Below are positions 1 to 64,000 of a DNA stretch of 64,000 nucleotides, piece by piece. Numbering within the stretch: the first letter of the stretch is position 1; each line of letters begins with the position of its first letter. The position numbers were made by a program, and so were the translations under genes. Source of the DNA: Gemmatimonadota bacterium (lineage in GTDB: Bacteria; Gemmatimonadota; Gemmatimonadetes; Gemmatimonadales; GWC2-71-9). Under the pieces are notes generated by a model. It was given only the letters and a program-made list of their open reading frames with translations, was not told where the DNA came from and searched no databases. Location of the stretch: NCBI GenBank assembly GCA_037440225.1, contig JBBIUN010000005.1, positions 103,450-167,449 of the forward strand. Reading direction: 5' to 3'.

Positions 1-629
1 ATGGGCCTGAGCCGGGCGGCCCAGCCGCTCAGCTCCTTCCCAGAATACTCGTAGCGATAAAGCTGCGGCCCCAAACCGTGAAAGCGGACGTACAAGAAAT
101 CGGCGGTCGCTACAATGTCGCCGGGCAGTCGAGGATGACTCACCGCCACAAAAGCTGCCCGATGGCGCGCCAGCAGAGCCGCTACGTCGTCGTCCCACCA
201 ACTCGGATGCCGGAATTCCACCGCGTGCCGCAGCCCCCGCGGGAGCATGCCCAAGAATCCCTCTAGTCGCTTAAGGTCCCGGGCGAGCCCCGGCGGCAGT
301 TGCCACAGGATGACCTCGAGCGTCCGGAGCGCCCTGACCCGCTCGAGAAACCGCGCCAGTTCCACTTCGCAATCCACCAGCTTCTTGAGGTGGGTCACCA
401 CCCGAGGCCCTTTCACCACCAAGTGGAAGCCACGCGGGAGCCGCCGGTTCCAGCCGGTAATCATCCCCGCGAACGGCAGCCGGTAAAAGGTCGCGTTCAC
501 CTCCACCGTGTCGAACTGCCGGGCGTAATAGGCCAGCCGCTCGCTGGCCGCGATCCCAGGCGGGTAGAAAGCGCCGTCCCAATCGGCGTAACTCCAGCCC
601 GACGTGCCGACATGCACGCGTCTTGCCAT
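1..629 (-). CDS. DUF72 (YecE-like) protein, 3' end truncated by window edge
   Basis: Manual translation from ATG at 629: MARRVHVGTSGWSYADWDGAFYP...YYARQFDTVEVNATFYRLP...LWQLPP...HAVEFRHPSW...LYVRFHG, which are DUF72 motifs. Not in the ORF track because it runs off the window. Confidence 0.9.
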   Translation of the reverse strand, partial: MARRVHVGTSGWSYADWDGAFYPPGIAASERLAYYARQFDTVEVNATFYRLPFAGMITGWNRRLPRGFHLVVKGPRVVTHLKKLVDCEVELARFLERVRALRTLEVILWQLPPGLARDLKRLEGFLGMLPRGLRHAVEFRHPSWWDDDVAALLARHRAAFVAVSHPRLPGDIVATADFLYVRFHGLGPQLYRYEYSGKELSGWAARLRP

Positions 630-895
630 CTGCCACCGGCGCCGTGATCCCGTGCGCCCAGCCTAAAGATGCCCCGCCTGCCACGGGGCAACCAGACCGG
701 GCCTCGGCACCGGACGCGCACCTTGGGCGCACGACGGGCGCCCGAAGCCCGTCCAGTTCTCCGGCTGTCCCCCGTCTTTCTTCCTTATTCCTCCTAATGC
801 TCCCCTCTACACCCCGCGCGAAGCGACCGGGGCCGCGGTAGATTGGTGCCGGTGCCTCTGGTGCCCCGGCAGCGGACCTCGATCCCGCACCCAGC

Positions 896-1810
896 ATGAC
901 CCAACCCACAACCGTCGTCATAGATACGGACCCCGGCATTGACGACGCCGTGGCGCTGGCCTTGGCGGCCCGCTCCCCTGAGCTTCGGGTCGCCGCGGTG
1001 ACCACCACGTACGGCAACGCTCCCCTCCCCGCCACGACCCGCAACGCCAGAACCGTCCTCGATCTCGCCGGCCGACCCGACATCCCGGTCTGGCCGGGAG
1101 CCGCACGGCCTCTCGGCAGGAAGCCGGCCTACGGGGCAACCCTGCACGGACCGAGCGGCATAGGCTACGCGCCCGTCGGACCTGCACCCGCCACCTCACC
1201 CGACCCCGCCGCCTTGCTCGAAGCCCTCCGCGCAGCGAGCAGGCCGTGCGCCCTTCTCACCTTGGGGCCCCTCACCAACCTGGCCCTGGCCCTCGAGCGC
1301 GACCAAGACGCCGTCCGGCGAACCGTGACCCGGCATCTGGCCATGCTGGGCAATTTCGGTCCCGCCGCCTCGCCCGATCGCGTGGCGGACTTCAACGCCT
1401 GGGCCGACCCGGAAGCCGCCCAGCGCGTCCTGAGTGCCGCGCTCCCCACCCACCTCGTACCGCTCGACGTGACTCGCCAGTGGGTGTTCTCCCCCGTCCA
1501 ACTGCGGGCCCTGCGCCGGCAGGGGGATGCGCTGTCGCGCTGGCTCGGGCTGGCGCTCCAGTTTTCGGTCGAGGCCCACCGGCGCGTTCGCGGCATCGCA
1601 GGCTGCATGCTCCACGACAGTGTGGTGATGGGGGAGATCCTTTCGCCCGGAATCCTCTGGTTCCGCCAGCGCGCCGTGGCCCTGGACCTTGACGAAGGAG
1701 CCCACCGCGGGCATACAAGGGAGCGGCCGGATGGCCGCCCGATTCCGGTGGCCGTCAGCGTGGACCTCGAGCGGCTGGCTGCCCTGCTCCAACGGCTGCT
1801 GCCGGTCTAG
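896..1810 (+). CDS. Nucleoside hydrolase (IU-NH/Rih family)
   Basis: N-terminal DTDPGIDDA Ca-binding motif, LGPLTNLA, FNAWADPEAA and a late HD. Confidence 0.93.
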   Translation: MTQPTTVVIDTDPGIDDAVALALAARSPELRVAAVTTTYGNAPLPATTRNARTVLDLAGRPDIPVWPGAARPLGRKPAYGATLHGPSGIGYAPVGPAPATSPDPAALLEALRAASRPCALLTLGPLTNLALALERDQDAVRRTVTRHLAMLGNFGPAASPDRVADFNAWADPEAAQRVLSAALPTHLVPLDVTRQWVFSPVQLRALRRQGDALSRWLGLALQFSVEAHRRVRGIAGCMLHDSVVMGEILSPGILWFRQRAVALDLDEGAHRGHTRERPDGRPIPVAVSVDLERLAALLQRLLPV

Positions 1811-1882
1811 GAGTGCTGCCGGCCGCCTCGAGGCCAGGTCACTAAGAGCGGTGCCGGACTACCGAGTGTCAGGGAGACTACC

Positions 1883-2833
1883 ATGCCCGTAGGACAAGTG
1901 CGCGTCGCCGTCGTCGGGACCGGAGAGATCGGCAGAGGTTGGGCCTCCCTCTGCGTGGCCGCCGGCTGGCCGGTCGCGGTCTTCGACAGCCAAGCCGAGG
2001 CTCTCGAGGCCGCTCCCGCCGAGATCGCCGGCCGCGCCCGGGCTCTGGTGGCGCTCGACCGCGCCGAAGAGGCCGGTGCGGAAGCCGGTGTCGCGAGCCT
2101 CACAGTGGGCCGCAGCCTGCTCCAGGCGTGCAGCGAGGCCCAATGGATCATCGAATCCATCGGCGAAGACCTGGTGGCCAAACAAAAGCTGCTGGAAGCC
2201 TTCGAGTCTGTCGCGCCTCGGGCCCGAGCCGTTACCAGCTCGACCGGGACCTTCTCGACCGCCGACCTGGTAGCGCGCTGCCGCCGCCCCGACCGCGTGC
2301 TCGTCGCCCACCCCATGAGACCGGTCGAACTCATGTCTTTGGTCGAGCTGGTACCCGGTCCCCAGACCGACCCTGCTCTCCTGGAAGTCGTCAAAGGCTG
2401 GCTCCGCGCCCTGAACCGCATCCCCGTCACCATTCGCAAGCCGATCTACGGCAGCGTGGCCGGGCGCATGGCCGCGGCCGTCTGGCGCGAGGCCATTGAC
2501 TTGGCGCTGAAAGGCGTCATGGACGTGGACGACCTGGACCGCGCCGTTTCCGTGGGACCAGCCCTCGGCTGGGCCGCCGCCGGCCCCCACTTGACCCACC
2601 TCCTAGCCGCCGGCGAGCGGAACGTGGCGGCGTACCTCCAAGTGCTCCTGCACACCCACGAGAGCTACTGGGCCGACCTCGCTTCCTGGGCCAAGCTGGA
2701 GCCGGAGGACCAGCACCGGTTGATTCACGCGATCGAGCAGGCCTACCAGGGGCAGGTCGAGCAGATCCGCCAGGCGCGGAACCGGAGGCTGGCGGCCATG
2801 CTGCGAGCGTTGGAAGAGGCGAGAACGACCTAG
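1883..2833 (+). CDS. 3-hydroxyacyl-CoA dehydrogenase family protein (lambda-crystallin/carnitine dehydrogenase-like)
   Basis: VAVVGTGEIG Rossmann motif, ESIGEDLVAK, SSTG, AHPMRP, GPALGWAAAGP. Confidence 0.88.
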   Translation: MPVGQVRVAVVGTGEIGRGWASLCVAAGWPVAVFDSQAEALEAAPAEIAGRARALVALDRAEEAGAEAGVASLTVGRSLLQACSEAQWIIESIGEDLVAKQKLLEAFESVAPRARAVTSSTGTFSTADLVARCRRPDRVLVAHPMRPVELMSLVELVPGPQTDPALLEVVKGWLRALNRIPVTIRKPIYGSVAGRMAAAVWREAIDLALKGVMDVDDLDRAVSVGPALGWAAAGPHLTHLLAAGERNVAAYLQVLLHTHESYWADLASWAKLEPEDQHRLIHAIEQAYQGQVEQIRQARNRRLAAMLRALEEARTT

Positions 2834-2850
2834 CCTCCCCACCGGCTCCG

Positions 2851-3654
2851 TCAGCGCGGCAGCCGCAGCACCAGGCCGGCACCGAGGGTCCACGTAACCC
2901 CCGCCCCCCCGCCGACGCCGCGCCCACCGCTAACGTCGAACTGCAAGTTGTCCCGCACCAGCCATGTTACACCGCCGTCCACAGCGTGCGCGGACGCGCC
3001 ACCCGGCACCGGGACGGTTCCGAACGTCTCGGCGAACATCCCGATTCGGCCCGACAGGGCCACAGCCAACGACAACGTATACGTGAGATGCGCCCCAACA
3101 GCGCGGCCGCTACCCCCGCCGGCGCGGGCGGTCCAGGTCGAACCGAGATTGGATCCGACCGACAGGCGATCTCCAAACGCCGCACTGAGGGCCAGGAGGA
3201 CCGACGGGTCCACGCCGCCGCTCGTCACAGCATCCGAGCCGGTGGGTACGGACACCCCGCCTATCAGCGCAGCGCCCGGCCTCCCTCGGGCCGCTGCCAC
3301 GAGGCGGTACTTGAATCCCAGCTCCGCGTCGCCCAGCCCGCTGCGTTGGGCGGCCGCAGCGCCGCTGGCCAACTGCAACCCGGGCAAGCCCAGACGCGCC
3401 TCCAGGGCGTGGGTCACGCCCACCCTGGCGAGCAAGCCGGGCAGGGTGTGCGTGCGTACCCAGATCCCACCGTGCTCCGCCGCCTCGAACGACCAACCGG
3501 CCTCGATCTGGACGAAGCCTAAAGGTACGATGCTCGTGGATTCCGTCTCGTCCGGCCGATCCGCGGTCAGCGGGCCCGGGCGCAGCGTATCAGCCTGCGC
3601 CCAAAGTAGCCGGGGAGCGGCCGCGCACAGCACCCGGGCGAAGAGGAAGAGCAT
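2851..3654 (-). CDS. Outer-membrane beta-barrel 'transporter' protein (Phenol_MetA_deg-like)
   Basis: Signal peptide, ADRPDETES, GFVQIEAG, GLGDAELGFKY, alternating beta strands, LQFDVSGG. Confidence 0.75.
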   Translation of the reverse strand: MLFLFARVLCAAAPRLLWAQADTLRPGPLTADRPDETESTSIVPLGFVQIEAGWSFEAAEHGGIWVRTHTLPGLLARVGVTHALEARLGLPGLQLASGAAAAQRSGLGDAELGFKYRLVAAARGRPGAALIGGVSVPTGSDAVTSGGVDPSVLLALSAAFGDRLSVGSNLGSTWTARAGGGSGRAVGAHLTYTLSLAVALSGRIGMFAETFGTVPVPGGASAHAVDGGVTWLVRDNLQFDVSGGRGVGGGAGVTWTLGAGLVLRLPR

Positions 3655-3676
3655 AGCCCTGCGTCGCCTAACTCTC

Positions 3677-4840
3677 TCAGGCTGCCACCAGTAGCCCCGT
3701 CCCGTACATCGCCAGCATCCCCGCCACGAGTCCGCCGGCCGTGTAGGGAGTCCAAATGCTGCCGTCCAGCTCGCGGGTCACGACCTGGTAGAGCGCCACG
3801 ATCACCTGGGCGATCGCGCCCGCCCCCACGCCCAGGAATAGCGTGGCGTACAAGGGAGAGTACGCGAAGCCGCCGATCCAGGCGCCGAGCACGGTGGGTC
3901 CCCCGGCGAGCGCGCCCAGGGCGGCCAGGGTCTTGAGCCGCGGGGCATCGCGCGCAATCGGCGCCACGATCCCCAGCCCCTCCGTCGTGTTGTGCAACAT
4001 GAACCCGATGATCAGCAGCGCGCTCAGCGCCGCTTGGCCCAGCCCGTAGGCCGCCCCGATCGCCAGCCCCTCGCCCAGGTTGTGCAGCCCGATGCCCAGC
4101 GCGACAAGGTAGGCCACCGCGCGGCGCTCTGGCTCTCCACCGGCGCTCGTCTTGGCACGCGAGGCGAGCTGGAGCAGGAACAGCGTGCCCACCGCAGCCA
4201 CCACCACGAGCAGCGTTCCCTGGAACGCTCCCGCCAGGGCTTCCGCCACCTCGAACCCCTCGTGCAGCGCCTCGGCGCCGAGGAAGAGGAGCAGGCCCGC
4301 GGTCAGAGCCAGCGCGAAGTGCATCCAGCGCCGCCCCAGATCCCTGAGGAACGGCAGCCACAAGAGGCCCAGCGCGACCGGGATCACGCCCACGGCGAGT
4401 CCGATGGCCGTGAACGCGCCGACAAAGCGCCACCCGGGACTCGGCGTCTCAGTCGCGATGGCGATTTCGTGCGTGAACGTGAGGCCGGTCGAACTCAACA
4501 GCGTGATCTCGTGGGGCTCCCCGAAGACCCACGGGTAGGGGATTTCGACGGTCGCGTGACCCAGCCGCCCCAGCGTGGGGTCCGGCCGGATGGTGAACTC
4601 CCAAAACGCCCGGTCAATCATGACCTGCGCCACCGTCACCGGCTCGGGCCCGCCGTTGACCACCTCCACCCGCAGGAGATTGGGCGCCAGCGACACGCGC
4701 TCGAACGTCAACTGTTCGACGGGCGGCACCCCCCGCCTGAGGAACTCGATGAGCGGCCCGCGCGCCACCACGAGCGACAGCGCCGCCAGCAGCGCCACGG
4801 GGAGCAGGCCCCAGAACCACAACCGGCCGGTCCGCGTCAT
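3677..4840 (-). CDS. ZIP-family divalent metal transporter with extra N-terminal extracytoplasmic domain
   Basis: ATG at 4840 overlaps the oxidase TGA. ZIP motifs GIGLHNLGEGLAIG and LHNTTEG; multiple TM helices. Confidence 0.88.
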   Translation of the reverse strand: MTRTGRLWFWGLLPVALLAALSLVVARGPLIEFLRRGVPPVEQLTFERVSLAPNLLRVEVVNGGPEPVTVAQVMIDRAFWEFTIRPDPTLGRLGHATVEIPYPWVFGEPHEITLLSSTGLTFTHEIAIATETPSPGWRFVGAFTAIGLAVGVIPVALGLLWLPFLRDLGRRWMHFALALTAGLLLFLGAEALHEGFEVAEALAGAFQGTLLVVVAAVGTLFLLQLASRAKTSAGGEPERRAVAYLVALGIGLHNLGEGLAIGAAYGLGQAALSALLIIGFMLHNTTEGLGIVAPIARDAPRLKTLAALGALAGGPTVLGAWIGGFAYSPLYATLFLGVGAGAIAQVIVALYQVVTRELDGSIWTPYTAGGLVAGMLAMYGTGLLVAA

Positions 4841-5829
4841 CACGCCACCGCGTCCTGGACCTCGAAGATCCCCATCCACCCCAGCTCCGTGAACTCCGAC
4901 TGGTGGGCATGGAACATGTACCGGCCCGGCAGGTCGTAGGTGAACTCCAGAACGTGCCGCTCTCCTTGGCACATCATCAGCGTGTCCGTGAATTCGTGCG
5001 GTACCAGGGACGAACCCGTGCGATACACGCGGAAAAAGTTGCCGTGCAGGTGGATCGAGTTCACCAGGTCGAACTCCAGCGCGTTCACCAGGTAGACGCG
5101 CTGCAGCTCGCCCCGCCGGACGGGAATCGGGCGGTTCTGGTAGGCGAAGGGCACGGTGTTGACCGCATACGCCTCGTTCTCCCCGTCGAAGTTCGTGTCG
5201 AATCCATTCATGACCATCACCATCTCGCGGGCCGGCGGGCGGGGAGTCCGGGGATCCACGATGAACGCTCCATAGAGCCCCTTGGCGATGTGCTTCTTGA
5301 GCGGCACCGCATGACAGTGGTACAGATGGAGCCCGAACGGCTTCGCCTCGAACTCGTAGACGTAACTGGACCCCGGCGCCACGACCTCGAAAACGCCGTC
5401 CATGTTGGCCGGATGCACCCCGTGGAAGTGGATGGTGTGGGGATGGCTCCCCAGGTTCCGAAAGTGCACCCGCACTAGGTCTCCTTCGGTGGCCCGAAGC
5501 GTGGGACCCGGCACCTGGCCGTTGTACGTCCAAGCCGGAAACCAGACACCGGGCGCCACTTCGATCTCTCGATCCACGGCTGTCAGCTCATAGCTCCGCA
5601 CCAGCTGGCCCGACCGCAGCCGCTCCACCTCACCTTGGTCGAAGGTCTCCAGAAACCCCAGCGGATCGAATCCCCGATCCCGCACCTCCCCCAGCGTTCC
5701 TGCCATCTTCCGGTCATGGCCCAGCCCGAGCACCTGAGACTCGAGACCCTTGAGCCCACCCGCCGCGGCCAGCCCAGCAAGCCCCAGAGTGCCCTGCTTG
5801 AGAGCCGCACGCCGATCCAAAGCTTTCAT
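4840..5829 (-). CDS. Tat-exported two-domain multicopper oxidase (T1 site in domain 1)
   Basis: MKALDRRAALK Tat motif. Domain 1 has HPHTIHFHG and YHCH-x6-H-x4-L; domain 2 has IHLHG and MFHAH. ATG 5829 overlaps the regulator stop. Confidence 0.9.
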   Translation of the reverse strand: MKALDRRAALKQGTLGLAGLAAAGGLKGLESQVLGLGHDRKMAGTLGEVRDRGFDPLGFLETFDQGEVERLRSGQLVRSYELTAVDREIEVAPGVWFPAWTYNGQVPGPTLRATEGDLVRVHFRNLGSHPHTIHFHGVHPANMDGVFEVVAPGSSYVYEFEAKPFGLHLYHCHAVPLKKHIAKGLYGAFIVDPRTPRPPAREMVMVMNGFDTNFDGENEAYAVNTVPFAYQNRPIPVRRGELQRVYLVNALEFDLVNSIHLHGNFFRVYRTGSSLVPHEFTDTLMMCQGERHVLEFTYDLPGRYMFHAHQSEFTELGWMGIFEVQDAVA

Positions 5830-6527
5830 CCGGCCTCCTTCGGTATGATCTCGCACCACAGCCCACCCGCCAGCTCGTGCCCGATCACCTGTTCCTTGAT
5901 GGGAGGCCCGAGCAGGCGGATCGTCACGGGCCCCCGAAACGGCTGCCGCAAGAGCACCTCGAACCGCACCCCCACCCTGAGGCCCAACGACGCCACGTAC
6001 CGCAGCAGCTCAGGGTCCCGGTCGCTCAAGCGGCGAAGCTCGGCCGTCTCGCCCGCCGGAACCTCGGACAGCGCCACCAGCTCGACCTCCTCCAACTCCC
6101 CCCCCGGGCTGGGGATCGGCGCCCCGTGAGGGTCGAATCGCGGGTTCCCCAAGGCCATCGCCATCCGCTCGACCAGCTCGTCCGAGACGGCATGCTCCAG
6201 ACGCTCCGCTTCGGGGTGGACCGAGTCCCAGTCATAGCCCAGCTTCGAGACCAAATACGTCTCCAGGATGCGGTGGCGGCGGAGCATCCGCAGGGCCGCG
6301 CGCCTGCCGCTCGCCGTAAGCTGCACCCCTCGGTACGGCACGTGCGCCAACAAGCCGGACGCCGACAGCCGCTTCAGCATGCCGCTCACCGAGGGGGGAG
6401 CCACTGCCAGCGCGTCCGCGATGGCCGTGGTCTGAGCCAGCCCGCCCAGGGCCTCGAGTTCGAAGATCGCCTTGAGGTAGTCCTCGCTGGAGCGCGTCAG
6501 ATCCGGCCGGCGCTCAGCACGAACCAT
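5826..6527 (-). CDS. DtxR/MntR-family metal-dependent repressor with C-terminal FeoA domain
   Basis: EDYLKAIFEL, HTH, LRRHRILETYL, EAERLEH, DPHGAPIP, then FeoA-like LLRYVASLGL. Confidence 0.93.
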   Translation of the reverse strand: MVRAERRPDLTRSSEDYLKAIFELEALGGLAQTTAIADALAVAPPSVSGMLKRLSASGLLAHVPYRGVQLTASGRRAALRMLRRHRILETYLVSKLGYDWDSVHPEAERLEHAVSDELVERMAMALGNPRFDPHGAPIPSPGGELEEVELVALSEVPAGETAELRRLSDRDPELLRYVASLGLRVGVRFEVLLRQPFRGPVTIRLLGPPIKEQVIGHELAGGLWCEIIPKEAG

Positions 6528-6581
6528 ACGCCGCAACCAAGCCGCGGTGCCTAGAATGTGCCAGCACGGTCAGCTCGCTGA

Positions 6582-6601
6582 TTAGGTGCGCCTAAATTAT
6601 A
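6582..6601 (-). promoter_or_regulatory. DtxR/MntR-type operator TTAGG-N4-CCTAA abutting a TATAAT -10 box
   Basis: TTAGGTGCGCCTAA at 6582-6595. ATTATA at 6596-6601 reads TATAAT on the minus strand, about 55 nt upstream of the regulator start. Confidence 0.78.
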
Positions 6602-6638
6602 ATTACTGGGGCGGCGAAATGCCAGATCGAACTTGAGG

Positions 6639-7211
6639 TCACTTCACTAACTCTGTGAACGGACGCAAGATGCGCTCTGTCATGCCCCAGACGACATGAA
6701 CTCCGACCCGGTAGCCAGGAAACGACTCGCGCCGGCTGGGGATGGTGATCTGGGTCCGGGTCCGGCCGCTGGCCAGCTCGTCCAAGGCAACCCACACGTG
6801 CTCGGCCACCTCCCCGCTGGGGCTCACCACCGGCTTCGCCCTCAAGCCGAAGACAAAGGGCCGGACCACTACCGGCGGAAGCGTCGGCGTACGCGGAGCG
6901 AGATCGTCCAGCTCCCCGAGAAGCTCCTCGCCTCCCACCCTGATGCCCACCTCCTCCCAGATCTCTCGGATCACGGTGGCCAACAAGTCGAAATCCGCCG
7001 GATCCCGGCGACCTCCCGGGAGCGCCATTTGCCCGGACCACGGATCTCCCGGATGCTCCGCCCGTCTGATGAGCAACAACTCGACGCGGCGGTCGGTGCC
7101 CGGGGCCAGCAGCAGCGCCACCGCTGCTTCGATGCAGCCGGCAGCACTCAGCCGCCGGGGCCGGTACCCGGCGAGCCTCTCATGCACCCGCTCCAGCGTG
7201 ATCGGGGTCAC
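6639..7211 (-). CDS. Nudix CoA pyrophosphatase (NudL/PCD1-like)
   Basis: AAVALLL, LLIRRAE, WSGQMALPGGR Nudix box with REIWEEVG, VVWGMTERIL. GTG start inferred. Confidence 0.88.
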   Translation of the reverse strand: MTPITLERVHERLAGYRPRRLSAAGCIEAAVALLLAPGTDRRVELLLIRRAEHPGDPWSGQMALPGGRRDPADFDLLATVIREIWEEVGIRVGGEELLGELDDLAPRTPTLPPVVVRPFVFGLRAKPVVSPSGEVAEHVWVALDELASGRTRTQITIPSRRESFPGYRVGVHVVWGMTERILRPFTELVK

Positions 7212-7240
7212 AAGATTTTGGGTCGTTCGACCAGCGAGGA

Positions 7241-7284
7241 TGTGAGCCCGCTCGCAACCGCCCCCTTGCATCGGGTGCTATTAT
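7241..7284 (+). promoter_or_regulatory. CRP/FNR-family-like site plus extended -10
   Basis: TGTGA-N6-TCGCA at 7241-7256 and TGcTATTAT at 7276-7284. The spacing puts the site at about -42. Confidence 0.45.
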
Positions 7285-7291
7285 TGATGGC

Positions 7292-7477
7292 GTGGAAGGA
7301 CGCCCTGCTCACCTGTACCAGGAGGTGGTTATCCGTACCTTGGGTGTCGGACTGCTCGCCATTGCTGCGCTGGCGGTGGCGGGGGTGTTGCTCGCGCGCC
7401 GGCGCCGGCCCGCGCCCGCCTTTGGCGCCCGCGGCCGGTCCCGCCAAGTGGACGATATCTACGCCGCGGGGTGGTAG
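7292..7477 (+). CDS. Small single-TM protein (start uncertain)
   Basis: Hydrophobic helix LGVGLLAIAALAVAGVLLA followed by RRRR. AGGAGG at about 7320 suggests the true start may be later. Confidence 0.5.
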   Translation: MEGRPAHLYQEVVIRTLGVGLLAIAALAVAGVLLARRRRPAPAFGARGRSRQVDDIYAAGW

Positions 7478-7602
7478 CAGGCTAGCGAGCGGCACGTGAG
7501 GCCGGAAGGCGGATGCTGCGGCACAGCGCGGCATCCGCCTTCCTCATTTCGGGACCGAGGGGTACATTCCCCCGCTGCGTCTTCCCAGGGAAGGGGGTCG
7601 CG

Positions 7603-8175
7603 ATGGGCCTTACCATACGACCGTCCAACCCCGCGCTCACGGCCGTCGGCCGCCTGCTCGCGGCCAGTCGGGAACAGCTGGTGGCCCGGTGGGCTCACTG
7701 GATCAGCGACCGGCTGGCCGAGGCTCCCCACATTCGGCGGCCCACGGTCGAGCGCCAGCTTGCCCTCCTCATTGATATCCTGATCGAGATGGCCGGGCCG
7801 CTGCGGCGTCAAGTGGCGCAGCTCTGGTTTGACGCCTGCGAGTTCTACGGGCAGGTGGCCGCGGCGCGGGGGCTCGCCGCAGGAGAAGTGGTCGAGGAAA
7901 TCCAGCATTTGCGGGAAATGCTGATCCGCGAGCTGTCCGAACTCATCGCGGCCCTGCCGGCCCGCCACTCCATGGCCACGGTGCTGCGGCTCAACCGGCA
8001 GGTGGACAAGGGGATTGCCCACGCCGTGGTGGGCTATACCGACGCCCTGGTGCAGAATCTTTTTTCCCAGCGCGGCACCCCCATCCCCGACCCCCTTCCC
8101 GCGGAGGACGACATCCTCTACCGCATCAGCCAGTTCGAGGCCGAACTCAAGCACCTCCAGGACAAGAGCCGCTAG
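7603..8175 (+). CDS. RsbRD N-terminal-like (globin-like sensor) protein
   Basis: REQLVARW...FYGQVAAARGLAAGEVVEEIQHLRE...LNRQVDKGIAHAVVGY helical pattern. Confidence 0.6.
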   Translation: MGLTIRPSNPALTAVGRLLAASREQLVARWAHWISDRLAEAPHIRRPTVERQLALLIDILIEMAGPLRRQVAQLWFDACEFYGQVAAARGLAAGEVVEEIQHLREMLIRELSELIAALPARHSMATVLRLNRQVDKGIAHAVVGYTDALVQNLFSQRGTPIPDPLPAEDDILYRISQFEAELKHLQDKSR

Positions 8176-8973
8176 CTACCCGCTGATCTCTTCGCCCCCG
8201 TCCACGTTGATCACGTTGCCCGTGATCCAGTCCGTTCCCGGATCGCACAAGGCTACGACCGCGCGGGCGACGTCGTCCGGCGTGGTCAAGCGGCGATGCG
8301 GATTGCGGCGCGCGGCCTGGTCGAACAGCCGGTCGCTCTCGGGAATCTTTTCGGCGGCCGGCGTGCGGGTCACTCCGCCCCGCAGGGCGTTGACCGTAAT
8401 CCCGTGGAGCGCCAGCTCCAGGGCCAGCTGACGGGTATGCGACTCCAGGGCGCACTTGGCCGCCGAGACCGCCCCGTAGCTGGGAATCACCCGGGTCGAG
8501 CCGGAGGAGGTCATGGAAAACACCCGCCCGCCCTCGCCCATGAGTCCCCGCCGCACCAAGTCTTGTACCCAGTACACCAGCGAGTGGGCCATGACGTCGA
8601 GCGTCATCTCGATGTTGGCCCGGGTGAGCGCATCGGAGCCGATATAGGGCTTGAGCGTGCCGAACGCCAGGGAGTGCATCAGCACTGCTACCGTTCCTCC
8701 CGTGGCCTGGATATCGGCCGCCAAGGCGTCCAGCACCTCCTGCCGCTTGGCATCGTCCGCCGCATTGACGTTGAAGAACCGTGCCCGGCGGCCGCGAGCC
8801 GTGATGTCCGAGATGATCTCCTCGACGTGCTTGAGGCCCGCCTTGCGATCCAGATGGACGCCCGCTATGTCGTAGCCGGCCTTGGCGAGGGCGCGTGCCG
8901 TGGCCTCGCCGAACCCGCTCGAGGCCCCTAGGATCAAGGCCCAGCGGGGCGTTGTCCGTTGCGCGTGTGCCAC
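8176..8973 (-). CDS. SDR oxidoreductase, enoyl-ACP reductase (FabL/FabI-like)
   Basis: LILGASSGFG, YGAVSAAK (Y-x6-K), ITGNVINVDGG. GTG start after GGAGG; alternative ATG at 8985. Confidence 0.85.
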   Translation of the reverse strand: MAHAQRTTPRWALILGASSGFGEATARALAKAGYDIAGVHLDRKAGLKHVEEIISDITARGRRARFFNVNAADDAKRQEVLDALAADIQATGGTVAVLMHSLAFGTLKPYIGSDALTRANIEMTLDVMAHSLVYWVQDLVRRGLMGEGGRVFSMTSSGSTRVIPSYGAVSAAKCALESHTRQLALELALHGITVNALRGGVTRTPAAEKIPESDRLFDQAARRNPHRRLTTPDDVARAVVALCDPGTDWITGNVINVDGGEEISG

Positions 8974-9007
8974 CACGACCTCCATTCGAAACGGCGGAAC
9001 TTAGCCC

Positions 9008-10282
9008 ATGAAGCTTCACCTCGCCATTGCGCTCGGGCTCGCAGGCGGTCTGGCCCTGGGCCTGCTCGCCGCCGCCACCGGCTCCCCGGCACTGCTGCGG
9101 ATCGCCGTCGGCCTCGAGCCACTAGGGACCATGTTCGTCAACCTGCTCAAGATGGTAGTGATCCCTCTGGTGACCGCTACCCTGTTCGTCGGCGTCGGCG
9201 GGATGGGCGACCTCAAGCGGCTGGGGCGCTTAGGCCTTGTGGCGTTGTTCTTCTTCGCAGCCACAACCCTGGTCGGCGTGCTCCTCGGTATGGCCTCGAT
9301 GCACCTGTTGCTGCCGCTCGCCGACCCTGCAGCAGCTCGCGGCGCCACGGCCCCGACCCAAGTTCCCCAGGCGCGCTTGCCAGGAGCGGTGCAGTTTGTG
9401 ATGAGCCTCGTCCCCAGCAATCCCTTCCAAGCGGCCGCTGAAGGGGCCCTCTTGCCGCTCATCGTGTTCACCGTGCTCTTCGCCGCGGCCACCAGCGCAC
9501 TCCCGGAAGCCCAGCGGCGGCCCTTGATGGCGCTGGGTGAGGCTACGAGTGCCGCCCTCATCCGGCTGGTCCATTGGGTGCTCTGGGTGGCGCCCCTGGG
9601 GGTCTTCGCGCTCGCCGCCCCGGTCACCGCTCGCGCCGGCTGGGCCATGCTCCAGAGCCTGCTGGTGTTCGTGGCCGCCGTCTTCCTGGGACTCGCGGTC
9701 TTCTTGCTAGGGGTGTACCTGCCGGCCGCGACAGTGCTGGGCGGGCAGCGGCCAGCTCGGTTTTTCAAAGCGTGCTTAGGCTCCCAGCTCATCGGGTTTA
9801 CCACCACCAGCTCTCCGGCCACCATCCCGGCCATGCTCGACGCCGGCGAGGCGCTTGGCGTCCCCCGCCCGATTTCATCGCTGGTCATCCCGCTGGGCGC
9901 CTCGCTGAACCGCGCGGGCAGCGCCCTGTTTCAAGGCGCGGGCTTGGTGTTCCTCGCCTGGCTGTACGGGGTGCCGCTCCCGGCTGCCGGCCTGGGCGGC
10001 GCGATCCTGGCTACGTTCCTGGTGGCGTTCACGGTAGCCGGGGTGCCGTCGGGAAGCGTGGTGTCCTTGGCCCCGGCGTTGAGCCACGTCGGCGTGCCCT
10101 TGGACGGACTCGGCGTGCTGCTGGGCATAGACCGGATTCCCGATATGCTTCGCACCGCGGTGAATGTGACCGGTACGATCACTGCAGCTCTCGTCTTGGG
10201 AGGACAAGAGGCAACCCGCGGGACCGAAGCAGTCACATCGCCCGCGCCCAACCCGCGGTCCGGGCACCGCCCCGGCCCGTAG
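9008..10282 (+). CDS. Dicarboxylate/amino acid:cation symporter (DAACS)
   Basis: FVNLLKMVVIPLV, FTTTSSPAT, LGASLNRAGS, GIDRIPDMLRTAVNVTG. Confidence 0.92.
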   Translation: MKLHLAIALGLAGGLALGLLAAATGSPALLRIAVGLEPLGTMFVNLLKMVVIPLVTATLFVGVGGMGDLKRLGRLGLVALFFFAATTLVGVLLGMASMHLLLPLADPAAARGATAPTQVPQARLPGAVQFVMSLVPSNPFQAAAEGALLPLIVFTVLFAAATSALPEAQRRPLMALGEATSAALIRLVHWVLWVAPLGVFALAAPVTARAGWAMLQSLLVFVAAVFLGLAVFLLGVYLPAATVLGGQRPARFFKACLGSQLIGFTTTSSPATIPAMLDAGEALGVPRPISSLVIPLGASLNRAGSALFQGAGLVFLAWLYGVPLPAAGLGGAILATFLVAFTVAGVPSGSVVSLAPALSHVGVPLDGLGVLLGIDRIPDMLRTAVNVTGTITAALVLGGQEATRGTEAVTSPAPNPRSGHRPGP

Positions 10283-10302
10283 CGAGCGGTCCCCTTTCGC
10301 TC

Positions 10303-10680
10303 ATGCTGTTTGGTTTGCTGGCCGACGCCGTCGTCATCGTCCATGCCGCGTTTGTCGCGTTCGTCGTGCTCGGCGGCTTCCTGGCGCTCCGGTGCCGCCG
10401 GCTCGCCTGGCTGCATCTGCCGGCCGCGCTGTGGGGGGCTTGGATCGAATTCGCCGGTTGGACCTGCCCCCTCACGCCTCTCGAAAACACCCTCCGGCAA
10501 TTAGCTGGCGAAGCAGGCTACGCCGGCGGATTCGTGGAACACTACCTGGTCCCCGTCCTCTACCCCGCAGCCTACTCCCTCCGCCTCCGAGTGGCGCTTG
10601 GGGGTCTCGCGGTGGCCCTGAACGCCGTGGCGTACGCGCTATACTTCAGGCGCCGCAGCTCGAACCGGAGCATCCTGTGA
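10303..10680 (+). CDS. DUF2784 membrane protein
   Basis: ADAVVIVHAAFVAFVVLGG, LHLPAALWG, CPLTPLEN, GFVEHYLVPVLYP. Confidence 0.85.
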   Translation: MLFGLLADAVVIVHAAFVAFVVLGGFLALRCRRLAWLHLPAALWGAWIEFAGWTCPLTPLENTLRQLAGEAGYAGGFVEHYLVPVLYPAAYSLRLRVALGGLAVALNAVAYALYFRRRSSNRSIL

Positions 10681-12515
10681 GTCTTCCTCCTCTTATTCCG
10701 CGCGAGGTCCTGTTCGGCAACCCGGAAAGGGCGGCGCCCCTGCTGTCGCCCGACGGTACCCGCCTGGCCTACCTTGCGCCTGTGGATGGCGTGCTCAACG
10801 TGTGGGTGGCTTCTCCGCAAGGCCAGGACGCGCGGCCCGTGACCCGGGACCGCGACCGGGGCATCCGCACCTACTTCTGGAGCCGGGACAGCCGGCAGGT
10901 GTTGTATCTCCAAGACAAGGGCGGAGACGAAAACTGGCGCTTATTCGCCGTGGACGTAGCCTCGGGGCTCGAGCGCGAACTGACACCCTACCCCGACGTC
11001 CAGGTGCAGATCATCGAGCACCACAAGCATCGTCCCCGCACCGTGCTCATCGCGCTGAACCGGCGGGATCCGCGATATCACGATGCGTTCCGCCTGGACC
11101 TCCGCACCGGCCAGCTCCACCTCGCAGCGGAGAATCCGGGGAACGTGGTCCAGTGGCTTCCCGATGCCGACCTGCAGGTGCGCGGCGCGGTTGCGTCCCG
11201 GGAGGACGGGGGCTTCGATCTGCTCCTCCGCGGCACCGAACTCGAGCCCTGGCGCCCCGCCGTCCACTGGAGCGCATGCGATGCGCTCGCCAGCGGCCCA
11301 GTGGGCTTCTCCCGCGACGGCCGGGCGCTCTTCCTGCGGGACTCGCGCGAGGCCGACACGGCCCGACTGGTGCGACTGGACCTCGAGAGCAGCAGGCCGG
11401 CGGTGCTCGCCGCCGACCCGGAGCACGATGTCGCCGAGGTGATCGCCCACCCCGACAGCTTCGAGCCCCAGTTGGTCTCGTTCATCCGCGCGCGGCGCGA
11501 ATGGCTGCCTCTCGACCCCGATCTCGCCCCCGACCTCGACGCCATCAGCACGCTCGGCGATGGCGATTTCTCGATAGCCGATCGGACCGACGCCGACGAC
11601 CGCTGGGTGATCGGCTTCAGCGGCGACCGCACGCCCGGCACCTACTACGTGTACCAGCGCCCGCACCGCCGGGGGAGCTACCTCTTCGATACCCGCCCTG
11701 CGCTACAAGGCTACACCCTGGCCCCGATGGAACCCGTCCGCTTCACCGCCCGGGACGGACTCACCTTGCATGGGTACCTCACGGTGCCGCCCGGCACGGC
11801 ACCCCGGCTCCTGCCACTGGTGCTGAACGTGCACGGCGGCCCCTGGCACCGCGACGTCTGGGGGTACGACCCGGAAGCGCAGTGGCTGGCCAACCGGGGC
11901 TACGCCTGCCTGCAGATCAACTTTCGCGGCTCCACCGGGTACGGCAAGGCCTTCCTCAACGCCGGCGACCGCGAGTGGGGCGGGAAAATGCAAGACGACC
12001 TCTCGGATGCAGTGTACTGGGCCGTGCAGCGCAGGATTGCCGATCCCGCGAGAGTGGCCATCTACGGAGGCTCCTACGGCGGCTACGCGGCCCTGGCCGG
12101 CGCAACGTTCACCCCGGATCTGTTCCGCTGTGCCGTTTCCGTGGTGGGACCGAGCAACCTGATTACGTTTATCAACTCGATCCCTCCGTACTGGTCGTCG
12201 TACCGGGCCATGTTACACCAACGTGTGGGCGACCCGGACGCCGAGCCCGAGTTTTTGCGGAGCCGTTCGCCGCTGTTTCACGTAGATCGCATCAGGATCC
12301 CGCTGCTCATCGCCCAGGGCGCCAACGACCCGCGGGTCAAGCGCGCGGAATCGGAGCAGATCGTGGAAGCCCTGAAGGCCAAGGGCCTCGACCACGAATA
12401 CCTGCTCTTCGAAGACGAGGGCCACGGCTTCGCCAAGCCGGAGAACCGGCTTCGGTTCTACGCCGCGGCCGAGCGATTTTTGGCCCGGCACTTGGGCGGG
12501 CGGGCGGAACCTTAA
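10677..12515 (+). CDS. S9 family (prolyl oligopeptidase/acylaminoacyl) peptidase
   Basis: GTG start overlapping the upstream TGA. VHGGPW, GGSYGG nucleophile, GANDPRV, DEGHGF. Confidence 0.95.
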
Positions 12516-12574
12516 GGCCGCGATCCGTCTCCTGCACCAGCATACCTCCACCCTAACTTGACTCGGGTAAAGCA

Positions 12575-13099
12575 GTGGTGCCTCGAATCCGCTACGTCTA
12601 TCGCCGCCCCGGCAAACCCACCACGGTCTATGAGCAGTGGCTCGTGCTGGACCGCCCCGACGTCAAGGTCACCCTTCAGGATCACTATCACGGGCGGCCG
12701 CTCCGCGTGGGCCAAGAGATCGTTCTCGAGACCGGGGCGCCCATCGTCTGGTTCCTCTTTCCAGGAAAATGGCACGACATCGGCCGGTTCCACCTGACCG
12801 ACGGCACTTTCACTGGATGGTACACCAACCTCGCTACCCCCCTCGAGATGACCCCGCGCGAGTGGTCGGCTGGCGACCTCTTCTTGGACCTCTGGACCCC
12901 CGCGAGCGGGCCTAGCGTCTGGTTGGATGAAGACGAATTCGAGGCGGCCTGCCGGACCAAGCGCCTCGATCCCGCCACCCGGCGCCGGGTGTTGAACGAA
13001 CGCGCGCTCATTGAACTCCAGGTAGCCGCCGGCGACTGGCCACCCGCCATCACCCGAGACATTGACCTCGCCCAAGCCCAAAGGCTGCGCCACGGGTAG
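12575..13099 (+). CDS. DUF402 (FomD-like) protein
   Basis: GWYTNLATP, DLFLDLW, LDEDEF. Confidence 0.82.
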   Translation: MVPRIRYVYRRPGKPTTVYEQWLVLDRPDVKVTLQDHYHGRPLRVGQEIVLETGAPIVWFLFPGKWHDIGRFHLTDGTFTGWYTNLATPLEMTPREWSAGDLFLDLWTPASGPSVWLDEDEFEAACRTKRLDPATRRRVLNERALIELQVAAGDWPPAITRDIDLAQAQRLRHG

Positions 13100-13176
13100 G
13101 CAATATTTCGCCACCACCCGCAACAATTTGACGACAACGATCTCGGACCCTCGAGCTACCGTGATGCCGATCGCCT

Positions 13177-16100
13177 ATGGATCGGCGGCTGCTCCTCCAA
13201 GCGCTGGCGCGGGTCCAAACCGGCCGCGACGCCAGTCCACTGCTCCTTCTGCTGGGCTACCAAGTCGGGGGGCCGGTTCCCGAAGGCACCCTCGTGATCG
13301 CACGGTGGCACGGCTTCGACGTGGTGGGCAGCTACTCGCGCAACCCGCAAGAAACCGCCCGCGACCTGGCCGCCCGGCTGGCTCGGGCTTCCCGGCGCGG
13401 TATGGCCGTCGCCTGGGGACCCCAAGAACTGGCGGCTGCCGCCCCCCGACTCTCGGGCCCCGGAGTCACCCCGGCGCTGCTCGTGCGGCTGGCCAACCCC
13501 GAACCCCTTGCCTTGCAGCTCCTGGAGGAACTGGCCCCGCGACCCGGCACCACTGCCCTGGGCCACGCCCTCCACGTCGCCGAGGTCCTGAGTAGCGAGC
13601 GGGCCGGGGAACGGTTCTTCCAGCGCTTCCGCGCCATCCTAGAGCGTTTCACCGAAGCCCTGCCCCGAGGAGAAGGGCCCGCCACACGGCGCACCGTGGC
13701 GCTGATCGCGCTGACCCGCGTCTTGTTCCTCTATTTCGTCCAGGCCAAAGGATGGTTGGACGGCCGAACGGACTACCTGCGCTGCCTGCTCGACGACACG
13801 CTGGCCCGTCGCCGCCACTTCCACCGGGACGTGCTTCAGCCCCTGTTCTTCGGCACCCTCAACCGGCCGCCGAGTCAGCGCTCGCCCCGCCTGAGGCTGG
13901 GACACATCCCCTATCTCAATGGCGGCCTGTTCGAGCCGCACCCACTCGAGCGCCGCGCCCCGGCGCCCTGGCTCCCCAACGCGCTCTGGCGCGAAGCCTT
14001 CGACCAGGTCTTCGAGCGCTTCCGGTTCTGCGTCCGCGAAGCCGACGAGGTCAGCGCCGTCTCTCCCGACATGCTGGGCCGCGTCTTCGAGCGGGTCATG
14101 GACGACCACGAACGGCGCGCCACCGGCACCTTTTACACACCCGACGCCGTCGTCCGGCAGATAGTGGATGCCGCCATCGAGACCGCCCTGACCGGCACGT
14201 TCGGCCTCTCAGCTGCGGCCACCCGCCGCATCCTTGCCGGCACCGTGACCCGGCCCGCCGAGGTCCGCGCCGCAGCAGAGGCGCTCTCTAAGCTCCGATT
14301 GCTCGACCCCGCAGCTGGTTCCGGCGCGTTCTTGCTCGGTGCCCTGGAGCGCCTGACCGAACTGCGATCAGCCCTGGTCCCCCTGCGAAACCCGGCCCAG
14401 CGCTGCCAGCTCCGCCGCTCGATCCTCCGGGACAACCTGTTCGGCGTGGACCTCAACCCCATCGCCGTTCGCCTGGCCGAACTGCGGCTCTGGCTCGCGC
14501 TGGTGGCCGACGATCCCACGCGCGACATCGCCGCCGTGAGCCCGCTGCCCAACCTGGATGGCGTCCTCCGCCAAGGCGATGTCCTGATGGATCCGCTGTC
14601 CGCCGCGCGGGCACTGGGGGCCCCGCTATCGGCACCTCCGACCCTCGAGGCCCGATCCATCGCCGCGCTGCGCCAAGACTTCTTCCAGGCTGGCCCTAAG
14701 CACCGCCCGGACCTCGCCCGCCGCCTGCGCGCGGCCGAAGTCTCCCTGGCCGCCCACCTCCTGGATCAAGCCCAGGCCACCACCGACGCCGCGCTCCGCG
14801 ACCTGGCCGCCGCTGCCCGAGGCAGGGATCTCTTCGGCCACCGGGCCGGCTTGAACTCGCTTCAGCGCCGCCGCTACCAGGCCTTGCACGCCCACCGCCT
14901 AACCCTCCGGGCGGCCCAACGAGCGCTGGCCCACGGGATCGTCCCCTTCTTCGCCTTCGAGGTGCACGCTCCCGACATCGCCCTCGGTCGCGGCTTCGAC
15001 ATCGTGCTGGGCAACCCACCCTGGGTCCGCGCTGAACGACTCCCGCCGAACCTCCGGCGGGCTCTGAGCCAGCGGTACAGCTGGTGGCAGCCGACGGCTT
15101 CGCGGGGCTTTCGTCACCTGCCCGATCTCGCCGTGGCATTCCTGGAGCGAAGCATCGAACTGGCCCGACCAGGCGGCACCGTGGCCCTGCTCCTGCCATC
15201 GAAGATGGCCACCGCAGGCTATGCGGAGCTGGCCCGCGGGAACCTGGTCCGCGAGACCACGATCACCTACGTGCATCGAGTCCCAGACCAGCAGGCAGCC
15301 CGCTTCGGCGCCACCACGTATCCTCTGGCGCTGGTATGCCGAAAGCAGCCTCCCCCACCACAGCATACCGTACGGCTCGGCTTCGATAGCCCAGCTGGCG
15401 TACCGCAGCACACCCTCGAGGCCCCCGGCCCGTGGGTTTTGGCCCCCGATCGCCTTCGAGACGCCATCCGGCAGTTCCTCGCGGCCGGCACCGCGCTGGA
15501 GCGGCTCGCCCCGCCCCTCCTGGGGATCAAAACCGGTGCCGACCGCTGCTTCCTGGGACACCTCCGCCAGGCCGGCAAGACCACCGGCCTGCTCGTGCTG
15601 GACGGCGGGATTCACGAAATCGAACTCGCCTTGCTGAGGCCGGCCATTCGGGGACGCGACGTGCGGCCCTTTGGCGCGCACGCTCCCTCGGTCATCGTGT
15701 GGCCTTACGCCGATGGCACCACCCTGACCAGCCTGCCCCCGCGCGCCGCCGAGTATTTCGCCACCCGCAGAGCCCGCCTCGAGCGCCGGGCCGACTACCG
15801 CGGCGGTCCCCCCTGGGCCTTGTTCCGCCTCGGCGCTGCGCTGCCCGGCTGGCGGGTGGTCTGGCCGGACATCGCCCAGCGCCCCGTGGCGGCGGTGCTG
15901 GAGACCAGCGGGCTGCCCGATGCCGTGCCCCTCAACACCTGCTACGTCTCGCGAGCGCCCGACCGGAACACCGCCTTGGCCATCGCTGCCGTATTCAATT
16001 CCACGTGGGCCCGCGCCGTCGTCTGGGCCCTGGCTGACGAGGCCAGAGGCGGCTACCGGCGCCTCAACGCCCGCATCGCCGCTCAGCTTCCCGTCCCCAA

Positions 16101-16257
16101 CCAGGCCGCGTGCGCCGCCCTGGCCGGGCTCAGCGCCGCGGCACACCACCATCGCCATGCCGATCAAGACGCTTTGGACGAAGCGGTCGCAGATGCCCTC
16201 GCGCTCAGCCCGACCCACCGGGACTGGCTGCGTCAGTGGGCCACGCATCAGCGCTGA
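13177..16257 (+). CDS. Large N6-adenine DNA methyltransferase (Eco57I/type IIG-like, TaqI-like C-terminal recognition region)
   Basis: YLNGGLF, LGRVFE, GTFYTP, LLDPAAGSGAF (SAM binding), FGVDLN, FDIVLGNPPW (catalytic), C-terminal VVWPDIA...LNTCY...AVFNS. Confidence 0.9.
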   Translation: MDRRLLLQALARVQTGRDASPLLLLLGYQVGGPVPEGTLVIARWHGFDVVGSYSRNPQETARDLAARLARASRRGMAVAWGPQELAAAAPRLSGPGVTPALLVRLANPEPLALQLLEELAPRPGTTALGHALHVAEVLSSERAGERFFQRFRAILERFTEALPRGEGPATRRTVALIALTRVLFLYFVQAKGWLDGRTDYLRCLLDDTLARRRHFHRDVLQPLFFGTLNRPPSQRSPRLRLGHIPYLNGGLFEPHPLERRAPAPWLPNALWREAFDQVFERFRFCVREADEVSAVSPDMLGRVFERVMDDHERRATGTFYTPDAVVRQIVDAAIETALTGTFGLSAAATRRILAGTVTRPAEVRAAAEALSKLRLLDPAAGSGAFLLGALERLTELRSALVPLRNPAQRCQLRRSILRDNLFGVDLNPIAVRLAELRLWLALVADDPTRDIAAVSPLPNLDGVLRQGDVLMDPLSAARALGAPLSAPPTLEARSIAALRQDFFQAGPKHRPDLARRLRAAEVSLAAHLLDQAQATTDAALRDLAAAARGRDLFGHRAGLNSLQRRRYQALHAHRLTLRAAQRALAHGIVPFFAFEVHAPDIALGRGFDIVLGNPPWVRAERLPPNLRRALSQRYSWWQPTASRGFRHLPDLAVAFLERSIELARPGGTVALLLPSKMATAGYAELARGNLVRETTITYVHRVPDQQAARFGATTYPLALVCRKQPPPPQHTVRLGFDSPAGVPQHTLEAPGPWVLAPDRLRDAIRQFLAAGTALERLAPPLLGIKTGADRCFLGHLRQAGKTTGLLVLDGGIHEIELALLRPAIRGRDVRPFGAHAPSVIVWPYADGTTLTSLPPRAAEYFATRRARLERRADYRGGPPWALFRLGAALPGWRVVWPDIAQRPVAAVLETSGLPDAVPLNTCYVSRAPDRNTALAIAAVFNSTWARAVVWALADEARGGYRRLNARIAAQLPVPNQAACAALAGLSAAAHHHRHADQDALDEAVADALALSPTHRDWLRQWATHQR

Positions 16258-16267
16258 CGCTCTCAAG

Positions 16268-18511
16268 GTGGTCCGCGAGCCCCTGCACGCCCTGCTCGAC
16301 TGGGGGCCTGCCGTATGGCCCGCCGAAGTCTTACCGGCGTTGGGCCGCGCCGTGCGAGGGCCATACCAGGCCCATTGGACGCCGCCCCCGTGGCTCCTCC
16401 CCCACCAGGTCACCGCAGCCCGCTGCCTCGCCGCCCGCCTGGACCTGTTTCGCGGCGCGCTGCTGGCCGACGCGGTGGGATTGGGAAAAACCTACGTCGC
16501 CTCGGCGTTGGCCACGCGCTACCCGGCCGCTGCCCTGGTGGCGCCGGCCGCCTTGCTCCCCCAATGGCGCCGGGTCACGGACTCGCTCGGCGTCCACCTG
16601 AACGCGGTCTCCCACGAGGCGCTGAGCCGTGGCCTCGGCGTTCCCCCCGGCGACCTCCTGGTGGTGGACGAAGCCCACCGCTTCCGCAACCCCGACACCC
16701 AACGCTACGCAGCGCTGGCCCGCGCCGCGCCCCGCCGCCACCTCCTGTTGCTCACCGCAACCCCCGTGGTCAATCGGGCCCAAGACCTGGTCAACCTGCT
16801 CCGCCTCTGGTTGCCGGACCACGCCCTCTCGGCCCTGGGCGTTCCCTCTCTGGCCGCAGCCCCTGCCACGCGCACCCTCCCCCGGCTGGCACATGCCGCG
16901 TGGGCCGTGATGGTGGCACGCTCGCCGGACCTGGTACGGATCAGCATGCCAGCCTTGCCTGCAGTCCACGACGCCGCCGTGCTCGACCCTCCGCCCGTCT
17001 CCCGTCAGTACCTCGATCACGTGGCACAGGGCATTGCCGATCTCGCCTTCCCCAGTTTTGCCGACCGCCAGGCCGCCGAGCTGCTACGCCTGCACCTCTG
17101 GCACCGGCTCGCCTCCTCCGCGGCAGCGTGCGCGGAGACCCTGCGGCGCCACCTCGCCTATCTCGACCGGGCCATCGCGGCGGCGCAGCGCGGCGAAGCG
17201 CTCTCCCGGGCAGCCGCCCGAACCCTGTTCGGCACCGAGGACGACCTCCAGCTAGAGCTGGACGGCTGGGGGGCCGCCCCTCCCGGCCTGGATGTCGCCG
17301 CACTCGCGGCAGAGCGCGATCGCGTCAACCGCCTGCGAGCGCTCCTCGCTTCCGCCTCGCAGGAAGACCCCAAAGCGCAGGCGCTGGCTGCGGTCCTGGC
17401 TGCTCGCCCCGGCAGCAAGACCCTGGTCTTCACCTCGGCAGTTGCCACCGCCGGGAGCTTGGCGCGGCGACTTGGCTGGGACCGCATCGGCGTGGCCACG
17501 GCCAAGGGAGCGCGCATAGCCTCAGGCCCGGTTCCCTTGGAGCAGGTGCTGGCCTGGTTCGCTCCCCGAGCCCGGCGCCACAGCCCACCCCCTCCCACGC
17601 TCCGCCTCGACACGCTCATCGCCACCGATCTGTTGAGCGAGGGACTCGACCTCCAGGACGCCGACGGCATCGTACATTACGATCTTCCCTGGACCCCCCT
17701 GCGACTGGCCCAGCGCCTGGGCCGGGTCGCCCGACTGGATTGTCCCCACGGGCGCATCGGAGTGTGGTGGCTGCGCCCGTGCGAACCGATCGAACGCCAC
17801 CTCGACCTGGCCCGCCGCCTCCGCGTCAAGCTCCAGGATCAGCTCCGCCTGGGTGTACCCGCCAGCGGCACCGTGGGTCGCGCCCTCCTCGTGGGAGGAA
17901 TGTTCGACTGGCGCGAACGCCTGGCCACGGCTCATGCCGCTCCCCCCGCACCCCGACCAGGAAGGCCGCTCCTCGCCGTGGTCCGGGGTCCTCGGGCCGC
18001 GGCCCTCGCCCTCAGGTGGACCCTGGGCAGCCAAGATCTGCCCGAACTTCTGGTGCTGGCGGGCGATCCTCCCACGGCGATCGAGGACGAGGTGGCTGCC
18101 GGTCGCCTGGTGGAGCTTCTCGTGCACGCCCCCGCCGCTCCCGCAGAGGCGGGCGCCACGACCGCTGCCATCCGGGCCGCACTGGCCACCCTTCTGCGCG
18201 GGCGCCTGAAAGCCTCGCTGAACGGCCCCTGCGACGAAGAAACCCGGCGCCTGTCGCGCCGGGTGCTCCGGCTGGCTGCCCGTGCCGCCCACGGCCGCGA
18301 CCAACAGTTGGTCCGGGCGCTCGACCAAGTCCTGGACCGGCTCACCGGCGGCTTGCCGTTGGGCCCTCTCCGGGATCTCGACCGCCTGCTCGTGGGATCG
18401 CCGCGGCCGCGGGCTTTCCGGCGTTGGCTCGATGAGACCACGCCGCCGCGGCTGCCTTATCCCGAAGTCACGCTGGAGGCAGCACTCCTAGGCGATGGCA
18501 GTCTCACCTAG
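16268..18511 (+). CDS. SNF2-family (SF2) helicase/ATPase (start approximate)
   Basis: LLPHQ, LLADAVGLGKT, VDEAHRFRN, LLTATP, LVFT, ATDLLSEGLDLQ, YDLPWTP, QRLGRVAR. Confidence 0.9.
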   Translation: MVREPLHALLDWGPAVWPAEVLPALGRAVRGPYQAHWTPPPWLLPHQVTAARCLAARLDLFRGALLADAVGLGKTYVASALATRYPAAALVAPAALLPQWRRVTDSLGVHLNAVSHEALSRGLGVPPGDLLVVDEAHRFRNPDTQRYAALARAAPRRHLLLLTATPVVNRAQDLVNLLRLWLPDHALSALGVPSLAAAPATRTLPRLAHAAWAVMVARSPDLVRISMPALPAVHDAAVLDPPPVSRQYLDHVAQGIADLAFPSFADRQAAELLRLHLWHRLASSAAACAETLRRHLAYLDRAIAAAQRGEALSRAAARTLFGTEDDLQLELDGWGAAPPGLDVAALAAERDRVNRLRALLASASQEDPKAQALAAVLAARPGSKTLVFTSAVATAGSLARRLGWDRIGVATAKGARIASGPVPLEQVLAWFAPRARRHSPPPPTLRLDTLIATDLLSEGLDLQDADGIVHYDLPWTPLRLAQRLGRVARLDCPHGRIGVWWLRPCEPIERHLDLARRLRVKLQDQLRLGVPASGTVGRALLVGGMFDWRERLATAHAAPPAPRPGRPLLAVVRGPRAAALALRWTLGSQDLPELLVLAGDPPTAIEDEVAAGRLVELLVHAPAAPAEAGATTAAIRAALATLLRGRLKASLNGPCDEETRRLSRRVLRLAARAAHGRDQQLVRALDQVLDRLTGGLPLGPLRDLDRLLVGSPRPRAFRRWLDETTPPRLPYPEVTLEAALLGDGSLT

Positions 18512-18568
18512 CCAACCCGAGGAGCAGTATATTCGAAGCCTATCGCGCCCCGCTTCGAGGACCGCGCT

Positions 18569-19249
18569 ATGAACGTCCAGGACCGCTTCCTTCGCTTCGT
18601 CGGCTTTCCCCCGATGGCGCACCGCCCCCCGCTCAAGAGCCGCTTCTGGCTCTACTGCGCGGCCGCCTACCTCATGCCGGTTGTGGCCCAAGTGGCTCTG
18701 CCGCGAGATCCAGGCATGTACGACGAGCTGGTGTGGCTCATCACCCTGGCGCCCGCCTTCCTGCTCTCCCTCCACTACGGCCTGAAGGGCGCCGTGGCGG
18801 GACTGTTCATGGGGACGATCTTGTTTCTGGTGGTGCAAGCGGTCGTGGCGCTCAACTACACGCCCGACGACTGGCGCATCACGGTCCCGATTTATGTAGC
18901 CTATGGCACCCTGGCCATCTCGGTGGGCTGGCTATCGGAACAACTGCACGAATACTACGAGCGGGCCCTGGCCAGTGAACGGCTGGCCGGTATCGGCCAG
19001 CTCGCCGTGACTGTCCGCCACGAGCTCAACAACGCCCTCACCGCCATCGTGGCGGAAAGCCAAATCCTGGCCGAAGCGCCAAGCGGGCTCTCCGAGGAAC
19101 ACCGCGCCTCGGCTCGCGCCATCAAGGACTCCGCCCTGCGGATCGCCGAAGACCTGCGCAAGCTTACCAACTTGGCCGATGCCCCGGTGACCGAGTACAC
19201 CAGGGGCGTCAGCATGTTGGACCTTAGGGCCGCGCGGACCCGGAGCTAA
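18569..19249 (+). CDS. Membrane protein with HisKA phospho-acceptor domain but no ATPase domain
   Basis: About 4 TM helices, then the H-box TVRHELNNALTAI. The protein ends about 70 aa later with no N/G1/G2 boxes. Confidence 0.75.
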   Translation: MNVQDRFLRFVGFPPMAHRPPLKSRFWLYCAAAYLMPVVAQVALPRDPGMYDELVWLITLAPAFLLSLHYGLKGAVAGLFMGTILFLVVQAVVALNYTPDDWRITVPIYVAYGTLAISVGWLSEQLHEYYERALASERLAGIGQLAVTVRHELNNALTAIVAESQILAEAPSGLSEEHRASARAIKDSALRIAEDLRKLTNLADAPVTEYTRGVSMLDLRAARTRS

Positions 19250-19285
19250 GTCTGCCTCGCGGAACGCCGCCGAAAAGGGGAGCCC

Positions 19286-20320
19286 CTAAGCCACCAGGGC
19301 GCGCAGCAACACGTAGGCCATCCCGGCGATGCCGGCCGTGGCGGGGATGGTGAGCACCCAGGCCCAGACGATCCGGGCCGCCACCATCCAGCGCACCGCC
19401 GAGAGACGATTCGCGGCTCCCACGCCGGCCACCGCGCCGGTGATGGTGTGCGTGGTGCTCACCGGAATCCCGAAGTGCGAAGCCACGAACAACGTGATCG
19501 CGCCGCTGGTCTCGGCGCAAAACCCCCCGAACGGCCGCAGCTTGGTGATCCGCTGGCCCATGGTCCGCACAATCCGCCAGCCGCCCGCCAACGTGCCCAG
19601 CCCGATGGCCGCGTGGGCCCCCAAGATCACCCAGGTGGGCACGTGATCTGCCGAGGTGAGATGCAACGCCCGGATGGGAAACGAAGCGAAGAGGTCCTGG
19701 CTCGAGACCAGCAACGCCACCACGATGCCCATGGTCTTCTGGGCGTCGTTGGTGCCGTGCCCCAGCGAGTAGGCCGCAGCCGAAACCAATTGCAAGCTGC
19801 GGAACGCTCGGTCCACCGGGCGGGGACGCGCCCGCCGGAGTAGCCAGGAGAGCCCGATATTCAGCGTGAGCGCCATCACCAGGCCCATCACCGGGGCCAC
19901 CACGATGAAGACCAAGGTCTTGGTCCAGCCGCCGGCGATGATGGCCGACCAGCCGGCCTTGGCCACCGCCGCACCCGCATAGCCGCCCACCAGGGCGTGG
20001 GACGACGACGTGGGCAGCCCCAGCCACCACGTCACCAGGTCCCACGCAATCGCCCCGATCAAGCCAGCCAGCACTACCGTCGCATCCACCACCCGGAGAT
20101 CAATCATCCCGCCCCCAATGGTCTTGGCGATGGCCGTACCGAACACGAAGGCCGCCACGAAGTTCCAGAACGCCGCCCAGGCGACCGCAGCCATAGGCGA
20201 GAGCACCCTGGTGCTCACCACCGTGGCAATGCTGTTGGCGCTGTCGTGAAATCCGTTGATAAAGTCGAAAATGAATGCGACGAAAACGATCGCGAGAACA
20301 AACCCAACCGAGGCCGCCAT
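19286..20320 (-). CDS. pit: Inorganic phosphate transporter (PiT)
   Basis: NGFHDSANSIAT, GLPTSSSH, HGTNDAQK, PVSTTH. Confidence 0.94.
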   Translation of the reverse strand: MAASVGFVLAIVFVAFIFDFINGFHDSANSIATVVSTRVLSPMAAVAWAAFWNFVAAFVFGTAIAKTIGGGMIDLRVVDATVVLAGLIGAIAWDLVTWWLGLPTSSSHALVGGYAGAAVAKAGWSAIIAGGWTKTLVFIVVAPVMGLVMALTLNIGLSWLLRRARPRPVDRAFRSLQLVSAAAYSLGHGTNDAQKTMGIVVALLVSSQDLFASFPIRALHLTSADHVPTWVILGAHAAIGLGTLAGGWRIVRTMGQRITKLRPFGGFCAETSGAITLFVASHFGIPVSTTHTITGAVAGVGAANRLSAVRWMVAARIVWAWVLTIPATAGIAGMAYVLLRALVA

Positions 20321-20940
20321 CAGGCGTGCTTCAGGACGATGGACTCGATGGCGTTCGCCACGTCCTCCGCTTCGTCAATCGTGGTCTCCAAGTTGTCGTA
20401 GATCTCCTTCCACTTGATGATCGCGATGGGGTCCCGCTCCTGATCGAACAGCCGGCCCAGCATCTCGTGGTACAAGGCGTCTCCCTCCTCCTCCAAGCGC
20501 TTCGCCTCGATACAGTGCCGCATCACGTCGTCCTGGCTCCGAAGCTTGGCCACCGCCTGCGCAATCTCGCTGGTGATTTCGTGGATCACGTCGCACAGCT
20601 CGGCAATACCCTCCGGCGCCCGCCCCAACCGAAAGATCTGAGCCCGCCGGGCCGTGCCGTCAATGCGGTCAATGACGTCGTCCAAATCCGAGGCCAATAG
20701 ATGGATGTCTTCGCGGTCAATCGGCGTGATGAACGTGCGGTCGAGCCGGTTGACTACCTCGTGGGTGACCTCGTCCGCCTCGTTCTCCAGGCGCTTGATG
20801 GACTCGGCACAGTAGGCTGCCCGCTCCGGCCGGCCGGTCAGCTGCTCCCGGAGCAACACCGCCGCCTCCTGACAGCGATTGGCCACCGCCACAAAAAGCT
20901 CGAAAAACTCTTCCTCTCGAGGCATCAGTCGAAATCGCAA
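20320..20940 (-). CDS. DUF47 phosphate transport regulator
   Basis: PREEEFFELF, LENEADEV, TFITPIDREDI, LEEEGD, IIKWKEIY. TTG start after GGAG; coupled to pit. Confidence 0.9.
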   Translation of the reverse strand: MRFRLMPREEEFFELFVAVANRCQEAAVLLREQLTGRPERAAYCAESIKRLENEADEVTHEVVNRLDRTFITPIDREDIHLLASDLDDVIDRIDGTARRAQIFRLGRAPEGIAELCDVIHEITSEIAQAVAKLRSQDDVMRHCIEAKRLEEEGDALYHEMLGRLFDQERDPIAIIKWKEIYDNLETTIDEAEDVANAIESIVLKHA

Positions 20941-21069
20941 CGTCACTCTCCTGTCCGGGGCGGCCACAAAGTACGCGCTCGGCCTGCCCGCGCCAAGTGA
21001 ACGACCTGAGCAAATCGCTCGGCAACCGACCCGCCGCGGCAGCGCACCGTGGCGGCCTGCGCCAAGGGC

Positions 21070-21105
21070 TTGCACCTGCAACCGCTTCGGGATATATTCG
21101 GGTAT
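21070..21105 (+). promoter_or_regulatory. Sigma70-type promoter overlapped by a 21-bp operator-like element (copy 1)
   Basis: TTGCAC (21070-75), 17 nt, TATATT (21093-98). CTTCGGGATATATTCGGGTAT at 21085-21105. Confidence 0.75.
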
Positions 21106-21286
21106 GGGCCTCCACCCGGTCGCCGCGGCCACCGCCCCACGCAGGCAAGACGAAGTACCCCAGCCGTTTGGATTGCAAGATCTTGCAGCAGAAGAACTTA
21201 CCCGGTGCCCGGACTGCGGCGGACACCTGGTTCCGGCTGATGGCTGCCGATACTGCCCCTCCTGTGGCTTCGGTCGCTGCGGCTGA
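21104..21286 (+). CDS. Small Zn-ribbon protein (60 aa), probably leaderless
   Basis: MGLHP...RCPDCGGHLVPADGCRYCPSCGFGRCG. The ATG starts 5 nt after the -10 box and has no SD. Confidence 0.65.
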   Translation: MGLHPVAAATAPRRQDEVPQPFGLQDLAAEELTRCPDCGGHLVPADGCRYCPSCGFGRCG

Positions 21287-22334
21287 GAGCACGGGCCCGG
21301 CCTCTCTATCCCTGCCGGTGCTGGAGCAACTGCGGCGCGGTTCTCGGTTCATAAGCCACGTCCCCCGCTCGGTCCTCAACTCTCCGGAGTCCACCGGCAT
21401 CGGCTGCTGGTCGCTCAACCCGTACGTGGGCTGCGAGTTCGGCTGCACGTATTGCTATGCCCGCTTCGCGCACCGCTACCTCGTCCAGCGCGCCCGCGAT
21501 GCCGGCTGCCTCACCCCGGCTCAGGCCAGCGAGTTCCAAGGCCCGCGCGGTTTCGAGGGGTTCGAACGCGAGATCTTCGTCAAGCAGCGCGAGGCCCTGC
21601 TCTCGGCCTTGGGGCGCGACCTCCCGCGAGCGCTGGCACGGTACCGCCAAGGGGATTGCCGGCCACTCTTGATCGGTACCGCCACCGACCCGTACCAGCC
21701 CGCAGAGCGGCGGTTCGGCATCACCCGGGCGGTGCTCGAGCGCCTGTTGCAAGCGCCCCCGCTCGCGCTGGGCCTGATCACGAAGAGCCCTCTGGTCACC
21801 CGCGACCTTAGTCTGCTGGAAAGCTTGAGCCGGAGGCACCAGGTCACGGTGCACATCTCGCTCATCAGCACCAGCCCGCGGATCATCCGCTGCTTCGAGA
21901 CCCGCTCCGCCATGCCCCATGCGCGCCTGCGTGCGCTGCGCCGGCTGGCGGAGGCCGGTCTCGATGCGGGCCTGCTCGTCGCCCCCATTCTGCCGGGCAT
22001 CACCGACCGCGCCTCTGAACTCCGCCGTTTGCTCCGTGCCGCCCGGGAATATGGGGCCCGCTTTGCCCATCCCAGCCCCCTGCGGCTGTACCGCGCCGTC
22101 CGTCCGGTCTTCTTGCCGGCCATCGAGCGGCACTTCCCCGGCTTGCTCCCCCGCTACCAGGCGGCCTATCGGCGCGCCGAAGAGGCGCCGGACGCCTACG
22201 TCCGCGCCCTTAAGGAGCGCTTTGCCAGCTTGGCGCGCGAGATTGGCCTGTCAACGCAGAGCGCCTTGAGCCAGGTTTCCCTGGGGCAGGGCCAAGCGCA
22301 ACAGTTGGCCCTGTGGACGACGAGCACTCCCTGA
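21240..22334 (+). CDS. Radical SAM protein, SPL/Rv2578c-like (start approximate)
   Basis: WSLNPYVGCEFGCTYCYAR (CxxxCxxC), IGTATDPYQPAE, ITKSPLVTRD, APILPGITD. Confidence 0.9.
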   Translation: MAADTAPPVASVAAAESTGPASLSLPVLEQLRRGSRFISHVPRSVLNSPESTGIGCWSLNPYVGCEFGCTYCYARFAHRYLVQRARDAGCLTPAQASEFQGPRGFEGFEREIFVKQREALLSALGRDLPRALARYRQGDCRPLLIGTATDPYQPAERRFGITRAVLERLLQAPPLALGLITKSPLVTRDLSLLESLSRRHQVTVHISLISTSPRIIRCFETRSAMPHARLRALRRLAEAGLDAGLLVAPILPGITDRASELRRLLRAAREYGARFAHPSPLRLYRAVRPVFLPAIERHFPGLLPRYQAAYRRAEEAPDAYVRALKERFASLAREIGLSTQSALSQVSLGQGQAQQLALWTTSTP

Positions 22335-22355
22335 AGCGCTTGCGGCCCGCTACCC

Positions 22356-23249
22356 TCAGAGGGGCAGGTGCGGCTGCCGGCTCCCGGGGCTCGCCCGAAT
22401 GCCGAGGGGCTGCAGAACCGTTCGGTAGGCGTCCTCGAGTTCCGGCGGCACTTCCACCTCAGCCTCGCCCCAGAGCTTCCGCAACATCGCTGCATTGACC
22501 GCGGCTTGACCGCGGTAATGGTTGTTGGCAATCACGTAAGTCTCTCGGGCTCGCTCCGCCACCTCGTGGATCCGATCCAACCAGGGCTTCAGTTCCTCCG
22601 CGCTATAGAGATAGTCGTAACGCTCGTGCGGCTCGGCATCCTCGCGGAACCAGTTCTCGTAATTGCGCCCATGCAACCGCACGTAGCCGATCGGGGCGGT
22701 GACCTGGGATCCAGGTCGAATGGAGTGCCGGAAGATCGGCTGGTCAATGTTCACCACCCCCACGCCGCGCTCGGCCAGAGCGGCGTAGAACTCGGGCACG
22801 TTCCAGGAACTGTGCCGCACCTCCACGGCCAGCGGCCACTCGGCAAAGGCGCTCAGCACGTCGTCCAGCCACTCGCGCGATTCGACCGTCCGCTTGAACG
22901 ACCAGGGAAACTGGGCCAGCACGCAACCCAGCCTGCCCGCACCTGCCAGCGGCTTCAGGCCTTCCTGCGCCAGGGCCACTTCTCCTTGAGTCCACGCGCT
23001 CTCCCGCTCGTGGGTGAACCGCTGCCACAGCTTGGCGGTGAACTTGAAGTCCGGGTTGTGGGCGACCCGCTTGACCCAGCTGGTGGCGGCGCGGGCAGTG
23101 GCGGGATGGTAAAAGGTCGAGTTGATCTCGATGGTGTCGAAGTAACGCGCCAGATAGGCTAAGGGATCGAAGCCTCGGGGCCGAGTGGGTGGATAGACCA
23201 TCCCCCACCAATCCGCATAGTCCCAGCCCGCAACGCCAAATCTAATCAT
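22356..23249 (-). CDS. DUF72 protein
   Basis: FGVAGWDYADW, FDTIEINSTFY, QFPWSF, VEVRHSSW, YVRLHGRN, YDYLYS. Confidence 0.92.
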   Translation of the reverse strand: MIRFGVAGWDYADWWGMVYPPTRPRGFDPLAYLARYFDTIEINSTFYHPATARAATSWVKRVAHNPDFKFTAKLWQRFTHERESAWTQGEVALAQEGLKPLAGAGRLGCVLAQFPWSFKRTVESREWLDDVLSAFAEWPLAVEVRHSSWNVPEFYAALAERGVGVVNIDQPIFRHSIRPGSQVTAPIGYVRLHGRNYENWFREDAEPHERYDYLYSAEELKPWLDRIHEVAERARETYVIANNHYRGQAAVNAAMLRKLWGEAEVEVPPELEDAYRTVLQPLGIRASPGSRQPHLPL

Positions 23250-23281
23250 GACAATCAGTTACAAATCATAACGCGGCAGCC

Positions 23282-23316
23282 TTGCGGCAGCAAATCTTCG
23301 GGATATATTCGGGTAT
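23282..23316 (+). promoter_or_regulatory. Promoter overlapped by the 21-bp operator-like element (copy 2)
   Basis: CTTCGGGATATATTCGGGTAT at 23296-23316, identical to 21085-21105. TTGCGG, 16 nt, TATATT. Confidence 0.75.
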
Positions 23317-23347
23317 AAAGCAGCATTTGTCAACCGAGTGCGCCACG

Positions 23348-24643
23348 ATGAAGCAGCTTGCAGAACTCCAAAGCGAGTGTGCCGTCTGCGTCTGGATTCC
23401 TTTGTTTGCCCTGCGCTGCGAGGAGGCACGGCGACCGGAATTGGCTGCCCAGCCTACCGCCTTACTGTCCCCGGAAGATACCCGGCGGGTCTGGATGGTC
23501 TCGGCGGCGGCTCGCCGGATGGGAGTGAGGGCCGGGGTTACCGTGAGCCAGGCGATTGGCTTGTGTCCGCCGCTCGTGCTGGTGGAACCCGATCCCGTCT
23601 GGTACGACGAACAGTTCGCCCGATTGCTCCTGGCGCTGAGTCAGGTCAGTCCGGTGATCGAGCCGGCGGAGCTGGGGCTGGCCTATGTGGGGGTGGATGG
23701 GTTGGGCGCCCTGTACGGTTCGCCGGAGCGGATCCTCGCGCAGATCGTGCGGGCCCTCGAGCAAGCGCGCTTGCAGGCCGGCGAGCGGGTGATCGGCGGC
23801 CATCAGGATCCTGCTGCCGGTGCGGGCGCTCGTCCGGTGTATCGCTTGGGATGGGGCCGGGGCAAGTTCACCGCTTGGGTGGCAGCTACCCGCGCTAGCC
23901 CCGGCGAGTTCGTGATCGTGGCGGACCATGTCCGGCTCGAGTTTCTGGCCTCGCAGCCGCTGGCCGTGCTGCCGCTCGACCCCGACATCCATCGCAAGCT
24001 CCATCAACTGGGCCTGAAGACGCTGGGTGACCTCACCGCGCTCCCGGAGCCGGCGGTCACCTCGCAGTTTGGCCGGCTGGGACAACTCGCCTGGCGCCTG
24101 GCGGCGGGCGTGCTCGCGGAACCGGTGCTCGGGCGCGAGCGGCCCGAACCGATCGTAGCTGAACTCGATTTCCCCACCCCGCTGGCGGACCGGCTGATGC
24201 TGGCCCAGGCCATCGAGAAGCTGGTCGAGCGCGCGCTGCGATCGCCGCGCCGCGTGGGCTGGCGGGTGCACGCGCTTCGCGCCCGCGCCTGGCTGGAGCA
24301 GGGTGCTTCCTGGCTTTGCGAGATCACGCTCAAAGATCCCTCGGCTGACGCCCACCGCCTGGCGGCGCCGCTCAAGACCCGACTGGAGCAGGCGCCGCCG
24401 GCTGGAGCGGTCGAGCGGTTGGCGGTCGAGTTCACTGCCTTCGCGCCCGGTACCACGGAATTGCAGCTCTTCGCCCGCGACGCTACCAGTGCCGCCCGCG
24501 CCAGCCGCCGCCAGGCGTTGCGCGCTGCGGTCCAGGAAATCCGGACCCGCTTCCGCCGCTCGTCCCTCTATCACGTGATCGAGGTCCACCCATGGTCGCG
24601 CCTCCCCGAACGCCGCTACGCATTGATCGCTTACGAGCCCTGA
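23348..24643 (+). CDS. imuB: ImuB-like inactive Y-family polymerase
   Basis: CVWIPLFAL (catalytic Asp absent), AARRMGVRAGVTVSQA, LGLKTLGDL, TELQLF clamp-like motif; lies upstream of dnaE2. Confidence 0.85.
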   Translation: MKQLAELQSECAVCVWIPLFALRCEEARRPELAAQPTALLSPEDTRRVWMVSAAARRMGVRAGVTVSQAIGLCPPLVLVEPDPVWYDEQFARLLLALSQVSPVIEPAELGLAYVGVDGLGALYGSPERILAQIVRALEQARLQAGERVIGGHQDPAAGAGARPVYRLGWGRGKFTAWVAATRASPGEFVIVADHVRLEFLASQPLAVLPLDPDIHRKLHQLGLKTLGDLTALPEPAVTSQFGRLGQLAWRLAAGVLAEPVLGRERPEPIVAELDFPTPLADRLMLAQAIEKLVERALRSPRRVGWRVHALRARAWLEQGASWLCEITLKDPSADAHRLAAPLKTRLEQAPPAGAVERLAVEFTAFAPGTTELQLFARDATSAARASRRQALRAAVQEIRTRFRRSSLYHVIEVHPWSRLPERRYALIAYEP

Positions 24644-24927
24644 ACGTCCCCCGGCAGGTGGAGGTGGAACTGGACCGCCACCGCCAGCCGAAGGCCGTCC
24701 TCGGCAGCTACGAGCAGACCCAGGCCAGTGCTGCGGGGCCGCCCGCGCCGACGGCCGGCAGAGACCGCTACGAGGTCGAAGCGATTGGCGAGGTCTGGCG
24801 AGTAGACGACGAATGGTGGCGGCAGCCGATCAGCCGGCGCTACTTCGACGTGGTCCTGCAAGGAGGAAAACACGTGGTGGTGTTCGAAGACCTGACCACC
24901 AATCAGTGGTGGATGCAGCAGCCCTAG
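24592..24927 (+). CDS. Stand-alone ImuB C-terminal-like domain (DUF6504-like)
   Basis: VEAIGEVWRVDDEWWR...RRYFDV...VFEDLTTNQWW resembles the WW/RxY C-terminal domain of ImuB. Confidence 0.72.
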   Translation: MVAPPRTPLRIDRLRALNVPRQVEVELDRHRQPKAVLGSYEQTQASAAGPPAPTAGRDRYEVEAIGEVWRVDDEWWRQPISRRYFDVVLQGGKHVVVFEDLTTNQWWMQQP

Positions 24928-24969
24928 CGGAGATCGGCCGGCGGGGCCGGCCCCACACCGCTCGACCCG

Positions 24970-27900
24970 ATGTACACCGAACTCCACTGCCACTCGGCCT
25001 TCTCTTTTCTGGACGGCGCCTCGCTCCCCGAGCACCTGGTCCTCGAGGCGCATGCGCTGGGTTACTCCGCGCTCGCCCTCACCGACCATAACGGCCTCTA
25101 CGGGTCCATGGCCTTCGCCCAGGCTGCCAAGCAGATGGGCCTCCAGGCCATCACCGGCGCCGAACTCACCCTGCTCGACGGCTCGCACGTGACCCTGCTG
25201 GCCGAAACCCCGCAGGGCTACGCCCATCTCTGCCGCCTGATCACGGAAGCTCACCTCGGGCGTCCCGATCGGCGCGACCCGCGGCTGGATTTCGCCTCGA
25301 TAGCAGAGCGTCAGGAAGGGTTGATCGTGCTCTCAGGATGCCGGGGCGGCCTGCTCCCGCAGGTGCTGCAACGCCAGGGCTTCAGCGCCGCCCGCCGGCT
25401 CGCCGAGCGCTGTCGCGCGCTGTTCGGCCGGGAACGGTTCTTCGTGGAGATTCAGCGCAATTTCGTGCGCGGCGACCGCGATCTCACCCGCGCGCTGTGC
25501 GACCTCGCCGACGCCGCGGGCCTCCGGGTGGCCGCGACCGGCGATGTGCACTATCACCGGCGCGAGCGCCACCGGCTGCACGACGTGCTGGTGGCCATTC
25601 GCCACCGCAGCACCTTGGATGGCTCGCATGCGGCGCGGCGGCCCAACAGCGAGTTTTGCCTCCGCCCCCCGGAAGAAGTGGCCGCGCTCTTCGCCGACCG
25701 TCCCGATGCGATCGCCCACACGGAATTCATCGCCCAGCGCTGCGCGGCGTTCGATCTGACCCAGGACTTGGGCTACACGTTCCCCGACTTCCGCGGTGCG
25801 GATCGGACGCCGGCACCGCGTGCCTTGGCCGAACTGTGTAGCACCCGGCTGGAAGAGCGCTATCCGGAAGGCTCGCCGCTCCGCGCCGAAGCCGAGTCGC
25901 GCCTGGTCGAAGAACTCCGGCTGATCGAGCACCATAAGCTGAGCGGCTTCTTCCTCGTCTATCACGACCTCTTCGAGTTGGCGCGCGAGGTGGCGCGAGA
26001 CGTGCGGCGCGGTACTCGGCGGGCCATGGCCAACCTGCTTCCTGGACGAGGGCGCGGCTCTTCGGTCTCGTCCATCGTGTGCTACCTCTTGGGACTCTCC
26101 CACATTGATCCGGTAGCCAACCGCCTGTTCTTGGGCCGGTTCCTGAACGAAACGCTGGCCTCGATCCCGGACATAGACCTCGACTTTCCCCGCGAGATCC
26201 GCGAGGAGCTGATTCGCCGAGTCTACCAGCGCTACGGCGAAGAGCACGTGGGGCTGGTCTGCTCGTTTCCCACCTATCGGCTCCGCTCCGCGGTGCGCGA
26301 GATCGGCAAGGCGCTGGACCTGCCGCTGGGCGAGATCGAGCAGGTGGCCAAGCTCGCCTCGCACCATTCGGCGGCGGCGCTCCGGGACGAACTGTCCCGC
26401 CTGCCCGGGTTTGCCGGCAAGGTGCACGCCCCGCTGTGGCGCGAGCTGGGCGATCTGGCCGAAGAAATCGCCGGCCTGCCACGCCATATCTCGCAGCACG
26501 TGGGCGGCATGATCATCTCCAGCCGGCCGCTGGTAGAGATCGTACCGCTGGAGCGGTCGGCCATGCCGGATCGGGTGATCTGCCAGTGGGACAAAGATTC
26601 CTGCGACGACGCGCGATTCATCAAGATCGACTTCCTGGCGCTCGGCATGCTGTCCTTGGTCGAGGAGTGCGTCGAGCTGGTGGCCCAGCGCGAAGGGACG
26701 CCGCCCGATCTCTCGCGCATTGACTTCCACGATCAAGCGGTGTACGACCGCATCTGCGCCGGCGATACGGTGGGCCTGTTTCAGATCGAAAGCCGGGCCC
26801 AGATCCAGATGATCCGTCGCACGCGGCCCCGCAACCTGGAGGACCTCGCCATCGAGGTGGCGATCGTGCGGCCGGGGCCCATCGTGGGCGGCGCGGTGAA
26901 CCCCTACGTGCGCCGCCGCGAGGCCCAGCGCCGCGCCGAGCAACAAGGGCGGCGTTACGATCCCCCGGTGGATCACCCGCTCCTCAAGGACTGCCTGAGC
27001 GAGACGCTGGGCGTCATCCTCTATCAAGACCAGGTCCTCCAGGTCTGCCAAGCGCTCGCCGGGTTCACCGCAGGCCAAGCCGAGGCGCTGCGCCGCGCCA
27101 TGAGCCGGCGCCGCTCGCGCGAACTGATGGAGGGCTTCTGGGAGGAGTTCCGCGAGGGCGCATCCCGGCGGGGGGTCCAGGAGGCCGTAGCGCGGCGGGT
27201 CTTCGAGCAGGTGATCGCCTTTTCCGAGTTCGGGTTTCCCAAATCGCACGCTGCGGCCTTCGGCTTGCTGGCGTACCAGTCCGCCTGGCTCCGGCACTAT
27301 TACCCGGTCGAGTACTACGTAGCGCTCTTCAACAACCAGCCCATGGGGTTCTACTCGCTCGACGCCCTGGGCCGCGACGCCGGGCGCCACGGGATCGAGA
27401 TCCGGCTGCCGGATGTCAACGCGAGCGACGTGTGGTGCACCGTGGAACGGGTGGAGGAGGCGTCACCGGGCGACGGCCCGCCTCGCCGCGAGGGCTCGGG
27501 CCAGCCGAAGCTCGCGGTCCGGGTGGGGCTCGCGTTTCTCCGTGACTGGAGCGAGGAAACGGCGGAGCAACTCGTTAACGAGCGCCGGCAGCATGGTCCT
27601 TTTCGGAGCCTCGGCGACCTGGTGCGCCGGGCACCGCCCCGGCTTTCGCGCGAGGCGATCGAGAACCTGGTCTGGGTGGGCGGGTGCGACGGCTTCGGAC
27701 TCACGCGCCGCGAACTCCTGTGGCAGGTAGGCCTGTGGCTCCCCCCCAAGCACGAGCGGCACGATCCGGCCCGCGTGCGCCAGCAGCTCGAGCTGCCGCT
27801 CGATCATCCCTATGAAGACCTGCCGTTCGGCGGCCTCCAGGCCGGCGAGCGCTTGGTGGCCGAGTACGAAGTCCTGGGGTTCGCGGCGGGCGGGCATCCG

Positions 27901-28338
27901 TTCCACTTGTTGCGCGGCGCCCTGCCGCCGGGACTCACCTCCAGCGCCGAGCTGGAGAAGCTCGAGCCCCGCACTCCGGTGGAGGTGGCGGGCCTGGTGG
28001 TCGCCCGCCAACGCCCTCATACGGCCAAGGGCTTCGTGTTCGTATTGCTGGAGGACGAAGCCGGCATGATCAATGCGATCGTGCGGCCGGACGTCTACGA
28101 GCGGGATCGGGTGGCCATCCGCAGCGAGCCCTTCCTCTGGGTGCGCGGCACGCTGGCCAAGGACGAGGGCTCACTCAACGTGATCGCCGAAGAGGTGCGG
28201 GCCCTTCCCGTCCGCCGCCGTGGCCCAGCGGCCAGCTTGGCGTGGGAGCAGCACCCCGGCCGATCGAAGCCGACCAGCCCCTACACCCTGCTCCAGCACC
28301 TGCGGCGCTGGGCGCCGGATCCCAAGAGCTGGGCGTAA
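24970..28338 (+). CDS. dnaE2: Error-prone DNA polymerase DnaE2 (ImuC)
   Basis: PHP domain YTELHCHSAFSFLDGAS, GRGSS, PDIDLD, ISQHVGG, KIDFLALG, FGFPKSHA, OB fold LLEDEAG. Confidence 0.95.
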   Translation: MYTELHCHSAFSFLDGASLPEHLVLEAHALGYSALALTDHNGLYGSMAFAQAAKQMGLQAITGAELTLLDGSHVTLLAETPQGYAHLCRLITEAHLGRPDRRDPRLDFASIAERQEGLIVLSGCRGGLLPQVLQRQGFSAARRLAERCRALFGRERFFVEIQRNFVRGDRDLTRALCDLADAAGLRVAATGDVHYHRRERHRLHDVLVAIRHRSTLDGSHAARRPNSEFCLRPPEEVAALFADRPDAIAHTEFIAQRCAAFDLTQDLGYTFPDFRGADRTPAPRALAELCSTRLEERYPEGSPLRAEAESRLVEELRLIEHHKLSGFFLVYHDLFELAREVARDVRRGTRRAMANLLPGRGRGSSVSSIVCYLLGLSHIDPVANRLFLGRFLNETLASIPDIDLDFPREIREELIRRVYQRYGEEHVGLVCSFPTYRLRSAVREIGKALDLPLGEIEQVAKLASHHSAAALRDELSRLPGFAGKVHAPLWRELGDLAEEIAGLPRHISQHVGGMIISSRPLVEIVPLERSAMPDRVICQWDKDSCDDARFIKIDFLALGMLSLVEECVELVAQREGTPPDLSRIDFHDQAVYDRICAGDTVGLFQIESRAQIQMIRRTRPRNLEDLAIEVAIVRPGPIVGGAVNPYVRRREAQRRAEQQGRRYDPPVDHPLLKDCLSETLGVILYQDQVLQVCQALAGFTAGQAEALRRAMSRRRSRELMEGFWEEFREGASRRGVQEAVARRVFEQVIAFSEFGFPKSHAAAFGLLAYQSAWLRHYYPVEYYVALFNNQPMGFYSLDALGRDAGRHGIEIRLPDVNASDVWCTVERVEEASPGDGPPRREGSGQPKLAVRVGLAFLRDWSEETAEQLVNERRQHGPFRSLGDLVRRAPPRLSREAIENLVWVGGCDGFGLTRRELLWQVGLWLPPKHERHDPARVRQQLELPLDHPYEDLPFGGLQAGERLVAEYEVLGFAAGGHPFHLLRGALPPGLTSSAELEKLEPRTPVEVAGLVVARQRPHTAKGFVFVLLEDEAGMINAIVRPDVYERDRVAIRSEPFLWVRGTLAKDEGSLNVIAEEVRALPVRRRGPAASLAWEQHPGRSKPTSPYTLLQHLRRWAPDPKSWA

Positions 28339-28389
28339 GGCGCCGGAGGTCCACCGACGTTCGCCCCACCTGCTCCAGTGACTCGATGT

Positions 28390-28824
28390 CTAGGTAATCA
28401 AGGGGTTTCGGGTCTTCAAAGCCGGGAACCGGCTGAAGTCCCGGTCCGCCGTCCACAGCTCGTCCACCCCATGATGGAGGCACAGTGCGGCGATACGCGC
28501 GTCGTGGACCAGCGGCCCCGACACGCGCGCGGCCCGGCATAGCGCGGCCAGGCGGTTCCAGTATCCTGGAGACTCGGCCAGCAAGACCAGCCCGGGGGAC
28601 TCGGACCAGGCCGCGACCTGATCCAGAGCCGCCTCTAATGGTGTGGGAGGTGACCAGATGCGCGGGTGCGTGACGATCGCGAGAAACTCGTGCAGGCATG
28701 GCCAGGGCACCGCCCACTGCCTGGTTCCCTCCGCCAGCTCTGTCACCCGGAGCCGCGCAGCATCATGGCAGGTGGCGTCCTCGCGGTGAGCGTATACCAG
28801 CAGGTTGGTGTCGAGCGCGATCAC
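28390..28824 (-). CDS. vapC: PIN-domain VapC toxin
   Basis: IALDTNLLVYA, HEFLAIVT, VHDARIAA, TADRDF. Confidence 0.92.
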   Translation of the reverse strand: MIALDTNLLVYAHREDATCHDAARLRVTELAEGTRQWAVPWPCLHEFLAIVTHPRIWSPPTPLEAALDQVAAWSESPGLVLLAESPGYWNRLAALCRAARVSGPLVHDARIAALCLHHGVDELWTADRDFSRFPALKTRNPLIT

Positions 28825-29066
28825 CCGCCCCGGCCCTCATAGATCAGCTCGCGAATCTGCTCCCAGGAGCCTTCGCGAATTCCCGGCTGGAGCCCCCCCC
28901 CGCGAAAACTGGCCTTCCGCAGGTGGAAGGTGGACTGCGTAGCCCGTTCTTGGACGATGCGGCGAAGCGCCTGCTCGATCAGGGCCCGAATCGTTGTCCC
29001 CTCCCGCACCGCCAGCCTCTTCGCCTCAGCGAGCAGGGAATCAGGAATCTCTACAGTCGTCTTCAT
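28821..29066 (-). CDS. vapB: VapB-type RHH antitoxin (DUF2191-like)
   Basis: MKTTVEIPDSLLAEAKRLA...LIEQALRR; GTGA overlap with vapC. Confidence 0.88.
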   Translation of the reverse strand: MKTTVEIPDSLLAEAKRLAVREGTTIRALIEQALRRIVQERATQSTFHLRKASFRGGGLQPGIREGSWEQIRELIYEGRGG

Positions 29067-29122
29067 ACATCCAACCATATTGCTGTGCCCGTATAGATGT
29101 CAAGCGTGGGGACCCAGGTGCC

Positions 29123-29195
29123 ATGAAGACCTGCCGTTCCGCGGCCTCGACGCCGCTCAGCATTTGGCGGCCGAGTACGAGGTCCTGGAGTTCGC
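29123..29195 (+). pseudogene. Diverged 73-bp fragment of dnaE2
   Basis: Manual alignment gives 62/73 identity, ungapped, to 27812-27884. Encodes EDLPFRGLDAAQHLAAEYEVLEF versus EDLPFGGLQAGERLVAEYEVLGF. Confidence 0.85.
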
Positions 29196-29377
29196 ATCCT
29201 TCCTACCGCTACGCGCGGTACAAGGGCTATCTGGTAGGAACCGAAAGCTGGGCCGAACTTCATATGGACACCAACAGCTTCTACCTTACGCTGGAAGTGA
29301 CGGATGCATGGAACGACCGCGGGAGCCAACAGATCTGGGTGACCAACACCCCGTCCGCCCGCACGTGCCTGAGCTGA
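29196..29377 (+). pseudogene. C-terminal remnant of a probable secreted beta-sandwich protein
   Basis: ...YLVGTESWAELHMDTNSFYLTLEVTDAWNDRGSQQIWVTNTPSARTCLS*. Protein-like, but no start codon and abutting the dnaE2 fragment. Confidence 0.4.
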
Positions 29378-29392
29378 TGAGGGCGGCATAGC

Positions 29393-30528
29393 ATGTACGG
29401 TGGCACGCTGCTCGGGCCGCTCGGCCTCGCAGCCGCGGCGGCACTGGGCACGGTGAGCTGCGCCCACGATCCTCTGGGCGTGAAGACCTGCGACGCCGAA
29501 TTGGAGGGCGCTTGCTGGACCTTGCTCGGTCTCCATCAGGCCAGAGCGCTGGCCCTGACCGAGTCGGACCTTTACGCAGGCACTTCGGGCGGCGTGCTCC
29601 GGTTCGAACCCGAACGAGGCGGTTGGTTCCCCGTCGGGTGGCCGCGGCTCGACCGGGTGACAAGCGTGCTGTACGTGCCGGGGACCCCCCACCGCGCCTC
29701 CTTGCTGGCATATAGCGGAACCAGCCGATAGGCGAGGCGAGCCTTTATGCCACGGAAGACGACAAGACTTGGGTGCCTTCCGATCGCCCCCTCAATCCCC
29801 CCGGCTACTATATAGGCGTTTGGGCGCTGGCCCTGGATCCCGTTGATGCCAATCGCCTGTACCTGGGCACGGATGCCACCATCCTTCGGTCCGACAACGA
29901 CGGGCGGGACTGGCGATATGTCTACGGTCCTCCCAACTGGTCGGGGCATCGGACGTCCGCGCTGGTGGCGTCGAAGCATCGCCCGGGCCGTGTCTGGGCG
30001 GGCTTCGACACTGGCCTCGGCATAGGTCTGGTAGTACGTAGCCTGGACAGCGGCGCAACCTGGAAAGGCGTGCTGCGGAAGCATGGCCTAGGGTGGGTGT
30101 ATACCGTGGCGGAAGACGCCGGCAGGCCGGACAGAATCTGGGCGAGTATCTCGGATCAGCGTGGCGGAGATGGGCTCTACGTGTCTGACGATGGAGGAGA
30201 AACCTGGACGCCGAGCCTGGCAGGGTACGTCCAAGCACTCGCGTTCATTGGCGACAGCGTCTTCGCTGCCAGCTTCGACTGGGGTTCAGCAACGGGATCT
30301 CGCGCTTTCAGGCTGCGGCTGTTCCTCTCGCCGGCCAACTGCTTCTGCTGGCGCGAGCTGCCGGTGCCTAACGGAGTGTCGGCCCCGTTAGCCTCACTGG
30401 TGGACGGCCGCGGTCGCCTGATCCTGGGTACTCTCAGCGGCGTTTGGGTAGTGGCGTTCGGCCGGCTCCGCTCAGCACCTTCGTGGCAGCCCACGAGCAC
30501 GGCCATGCCGTACCCGAGAAGGCCTTAG
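29393..30528 (+). pseudogene. BNR/beta-propeller lipoprotein, disrupted
   Basis: Lipobox-like GTVSC. Asp-box repeats RSDNDGRDW, RSLDSGATW, VSDDGGETW. Frame switch near the C6 run at 29685-29690 and an in-frame TAG at 29713-29715. Confidence 0.7.
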
Positions 30529-30998
30529 GTGGCAATGCCGCCACTGGCCAATGTCGCAGCCCGCATCACGTTGACGGCGCTTACAACCTCCAGTGTGCGT
30601 ATTCCGAGGGCTCTGCCGACGACGGCTCTATCATCGAGGGGGCAGTGGCGGGATTCCTCTACGATCTGCTGGACGCGCCTGACTGGCCGGATTCCCCCTA
30701 CAACACCGCTGACGGAGACGACGACCCGGTCACGTTCCCAGGGTCGTACCTCGCCGACCTTGTCAAGACCTGCAACGTGTTCCCTCGCTAGCGGATACGG
30801 GCCAATGGCATAGACCACCTCATCTATTATTGCTTCGAGCAACAGGTGGACCCGCCGGTCACCGGTTCCGCGACCTATTTCCCCATGCGCTCGAGCGATC
30901 CATCGAACCAGACTGAGGCCGCCGCCGAGCCGCCCGGCTGGAGCGTCCCGGTCATTCGGGCCTTTTGGACCCGGGATCTTTACGGCCAGGAGAATTGA
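30477..30998 (+). pseudogene. Zincin (HExxH) metalloprotease C-terminal remnant
   Basis: FVAAHEHGHA...AYSEG...EGAVAGFLYDLLD. In-frame TAG at 30789-30791, then protein-like sequence to TGA 30998. Confidence 0.6.
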
Positions 30999-31009
30999 GC
31001 GGGAGCCCA

Positions 31010-31177
31010 GTGAGACAACCCCGAATCCTGAGCCCAGCGATTGCACTACTGGTCTCGATGGCAGTTCAGCCAGGCTGCGGCGGCGAGCCTACGGACTTGG
31101 TCATTGAAACCGTGTGGGCGGTAGTTCCAGGGTCACATAACCGGACCCACGGGGCCCGTAAGTCAGGCTCATGTTAA
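31010..31177 (+). pseudogene. Truncated lipoprotein N-terminus
   Basis: GGGAG SD, GTG start, signal RILSPAIALLVSMAVQPGC; stops after 55 aa. Confidence 0.4.
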
Positions 31178-31288
31178 GGTAACGGCGTACCACGCCAGGC
31201 AGTGGCTAAGGGAGAGCAGGAACTGACTGGGGACGGCCGGTACCGAGTGCTCCTCAAGCGACAAGCAGCGCCCTCCGCCGCGGCGCCC

Positions 31289-32593
31289 TCACAGCAAGCC
31301 CTTCAACACCGTCGCCAACCCCAAGAAACTCAAGAACCCCATGCAGTCGGTCACGGTCGTGAGAATCACCGAGGAGGCCTGCGCCGGGTCCTGCCGCAGC
31401 GCCGCGAGCACCATCGGCACCGAAGCCCCGGCCACGCTGGCGATGACCATAGAGCCCACCATCGCCGTCCCGATCACCAAGGCCAACCCGTTCGACCCGC
31501 TCCAAGCATACACCCCGAGTGCGGTGACCAGCGCCACCGCCACCCCGTTCAGCGCACCTGCCCCCAATTCTTTCCCCGCCACCCGCACCCAGTGCCGCAA
31601 GCGAATCTCCCGAAGTGCGAGCCCCCGGAGCGTCACCGCCAGCGCCTGCGCCCCTGTGTTCCCCGACTGGCCCGCCACCACGGGCAGCAGCACCGCCAAG
31701 GCCGTAAACTGGGCGATGGTCTGCTGGAAAAGCCCCACCACGGCGGAGGCGAGGAACGCCGTCGCCAGGTTGATCTGCAACCACGGCAACCGCCGCCGCA
31801 CCGCAAAGCCCACCGGAGAGAGCGCCCGCTCCTCCTTGCTCGCCCCGACCATGGTGAGCAAGTCCGCCGTGGCCTCCTGCCGCGTCGCCGCTACCAAGGC
31901 GTCGTTCCGAATCACCCCCACCGGCCGCCCGTCGTAGTCCACCACCGGGATGCTGGTCCCCACCCCTCGCTCGAAGACCTCCACCACTTCCTCCCGCGAA
32001 CTGGTGGCTTGCACCGCAACCGGCACCCGCAGCCGCAAGCCGTCCATTCGCACCCCGGGCTCGGCTACGGCCAGCTCTTGCAGAGGGAGCGCCCCCGCCA
32101 AGCGACCCTCCTCGTCCACCACGAACACGTCCGCAATCGGCCGGCCTTTCAACCCCCTCAGCTTGGCCAGCGCCTCGCGCACCGTCGCGTCGGCCCGAAA
32201 CGTGGCAATGCGCGCATCCATCAGCGAACCCGCCGTGCCGGGCGGATAACTCATCAGCGCCCGGAGTTCCCGCGCCTCCGGCCCATCCAGCAGGGCCAGC
32301 CGACCCTCCCGGCGCTCGGGCGCGAGCCGCGCCAAGAGCGCCGCCGCCCGCACCGGCTCCAGCATCCGCAGCAAGGCCACGAACGCGTCGGGTTCCAGCG
32401 CGCCCAGGACCTCGGCCGCGGCGTCCGGCGTCAGCCGCTGGAGCACCCTGCCCGCGGCAACCACGCTCTGAGATTGCAGCAGCGCCACCGCCTCCCCCAA
32501 GGAGAGCCGCTCCAACTCCCGGGCCGCTTCGTCAGGAAACGTTTCCAGGTACCGCTCCAGCAGCGCCCGCACCGCCCGATCGCTACGCGCCAT
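31289..32593 (-). CDS. mgtE: Magnesium transporter MgtE
   Basis: MgtE N domain, YPPGTAGSLM CBS pair, RRRLPWL, AGQSGNTGAQ, DPAQASSVILTTVTD. Confidence 0.93.
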   Translation of the reverse strand: MARSDRAVRALLERYLETFPDEAARELERLSLGEAVALLQSQSVVAAGRVLQRLTPDAAAEVLGALEPDAFVALLRMLEPVRAAALLARLAPERREGRLALLDGPEARELRALMSYPPGTAGSLMDARIATFRADATVREALAKLRGLKGRPIADVFVVDEEGRLAGALPLQELAVAEPGVRMDGLRLRVPVAVQATSSREEVVEVFERGVGTSIPVVDYDGRPVGVIRNDALVAATRQEATADLLTMVGASKEERALSPVGFAVRRRLPWLQINLATAFLASAVVGLFQQTIAQFTALAVLLPVVAGQSGNTGAQALAVTLRGLALREIRLRHWVRVAGKELGAGALNGVAVALVTALGVYAWSGSNGLALVIGTAMVGSMVIASVAGASVPMVLAALRQDPAQASSVILTTVTDCMGFLSFLGLATVLKGLL

Positions 32594-33437
32594 GCCGCAC
32601 CTCCTCTTCCGGCTCCCGCGAAACGGGCGGCGCCGCGTTGAGACCCGCCAGGAACGCGGACAGCCCGGTCCAGTAGAGTTCGCCCAAGCTCACCAGCGTA
32701 CGAACCACGGGTCGGTCGCCCTCGCTGCGAGCCGTCCCCGCAACCTGCCGGATCGTCCGGTGCCGAATGATCCCGAAAAACACTCCCGCCGCGTCCACCA
32801 CCGGCAACGCGTCCAGTTCGCTCCAAGCGGGATGCGCCGCCACCGCCGCCAAATCCGCGTGCGCCGGCACGCTGGCCACCGCACGATGCATCACCGCCCC
32901 CAGGGTCTCCTTGCCCCCCGCCAGCATCAGTTCCCGGATATCGAGCGCTCCCACTAGGCGCTGCTCCCGATCCACCACATAGATGTAGTAATAGGCTCGC
33001 TCCGCCGACCGCCGGAGCTGCTTCTGCGCTTCCGCCACGCTCAGCTCCTCGGGCAGCGCCAACACCAACGGATCCGCCAGCGCCCCGGCCGTCCCCGGCG
33101 GATACCGCAACTTGCGCCGCAAGAACTCCGCCCGCTCGGCGGGAAGCCCCGCCAGCCACGCCCCCCTAAGCTCCTCCGGAGCCCGCACCAGGATGCGCAC
33201 CGCCAGATCCATCGGCAGCTCGCTCACGAGGCTGGCGGCCACTCCATCCGGCAACGCCCGCAGGCAATCCACCGCCAGCGCCGCACTCAGATGAGCCACC
33301 ACCACGGACCCGCGCGCCGGCGCCAGCTCCAACAACAGACCCGCAGCGTCTCCGAAGGGAAGCTGCTCCATCACCAGCGCCGCATCCGCAGGATGATCCG
33401 CCACGAAGCGCGCCGCGACCGCCAGCTCGGCGCGCAT
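32583..33437 (-). CDS. MgtE-N/CBS soluble protein (no membrane domain)
   Basis: HPADAALVME, LRYPPGTAGAL, YIYVVDRE, LPVVD. Confidence 0.82.
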   Translation of the reverse strand: MRAELAVAARFVADHPADAALVMEQLPFGDAAGLLLELAPARGSVVVAHLSAALAVDCLRALPDGVAASLVSELPMDLAVRILVRAPEELRGAWLAGLPAERAEFLRRKLRYPPGTAGALADPLVLALPEELSVAEAQKQLRRSAERAYYYIYVVDREQRLVGALDIRELMLAGGKETLGAVMHRAVASVPAHADLAAVAAHPAWSELDALPVVDAAGVFFGIIRHRTIRQVAGTARSEGDRPVVRTLVSLGELYWTGLSAFLAGLNAAPPVSREPEEEVRHGA

Positions 33438-33438
33438 C

Positions 33439-34233
33439 TCAACCGACCTCCGGCATCAGGGTGGAGGGCTGTTCGCTGAATAGGCTGGCCGGCACGTACA
33501 CCTGCCCGCCCTTCGTGTCCAAGATGACCGCCACGGAGGTCGCTCGAAGAATACGGCCTTCGATCGCGCCCACCCGGATGGTTTGCCCCACCTGGTAGGT
33601 CTGCGCGACGTAGTACGCGCCCAGGATATTGGCCACCGCCGCGCGGGCCCCCAGGCCGAACGCCAGCGCCGCCCCCGCAAGCCCCACCGCCACGATCGCG
33701 GCAAGCAACACCGCCAGCAGCTCGCCGTGGAGACCGATCTGCTCCAGCCCCAGGAGTAAAGCCGACACCACGATCAGCGCTTGCACCGCCCGCCCCACGG
33801 CACCCGCATATCGCACCCCCGCACTCGCTGCCGCTGCCGCCGCAACCCCTCCCGCCAGACTCGCCACCACCAACCCCACCAGCACCACCGCCACCCCGGT
33901 CAGCGCCTCCGGCACCAGGGCCCCCAGACGCTGGCCCACCTGCTCGACCAGCGGGAGCCCCAAAAGCTCGGCAGCCAGCGCCACGGCGACCAACAGCACC
34001 ACCCAATACAAAAATCGCCCCACCAACTCCGGCCCGGGTTCGCCTACCCGGGCCGCCCCCACCGCACCGCCGCCCCTCCCCTTCCGGCCCACCCGGTCCA
34101 ACGTGGCCTGCGTCGCCCGACGGCCCCAACGCGCTGCCAGCCGGCCTAGCAGCGATCCCAGCAACAACACGGCGGCTGCACCCAGCAGCTTGACCAGGTG
34201 CGGGCGCAGGCTTTGGATGAGATCCCACGACAT
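33439..34233 (-). CDS. Small-conductance mechanosensitive channel-like protein (TM-helix repeat/CmpX type)
   Basis: Multiple TM helices, ALAFGLGAR.AVANILG, YQVGQTIRVG.IEG, VYVP. Confidence 0.85.
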   Translation of the reverse strand: MSWDLIQSLRPHLVKLLGAAAVLLLGSLLGRLAARWGRRATQATLDRVGRKGRGGGAVGAARVGEPGPELVGRFLYWVVLLVAVALAAELLGLPLVEQVGQRLGALVPEALTGVAVVLVGLVVASLAGGVAAAAAASAGVRYAGAVGRAVQALIVVSALLLGLEQIGLHGELLAVLLAAIVAVGLAGAALAFGLGARAAVANILGAYYVAQTYQVGQTIRVGAIEGRILRATSVAVILDTKGGQVYVPASLFSEQPSTLMPEVG

Positions 34234-34342
34234 GGTGACCTCACTTTGGGATGGATTGAGGATGGACTGCGCATCACGACGCCGGACCTGGCCAACTGCC
34301 AGCATCTTCCTCCGGCGTTGGCCCGGCCCCTGATCACCGGGA

Positions 34343-35536
34343 TCAGACGGGCAGCGGAAGCCCCCGCGTCGCCAGAATTCGCTCGATGGCTTCGCCGATC
34401 TTGTTATTGGGCGTGGAGGCGCCCGCCGTGATTCCGATCACGCGCACTGCCGGCCCCAGCCAGCCGTCCTCGACCACTTCCTCGGTCGCACCCACCGGTT
34501 TGTACCGGATACGCGCCGGAGCGACCTCGATGCAGTCGGCGTCGGCGATGTGATAGGTCGTCACCCGGCTCGCACAAAGCTTGGCCAGGTGATTGGTGTT
34601 GCTGGAATTGTATCCTCCGATCACCACCATCGCGTCCAGCGGCTCCTCGAGCAGCGCCACCACCGCATCCTGCCGTTCCTGAGTCGCCGAGCAGATGGTA
34701 TCGAAGGACTGGAAATGCTCCCCTACATGCTCCGCCCCGTAGCGCCGCGCGTAGGCCTGACCCAAGCGGTTCGCAATCGCCAGCGATTCGCTGGCCAGCA
34801 TCGTGGTCTGGTTGGCCATGCCCACGCGCACCAAGTCCCGCTGGAAGTCGAACCCCGGCGAAACCTTGTGCCCGAAGGTCTCCTGCATCGCGGGCAGGTT
34901 GTCCCCCTGCTCGATGAAGCGGCACAAGGTCTCCGCCTCGGCAAGGTCGCGGACCACGAGGTACTTGCCACCCGCATACTTGGTCACCTGACTCGCCGTC
35001 GCCTTGGTCTCCTCGTGGGCATGTTTGCCGTGGATCACCGCGGTGACAGCTTCCTGGGCGTACCGCTCCACCCGCTTCCAGACGTTGAGCACCGAGCCAC
35101 AGGTGGTATCCACGACGATACAGCCGATGGTGCGGAGCCGCTCGAAATCCGCCACCGTAACTCCGAAAGCCGGCAGGAGGACTACGTCCTCCGGGCGGAC
35201 CGCCGAGAAGTCGAAGCCCCGCTCCCCTGGCCGCAGCACCGTGATCCCCAGTTCCGCCAGCCGGTCGTTGACGTGCGGATTGTGGATGATCTCCCCCACC
35301 AGGAAAATCCGCCGTTCCGGAAACTGCCGGCGGCTCTCGTACGCGTATTCCACCGCCCGATCCACGCCGTAACAGAACCCGAAGGCCCGAGCCAGGCGGA
35401 TGGTCAGGCCATGGGCCACCAAGCGGTAGCCCTCGCCACGAATCCGGTCCACCAGCGCACTGTGGTAGGCCTCCGCAAGCTCGCCCGCGATCGCCTGCTT
35501 GAGGCCAAAACCTCGCCGGAAGTAGGTCTGCTCCAT
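34343..35536 (-). CDS. ispH: 4-hydroxy-3-methylbut-2-enyl diphosphate reductase
   Basis: FGFCYGVDRA, EIIHNP, DTTCGSV, HAHEET, NQTT, DTICSATQERQ, GGYNSSNT, ITAGASTP. Confidence 0.97.
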   Translation of the reverse strand: MEQTYFRRGFGLKQAIAGELAEAYHSALVDRIRGEGYRLVAHGLTIRLARAFGFCYGVDRAVEYAYESRRQFPERRIFLVGEIIHNPHVNDRLAELGITVLRPGERGFDFSAVRPEDVVLLPAFGVTVADFERLRTIGCIVVDTTCGSVLNVWKRVERYAQEAVTAVIHGKHAHEETKATASQVTKYAGGKYLVVRDLAEAETLCRFIEQGDNLPAMQETFGHKVSPGFDFQRDLVRVGMANQTTMLASESLAIANRLGQAYARRYGAEHVGEHFQSFDTICSATQERQDAVVALLEEPLDAMVVIGGYNSSNTNHLAKLCASRVTTYHIADADCIEVAPARIRYKPVGATEEVVEDGWLGPAVRVIGITAGASTPNNKIGEAIERILATRGLPLPV

Positions 35537-35561
35537 CACCGCCTAATCTAACACTTCGAAC

Positions 35562-36152
35562 TCACCCCGCCCCGGAATCCCGCGGCACCCGCCCGCACCA
35601 GGCGTCAGGCGCCGACTCGACAGGCAACCGATCGAACACGCCGAGATACCGGACCTCCTCGCCCACGTTGATCTCGCGAAGCACCACGTCGAACCGGCCC
35701 GTCACGTACCGGTCCAGCCGCTCGATCACCACCTGCCCCCGTGTCGCCCGATACGCGAGATCGCTATACTGGACCCGCTGCATCCCCACTTGCGCCCGGG
35801 GCAGACCCGGCGCCTCCTCCTCCGACCTCACCGGATACGCTCCGACCGAAGGAGCCCCCCGGGCGAAATCCACCAGCACCACGACATCCACGCTGTCTCC
35901 CTGCGCCAGCACTAGCAAGCTCGGCGGCTGCGCGCACCGGCGGGCGATCGGCTCCCATCGCCCCACACCGAGCGCCGGCACGGCCCGCGTAACCAACTCC
36001 CCGCGCCGCAGCCGCGGGAAGCTGGTATCCGCCACGACGGGCGCCGCCAGTTCCTCGCCACCGGCCCGAGCCCCCCGCGGCGCCACGTGCTCCCCCGAGC
36101 ACCCGCCGAGCAGCGCCCCCAACAAGAACGGAAGCGCGACCCGCAACCTCAT
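35562..36152 (-). CDS. Hypothetical lipoprotein
   Basis: MRLRVALPFLLGALLGGC lipobox; ATGA overlap with the thioesterase. Confidence 0.7.
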   Translation of the reverse strand: MRLRVALPFLLGALLGGCSGEHVAPRGARAGGEELAAPVVADTSFPRLRRGELVTRAVPALGVGRWEPIARRCAQPPSLLVLAQGDSVDVVVLVDFARGAPSVGAYPVRSEEEAPGLPRAQVGMQRVQYSDLAYRATRGQVVIERLDRYVTGRFDVVLREINVGEEVRYLGVFDRLPVESAPDAWCGRVPRDSGAG

Positions 36153-36625
36153 GGCCGCACGCTCGTCTCCGGCTTTAGGCCGAGCCACCGCCGGGCCTCC
36201 GCTTCGCTCATGGTGAAGGGTGCGAGGAGCTGCCGCAGTTCCTCAGGGAGCGCCCGCGGGCGCATCGCCCTGCGATCCACACACACCAGCACCTCTTGCC
36301 CGGCCGCCGCGAGCTGCCCCGCGGCCACATGCAGCACGTCGAAGTTGATGCCGATGGAGCTGGTCCCGAACCGCGTGAAGTACGCCGCCACCCGAAGGCA
36401 GTCGTCGAGCCGCGCGGGATACTTGAAATCGCATTCGAGGTGAACCCGCGGGAGCCAAATATCGAACCGGTCGAACACTTCCGAGTACGGCACGCCCGCG
36501 GCACGGAACAACTCCGTCTCCGCAATTTCGAAAAACCGGACGTAGGCCCCGTAGAAAATGATGCCCGCGTAGTCCACGTCGGACCAGCGGACATACTCTT
36601 CGACGACGAACGGCTTGAGCCCCAT
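36149..36625 (-). CDS. Acyl-CoA thioesterase (4HBT/YbgC family)
   Basis: VRWSDVDYAGIIFYGAYVRFFEIAE, CDFKYPARLDD. Confidence 0.92.
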   Translation of the reverse strand: MGLKPFVVEEYVRWSDVDYAGIIFYGAYVRFFEIAETELFRAAGVPYSEVFDRFDIWLPRVHLECDFKYPARLDDCLRVAAYFTRFGTSSIGINFDVLHVAAGQLAAAGQEVLVCVDRRAMRPRALPEELRQLLAPFTMSEAEARRWLGLKPETSVRP

Positions 36626-36735
36626 GACAAGGAACGTAGAACACCAGGTGGGGGCGCGCCACCGCGAGCCCTTCCCGCCGGGGACCCTGCTCGCGAGCGC
36701 GGCCTCCGGCGGTCCGGCCCGCGAGATCGGCTACG

Positions 36736-38937
36736 CTAGCGCCCCAAAGCCGTGCCCAGGTCGAAACGGACCGGCTCCAACGGATTCAGCCCTCGGGAGA
36801 AATCCAGCCGCAGTACCCCTCCGAGCACGGCCAAACCCACCCCCGCCCCAATCAGCGGGCCCCGACTCGGCACGCCGTCTCCAACATCGAAAAAGACCAC
36901 CGGTACCAAGATCCCCCGGCGGCGGAGATGGACGTCGAGCTGACCCGCCCAGGTCGCGCGACTCCAGCGGGTCCCATACTCATAGCCCCGCACCGTGGCC
37001 GGGCCACCCACCCGGGGCCACGCCTGGGGCAGCGAGTCGCCGGCCGCAGCCTGGAGGGTCCCCCGCAACGTCACTGCGCGACCCGCCACCAGGACGGCCA
37101 GCCGCCCATGCGCCCATATCCTGCCAACGATCGCCTCCCCCCGGTACCAGAACTCGCCAGCGCTCCACCATTGCAGCGGCCCAAGCGCGTGATTCCGGGA
37201 AGCGCTGAACCGCAGGTAATCCCCGGCGGCGATCGCTGGGTTGGGCGGGAACTGACCGTCGCCCCCCAGCACCCGGTTCAGGGCCGAGCCGGCCCGCGTG
37301 ACCACGCTCTGCTCACGCTCCACGCTCAAGCGAATGCGACTGTGCCGCAAGAGACCCCGGTTGGGGCTCAGTTCCACCCCGCCGCCGGTAGCCAAGTAGT
37401 AGTCGGCGTCGTCGTGACCCGCGATCACGGCGTTGAAGCTGCCGCCGAGCGCCGGCTTGCTCCAGGGCTCCACCGCTTGGACCTCGCGAAACCCCACGAG
37501 TTCCACCAGTCCCTCCGGGCCGTCGTAGCGCCAGGCGAGCCTTCCCAATAACCGGTGGTCGGCAAACCCGAACCCCAGCGAACCCACCAGCGCCACAAAC
37601 GGCTGCGCCGCGCGCAGGGAGAGGCCCGCGCCCACGCTGGGTCCTTGGATGCGATTGAATCGGAAAGCGTCCCCGAGCCGCTCCCACGCCAACCCCAGCC
37701 GCCGGCGTCCCACCCACGCACCGGGCAACTGATCCCTGAGCTTTTCCAGTTCGGCCGCACTCTGCTGTAACCAGCGTTCTACGGACGGCTCGATGTCGGC
37801 CAACAGCGGCTCCGGCCACGCGTAACGCGAGAGCGAGTCGCCCGGGGGAACCGCGACCTCCCAGCGCCCCCCTTCCCATAAACCCCCGCGCCGGTACCCC
37901 GAAACCGCCCGCTCGCGTGCACCCCCGCTATCGCCGTGGGCACAGCCCGTGCAGACCAACGCCGATCGTCCGCGGCTCCGCGCCCGGAGCATGCTGTCCG
38001 GTACCTCGAACGCTACCGCGGCCCCGGTGTTCAACTGGTAGTCACGGAACCACGTCACGGCCCTGATCGAGGCGGCGAGGCTCAGGAGCCAAGGCACCTG
38101 CAAGGTCACCGCTACACCCTGGCGGTAGGGCATCCAGAAGCCACCCTCGTACCACGCATACTCCAGATCCGCTTCCGCCGAGACGTACCGGGCGGCCCGC
38201 GCGCTCTCGGCCCGCGCGTTGGCACTATCCCGAGCCGTGGCTCCCGCTGGACGTTCCCAGACATACTCCCCTAAGAACAGCACCCGCAGCCGCACCACGT
38301 CGCCGCGGTCCGCGTCCACCCACATGTCGCCCGCGACCAGGGAAGGACCACGCTGCTTCGGCTCGACCCGAACCGCCACCGCCCGCACCCTCCGCCCAGC
38401 CATCTCCAACACCACCGAGTCCGCGATCGCGTACCGATAGTATCGCGCGGCGCCTCGAGCCAAGGGGTGGAGCGCGGCAAGATCCGGCACCCCCATCAGC
38501 CGAATACTGTCACCCAATGCCCGAGGAACGAACCAGGGGCGATCCAGCCAGACCTCTTGCTCCAGTTCCCGCCGGAAGTCCTCATCCGTCTCGAGCCGCT
38601 GCGTCCCACCGCCCCAAGCCTCGAGGACCCTCAACACCGGCAGCGCGCTCCGAGCCCCCAGCACCGAGACCGCTAAGTCGTTCGGCGCACGCCAGGTTAC
38701 CTGCGCCGCTGTCTGGTGAACCACGAGCGGCATCGCCTTGGAAAATCGGCTGCGGGAGGCCACCATCTCCAGGCGCGTTTCGATCCTGGCCCGGTAGTCG
38801 AGGAGTTCCGAGTCGGCAGCCAGGTGCCGCTCGCCCGCCCGGGCGATGACGGCCGCCGTGGCCGAGTCGCGGAAGGTCGTGGTGTCAGCCTGCCACCAGA
38901 TGGCAACCGCCATCCACACCAGAGGAGCTACCGCCAT
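36736..38937 (-). CDS. Hypothetical outer-membrane protein (C-terminal beta-barrel)
   Basis: Signal-like N-terminus, FRFNRIQG, GGPATVRGYEYG, FFDVG, IGAGVG, LRLDFSRG. Confidence 0.65.
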   Translation of the reverse strand: MAVAPLVWMAVAIWWQADTTTFRDSATAAVIARAGERHLAADSELLDYRARIETRLEMVASRSRFSKAMPLVVHQTAAQVTWRAPNDLAVSVLGARSALPVLRVLEAWGGGTQRLETDEDFRRELEQEVWLDRPWFVPRALGDSIRLMGVPDLAALHPLARGAARYYRYAIADSVVLEMAGRRVRAVAVRVEPKQRGPSLVAGDMWVDADRGDVVRLRVLFLGEYVWERPAGATARDSANARAESARAARYVSAEADLEYAWYEGGFWMPYRQGVAVTLQVPWLLSLAASIRAVTWFRDYQLNTGAAVAFEVPDSMLRARSRGRSALVCTGCAHGDSGGARERAVSGYRRGGLWEGGRWEVAVPPGDSLSRYAWPEPLLADIEPSVERWLQQSAAELEKLRDQLPGAWVGRRRLGLAWERLGDAFRFNRIQGPSVGAGLSLRAAQPFVALVGSLGFGFADHRLLGRLAWRYDGPEGLVELVGFREVQAVEPWSKPALGGSFNAVIAGHDDADYYLATGGGVELSPNRGLLRHSRIRLSVEREQSVVTRAGSALNRVLGGDGQFPPNPAIAAGDYLRFSASRNHALGPLQWWSAGEFWYRGEAIVGRIWAHGRLAVLVAGRAVTLRGTLQAAAGDSLPQAWPRVGGPATVRGYEYGTRWSRATWAGQLDVHLRRRGILVPVVFFDVGDGVPSRGPLIGAGVGLAVLGGVLRLDFSRGLNPLEPVRFDLGTALGR

Positions 38938-39353
38938 GACGCCCAGCCGCCCCTTTCTCGCAGACCGTACGCCTTGAGTCGCCGCCACAGCGTGGTCCGA
39001 GAAATCCCCAGGCGCCGGGCAGCCTCGGCCTGCCGCCAGCCGGTCAGCCTGAGCATCTCGATAATGGCCCGCCGCTCGCGCTCCGCCAGCGTGGGCACGA
39101 CTTCTTCGGCGAGGAACACCGCTTCACCAAGAAGCGACTCCCCGGCCTTGAGCGAGACCCTGCGGGCCCCTCGCTCCAGCAGCTCGCCCAAGCGTTCGGG
39201 CCCCACGTCAGCGTTGCCTCCCACGCCCAGCATCGCTCGCGCCATGCGGTTGGCGTGGGCCAGCCGTCCCTCGCGATCGAACACCACCACGGCCTCGGCA
39301 ATGGCGTCCAGCACCGCCTTCAGGAGTACACTGACCGGGCTGTCCCCCTCCAT
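38928..39353 (-). CDS. PAS + Fis-type HTH small regulator
   Basis: VLDAIAEAVVVFDREGRLAHAN (PAS-like), then TLAERERRAI...AEAARRLGISRTTLWRRL (HTH_8). Confidence 0.82.
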   Translation of the reverse strand: MEGDSPVSVLLKAVLDAIAEAVVVFDREGRLAHANRMARAMLGVGGNADVGPERLGELLERGARRVSLKAGESLLGEAVFLAEEVVPTLAERERRAIIEMLRLTGWRQAEAARRLGISRTTLWRRLKAYGLRERGGWASWR

Positions 39354-39486
39354 ATGACCGGCACAATCCATCGGCCTCGCCTACGCCCCCGTTCCGCCCC
39401 GAGTTTCAGCGCCTGTGGGATCCGAATGCTTGCCGTCCACAAGCTGGTGTTGCTATCTTGACTGTCCGGCCAGCCTAGGACAGATC

Positions 39487-40071
39487 ATGGCGACTCGAGA
39501 CCCCGAACTTACCCGCACCAGCATCCTCCAGGCCGCCGAGCGGATCCTCCGTCGCGGGGGGGTGGGAACCATTGACCAGGTCGCCCGCGAGGCCAAGTGT
39601 GCCAAGGGCCTCGTCCACTACCACTACCGCACCAAGTCTGCTTTGCTCGCTGCGGTTGCCGCCCGTCTGGGGCAGGCCCGGCGGGCCCGGTGGGCTCACA
39701 CGTTCAGCAGCCAGACGCCGGATGGCGCCGTCCGGGCCTCCTGGAGCCTGCTCGTGGCTGAAAACGCGGATGGGTCGCTGCGTGCCTGGCTCGCACTCCT
39801 GGCCCACAAAGACAAGGCAACTGGCCGAGTGGTCAGTTCGGAGATGGCCAGCTTTGCCGAGGCGCTGACCCAATCGGCCTCACGGTGGCTTGCCCAGCTC
39901 AGCCTCGCGCCCACCGTCCCGATCGAGGAGATCGGGTCTCTGATCGCTTCCGTCGTTTGGGGCATGGGGCTCTTGCTGGCCGCCGGTACGGCGCCGTCCC
40001 GATTGCAGGGAGCGTACGACGCCGCCTGGGCCGGCGTACTCTCTCTCACGCGCCCCGTTCTCCGGGCGTGA
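39487..40071 (+). CDS. TetR/AcrR family regulator
   Basis: ILQAAE...TIDQVAREAKCAKGLVHYHYRTKSALL. Confidence 0.9.
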   Translation: MATRDPELTRTSILQAAERILRRGGVGTIDQVAREAKCAKGLVHYHYRTKSALLAAVAARLGQARRARWAHTFSSQTPDGAVRASWSLLVAENADGSLRAWLALLAHKDKATGRVVSSEMASFAEALTQSASRWLAQLSLAPTVPIEEIGSLIASVVWGMGLLLAAGTAPSRLQGAYDAAWAGVLSLTRPVLRA

Positions 40072-40132
40072 ACTGGGCATAGAGCCGCGCGGCGGCCCAG
40101 CACCCATCCGCGATGCCCGATCCGCGGGTTGG

Positions 40133-42682
40133 CTACCGATGTCGCCGGCGGGCTCGCGGTCGCCGCGGGAGGGCGTCGAGGCTCGATCGCAGCTCCTCGA
40201 GCGAGGCCGCGCGGATGACCTCCTTGCTTCCCCGCAGCACGCTAAAGCGAAGTGGGCGATCCAGACTCGGCACGTCCCGCAGCCTGAGGCGCCTGGCTTG
40301 ACCCTCCTTGAGCCGGATGCGCACCACGGGCCGGCCATGCTCGAGTTCGTAGGACAGCGGCACCCGGTCCCCCAGGACAAAGGCTGACGAGGGTAGCGCA
40401 TCGAGAGCCTGGCGCTGAGCCTCGGGGATCAGGCTCGCAGGATCCAAACTGAGCGGGGTGGCGAGAAATGCCTCCCAACTGTCCACCGCTTCCAGCTGCT
40501 GGCGCACCAAGCGGCGAACATTGGCAGGGTCGGCCACCGCCAGGTCGCCTCCGGACCGCCTCCAGTACTCGGCCAAGCGGGCGCTCGCGCGCGCCAGCGC
40601 GCGTTGGTCAGGGTGGGGCGTGCGCCCCTCCAGGAGCGCGTCGGCCAGCGCCTCGCGCGCTGCCGCGGCCAAGTCGGGCGGAAACCTGCCCGCGAGCGCC
40701 CCCCGCTGATGTTCCAGCTCGAAGCCGGCGTACACCGTGCGCCGGACCACCGCCAATCCTCCCCGCTTCCCATTGCGAACTTCTACTGCCGGCGCGCCGC
40801 GAACCGCGTAACGCCGGATCAGGTCCAGCGGTAAGTTGGTCCCCTCGATCGCGCCTCGCGGCACGCCAAAGCGGTCCGCGAAGTAGCGCACCGTGCCGGC
40901 AACCGCACCCCACGGGCTGCACGCCGAACTCCGCGACACCCGCACGCTTTCGCCGGAGGCCAGCTGCCCGTCGAGCACCACGTCGAACGGCGCGATCCGC
41001 GCCAGCAGGTCTCGAAATCGCCGCAACATGCCGGCGTCAGCACGGGGCAGGTGCTCGGGAAGCGGTAGCTCCAACGTCCGGTACACCGAGGCCACACCGA
41101 GGGCCACATCCTCGATGGCCTTGAGGAGCACCCCCCGCCGCTCGGCCCACTCCTCGATCTCGTCCACAAACAGGTGCCGGGGCAGGCCGTACACCAGACC
41201 CACGTAGCCATACCGGTTGACCGCCTCGGCGTAGGTATTGTAGGCCGTCAGGTGGTCGCTGCCGTGCACTACCAAACCGTGCAGGTCGCACTCGTCCCGG
41301 GTCATCCGATGCAGGGACTCCACGTTGGCAGCCACGGCCAAGACCGGTACCAAATCCCGGTCCGCGTGCACCAGCAGCTCCCCCCAGGGGCGCTCGACCG
41401 GCATCGCCTCCACGTCCCGGCCGTAGTCGGTGAGCCGGCCCTCGGCCACGATGCCCCGCTGCGTGAGCAGCCTGAGCGCCGCGCGGTAGGCCTGCCGGTC
41501 CAGCGGCACCGGCAGCTCCAGTTCGCTCAAGTCCACACCGATCGCGGCAGCCGTCAGGGCCACGCGCTCCGTGTCACCCGCCAGTTGGAATTCGGGCGGC
41601 TCAGGACGCAACCCCTGAAAGTCAATGTCCCGGTCGGTGAGCACATACACCTCGCCGCCCCGGACCCGGCCGTGAACCCGGCCCGCCATTTGGAGCAGCT
41701 CGTTGGCCCCCAGGTATTGGCGGGTCAACACGTTGCGGCCCTTCTCGATCACGTTGGCGTACCGGGCGTCGTAAATGACCACCGTGTCGAGTCCCGCAAT
41801 GTTGAGCGCCGATTGCCCGGCGGCCGTCATGGCCAACAGGAACGGTTTGGGTGCCGTGCCTTCCAGAAACGGACGGATCACCCGGATGGGTTCGCCTCCA
41901 TGGTAGAAGGCCGCGTTCAACCGCGCCCACCGGCTGCCCAGCTCGGCAGCCATCGCTTCGACTTCCGCTCGCGTGGGGAGAAAAACGGCCACCCCCCGCC
42001 GCTCTCGCACCACGTGCCGCAGGAAGCGGTCGTCTAAGAACTCCAGCGGCTGCTCCCGCCGCACCACCACCCGGGCCGCCAGCGCCGGATCGAAGGCCGA
42101 GGTCTCCAGCACCTCGGCCGACTCGAGGTAGCCGGCGTAAAACGAAGGGTCCACGGTGGCCGAAAGCCAAATGAACCGGCACCCCAGTCGCTTGCCCAGC
42201 GCCAGGCAGAGTTCCAGCTCCGCCGACGTCTGGTGGATTTCGTCCACCACCAGCGTGTCGCGAGCCTGAATCAGCTCCCCCTGAAACCATCGCCGCGCAA
42301 TGCCCGTGGTCACGATCACCACGTTCCAAGTGGGCGTCTCCGGCGTCGCCTCCCGCTCCCGATTCACCACGCCCACCCGCAAGGGCGTGCCCACGATTTC
42401 CTCGGCGATGGCCCGGATGCTCAGCGTCTTGCCCGTGCCGGTACCGGCCACGATGCCGAAGCCCACGCCGCGGCGGGCCAACTCCCGGATCTCCTGGCCG
42501 TGTTCCCGCTCGAGCACGGTGCTCACGTTGAGCTGGAGGGCAAGCTCGATGGTCTCGCACGCCGCACGGGTCGGCGCGATCACGATGACCCGGCCGGTGG
42601 GGGGGCCGCCCTGCCGGAACGCTTCCCGGTCGGGGGGCAGGAAGTGGTCGCGGATGGTCGCCCGGCCTACTCTCCCAGACAG
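40133..42682 (-). CDS. DEAH-box helicase, HrpA/HrpB-like (start uncertain)
   Basis: AGTGTGKT, VDEIHQ, LSAT, VFLPT, YHGG, QMAGRVHG. Confidence 0.82.
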   Translation of the reverse strand: MSGRVGRATIRDHFLPPDREAFRQGGPPTGRVIVIAPTRAACETIELALQLNVSTVLEREHGQEIRELARRGVGFGIVAGTGTGKTLSIRAIAEEIVGTPLRVGVVNREREATPETPTWNVVIVTTGIARRWFQGELIQARDTLVVDEIHQTSAELELCLALGKRLGCRFIWLSATVDPSFYAGYLESAEVLETSAFDPALAARVVVRREQPLEFLDDRFLRHVVRERRGVAVFLPTRAEVEAMAAELGSRWARLNAAFYHGGEPIRVIRPFLEGTAPKPFLLAMTAAGQSALNIAGLDTVVIYDARYANVIEKGRNVLTRQYLGANELLQMAGRVHGRVRGGEVYVLTDRDIDFQGLRPEPPEFQLAGDTERVALTAAAIGVDLSELELPVPLDRQAYRAALRLLTQRGIVAEGRLTDYGRDVEAMPVERPWGELLVHADRDLVPVLAVAANVESLHRMTRDECDLHGLVVHGSDHLTAYNTYAEAVNRYGYVGLVYGLPRHLFVDEIEEWAERRGVLLKAIEDVALGVASVYRTLELPLPEHLPRADAGMLRRFRDLLARIAPFDVVLDGQLASGESVRVSRSSACSPWGAVAGTVRYFADRFGVPRGAIEGTNLPLDLIRRYAVRGAPAVEVRNGKRGGLAVVRRTVYAGFELEHQRGALAGRFPPDLAAAAREALADALLEGRTPHPDQRALARASARLAEYWRRSGGDLAVADPANVRRLVRQQLEAVDSWEAFLATPLSLDPASLIPEAQRQALDALPSSAFVLGDRVPLSYELEHGRPVVRIRLKEGQARRLRLRDVPSLDRPLRFSVLRGSKEVIRAASLEELRSSLDALPRRPRARRRHR

Positions 42683-43746
42683 ATCCCCAACTCCCTTGCG
42701 GTCTCCAGCGAGTCGCTGTCCAGCGGGACCCGCTTGGGCTGGGCGAGCGCTTCCTCCAGCGACACCAGCTTGATGGTCGGCGGATCGAGGGCGACCATCT
42801 GCCCGAAGCGCCCCGCCGCGACAGCTCGAACCGCCGCTGCTCCAAACCGTAGCGCCGTCAACCGGTCGAACGTGGTCGGCGTCCCACCCCGTTGAAGATG
42901 GCCCAGCGTAATCGAGCGCGTCTCCTTGCCGGTCAGGGCCGCAATCTCCTGAGCGACGCGCTCCCCCACCCCACCCAGCCGATCCACCGTACCGACGCCG
43001 GCTCGCTCCTTCACCACCGGCACCCCACCCCGCGGCACCGCCCCCTCCGCCACCACCACAATGCTGAAGCGCCGGCCCTCCGCCTCCCGCTCCCGGATCT
43101 TGGCGCACACGGCCTGGATGTCGTATGGGATTTCCGGAATCAAGATCACGTCTGCGCTGCCTGCCAGGCCCGAGTTGAGGGCAATCCACCCCGCATACCG
43201 GCCCATCACCTCCACCACCATCACCCGCTCATGGCTCTCCGCCGTCGAGTGCACCTTGTCAATCGCGTCGGTGGCCGTGCTCACCGCCGTGTCGTACCCG
43301 AAGGTGATGACCGTGCCCCCAACGTCGTTGTCAATAGTCTTCGGCACGCCTACCACCGGAAGTCCCTTGCGGAACAGGTCGTAGGCGATGCGCAAGCTCC
43401 CATCGCCTCCCACCATGATCAGCGCGTCGAAGCCCTGGGCCCGAAACTTCTCGATCAACTCGTCGGAGCGGTCCACCTCCCGCAACGAGCCGTCCGGCTG
43501 CCGCTGGGGCCAGCGGAAAGGATTGCCCCGGTTGGTCGTCCCCAGGATGGTCCCGCCGAGATGGGTGATCCCGCGTACCTGGTCGCGTCCCAGCCGCAGC
43601 GCCTGGCCCTGCTCCAACAGCCCACCGAACCCCCGCTGGATCCCGTACACCTCGAAGTTGCGATGCAGCGCGCCCAGCACCGCCGCTCGAATGACCGCAT
43701 TCAGTCCCGGTGCATCGCCCCCACCGGTCGAGATCGCGATTCTCAC
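42667..43746 (-). CDS. pfkA: 6-phosphofructokinase (group III/mixed-substrate type)
   Basis: [46 protein letters not shown]. Confidence 0.96.
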
Positions 43747-43988
43747 GCTCGGTCCTCCCGTTGCTGCCGTTCCTCGATCAAGCGAACTACCTCGCCCGGC
43801 TCCGCATGGCGCCCCAACGCACGCTTGGAAAACACCGGCTCCCCGTCCACGGCCACCTCGAAGACTCCGCCCGAGGACTGGACCAGGCGCACCGTGGCTC
43901 CCGGGAAACGCTCCTTAAGCTCGGCCGCCAGCCCGGCAGCCCGCGGCTCGTAGTTTCACACCACGCAATACTGGATAGTGATGTGCAT
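43743..43988 (-). CDS. Rdx/SelW-family selenoprotein (CxxU), in-frame TGA
   Basis: GGAGG SD, then [11 protein letters not shown](TGA 43956-43958)[13 protein letters not shown]...[18 protein letters not shown]...EPGEV. Its stop overlaps the pfkA GTG. Confidence 0.88.
43927..43943 (-). promoter_or_regulatory. Candidate bacterial SECIS hairpin
   Basis: GCUGCC-GGGCU-GGCGGC starts 15 nt after the UGA; the G-initiated loop begins 21 nt downstream (coordinates approximate to a few nt). Confidence 0.55.
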
Positions 43989-44105
43989 GTACACCTCCCA
44001 GGGGCCCAAGCTAACGCCGCTCCCAGGCGTGGCGCCAACCGAGCCGTCCTTGCAGTTTGGCCCGAGGCTCCTCACATTGACCCGTCCTTATTGCTCTACG
44101 CGACC

Positions 44106-46181
44106 GTGAACTCCGCCCCTGCCTCGCGCACGCTCCCCTTACGCCCCGCCATCTTGGCGGGCGGAACCCTCTTTCTCATTGGCGCCCTGGTCCACCTCGC
44201 CCGACACCCGGAATCGTGGACCGGGGGTCATGGCCTCGCCGCCGTGGCCCTGGTGCTGGCGGCGGCCCTCAGCCGGCGCTACGGTCTGCCGCTGCCCGGG
44301 CGCGGCTTCGCCTCGCTCGTTTTGGGCGTAGCCCTGCTCGGGCTCCTCCTGGTCGGCTGGCCCACTGCGGTGCTCGGGGCAGCCGGCGGCATGGTGGCCG
44401 GAGACCTGCTGTTCCGCCGCCTGCCAGCGCGCGAGGCCTTGGGCAACGCGGCCCACTTGGCCTTCGGCACCGGCCTGACGGGGCTGCTGTATACCGGCCT
44501 GGACGGATCACTGGGCCCGGGAGCCGTGGCGGTCCAGAACCTCGGGCCGCTCACCGCCGCCGCCTTCGCCCTCGCCCTGATCGTCAACGGAACCTTCTAC
44601 TTGGACCTGGCCCAAGGCCCCCGGGCAGCGTGGGTAGACGCCGCACTCACGATCCGCTGGGAACTCGCCGTCACCGCGGCCGCGACCGGGGCCGCCTTGG
44701 GCTGGGCCGCGCTGGCCAGCTCTCATCAGTCTCCGGCGATCATGGCCTACAGCGCCGCCCTGCTCCTCGGCGCCACGGTGGGACTTTACCTTCTCATGCG
44801 TACCGCCGTGCGGGCCGACGAGCTGGCTCTGGTCCAGCGGCTGGCCGTGGAACTCAGGCCCACCGCCAACCTCGAACACACCTTCTCAGCCCTGCAAACC
44901 ATTGCGGGCCGCCTGGTCCCATGGAAGGGAATGGGCTTGGCACGCTACCGCGCGGCAGACCGCGAGTTGGACCCGGTGGCGGACATCGGCCTCTCCAGCA
45001 AGCGCCTCTCCCTCCAAGATCCCGTCACCGCCAGCGCGATCCGCCTCCGCCGCCCCCTGGTCGCTGACACTCGGGGCAACCAGCAGGCGGGCTCCGAAAT
45101 CCTCGTGCCGCTTGCCCTCGCCGACCAGGTGATCGGAGTGTGGAGCGTCCGTCACGATCGGCCCGGCTTCTACCGACAAGCCGACGCCGACCTCCTGGCA
45201 CTCCTGGCGCCGCAGCTGGCCCTGGCCCTGTTCCTCGCTACGCTGATGCGTCCGCTGGCCGACGCCATCACCCGGACCTTGGCCTCTGTGCGTCAGCTCA
45301 CAGACACGGCGGATGCCATTCGCCAGGGATTCTCCGACGTGGGGCGCCAAGCGGCGAAGATCGAGCAGGAAGCCCGAACCGCTGCCACCGATGCGCTGGG
45401 TGGGCTCAAGACCGTGGACCGCCTCCGCGAAGGATGGCGACAAGCCTCTGAAGCCGCCGCAACCACCCAGAAGTCGGCGGCCGCGGTCCAGGCATCCGTC
45501 CGGGAGGCGCAGGCCGCCAGCGCCCAGACCGGGGAGCAACTCCGGCAGCTCGCGGCAACGATCCAACTGGGAGCCTCGGAGGTCGGGCGCCTCAAGGAGG
45601 CCGCCACCGAAGTGGAGCGTTTCGCGGAAACTATTGGCGGGATTGCCTACCAGACGAACCTTCTGGCCTTGAACGCCACCATCGAGGCCGCCCGCGCCGG
45701 CAGCTCCGGGCGCGGCTTCGGCGTGGTCGCCGACGAGGTGAGAAAACTGGCCGAAGAGAGCGAGCGCGCCTCCCAGCACATGGGCCGCAGCGCGCGCGAG
45801 ACTCGCAAGGTCATCGAGCGCACGAGTCAGTTGCTCGAAGCCATGGCCCGGGAGGTGGCGCACTTCTCCAGCGCCGTAGACCGCTGGCGGCAGGAACTCG
45901 AGGCCATGGCGAGCGCCGGCGACGGCACCGTCGCCGCCGCCGAGCGCATGGCGCACCTGCCCGGCCAGCACCTGGCAGCCGCCGAGGCAGCCAACCAAGC
46001 CGTGGCCAAGGCTCAAGCCGCCGCCGATGCGGCAGCCCAGCAGGCTGCGGCCTTGGGACAGGCAACCGACCAGCAATTGCGAGCGCTGGCCGATTGGGCC
46101 CGCAGCGCAGGCCAACTGTCGCAACTGGCCCACGAGCTGACCGAACACTTGGGCGGCATGAAAGGAGATGGCCCAAAATGA
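44106..46181 (+). CDS. Methyl-accepting chemotaxis protein with multi-TM N-terminus and GAF domain
   Basis: Many TM helices, GAF (SEILVPL...VIGVWSV), signalling hairpin [20 protein letters not shown]...[14 protein letters not shown]. Confidence 0.9.
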
Positions 46182-46225
46182 ACCACCCCGTAGCCTCGAG
46201 CGCGCTGAAGTGTACATTGGGACGT

Positions 46226-47737
46226 ATGAACCCGCGATCGTTGGCAGGACCTGCCTTGGGCGCCCTGGTCGCTCTAGCCTGGTGGCCGCTTCCAGCGGGG
46301 GCCCAGAGCGGCGCCGCTCATCAAGTCGAGCTGGGCGCTTTCGGGACGTACACCCGCTATGACCGAACCGCCACCAACCTCGCCGGGCGCTCCGGCGGCG
46401 GGGGACGGCTCGGCTTCTACTTGAGCCGGCTGCTCTCGCTGGAAGCCAACGGCGACTACACGGTGACCAAGCTCTCGTCCACCGACGCCGAGGTCACGAT
46501 CAGCCGGGTGGGCGGCACCGCCCTCTTCCATGCCCGGGCCTTGGGGGCCTACCTGGGTGCCGGCTACGAGCGACTCTATTATCGCGGCGCCCGCGTGGCT
46601 CAGGACAACGGCGGCCACGTGGTTTTAGGCACCATGATGTCGCTAGGGGGTCGCGCTGCGTTCCGCGTGGAAGGGCGGGCCTCATACCTCCCCAACGGGG
46701 GCACCGCAACCAATCGGCCGCTCAACTTCGGTGCCAACGCCGGGGTATCCGTCTTCGCGTTTGGCGGTCCTCCCAGAGACAATGACCACGATCGCGTGGC
46801 CAACAAGCGTGACCGCTGCCCCGATACCCCGGTGGGCGCAGTGGTGGATGCCAATGGCTGCCCGGTGGACAGCGACGCGGACAAGGTATTCGACGGGCTG
46901 GACGCCTGCCCCGGAACGCCGAGCGGTGCGATCGTAGATGACAAAGGCTGCCCTCTGGACACCGACAACGACAAGGTGTTCGACGGCCTGGATCTCTGCG
47001 CCAACACCCCCCTTGGAGCCACTGTGGACGCCAACGGCTGTCCCACCGACGCCGACCGGGATGGCGTCTTCGACGGCTTGGATCGGTGTCCCGACACCCC
47101 CGCCGGCGCCACAGTGGACACCGCCGGCTGCCCCACCGACCAGGATCGTGACGGCGTCTTCGATGGGCTCGATCAGTGCCCCGACACGCCCGCCGGCACC
47201 GAAGTGGACGCGCGAGGCTGCACGGTCCAGCGCGACTCCGACGGTGACGGTGTTTTCGACCAGCAGGATCGCTGCCCCGACACGGCCCCCGGCACCAAGG
47301 TGGACGCGGTCGGTTGCCCCATCATCCAGGAGGTGGTCCAGGCCGCACCGCGGCCCCTGTTCCAAATCGTGGAAGGCAAGGCACAGCCCTTGATCCTCAA
47401 AGGCGTCAACTTCCGCAGCGGGCGCTCGGACCTCACACCGAGTTCGTACGCCGTCCTGGATGAAGTAGCGGCCTCGCTCCTCGCCAACCCGACGGTCAAA
47501 ATCGAGATTGGGGGCCACACCGACGCCACCGGCTCGCGGGCCAAGAACATCCAGCTGTCCTTGGCTCGCGCCATGGCCGTGCGAGCTTACCTGGTCTCCA
47601 AAGGGGTGGGGCCGGAGCGACTGGTGGCCCGAGGATACGGCCCGGACAAACCCATCGCCGACAATAAGACCGTGGAAGGGCGGGCCCAAAACCGGCGCGT
47701 GGAACTCAACCTCTTGTCAGGTCAGCCCGAGAACTGA
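46226..47737 (+). CDS. OmpA-family protein with thrombospondin type-3 repeats
   Basis: Signal peptide, beta-barrel, DxDxDGV repeats, IEIGGHTD, LSLARA, NRRVE. Confidence 0.93.
   Translation: MNPRSLAGPALGALVALAWWPLPAGAQSGAAHQVELGAFGTYTRYDRTATNLAGRSGGGGRLGFYLSRLLSLEANGDYTVTKLSSTDAEVTISRVGGTALFHARALGAYLGAGYERLYYRGARVAQDNGGHVVLGTMMSLGGRAAFRVEGRASYLPNGGTATNRPLNFGANAGVSVFAFGGPPRDNDHDRVANKRDRCPDTPVGAVVDANGCPVDSDADKVFDGLDACPGTPSGAIVDDKGCPLDTDNDKVFDGLDLCANTPLGATVDANGCPTDADRDGVFDGLDRCPDTPAGATVDTAGCPTDQDRDGVFDGLDQCPDTPAGTEVDARGCTVQRDSDGDGVFDQQDRCPDTAPGTKVDAVGCPIIQEVVQAAPRPLFQIVEGKAQPLILKGVNFRSGRSDLTPSSYAVLDEVAASLLANPTVKIEIGGHTDATGSRAKNIQLSLARAMAVRAYLVSKGVGPERLVARGYGPDKPIADNKTVEGRAQNRRVELNLLSGQPEN
46778..47320 (+). 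repeat. Six approximately 90-bp coding tandem repeats (TSP3, Ca-binding)
   Basis: D.D.D.V.D..D.CP.TP.G..VD..GCP repeated six times. Confidence 0.9.
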
Positions 47738-47763
47738 CGAGCACAAGCGCCACCGCCAGCGCC

Positions 47764-49092
47764 ATGAGGCGCATTCTCGCCGTACCGGTCTGGGCCATGC
47801 TGCTGGGTGCCACCCTCCCGGCAGCAGTCCCGGCCCGCGCGCAGCTCGCCATCGTGCCTCCGTACCAAGAGCCTAAGCGGCCCGACTACGCCGCGGAACT
47901 GGCCGCCAGGCGTCGAGTCGAACTGCCTCCGCCACCGCTAGACTGGGGCCGGTTGGCCAGCGGGGAGTTGAACCGGCCCGACTACCTGGCCGAAATCTCG
48001 CCCGGGCACCCGTCCGCACCCCTCCACCTGCCTCCCCCACCTCCCGGGCAGGCACCGGCTCTCGTTCGCGGCCTCTACTTGAATGCGTGGGTGTTTGGCT
48101 CAGCCCGCTTCTATGACCTGGTGGCGCTGGCGGAAAGCACCGAGGTGAACACCTTCGTCATTGACGTCAAGGATGACACCGGGTACCTGACCTATCGCTC
48201 GGCGGTCCCGGTGGCAGCCGAGGTCGGAGCCAATGACCGCCTGCGAGCACCCGATGTGCGCCAACGCCTGGCAGTCCTCCACGCTCGCGGCATCCACCCG
48301 GTCGCCAGAATCGTGGTCGCCAAGGACCCGCTCCTAGCACAGCGCAAGCCCGCGTGGGCCGTCCACGACGTCCAGGGTGGCCTGTGGCGCGATCGCCTCG
48401 GCATCGCCTGGGTGGACGCCTATCGCGACTCGGTGTGGCTGTATGCCGCGGACCTCGCCCGAGAGGCCGTGTTGCTCGGTTTCGCCGAGGTCCAGTTCGA
48501 TTACCTCCGCTTCCCCGACGAACCGCGCTGGCTCTTGGACCGCGCCGTGTTCCCGGCACGGCGCCCCGGCGAGTCGCGGCGCGAAGCGGTCCGGCGCAAC
48601 GTGGCGCTCATGCGGAGCCGAACAGCCGATCTCGGGGTCCCGTTCACCCTCGATCTGTTCGGCCTGTCCACGAGCGCCGACGGCGACCTGGGCATCGGCC
48701 AAGTGTGGGAGGACCTGGCGCCGCTGGCAGATGTCGTCCTGCCGATGGTGTACCCCAGCCATTACCGGCGTGGCAGCTTCGGCATCGAACACCCCAACGC
48801 CGCACCCTATACCACCGTCCGCCGGGCCCTGGAAGACGGCTTGCGGCGCAATGCGCGGTTGCCGAACCCTCCCAAGATCCGACCTTACCTTCAGGCCTTC
48901 TCCATCTTTCGGGTGCGCTATCGCCCCGAAGAGATCCGCGCCCAAATTCGGGCCGCCGAAGAACTGGGGCTCCTCGATTGGGTGCTCTGGAATGCCCGGG
49001 GCGTTTACCCGGCAGGCGCCCTGCGGCCCTCAGGCACGGGACCCACGGGCTCCCCGGCGGTCTCGACATCCTCCCTGCGACCCCCGGGCTGA
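47764..49092 (+). CDS. Putative glycoside hydrolase (DUF4015-like)
   Basis: VRGLY, VIDVKDDTG, ARIVVAKD, GFAEVQFDYLRFPD, PMVYPSHY, RPYLQAF. Confidence 0.85.
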   Translation: MRRILAVPVWAMLLGATLPAAVPARAQLAIVPPYQEPKRPDYAAELAARRRVELPPPPLDWGRLASGELNRPDYLAEISPGHPSAPLHLPPPPPGQAPALVRGLYLNAWVFGSARFYDLVALAESTEVNTFVIDVKDDTGYLTYRSAVPVAAEVGANDRLRAPDVRQRLAVLHARGIHPVARIVVAKDPLLAQRKPAWAVHDVQGGLWRDRLGIAWVDAYRDSVWLYAADLAREAVLLGFAEVQFDYLRFPDEPRWLLDRAVFPARRPGESRREAVRRNVALMRSRTADLGVPFTLDLFGLSTSADGDLGIGQVWEDLAPLADVVLPMVYPSHYRRGSFGIEHPNAAPYTTVRRALEDGLRRNARLPNPPKIRPYLQAFSIFRVRYRPEEIRAQIRAAEELGLLDWVLWNARGVYPAGALRPSGTGPTGSPAVSTSSLRPPG

Positions 49093-49144
49093 ACAGCCAT
49101 CCCCTTGTTCCCGAGCAGCCCGCGCGTGCGTCGCGGCCCCAGTG

Positions 49145-51181
49145 CTAGGTCTCCGACCTCCCCGGCCGCCAGGCCGTGATGTACCCCGCTATCGCGCTCG
49201 CGGCCGTGGTGTACGGGCTCGCCAGATACAGTTGCCCTGGGCCCGATCGCCCGGGGAAATTGCGGTTGATGGCCGAGATCGTCACCGTACCGCGGTCGTA
49301 CGAGACCCCAGGGCCTGCGTTGATGCACGCCCCACAAGAAGGCTCGATGAAAACCGCCCCCACCCGCTCGAAGATTTCGAGGTAACCCCGCTCCTCACAG
49401 TACCGCTTCACTTCCTGTGAGCCGCACTGGACGTAGCACTTGACATCCGGGTGAACCCGGCGACCCTGAGCCAAGGCGTCGCGGAAGACGGCCGCGTACA
49501 TGTCCATGTCCGCCTTCTTCCCAGCGGTGCAGGAGCCCGCGTAGGCGATGTTCACCTTGACCGGCCCCCCCAACTCGCTGATGAACACCCCGTTGCCGGG
49601 ATCCCCTGGTAGTGCCACCATCGGTTCCAGGGTCCCCGCGTCCAGCTCGATGACCTTCTCCCATTCCGCGTCCGGGTCCGAGTAGAGACCCTCCAGCAGC
49701 GGCCGAACCTCCTCCGGCCGAAGCCCTCGTTCTCGCTCCAGAAACTCGAGAACCTTCTCATCCGGGCGAATGATGCCGGTGAACGCCCCGACCTCGGCTG
49801 CCATGTTCGTCATGGTGGCTCGCTCATCAACTGAGAGCGCCTCCACGACCTCGCCGCCGTACTCGACCAACTTGCCGATCGCGTGGCCTTCCTTGACGTA
49901 CGGGTGCCGGAGGATCTGCAACATGAGATCCTTCGCGGTCACCCCGGCCGGCTTGCGCCCCGTGATGCGGATGAGCACGGAGGGTGGCACCTTGATGCGG
50001 ACATCCTTGGTCAACCAGGAGTTGAAGATTGCCGTGGTACCGACCCCGAAGGCCACGCTGCCGATGGCCCCCGCGTGCGGCGTGTGCGAGTCGCTGCCGA
50101 TGATCAGGTGACCCGGCAAGGCGTGCGCCTCGAGGATCTTGGAGTGACAGATCGCCTCCGACCCCACCGGGATCCCCATACGACCCAATACCCGCCGATC
50201 CAGCTCCCCGTACAACCGAACGCCCTGCCGCCGGGCAAACGCTTCTTGCTTGCGCTTCAGTTCCAGCGCCACGTCGAGCAGGCCTTGGGCCTTGCGCTCC
50301 TCGGTCATGGCCAGTTCCAGAAACGTCAGATGGTCCCGGAAGAAATACACCGAGCCGGGATCCACGATGGGGTGGTCCGGCCCTACGTAGCGCTCCCAAA
50401 AAATGGCCGCCATGGGCGTCACGTACTCATGACTGAAGCGAATGTCGGTGCGCACGAACCCCTCGTCGCCGGGCTGGACATAAGGGACGCCCACCTCGTC
50501 GCGGGAGAGGTCTCGCACCCAATGCCGGGCGATGATCTTCTCGGCGAGGGTCATGGGCCGCCGCCGAGTCGCCACAGCCGGCACGCGGACCTTCCCTTGC
50601 AGCCGAGCCAGGTTGTACTGGAACAGGCCCCCGTACTCGATAATCCCCCGCGTGATCTCACCCTCCCCAGCCGTGAAAACCGACAAGGGGATCTCTTCAC
50701 CGCGGCGCACTTTCTCGATGAGCGAAAAATCGGTGCTCGTCAGGATCCCGAGATTCTGACAATTCTCCCCGTAGATCCGCTCGATGCTCTCCGCAAGGAC
50801 CAACCGGATGCCCGCACACCATTCGGCATAGGGGGACTGCTCGCGCGACGACCCCTTGCCGCGCCGTTTGCCGGCCACGGAACACACGAACCGGCCGGCC
50901 TTGACCGAGCCGGGTGTAACGGGAAATTCCCCACCCGCCTTCAAGCCGAGGTAGGGAAAGTCGGCCAACCGCTCATCGTAGTAGTAGCAGATGTAAGCCG
51001 GGGTGATCTCGTCGGTCGAAATGTCGTCTCGTAGCTTGGCCGATACCGGCCAGTCTAGGTCCTCCCCAGCCAACTGCCGCCGGATGAGTTCCGCGTCGTC
51101 CACCAGCAACAAGACCCGGCCCGAGAGACGCACCTGCTTCGGGCGCTTGGTCACCGCTCGCTCCAACAGGTTAGGAATCAT
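49145..51181 (-). CDS. Aconitase-family dehydratase, N-terminal swivel (LeuD-like) fused to LeuC-like domain
   Basis: DDISTDEITP, GSSREQ; then MTLAEKI, DSHT, ERATMTNM, GSCT, CGAC, NRNFPGR, YLASP. Confidence 0.9.
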   Translation of the reverse strand: MIPNLLERAVTKRPKQVRLSGRVLLLVDDAELIRRQLAGEDLDWPVSAKLRDDISTDEITPAYICYYYDERLADFPYLGLKAGGEFPVTPGSVKAGRFVCSVAGKRRGKGSSREQSPYAEWCAGIRLVLAESIERIYGENCQNLGILTSTDFSLIEKVRRGEEIPLSVFTAGEGEITRGIIEYGGLFQYNLARLQGKVRVPAVATRRRPMTLAEKIIARHWVRDLSRDEVGVPYVQPGDEGFVRTDIRFSHEYVTPMAAIFWERYVGPDHPIVDPGSVYFFRDHLTFLELAMTEERKAQGLLDVALELKRKQEAFARRQGVRLYGELDRRVLGRMGIPVGSEAICHSKILEAHALPGHLIIGSDSHTPHAGAIGSVAFGVGTTAIFNSWLTKDVRIKVPPSVLIRITGRKPAGVTAKDLMLQILRHPYVKEGHAIGKLVEYGGEVVEALSVDERATMTNMAAEVGAFTGIIRPDEKVLEFLERERGLRPEEVRPLLEGLYSDPDAEWEKVIELDAGTLEPMVALPGDPGNGVFISELGGPVKVNIAYAGSCTAGKKADMDMYAAVFRDALAQGRRVHPDVKCYVQCGSQEVKRYCEERGYLEIFERVGAVFIEPSCGACINAGPGVSYDRGTVTISAINRNFPGRSGPGQLYLASPYTTAASAIAGYITAWRPGRSET

Positions 51182-51298
51182 CCCAATTGAAGGTGCTGAG
51201 AGTTTGCCGAACTTCCAGGTTGCCTGGAATGAAATGATAACATAAATGAAGCCTGAGGCTCCCTGCCGGACAAGCACCGCGCTACAATACCAAGCACC

Positions 51299-52216
51299 AT
51301 GTCTCAGCGCCCATCCTGCTCGCTCGCTCGCGTTGGCCTCGCCTGCGGGGCCCTCTCCCTGCTGGCGGCTGCACCGGTCACAGCACAACAGCGCGTCCCA
51401 GCCCTGGCAGAGCGAACCGGTACGTTCCAATCCCCCCAGATTACCGAAAGCTCGGGCGTGGCTGCCAGCCGGCAATACCCCGGAGTTCTCTGGACCCACA
51501 ACGACTCGGGGGACGGCCCGATGCTCTACGCCACCGATTTGGCCGGCGATGACCTCGGCCGCTACCTGGTGCCGGGCGCCCGGAACGTGGATTGGGAGGA
51601 CCTGGCCTTGGCACCCTGTCCGCGGACGCCGGGTGACTGCCTCTACGTGGCCGACACCGGTGACAACAACGGAAGGCGGCGCAGCGTCACGCTCTACGTG
51701 ATCGCCGAGCCCCCGGCACGGCCTACGCCAGCCGCGCCGGAAGAGTCCGCTAGGATGGCACCTCGGGCCCACGCTCTGCATATCCGCTATCCCGACCGAG
51801 CCCACGACGTCGAAGCCCTCTGGGTCAACCCGGACGGCACCGTCGAACTGGTCACGAAGGGAACGACCGGCCCCATCCTCCGCTACCGGATCCCGGCAGC
51901 GGCGCTGGCGGGCGATTCGGCAACGGCAGAGCTGGAAGACACGCTTCCCATCGTCCCGCAGCGGGCGCTGGGCCGCTTGGTCACCGGTGCCGCGATATCG
52001 CCCGGTGGCGACCGGATCGTCATCCGGACATACACGGAACTCTACTTCTTCCGGCGCGCGGCAGGAGCGAACCTTGCGCCCGAAGGCCCCCCCTGCTGGC
52101 TGGGAACCCTGGAACCGCAGGGAGAAGCCGTGGCTTTCCTCGATGAAGCCACCCTGGTCCTGACCAGCGAGAGCGTGCTGGGACAGGCCGGCCCCATCCA
52201 CAAGGTCCGATGCTGA
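51299..52216 (+). CDS. Secreted hypothetical protein (probable beta-propeller)
   Basis: Signal peptide, ITESSGVAAS, LWTHNDSG, DWEDLA, YVADTGDN, QGEAVAF. Confidence 0.75.
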   Translation: MSQRPSCSLARVGLACGALSLLAAAPVTAQQRVPALAERTGTFQSPQITESSGVAASRQYPGVLWTHNDSGDGPMLYATDLAGDDLGRYLVPGARNVDWEDLALAPCPRTPGDCLYVADTGDNNGRRRSVTLYVIAEPPARPTPAAPEESARMAPRAHALHIRYPDRAHDVEALWVNPDGTVELVTKGTTGPILRYRIPAAALAGDSATAELEDTLPIVPQRALGRLVTGAAISPGGDRIVIRTYTELYFFRRAAGANLAPEGPPCWLGTLEPQGEAVAFLDEATLVLTSESVLGQAGPIHKVRC

Positions 52217-53886
52217 AACGGGCCGCCCTCACGCGCGTCTGCCTCCTGGCCATGATGGCCGCGACCGCGCCAGCGGCCGCGCAGCGGCCGGCCCGCGAGA
52301 TCGGTGTCCCTGCCCCCCTCGACGCCGCACTTGCCGGACTCACCCCCGAGATGCTGGAAGCACCCCTGCGATTTCTGGCCGACGACTTGCTCGAAGGGCG
52401 CGCGCCGGGCACGCGCGGCGGCGAACTCGCCGCTCGTTACCTGGCCTCGCAGTTCGCCGCGCTGGGACTGCGCCCGGCCGCCCCCGACGGATCGTATTTC
52501 CAGTGGGTTTCCCTGGTGGGCTTGCGACCGGAGGTCTCCTTCGTGATCGGCGCCCAGGGGCGAACCTTGGTTCTCACGAACGGCACCGAAATCGTGGCGT
52601 GGCCTGAACGAGCCGACTCGGTGGTAACCTTGGACGCCGAGATCGTGTTCGCCGGCTACGGCATCACCGCCCCGGAGTGGGACTGGGACGACTACAAGGG
52701 GACAGCCCAGACCGGCCGCATCGTGATGGTGTTGGCCGGCGAACCCAGTTTGGACGACTCCACGCCGTTCCGCGGCCAAGCCCTCACCTCCTACGGCCTG
52801 TGGCAACACAAGATCGAGCAAGCTGCCCGCATGGGAGCGGCTGGGGTGATCCTGGTTTGGGCACCGGGGAGCGGCGCGTTGTCCTGGGAGGCCGTGCGCC
52901 GGAGCTGGTCGGGCGAGCATCTCTTGCCCGATCGCCCGGCACAACATTCCCTGCGATTTGCGGCCTGGATCACCCAGGAGACGGCCCGGCGCCTAGTCGA
53001 GGCCACGGGAAAAGATTACGGCCTTCTGCTCAGGCGCGCAGCGCTCCGGGCGTTCCAACCAGTGGATGTGGGAGCCCGCGTCGCGGCGGATTTCCGGTCC
53101 CGCGTGCGGCACTTCCGGGCCCCCAACGTGGTCGCCCGGCTCGAGGGAGCTGACTCGCTGGGGCGCGAGGAAACGGTGGTGCTGGCCGCGCACTACGACC
53201 ACCTCGGCCTGGGCCTCCCCGAAGCAGGCGATTCGATCTACAACGGTGCGGTGGACAATGCCTCTGGAGTGGCCGTGTTGCTGGGAACGGCGGCGGCGCT
53301 CAGCCGCCTGGCAACCCCGCCGCGCCGGAGCGTAGTGTTCTTGTCACCCACGGCCGACGAAGCCGGCGGCCTCGGCTCCCTGACCTATCTCGCTCAACCG
53401 GCTGGCCGCCTCGAGCGGACCGTGGCCCTGGTTAGCCTGGACCAGGCCAACGTTTGGGGTGCGGCGGCTGACATCATGGCCATCGGCGCGGAGTGGTCCA
53501 CGTTGGATTCCACGGTCCGAGCCGCCGCGCGAGTGGAGAGCCTGATCGTAAGTCCAGAGCCCCAACCGTCACGGGGTGATTTCTATACCGGCGGTCATTT
53601 TGCTTTCGCCCAGGCAGGCATCCCGGCAGTTCTGCTGCGCCCGGGCCTCCAGTTCAGGAATCGGCCGGCAGGCTTCGGGCGTGAAGCCTGGTTGAGCTAC
53701 CTGACCGAGCGCTATCACCGCCCCAGCGACGAGGTCCTGCCCGAATTTGACTTCCACGGCCTGGTCCAGCAGGCCCGCGTCGCAGCCCGTCTGGCCTGGG
53801 CCTTGAGCCAAGCGACGGAGTTCCCCTCCTTCCACCCAGGCGTCGAATTCCGGGCTGCAGGCCTGCGGTTGCGCCGCCAACGCTGA
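52210..53886 (+). CDS. M28 family peptidase with PA domain
   Basis: LADDLLEGR, VFAGYG, AHYDH, GAVDNASG, YHRPSDE. Confidence 0.88.
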   Translation: MLKRAALTRVCLLAMMAATAPAAAQRPAREIGVPAPLDAALAGLTPEMLEAPLRFLADDLLEGRAPGTRGGELAARYLASQFAALGLRPAAPDGSYFQWVSLVGLRPEVSFVIGAQGRTLVLTNGTEIVAWPERADSVVTLDAEIVFAGYGITAPEWDWDDYKGTAQTGRIVMVLAGEPSLDDSTPFRGQALTSYGLWQHKIEQAARMGAAGVILVWAPGSGALSWEAVRRSWSGEHLLPDRPAQHSLRFAAWITQETARRLVEATGKDYGLLLRRAALRAFQPVDVGARVAADFRSRVRHFRAPNVVARLEGADSLGREETVVLAAHYDHLGLGLPEAGDSIYNGAVDNASGVAVLLGTAAALSRLATPPRRSVVFLSPTADEAGGLGSLTYLAQPAGRLERTVALVSLDQANVWGAAADIMAIGAEWSTLDSTVRAAARVESLIVSPEPQPSRGDFYTGGHFAFAQAGIPAVLLRPGLQFRNRPAGFGREAWLSYLTERYHRPSDEVLPEFDFHGLVQQARVAARLAWALSQATEFPSFHPGVEFRAAGLRLRRQR

Positions 53887-53997
53887 TGGCCCTGGCCGCC
53901 CGGCGCCGGATCGCATAAGTTCCCGCCCGTATTTCGCCCTGCGCGGCCCACCATTCAGCAACGGAGTGGCACTCTGGACCTGCCTGCGACCCATCGG

Positions 53998-55101
53998 GTG
54001 CCCATTAGCTGGCTCCGGGAGCACGCCTCTGCGCCCATCAAGTGGCGGACGGTCAATGAGATTCTCCCCCCCCACGGCGCATCAGCCGAGGATCGCGAGC
54101 GGTTGCGAGCCGAGCTGATGAGCTACCGGCCTTTGGTACAAATCATCCACAAGCAGAAGGCCAACGGGACCTGGGGCGACAACATCCTGGGCGTCAATCC
54201 AGCGACTTGGAAGCTTCTCGATGATGGCGGTACAGTGGCGCGTTACCGGCGCCTGCTTGAATTTGGAGCCGTGCCCAACAACCCTGCCTTCGCGCTGACC
54301 GAGCGCACCTTCCGCCTCGCGGAGCGGGTCTTTTTCCGGCTGCTGTCGAGGGATGAAGCCCCAGAATTGGCCTTCGAATTCCGCAAGGCGGTCAAAGCAG
54401 ACGCGGACTTCGGCGCCTGGGTCCGCGGTGCCATGCGCGAAGCCGTCACCGCAGCACTGGCACAGGCCGGGCAGATCGAGGACCCCAGGGTTCGAGGCTC
54501 GGCTCACCGCATTGCATCCGAGATCTCACAGTTCTTACGGAGCGAGTTGGCGGACAAACCGCTCGTCCGGCGCGGCAATCGCACCATTCTGCATCCGGAG
54601 GCTCATCCCCCGACCGTTTTTTCAGTGGACATGGTGGCCTACATGCCCACATTGCAGCGTGAAAGGGCTGGGTTCGTGGAGCGCCTGGCTGCCTTTCTCG
54701 GAAAGTCCGCGCCCACGCGCCCCTACGTCGTAACGGCGGGCAAGCGCATCGTCAAACCCGTTTTCCTGATCTTGGGCGACCCGATCGAGGCAGACAGTGC
54801 CGGCCATCCCAAGGACCTGCCGCGGGCGCTGCACTGGATCGAGACCCTAGTCCGGCTCGGCGCGCTACGCACGTCGGAGACAGCCCAGCGGGTGCTGGCC
54901 CGGTTGCTCGCCGAGTGCGACGACCGGGGCGTCTGGGCACCGAAAAACCTCAGGGCCTTGCCTAAGAGTCCTTCCCGCCTGGCGGACTTTGCCTTCCCGC
55001 TCGAAATGGACGGCAAGACCCCGGAGCGCCGCCAGGCGGACGTCACTTTCCGCCTCGCGCTCATCGCCAAGCTCGCGGGCTGGCAGCTCGAGTTCGTCTA
55101 G
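53998..55101 (+). CDS. Hypothetical protein (helical, possibly prenyltransferase/squalene-cyclase-like barrel)
   Basis: Long ORF with host-like codon use; KQKANGTW (QW-like), ADVTFRLALI. Confidence 0.6.
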   Translation: MPISWLREHASAPIKWRTVNEILPPHGASAEDRERLRAELMSYRPLVQIIHKQKANGTWGDNILGVNPATWKLLDDGGTVARYRRLLEFGAVPNNPAFALTERTFRLAERVFFRLLSRDEAPELAFEFRKAVKADADFGAWVRGAMREAVTAALAQAGQIEDPRVRGSAHRIASEISQFLRSELADKPLVRRGNRTILHPEAHPPTVFSVDMVAYMPTLQRERAGFVERLAAFLGKSAPTRPYVVTAGKRIVKPVFLILGDPIEADSAGHPKDLPRALHWIETLVRLGALRTSETAQRVLARLLAECDDRGVWAPKNLRALPKSPSRLADFAFPLEMDGKTPERRQADVTFRLALIAKLAGWQLEFV

Positions 55102-55177
55102 CGCCAGACCGCCACGCCCCGTACTGGCCAGCCACGCTGTCCAAGCGACGGAGCCTCGCCGTTATCCTGTCGCAGCC

Positions 55178-55222
55178 TTGCCGCGTGCCAACGCGGTTGA
55201 TATAGTAGTTGTAGGAACTACT
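55178..55222 (+). promoter_or_regulatory. Promoter with palindromic operator for the TrmB-like gene
   Basis: TTGCCG, 17 nt, TATAGT; AGTAGTT-N5-AACTACT at 55204-55222. Confidence 0.65.
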
Positions 55223-55230
55223 TCTTCCTC

Positions 55231-55950
55231 GTGACACTAGTAGATTTGACCCCATTCGGGTTTACGCCGACCGAGAGCATGGCGTACCACGCCCTGCTTC
55301 GCGCTGGCCCCCTCACCGGTTATGGCCTGGCCCGCGAACTCTCCATCGCTCGAGCCAACGCCTACCAGGCGCTTCGGGGGCTGCTAGCAAAAGGCGCAGC
55401 CACCCCGCTGGGCGGCGAACGGCCGGAGCGTTACCGTCCCCTCCAACCTTCAGCGCTGCTGGCCCGTTTAGCCGAGCAGCGAGCCCGCCAGCTGGATCGC
55501 CTGGAGCAAGCGCTGGCGCAGGCGCCTTCGGTGGGTGCTACCGCCTCTGTGGACTGGGACGGCGATCGGGCTCTGCTGGATCTCGCCCTTCGCATGGCTG
55601 CGCGCACCAGAGGGCCCCTCTGGTGCCTCGCTCCCACCAAGTTGCTCGTGGCGCTCGCACCAGCCTGGTACAAGCGAACTTCGAACGGAGAGGAAACCGT
55701 GCTCTGGGCGCTGGGCGACGCACCCGCTGACCCTGCGGGCATCCGCATCGCTGGCACAGTGAGCTTGCACCAGGTGGAGCCGTACTTTCCCGGCTCTCCC
55801 GTCCTGCTCCTAGCGCCGGAGGCCGCCCTTGTCGGGGTGCAGGAAGCTGGCGGTTTTCGGGGGCACTGGACTTCGCACCCAGCTCTTGTGGGCGCCGTCC
55901 GTGCCGCGCTGGCGATGCTTGCCGGACTGAACGCAGCATCCAGCCGTTGA
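55231..55950 (+). CDS. TrmB-family HTH regulator
   Basis: FGFTPTESMAYHALL, TGYGLARELSIARANAYQALRGLLAKG. Confidence 0.85.
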   Translation: MTLVDLTPFGFTPTESMAYHALLRAGPLTGYGLARELSIARANAYQALRGLLAKGAATPLGGERPERYRPLQPSALLARLAEQRARQLDRLEQALAQAPSVGATASVDWDGDRALLDLALRMAARTRGPLWCLAPTKLLVALAPAWYKRTSNGEETVLWALGDAPADPAGIRIAGTVSLHQVEPYFPGSPVLLLAPEAALVGVQEAGGFRGHWTSHPALVGAVRAALAMLAGLNAASSR

Positions 55951-55997
55951 CACCATGGCGACGGGATGCGTAGGTTCGCGGTTCAACCAGGCGGTTG
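55947..55997 (+). promoter_or_regulatory. Promoter and palindrome upstream of the TetR gene
   Basis: TTGACA, 18 nt, TAGGTT; CAACC-N4-GGTTG at 55984-55997. Confidence 0.55.
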
Positions 55998-56006
55998 GAG
56001 CGTGCC

Positions 56007-56573
56007 GTGGCAGCATCTGGGCGTCGGGACTCGCGCGGGCTTATTCTCGATGCTGCTTGGGAGGAACTCGGCCGATATGGCCCGGACGGCGGCAGGGTGG
56101 AGCGGGTTGCTAGGCGTGCCGGGGTAAACAAGCAGCTCATCTTTTACTACTTCGGCTCCAAGGCCGGACTGTTCCGGGCAGTGGCTCAAGCGGCCTGGCG
56201 CCGAGTGGAGTCCGCGGCGGAAACGCAGCCGGGCGATTCGCCGCTGGACGCTCTACGCCTGCTTGCCGAGCGCCTAGCTCGGACGGTGGTCCAGAACCGG
56301 GCGGTTGTCCGCATGACCCTTGCGGCCAGTCCCGATCCTCACGATCAGATTTATGCCGTCACCCAAGCGGTGCTCGACCGGCTCGACCGCAGGGTACGCG
56401 AGCTGATTTCGGAGGGGCAGGGACTTGGGTATGTCCGGGACGACGTGGAGCCGGCGGTGGCGGCGCGGTTGCTGCTGGCCACGGCGGTCGGGTGGGTGGC
56501 GCTTGCCTCGGACGTCGCTCCCGATGAGGCCCAAGGAGCGGCTGGCCTGCTGCTTCGTGCGCTGACCTGGTAA
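56007..56573 (+). CDS. TetR/AcrR family regulator
   Basis: ILDAA...VERVARRAGVNKQLIFYYFGSKAGLF. Confidence 0.9.
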   Translation: MAASGRRDSRGLILDAAWEELGRYGPDGGRVERVARRAGVNKQLIFYYFGSKAGLFRAVAQAAWRRVESAAETQPGDSPLDALRLLAERLARTVVQNRAVVRMTLAASPDPHDQIYAVTQAVLDRLDRRVRELISEGQGLGYVRDDVEPAVAARLLLATAVGWVALASDVAPDEAQGAAGLLLRALTW

Positions 56574-56580
56574 GAGCGGG

Positions 56581-59052
56581 TCAGTGGCCCAGGAGTGCGG
56601 GTTCCCGTGCCGGTTCCCGAACCGCGTCGGTGGGTCGTTCGGGTTCGCGGCCAAGTGCAACCGCCAAGACGTCGCTCAGCGAGTCAACCGGGTGGACCGT
56701 GAGCTTGGCCCGTTCCGCCTCGCTTAGGTCTTCCAAGTCTGCCAAGTTCTCGCGGGGGAGCACCACGGTCGTGATGCCAGCCCGCACCGCCCCCAAGACC
56801 TTCTCCTTGACCCCACCGATGGGGAGTACCCGGCCCGACAGGGTAATTTCTCCGGTCATCGCGAGATCGTGCCGCACCGGAACGCCAGCCAGCGCGCTCA
56901 CCAGTGCGGTGGCCATGGTGACCCCCGCTGAGGGGCCCTCTTTGGGGGTAGCACCCGCCGGAACGTGGATGTGGATGTCTTTGTCGGTCAGCGCTCCGGC
57001 CGGGATGCCCAACTCCGCCGCGTGCGACCGTGCGTAGGTGAGCGCGGCCCGCGCGGATTCCTTCATCACGTCGCCCAATTGGCCAGTCAAGACCAGCTCG
57101 CCCTTGCCGGGCATGACGGAGACCTCGACGAACATGATGTCGCCGCCGACCGGCGTGTAGTACATGCCTGTGGCGATGCCTACCTGATCCTCGCGGGCCG
57201 CGCGTTCCGGGTGGACCATGGGGCGCCCGATGATCCGACTGATGTCTGCGGCTTCCAGGTGTTCGGCCTCGACTTCGTGGGCTGCAATGCGGCGCGCCAC
57301 CTTGCGCGCCACCTTCCCCAACTCGCGCTCGAGCTGGCGCACGCCCGCCTCCCTGGTGTACCCCGAGATCAGGGTCATGACGGCGTCGTCGCTGATGCTG
57401 AGCTGCTCGGCAGTAAGCCCCGCCTCCTTGAGTTGCCGAGGAATCAGGTAGCGGCGCGCGATGGCCAGCTTCTCGTGCTCGGTATAGCCGGAGAACTCCA
57501 CCAGCTCCATGCGATCCAAGAGCGGCCCAGGGATGCCCTGCAGAAAGTTGGCGGTCGCGATGAACAGCACCTCCGACAGGTCGAACGGAATCCCCAGGTA
57601 ATGATCCGTGAAGCTGTCGTTTTGCGCCGGGTCGAGCACCTCGAGTAACGCCGCGGCGGGGTCGCCTTGGAACGAAACCCCCAGCTTGTCAACCTCGTCG
57701 AGCAAGAAGACCGGATTCTTGGTGCCCGCCCGTTTCATGCCCTCGATGATCCGCCCGGGCATGGCACCTACGTACGTTCGCCGGTGGCCCCGGATGTCAG
57801 CCTCATCCCGGGCTCCCCCCAGCGAGATCCGCACGTACCGGCGACCCATGGCTCGGGCGATGGACTTGGCGATGGAGGTCTTGCCTACCCCCGGCGGTCC
57901 GACGAACAGGAGGATCGAACCCTTCGCGCGCCGGTCGTCTTCGTTGCCCGGCTGCCCGTTGTCTGCGACCTCCCCGCGAGCCTGCACCAGTTGCCGAACC
58001 GCCAAGAACTCCAGCACCCGGTCCTTGACCTTCTGGAGCCCGAAGTGATCCTCATCCAGCACCCGCGCTGCCTCCGCGACATCCAGATGATCCTCGCTGC
58101 GCGCGTTCCAAGGCAGCTCCGCTACGGTTTCGAGGTAGGTGCGAATGACCTGGGCCTCCATGGATTCCCGGGACGTTCGCTCCAGTCGCTTGAGTTCGCG
58201 ATTGACCTCCTTACGCGCTTCCTCGGGCAATTCCAACTTTTCCAGGCGCGCCCGCAGGTCCTCGATATCCGCCGACTCGTCTTCGTCACCCAATTCCTTG
58301 CGGATAGCCTTGAGCTGCTCGCGGAGAAACAGTTCGCGCTGCCGCTCCCCGATCTCTTCCTGGACTTTCTCCTTGATTTCCTCCTGCGCGTTCAACATGG
58401 CAAGCTGGCGCTGGACGTGCACCAGCACCCGGCGCATGCGTTCCTCGATACCCAGCGTCTCCAGCAAGCTCTGGCGATCGGCGGGGGTGATGTCAATGTA
58501 GCCGGCCACCAAGTCCGCGAATCGCCCCGGCTCCGTCACCCCTTCCAGGACTTGCTGCACCACCTCTTCGGGCAATCCGGATTTCTGCCCCAGCTCGGCG
58601 GCCCGCTCCCGAAGCTCCTTGTAGAGGGCCAAGAAGGCGGGGTTGGTGGGGTCGGCGGGCGGCAGGTCCGGGGCTTCTACCACCACGGCCTCGATGTAGC
58701 CGTCGGTCACCCCGTACTGCAGCACCGTGCCCCGATGCTCACCGTGCAACAATAGCTGCACCCCACCCAACCCCCGCTGGATCTGTCCGATCCGCGAAAC
58801 GGTGCCGGTGGTATAAAGACCTTCCGGGGAAACCTGCTCCGTGTTTTGTCGCTGGGAAACCGCGAAAATGAGGCGGTCTTCCCGCCGCAGAGCCGCCTCT
58901 ATGGCCCGCAAGGTGCCCGGGCGACCGGCGCCGACCGGGACGGTAACCCCCGGAAACAACACAACCTCGCGAAGCGGGAGCACCGGGAGCCGAAGCCGGT
59001 GGGTCCCTCCGGTGACTCTTGCTTGCTCGGGGCCTGCTTCTGCTTCGCTCAT
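56581..59052 (-). CDS. lon: ATP-dependent Lon protease
   Basis: LPVLPLR, GPPGVGKTS, LLDEVDK, PKEGPSAG, IGGVKEK. Confidence 0.97.
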   Translation of the reverse strand: MSEAEAGPEQARVTGGTHRLRLPVLPLREVVLFPGVTVPVGAGRPGTLRAIEAALRREDRLIFAVSQRQNTEQVSPEGLYTTGTVSRIGQIQRGLGGVQLLLHGEHRGTVLQYGVTDGYIEAVVVEAPDLPPADPTNPAFLALYKELRERAAELGQKSGLPEEVVQQVLEGVTEPGRFADLVAGYIDITPADRQSLLETLGIEERMRRVLVHVQRQLAMLNAQEEIKEKVQEEIGERQRELFLREQLKAIRKELGDEDESADIEDLRARLEKLELPEEARKEVNRELKRLERTSRESMEAQVIRTYLETVAELPWNARSEDHLDVAEAARVLDEDHFGLQKVKDRVLEFLAVRQLVQARGEVADNGQPGNEDDRRAKGSILLFVGPPGVGKTSIAKSIARAMGRRYVRISLGGARDEADIRGHRRTYVGAMPGRIIEGMKRAGTKNPVFLLDEVDKLGVSFQGDPAAALLEVLDPAQNDSFTDHYLGIPFDLSEVLFIATANFLQGIPGPLLDRMELVEFSGYTEHEKLAIARRYLIPRQLKEAGLTAEQLSISDDAVMTLISGYTREAGVRQLERELGKVARKVARRIAAHEVEAEHLEAADISRIIGRPMVHPERAAREDQVGIATGMYYTPVGGDIMFVEVSVMPGKGELVLTGQLGDVMKESARAALTYARSHAAELGIPAGALTDKDIHIHVPAGATPKEGPSAGVTMATALVSALAGVPVRHDLAMTGEITLSGRVLPIGGVKEKVLGAVRAGITTVVLPRENLADLEDLSEAERAKLTVHPVDSLSDVLAVALGREPERPTDAVREPAREPALLGH

Positions 59053-59096
59053 GCTGCGCTCCTCGGGGCTGTCGTACCCCTTCCAGCCGAGCTACC

Positions 59097-59112
59097 GCAC
59101 CATCCGTGCCAG
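59097..59112 (-). promoter_or_regulatory. Sigma54-type -24/-12 promoter upstream of lon
   Basis: CTGGCAC-GGATG-GTGC (GG-N10-GC), 44 nt upstream of the lon ATG. Confidence 0.6.
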
Positions 59113-59200
59113 GCCGGCGAGGGGCCTTTGACACGAATCGCCGCCAGATAGGCGGCGATCGGATCCCCGCGGAAGAAGAGTTTGGCCATTCTGGCAGCCG

Positions 59201-59452
59201 TCATCTGCTAGCGGCTCTCGGTGCCACATTCAAAAGGGCTTTCAGTTCAGAGTCGGTCAACTGCTCGAGCAGGCCTGCCCGGGTGGTCACCTCCCGGTCC
59301 GCCTCCGTGCGGTCAGTTTCGCAGGTGAACCGAAGGATGTCGGCTGGCTCGGGAAACGTTCCCTCCCGAGGCCGCGTAGGGACGATTCCGGAGGTGCGTC
59401 CCACGCGTTCCACCAGCCATCGCCGCCCTGCATCGTCAGTGAGCCACCGCAT
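59201..59452 (-). CDS. Small hypothetical protein
   Basis: GGAGG SD; MRWLTDDAGRRWLVERVGRTSG...LEQLTDSELKALL. Confidence 0.65.
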   Translation of the reverse strand: MRWLTDDAGRRWLVERVGRTSGIVPTRPREGTFPEPADILRFTCETDRTEADREVTTRAGLLEQLTDSELKALLNVAPRAASR

Positions 59453-59534
59453 GCTGCCTCCGCGCGATGCAGCCGGAAGGTTGCTACCACCTTTGCCACG
59501 CGTTAATCTACGCCCGGACCGGACCAGAAGCCAC

Positions 59535-61376
59535 ATGGACGAGCCGAGGTCGCCGCTGGCCGATCGCCTTGCGAAGGCCCTCGCGGAGAGCTACACGCTG
59601 GAAAGCGAGATCGGGCGCGGCGGCATGGGGGTCGTCTATGCCGCCCGCGACGTCAAGCTGAAGCGACGGGTAGCCATCAAGGTGCTCCCGCCGGAGCTAG
59701 CCTTCCGCGAGGAAATCCGGACCCGGTTCCTGCGGGAGGCCGAAACGGCAGCCCGACTCTCCCATCCCAACATCGTGCCGATCCACGGCGTCGGCGAAGT
59801 GGACGAGTTGGTCTATTTCGTCATGGCCTACGTGGACGGGGAATCCTTGGCCGCGCGACTGCGGCGGCGGGAGCGTTTGCCGCCCGACGAGGTGCGGCGG
59901 ATCGTCAAGGAGACCGCCGACGCTCTAGGGCTGGCCCACGCGATGAATGTCATCCACCGCGACATCAAGCCGGACAACATCCTGCTGGAAGGGACGCGGC
60001 GCCGAGTGGTGGTGACCGATTTCGGCATTGCCAAGGCCCTCAGCGAGGCCGGCGCGGGCACGCTGACCGGCACGGGGGTGGTGATCGGTACGCCCACGTA
60101 CATGAGTCCCGAGCAGGCAGCCGGCGAGCGGGACATTGACGCCCGAAGCGACATCTACTCGCTGGGGCTGGTGGGGTTCGAGATGTTGGTGGGGGACCCC
60201 CCGTTCCAGGCTGCCACGGTCCCGGGGATTCTCATGAAGCAGATCACCGAGCCGGCACCCGATCTCTTGGCTCTTCGCCCTGACTGTCCTGAAGATCTGG
60301 CGGCCACCCTGATGCGCTGCTTGGAGAAGAATCCCGAGGACCGCTGGCCCACGGCCGACGCGTTGCGCCGGGCCTTGGAGACCCGGTCTTCGGTTCCCTA
60401 CCGCCGCGCAGGTGCCGCGCAGGCATATCGGCGGGTTGGTGGCGCGGCTGCTCCGGCGGCCGCGGACCGCCCCCGGCCCGGTGAGCCCGCACGCTCAAGG
60501 CAATCGGACCCGGGGAGGGTTGCCCAGGGGCCTGGGGAGCAGCACGGCGTCGGGGTGGCGGAGCCAGTTCTCTTGCGGCGATTCCGGTCGCAGTTTGCCA
60601 GCTACGTGTCGGTCAACGGCGGGCTTCTCTTGCTCAACATCGTAACCGGCATCGCCGACCCTTGGTTCCTGTTCGTGGCCATCCCCTGGGGCATCGGCAT
60701 TGCCGCGCGGTACGGCCAGTTGTGGTCCGCGGGGTATAGTTGGCGGGATGTGCTTCGTCGTCCCCCCGCGCGGGACGCGGTTCCCCTTCCAGCCCCCGCC
60801 CCAGGGGACCGGGAGCGTGCCCGGCCTTCTGAGAGCAAAACCGAGGAGTTTGGGCGCTTGGCCACCCAGATCCGCCAGATGCAGCGAGACCGGGCGGCCA
60901 TCGGCAAGATCGTCGAGCGCCTAGCGCCCGCCGAGCGCAAGTTGCTGCCGGAGGTGCAGCCCACGGTGGACGCGTTGCTCCAGCGGGCCGAGGAGCTGGC
61001 GCGGACCCTGGCCCAAATGGAGGGGTCGGTGGACCAGGCCGGCCTGAGTCGGCTGGACCACCGGATCCAAGCACTCGAAGCTGAGCCTTCGAGTCCGGAG
61101 CGAGAGCGTCGGCTGGATCTGTTGCGGCGACAGCGGGCTATGCTGGCGGAATTGATGCAGCGGCGCCAACAGGTCGAGGCCCAGTTCGAATCCTGCGTGT
61201 TGGCTATCCAGAACGTCCGCTTCGATCTGCTGCGTCTGCGTTCCGCGGGGGTGGGAGCGGCCTTGAGCGACCTCACCAGCGCCACCCAGCAGGCCCGAGC
61301 CTTGTCGGCGGACGTGGAAGCGGCGATCGGCGCCGCGGGGGAAATTCGCCAGGCGCTCGGAAAAGGGCTGGGCTAG
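59535..61376 (+). CDS. Hanks-type Ser/Thr kinase with 2TM segment and C-terminal coiled coil
   Basis: GRGGMG, VAIK, HRDIKPDN, DFG, GTPTYMSPEQ; two TM helices; helical tail. Confidence 0.93.
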   Translation: MDEPRSPLADRLAKALAESYTLESEIGRGGMGVVYAARDVKLKRRVAIKVLPPELAFREEIRTRFLREAETAARLSHPNIVPIHGVGEVDELVYFVMAYVDGESLAARLRRRERLPPDEVRRIVKETADALGLAHAMNVIHRDIKPDNILLEGTRRRVVVTDFGIAKALSEAGAGTLTGTGVVIGTPTYMSPEQAAGERDIDARSDIYSLGLVGFEMLVGDPPFQAATVPGILMKQITEPAPDLLALRPDCPEDLAATLMRCLEKNPEDRWPTADALRRALETRSSVPYRRAGAAQAYRRVGGAAAPAAADRPRPGEPARSRQSDPGRVAQGPGEQHGVGVAEPVLLRRFRSQFASYVSVNGGLLLLNIVTGIADPWFLFVAIPWGIGIAARYGQLWSAGYSWRDVLRRPPARDAVPLPAPAPGDRERARPSESKTEEFGRLATQIRQMQRDRAAIGKIVERLAPAERKLLPEVQPTVDALLQRAEELARTLAQMEGSVDQAGLSRLDHRIQALEAEPSSPERERRLDLLRRQRAMLAELMQRRQQVEAQFESCVLAIQNVRFDLLRLRSAGVGAALSDLTSATQQARALSADVEAAIGAAGEIRQALGKGLG

Positions 61377-61418
61377 CTGCCTCGCGACCGGCGCCCTGCA
61401 GCTCGACCGGCGGGGTGC

Positions 61419-63554
<2,136 letters not shown>

Positions 63555-63569
63555 GGCTAGAAAGGTAGC

Positions 63570-63824
63570 CTAGCGCTTGAGCTTCGTCAGCGTCTGGATG
63601 GCGGCCAGCTTGTCGCCGGCGCTCCGGATCGCCCCAGGCAACCCTGGGCCCTGCAGCGCGTCCCGGATATCGAGCAGCACCTCGAGCAGCAACTGCTCGC
63701 GCTGATACGCTGCGTCGAGATCGAGCATTCTGGCCCGATCATCGGTCGCTTTGGCACGATTGTACGCCTCGCGATAGACGGTTTCCAAGTTCGCCAGAAT
63801 CTGGTTCCGGGGCCGCGGGCTCAT
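63570..63824 (-). CDS. Small hypothetical protein
   Basis: GGAGG SD; helical 84-aa ORF (YQREQLLLEVLLDIRD). Confidence 0.7.
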   Translation of the reverse strand: MSPRPRNQILANLETVYREAYNRAKATDDRARMLDLDAAYQREQLLLEVLLDIRDALQGPGLPGAIRSAGDKLAAIQTLTKLKR

Positions 63825-63928
63825 AGCCCCTCCCGAACGCTAGGGGGTCAACCGGATCGCGGGGTCGAGACCCGCGCTCGCATAATTTTCAAGAATCGGC
63901 GTCTTCTGGCAACGGCACCCGACGCGTC

Positions 63929-64000
63929 TCACGCCGCCTCGTAACGGAGAAACACCAGGCCACTCGGTACCTTGGGCGTAAAGTAGGTGGCCTTGGGCGG
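63929..64000 (-). CDS. 3' end of a DUF1015-like protein
   Basis: PPKATYFTPKVPSGLVFLRYEAA* resembles the MPPKSTYFYPK...GL C-terminal motif. Confidence 0.65.
   Translation of the reverse strand, partial: PPKATYFTPKVPSGLVFLRYEAA

Follow-up and report, generated by a model that had tools for sequence, protein, structure and literature searches.

What role does an identical 21-bp element play at two promoters of one genome, the first in front of a zinc-ribbon and radical SAM unit and the second in front of imuB-dnaE2? The genome is assigned to Gemmatimonadota, and both promoters lie in a contiguous stretch of 64,000 nucleotides that was analysed as a whole (the window). An earlier note on this DNA had proposed that the element is the site of a damage-response repressor, which would make the mutasome and the radical SAM unit members of a single regulon. 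The comparisons presented here favor that proposal: boxes of the same design stand at recA and lexA in the same genome, they are conserved class-wide, and the genome encodes a single S24 protein, a LexA, which together support reading the element as an SOS box. We consider it highly probable, judging from sequence comparison, that the 21-mer is the LexA operator of class Gemmatimonadetes, with TTCGG-N6-TTCGG as its unit.

Two identical elements and the genes behind them

The sequence CTTCGGGATATATTCGGGTAT occurs on the + strand of the window exactly twice, at 21085-21105 and 23296-23316, and the sequences flanking the two copies are unrelated, just as first described. A match of this kind did not arise in any of 100 dinucleotide-preserving shuffles, and a search of the window allowing up to three mismatches returned no further copy. 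Within each element TTCGG is directly repeated at a period of 11 bp, the two pentamers being separated by six bases and located at 21086-21090 and 21097-21101 in the first copy and at 23297-23301 and 23308-23312 in the second. The original description, TTCGGG-N5-TTCGGG, holds for the direct repeat and its period; the conserved unit is rather TTCGG-N6-TTCGG, and the identical spacer ATATA represents the embedded -10. Scored with a position weight matrix (PWM), the second copy is the best site in the genome (27.9) and the first is the second best (27.6).

Both copies overlap a TATATT hexamer that had been assigned as the -10, and this overlap is borne out by the coordinates. The putative promoter of the Zn-ribbon/radical SAM unit (21070-21098, + strand), as read from the sequence, comprises TTGCAC at 21070-21075, a 17-bp spacer and TATATT at 21093-21098, and here the element also overlaps the ATG at 21104. 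Transcription would be expected to begin about 7 nt after TATATT, and a start at 21104-21106 would render the small ORF leaderless. The putative imuB-dnaE2 promoter (23282-23309, + strand), read in the same way, comprises TTGCGG at 23282-23287, a 16-bp spacer and TATATT at 23304-23309. A generic sigma-70 scanner found no promoter-like site between 20900 and 23450 because the -35-like hexamers agree with TTGACA at only three of six positions. Since the -35 of this lineage resembles TTGC, such a scan is uninformative here, and it is conservation in relatives that supports the promoter assignment. Indeed, the cTTGC...TAnnnT layout seen at the radical SAM unit is also conserved at lexA promoters. 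Radical-SAM promoters of relatives have an additional box in inverted orientation, 9-11 bp beyond the -10; the window's radical-SAM promoter has no such downstream copy.

The genes behind the two elements are those originally named, as judged by Pfam and NCBIfam models. The upstream unit begins with a Cys-rich zinc-ribbon ORF of 60 aa (P0001; 21104-21286, + strand), whose translation ends in the C-terminal motif CPDCG...GCRYCPSCGFGRCG and aligns with the final 37 residues of NF006417, a model for B12-dependent ribonucleotide reductase (E 1.1e-7). A C-terminal motif of this type precedes the radical SAM gene at 24 of 30 loci, or 23 of 29 when the unpublished genome G016 is left out. The radical SAM protein itself (21318-22334, + strand; Pfam Radical_SAM, E 5.5e-11) is of the PA0069/Rv2578c, SplB-like kind, with scores of 183.8 bits for NCBIfam rSAM_PA0069 and 164 bits for rSAM_Rv2578c, both under the curated cut-offs; its start is uncertain among ATG 21240, GTG 21264 and GTG 21318, and homologues are present in 33 of 41 relatives. 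Between the two operator-bearing units stands a DUF72 gene (22356-23249, - strand; Pfam DUF72, E 5.8e-58), divergent from imuB. The imuB gene (23348-24643, + strand) encodes a Y-family polymerase-like protein of the IMS family (Pfam IMS, E 1.3e-16), for which NCBIfam gives weak DinB-type matches only, all under cut-off. It is adjacent to dnaE2 (24970-28338, + strand), an error-prone DNA polymerase gene that scores 955 bits against a cut-off of 939 for NF004225 and also carries Pfam PHP, DNA_pol3_alpha and further polymerase domains. Two imuA queries against this genome, NF033429 and the ImuA-like protein of the relative G026, matched recA only; NF033429 also scored under its own cut-off in every control genome.

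Boxes in the genome, the class and metagenomes

Outside the window, a third genomic copy of the 17-bp core TTCGGGATATATTCGGG lies about 120 bp upstream of recA on contig C39, and lexA, on contig C11, is preceded by two tandem TTCGG-N6-TTCGG boxes 10 and 35 bp upstream of its ATG. Exact cores number eight genome-wide, five of them at SOS promoters (lexA, recA and the window pair), and these five hold five of the six best PWM scores in the genome. The other strong sites are probably due to chance: C4:124790 is 75 bp ahead of murC, within the 3′ end of a coding sequence; C13:80886 is upstream of glnA with five mismatches to the 21-mer; and C8:126619 and C13:75622 are inside coding sequence. Relaxing the core yields counts equal to those of a reversed control (206 against 210 with one mismatch, 2875 against 3007 with two), and weak sites are therefore indistinguishable from noise and none is claimed. 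Of the repair promoters that had been put forward for scanning, recA and lexA bear the motif, while uvrA, dinB and ssb are not among the strong PWM sites of this genome, which leaves only a small regulon here.

Conservation of the box at orthologous promoters is extensive. At least one exact box is present at all 128 lexA promoters of the class (30/30 in this genome and its relatives, 80/80 in public Gemmatimonadales contigs and 18/18 in other orders of the class), and the reversed control pattern is found at none of the 128. The tandem double box is present at 28 of 30, 70 of 80 and 15 of 18 of these loci, respectively, and the promoters share the layout cTTGC(-35)-box-gTAnnnT(-10)-box. A box is likewise found at 25 of 29 recA promoters, the remaining four carrying TTCGT-N6-TTCGG, and at every one of 28 radical-SAM operon promoters. 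Stand-alone imuB promoters contribute five exact boxes, including those of G022, G011, G012 and G005, and one box with a single mismatch, in G001. Boxed promoters in relatives additionally precede genes for UvrD, DnaE2, an ImuA-like protein, DUF5131 and a glyoxalase. Genome-wide, exact boxes compared with the reversed control gave 18 vs 4, 13 vs 2, 10 vs 1, 15 vs 3 and 22 vs 12 in five genomes. In metagenomes, lexA follows directly after the double box on 48 of the 80 contigs that carry one. The metagenome scan also returned low-GC contigs with arrays of TTCGG units (L312, L247), and one contig (L299) on which a double box precedes a distant LexA (41% identity) with the recognition helix SISTVFDHI in place of SLATVHEHL.

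LexA as the candidate repressor

Repressor genes had been described as lacking from the window, and we likewise find no S24/LexA gene there; the only S24 protein of the genome is a canonical LexA encoded on C11, with a TIGR00498 score of 203.6 bits against a cut-off of 110.95. Its VAAG cleavage site, Ser122 and Lys160 are invariant across 30 sequences. Comparison of these proteins and their promoters suggests that this canonical LexA, rather than a new type of regulator, is most likely the repressor that acts on the window from outside it. The operator overlaps the inferred core promoter, lying either between the -35 and the -10 or over the -10. For the window pair and recA, the -10 TATATT is built into the spacer and second repeat, so that LexA sitting on the box would mask both the -10 and the transcription start and keep RNA polymerase out. 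For lexA, one box fills the 17-bp spacer between -35 and -10 and the second covers the start region, an arrangement that would permit autoregulation. DNA damage would be expected to generate RecA filaments that provoke LexA self-cleavage at the Ala-Gly site, and cleavage would in turn derepress lexA, recA, the Zn-ribbon/radical-SAM unit and imuB-dnaE2, making these genes damage-inducible.

The sister classes provide a natural comparison. TTCGG boxes occur in 0 of 13 of their lexA upstream regions, and TTCG[C/T]-N6-TTCG[C/T] occurs in 10 of 13; one dinB promoter in these classes also has a TTCGC box. In the recognition helix of LexA, Glu44 (E. coli Glu45 by alignment) is invariant in class Gemmatimonadetes, and the sister classes have Lys at this position. 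The co-variation of Glu/Lys with G/C is drawn from lexA promoters and the one dinB promoter; since related genomes do not count as independent observations, it effectively represents a single evolutionary event. Across whole sister-class genomes, exact TTCGC boxes show no enrichment (in G041, for example, 6 vs 14). Of the TTCGG boxes listed for sister-class genomes, 11 chosen for their AT-rich spacers were inspected; all are in coding or non-promoter sequence and were set aside. A tentative reading, plausible and yet short of probable, is that a single recognition-helix change (Glu44 with TTCGG, Lys with TTCGC) re-tuned the whole LexA operator as a natural one-residue, one-base switch, in which case the TTCGG repeat, apparently shared with Patescibacteria, would reflect an old LexA specificity and not a peculiarity of this lineage. 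The proposed pairing of Glu with G and Lys with C is simple and testable.

Because contact between LexA and the box is something we infer, the box could instead be bound by another damage-response regulator, such as a WYL pair resembling PafBC or a repressor that escaped recognition, with lexA merely among its targets. Two adjacent WYL-domain genes are in fact present in this genome (C8:156282-157437). Only 15 of the 41 relatives, however, yielded a WYL protein (14 of the 34 of high quality), whereas all examined lexA promoters of the class are boxed, and the near-complete genomes G019, G022, G025, G026 and G027 have boxes while WYL proteins were not found in them. LexA, in contrast, is present in 38 of 41 relatives and in 117 of 121 genomes of the phylum, and the sequence of the box shifts along with its recognition-helix residue. 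In addition, boxes lie over or downstream of the -10 and in either orientation, which suits a repressor but not a position-dependent activator. We therefore regard a different regulator as unlikely.

The coincidence of the box with promoter regions, and its inclusion of the -10 hexamer in three promoters of this genome, are also what would be expected if the repeat were a core-promoter element, such as an alternative sigma factor site or UP-like element. Yet the box has no fixed place with respect to the -10, standing between -35 and -10 at some promoters and over or past the -10 at others, boxes are also inverted and in tandem pairs, the 6-bp gap between units does not suit -35/-10 spacing, and the genes concerned are specifically lexA, recA and translesion-polymerase genes; a core-promoter element is accordingly very improbable. 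Identity over 21 bp raises a further possibility, that the two copies are remnants of a local duplication with no regulatory role, and duplication of a promoter is plausible given that the radical SAM gene and imuB of relatives form one operon with one box. This explanation must contend with the unrelated flanks, with the cores that recA and lexA have on two further contigs, and with retention of the box at orthologous promoters throughout the class, and we give it almost no weight. For a LexA operator, a sequence that has to serve at once as operator and as embedded -10 would account for most of the identity of the copies, given that recA has the same 17 bp as well. The identity may also derive from the splitting of an ancestral radical-SAM-imuB-dnaE2 operon that is still one unit in relatives.

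Relation to known LexA operators

The LexA boxes of Alphaproteobacteria and Acidobacterium are direct repeats, GTTC-N7-GTTC, and the alphaproteobacterial LexA recognition helix probably differs strongly from SLATVHEHL. The Gemmatimonadetes box resembles these operators in being a direct repeat with an 11-bp period and TTC, in its placement at lexA, recA and imuB-dnaE2 promoters, and presumably in being bound by a LexA dimer. It differs in that the G before TTC is not conserved and in an extra, invariant GG. In the frequency matrix the base before TTC at the first site is most often C (about 60%), with G at about 21%, and the window units read CTTCGG and ATTCGG; thus GTTC repeated at an 11-bp period does not describe the Gemmatimonadetes box, which retains the period and TTC. 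The Acidobacterium box paper is reference 53 of PMC7739468, which also cites, among LexA proteins that recognize direct repeats, the Patescibacteria motif (Sanchez-Osuna, Barbe and Erill, Environ Microbiol 2017), from a different phylum. The metagenome contigs L299, L312 and L247 hint that a TTCGG unit may be common to that motif and the Gemmatimonadetes box. PMC7739468 describes, for Balneolaeota, a novel direct-repeat LexA motif, TTACACATATTTTWTACATA, found by comparative genomics, and a small regulon consisting of lexA, recA, translesion polymerases, a helicase and a radical SAM protein. The two motifs are unrelated in sequence, and LexA binding is validated by gel shift in Balneolaeota according to that account, whereas the Gemmatimonadota box is a candidate operator predicted from sequence.

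The candidate SOS box had been called new. A description for Gemmatimonadota was not found in the openly accessible literature that was searched, and to that extent the term is apt for the phylum. Direct-repeat LexA boxes are nevertheless an already known kind, and the Gemmatimonadota box is another case and not a new kind of system. With it, a phylum widespread in soil and sediment would gain a defined SOS operator and a first predicted regulon of lexA, recA, the Zn-ribbon/radical-SAM unit and imuB-dnaE2, and the box can be used to predict damage-inducible genes in hundreds of uncultured genomes. 

The organization of the mutasome genes adds a further point of comparison. As described in PMC3919608, dnaE2 typically belongs to a LexA-regulated imuA-imuB-dnaE2 cassette. 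The Gemmatimonadota arrangement is similar in having imuB and dnaE2 behind a LexA-type box, and it departs from the cassette in that imuA was not found with the two queries used and in that a Zn-ribbon ORF and a SplB-like radical SAM gene stand at the head of the imuB-dnaE2 operon in relatives, behind one box. A SplB-like radical SAM gene, accompanied by a small Cys-rich ORF, thus heads the error-prone polymerase operon across an order.

The repeated element and its sites in the genome

The earlier note had described an identical 21-mer, CTTCGGGATATATTCGGGTAT, at 21085-21105 and 23296-23316 on the forward strand, ahead of a Zn-ribbon/radical SAM unit (copy 1) and of imuB-dnaE2 (copy 2), and both exact matches were confirmed; no third copy lies in the window at up to 3 mismatches, and none of 100 shuffles of the window contains it. 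The element is built of two TTCGG units with an 11 bp period. A TATATT hexamer runs from the spacer into the second unit, taking in its first two bases, with TTGCAC 17 bp upstream of it at copy 1 and TTGCGG 16 bp upstream at copy 2. Since a generic sigma-70 scan called zero promoters around both copies, the promoter reading rests on comparison with relatives.

The earlier note had also proposed scanning the recA and lexA promoters for TTCGG-N6-TTCGG (the box), and both were positive in this 2.85 Mb, 69% G+C assembly, in which the window lies on contig C5. The 17-bp core TTCGGGATATATTCGGG has a third genomic occurrence about 120 bp upstream of recA (contig C39), and lexA (contig C11) carries two tandem boxes 35 and 10 bp upstream of its ATG. 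With a weight matrix built from relatives' lexA promoters, the best scores in the genome fall at imuB (27.9), the radical-SAM unit (27.6), lexA (26.2) and recA (25.2), and the other lexA box scores 20.6. Five of the eight exact cores in the genome are SOS sites, and the reversed control pattern occurs four times. The other strong matrix matches lie in coding sequence or are chance-like, and at one mismatch the core shows no genome-wide enrichment (206 versus 210 for the reversed control); the regulon definable in this genome is therefore small.

The lexA promoter is laid out as cTTGC (-35), box, gTAnnnT (-10), second box and ATG, so that the 17 bp between -35 and -10 are taken up by the first box. 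The promoters of recA, the radical-SAM unit and imuB have their -10 inside the box, and the core, which the recA promoter shares identically, would be under double constraint as operator and -10; this may account for the identity of the two copies in the window. At many of the relatives' radical-SAM promoters another box, inverted, follows 9-11 bp downstream of the -10; it is not present at that of the window. Boxes placed over the -10 or beyond it, pointing either way, would fit a repressor. In the recA leader of this genome (L161, contig C39), two copies of a ~29-bp direct repeat, GAGCGATCCCGGTTGRCCAAGGACYTTAC, separate the box from the ATG, each holding a TTGRCC -35-like hexamer; in three family f3 loci (L177, L179, L183) runs of GGGGTTA repeats occupy the interval between recA box and start codon.

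Conservation of the box in Gemmatimonadota

Scored by the presence of one or more exact boxes in the upstream region, lexA is boxed in 30/30 regions from this genome and relatives of three families (two tandem copies in 28), in 80/80 public Gemmatimonadales contigs (two in 70) and in 18/18 regions from other orders of the class Gemmatimonadetes (two in 15); the reversed control pattern is found in 0/128 of the same regions. Leaving aside loci of the unpublished genome G016, recA is boxed in 25 of 29 regions, the remaining four, all family f2, having TTCGT-N6-TTCGG, and the radical-SAM operon in 28/28 (16 with a direct and 16 with an inverted box, a truncated locus being left out). Stand-alone imuB promoters with an exact box occur in the window's genome (G000), in relatives G022, G011, G012 and G005, and in G016; that of G001 has one mismatch. 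Across five relatives' whole genomes the exact box is commoner than the reversed control (18/4, 13/2, 10/1, 15/3, 22/12). Among 20 sites with AT-rich spacers chosen from such whole-genome lists, boxed promoters precede genes for UvrD helicase, DnaE2, an ImuA-like RecA-fold protein, DUF5131, a glyoxalase and an ECF sigma factor. In one relative (L224, G019:C5:457789-457826) a carbon-nitrogen hydrolase gene has its start codon overlapped by a row of four CCGAA units spaced at an 11-bp period.

LexA as the probable binding protein

The conserved boxes at lexA, recA and both units of the window support the proposal that the element is a damage-response repressor site linking the radical SAM unit to the mutasome. 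Judged from sequence, it is most likely the SOS operator of the class Gemmatimonadetes, bound by a canonical LexA encoded outside the window. The genome has one S24 gene, whose product scores as a canonical LexA (TIGR00498, 203.6 bits; cut-off 110.95); its VAAG cleavage site, Ser122, Lys160 and helix SLATVHEH are invariant across 30 relatives, and LexA was found in 38/41 relatives and 117/121 genomes of the phylum. Among named genomes, the closest LexA loci all come from Gemmatimonadota, most of them from Gemmatimonadales. A PafBC-like WYL regulator could instead bind the box, and two adjacent WYL-domain genes resembling such a pair do lie at G000:C8:156282-157437; however, a similar pair occurs in some relatives only, and because WYL proteins were found in just 15 of the 41 relatives (G016 is one of the 41, as in the operon-order and ImuA-like tallies) and were missing from several near-complete, box-bearing genomes, this binder is unlikely.

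Box sequence and LexA co-vary across the phylum. In the other classes TTCGG boxes are found in 0/13 lexA upstream regions, and TTCG[C/T]-N6-TTCG[C/T] lies between TTGAC and TATAAT-like hexamers in 10/13; the TTCGC form is found in 0/48 lexA regions of the class Gemmatimonadetes. All 13 other-class LexA proteins have Lys at the position of the class Glu44, which aligns gap-free with Glu45 of E. coli LexA, one of the helix 3 residues that contact bases. It would make chemical sense for Glu to face C, and Lys to face G, on the lower strand. The joint change of residue and box amounts to a single event in evolution. The exact TTCGC box has no genome-wide enrichment in the sister classes, where it was seen only at lexA and one dinB promoter.

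In metagenomes, a scan found the double box on 80 contigs, 48 with lexA directly downstream, and 47 of those 48 encode a LexA of Gemmatimonadota type (59-71% identity). The remaining one, of 47% G+C (L299), has the double box before a LexA of 41% identity with helix SISTVFDHI, and two contigs of ~30% G+C carry arrays of the TTCGG unit in both orientations. A direct-repeat LexA motif was reportedly published for Patescibacteria in 2017. One study states that LexA evolved direct-repeat recognition several times, and describes a Balneolaeota regulon with a radical SAM protein among its members (PMC7739468); another describes the radical SAM protein SplB as SOS-regulated in several species (PMC8565304). 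Elsewhere this mechanism is already established, as are direct-repeat boxes and the control by LexA of imuB-dnaE2 and of SplB-like radical SAM genes; no description of a LexA box for Gemmatimonadota was found in the literature searched.

Genes and operon order behind the two copies

Downstream of copy 1, translation gives a 60-aa Cys-rich ORF (21104-21286) whose ATG overlaps the element's end, and then a radical SAM gene belonging to the SplB-like PA0069/Rv2578c type, with family scores below curated cut-offs. The C-terminal motif of the ORF, CPDCG-x8-GCxxCPxCGxGRCG, precedes the radical SAM gene in 24/30 loci (one from G016), and the N-terminal part is unconserved. The ORF also aligns to the final 37 residues of NF006417, a model of B12-dependent ribonucleotide reductase (E 1.1e-7), which suggests kinship with the Cys-rich tail of that enzyme, here as a putative free-standing radical SAM partner. 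GC-rich short tandem repeats lie between the two genes in several relatives (e.g. L137, L143, L149).

Copy 2 precedes imuB (IMS family) and dnaE2 (NF004225 'error-prone DNA polymerase', 955 bits; cut-off 939). Their 326-bp gap (24644-24969) holds a 111-aa ORF (24592-24927) with no Pfam or NCBIfam match. In G000 an opposite-strand DUF72 gene separates the radical SAM gene from imuB, which has its own boxed promoter; in G015, G010 and G003 the two genes sit side by side in the same orientation, and only the first is preceded by a box. Either the splitting of an ancestral operon or operon fusion is possible. DUF72 and imuB are divergent (22356-23347) with the operator in their 98-bp gap, where a promoter-like TTGCTG-N17-TATGAT pair on the DUF72 strand adjoins the box; by eye, the imuB upstream regions of G011, G012 and G005 resemble the same divergent gene. 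Given this pair and arrangement, DUF72 may be co-regulated with imuB.

An SplB-like radical SAM gene heads a mutagenic polymerase operon across the order (window 21104-28338; G015:C5, G010:C18, G003:C404, G032:C4, G034:C1, G040:C130, G033:C2). The gene directly after it is imuB in family f1 and an ImuA-like gene in f2 and f3; an ImuA-like protein was found in 1/24 f1 relatives and in 0/10 genomes in which imuB was found.
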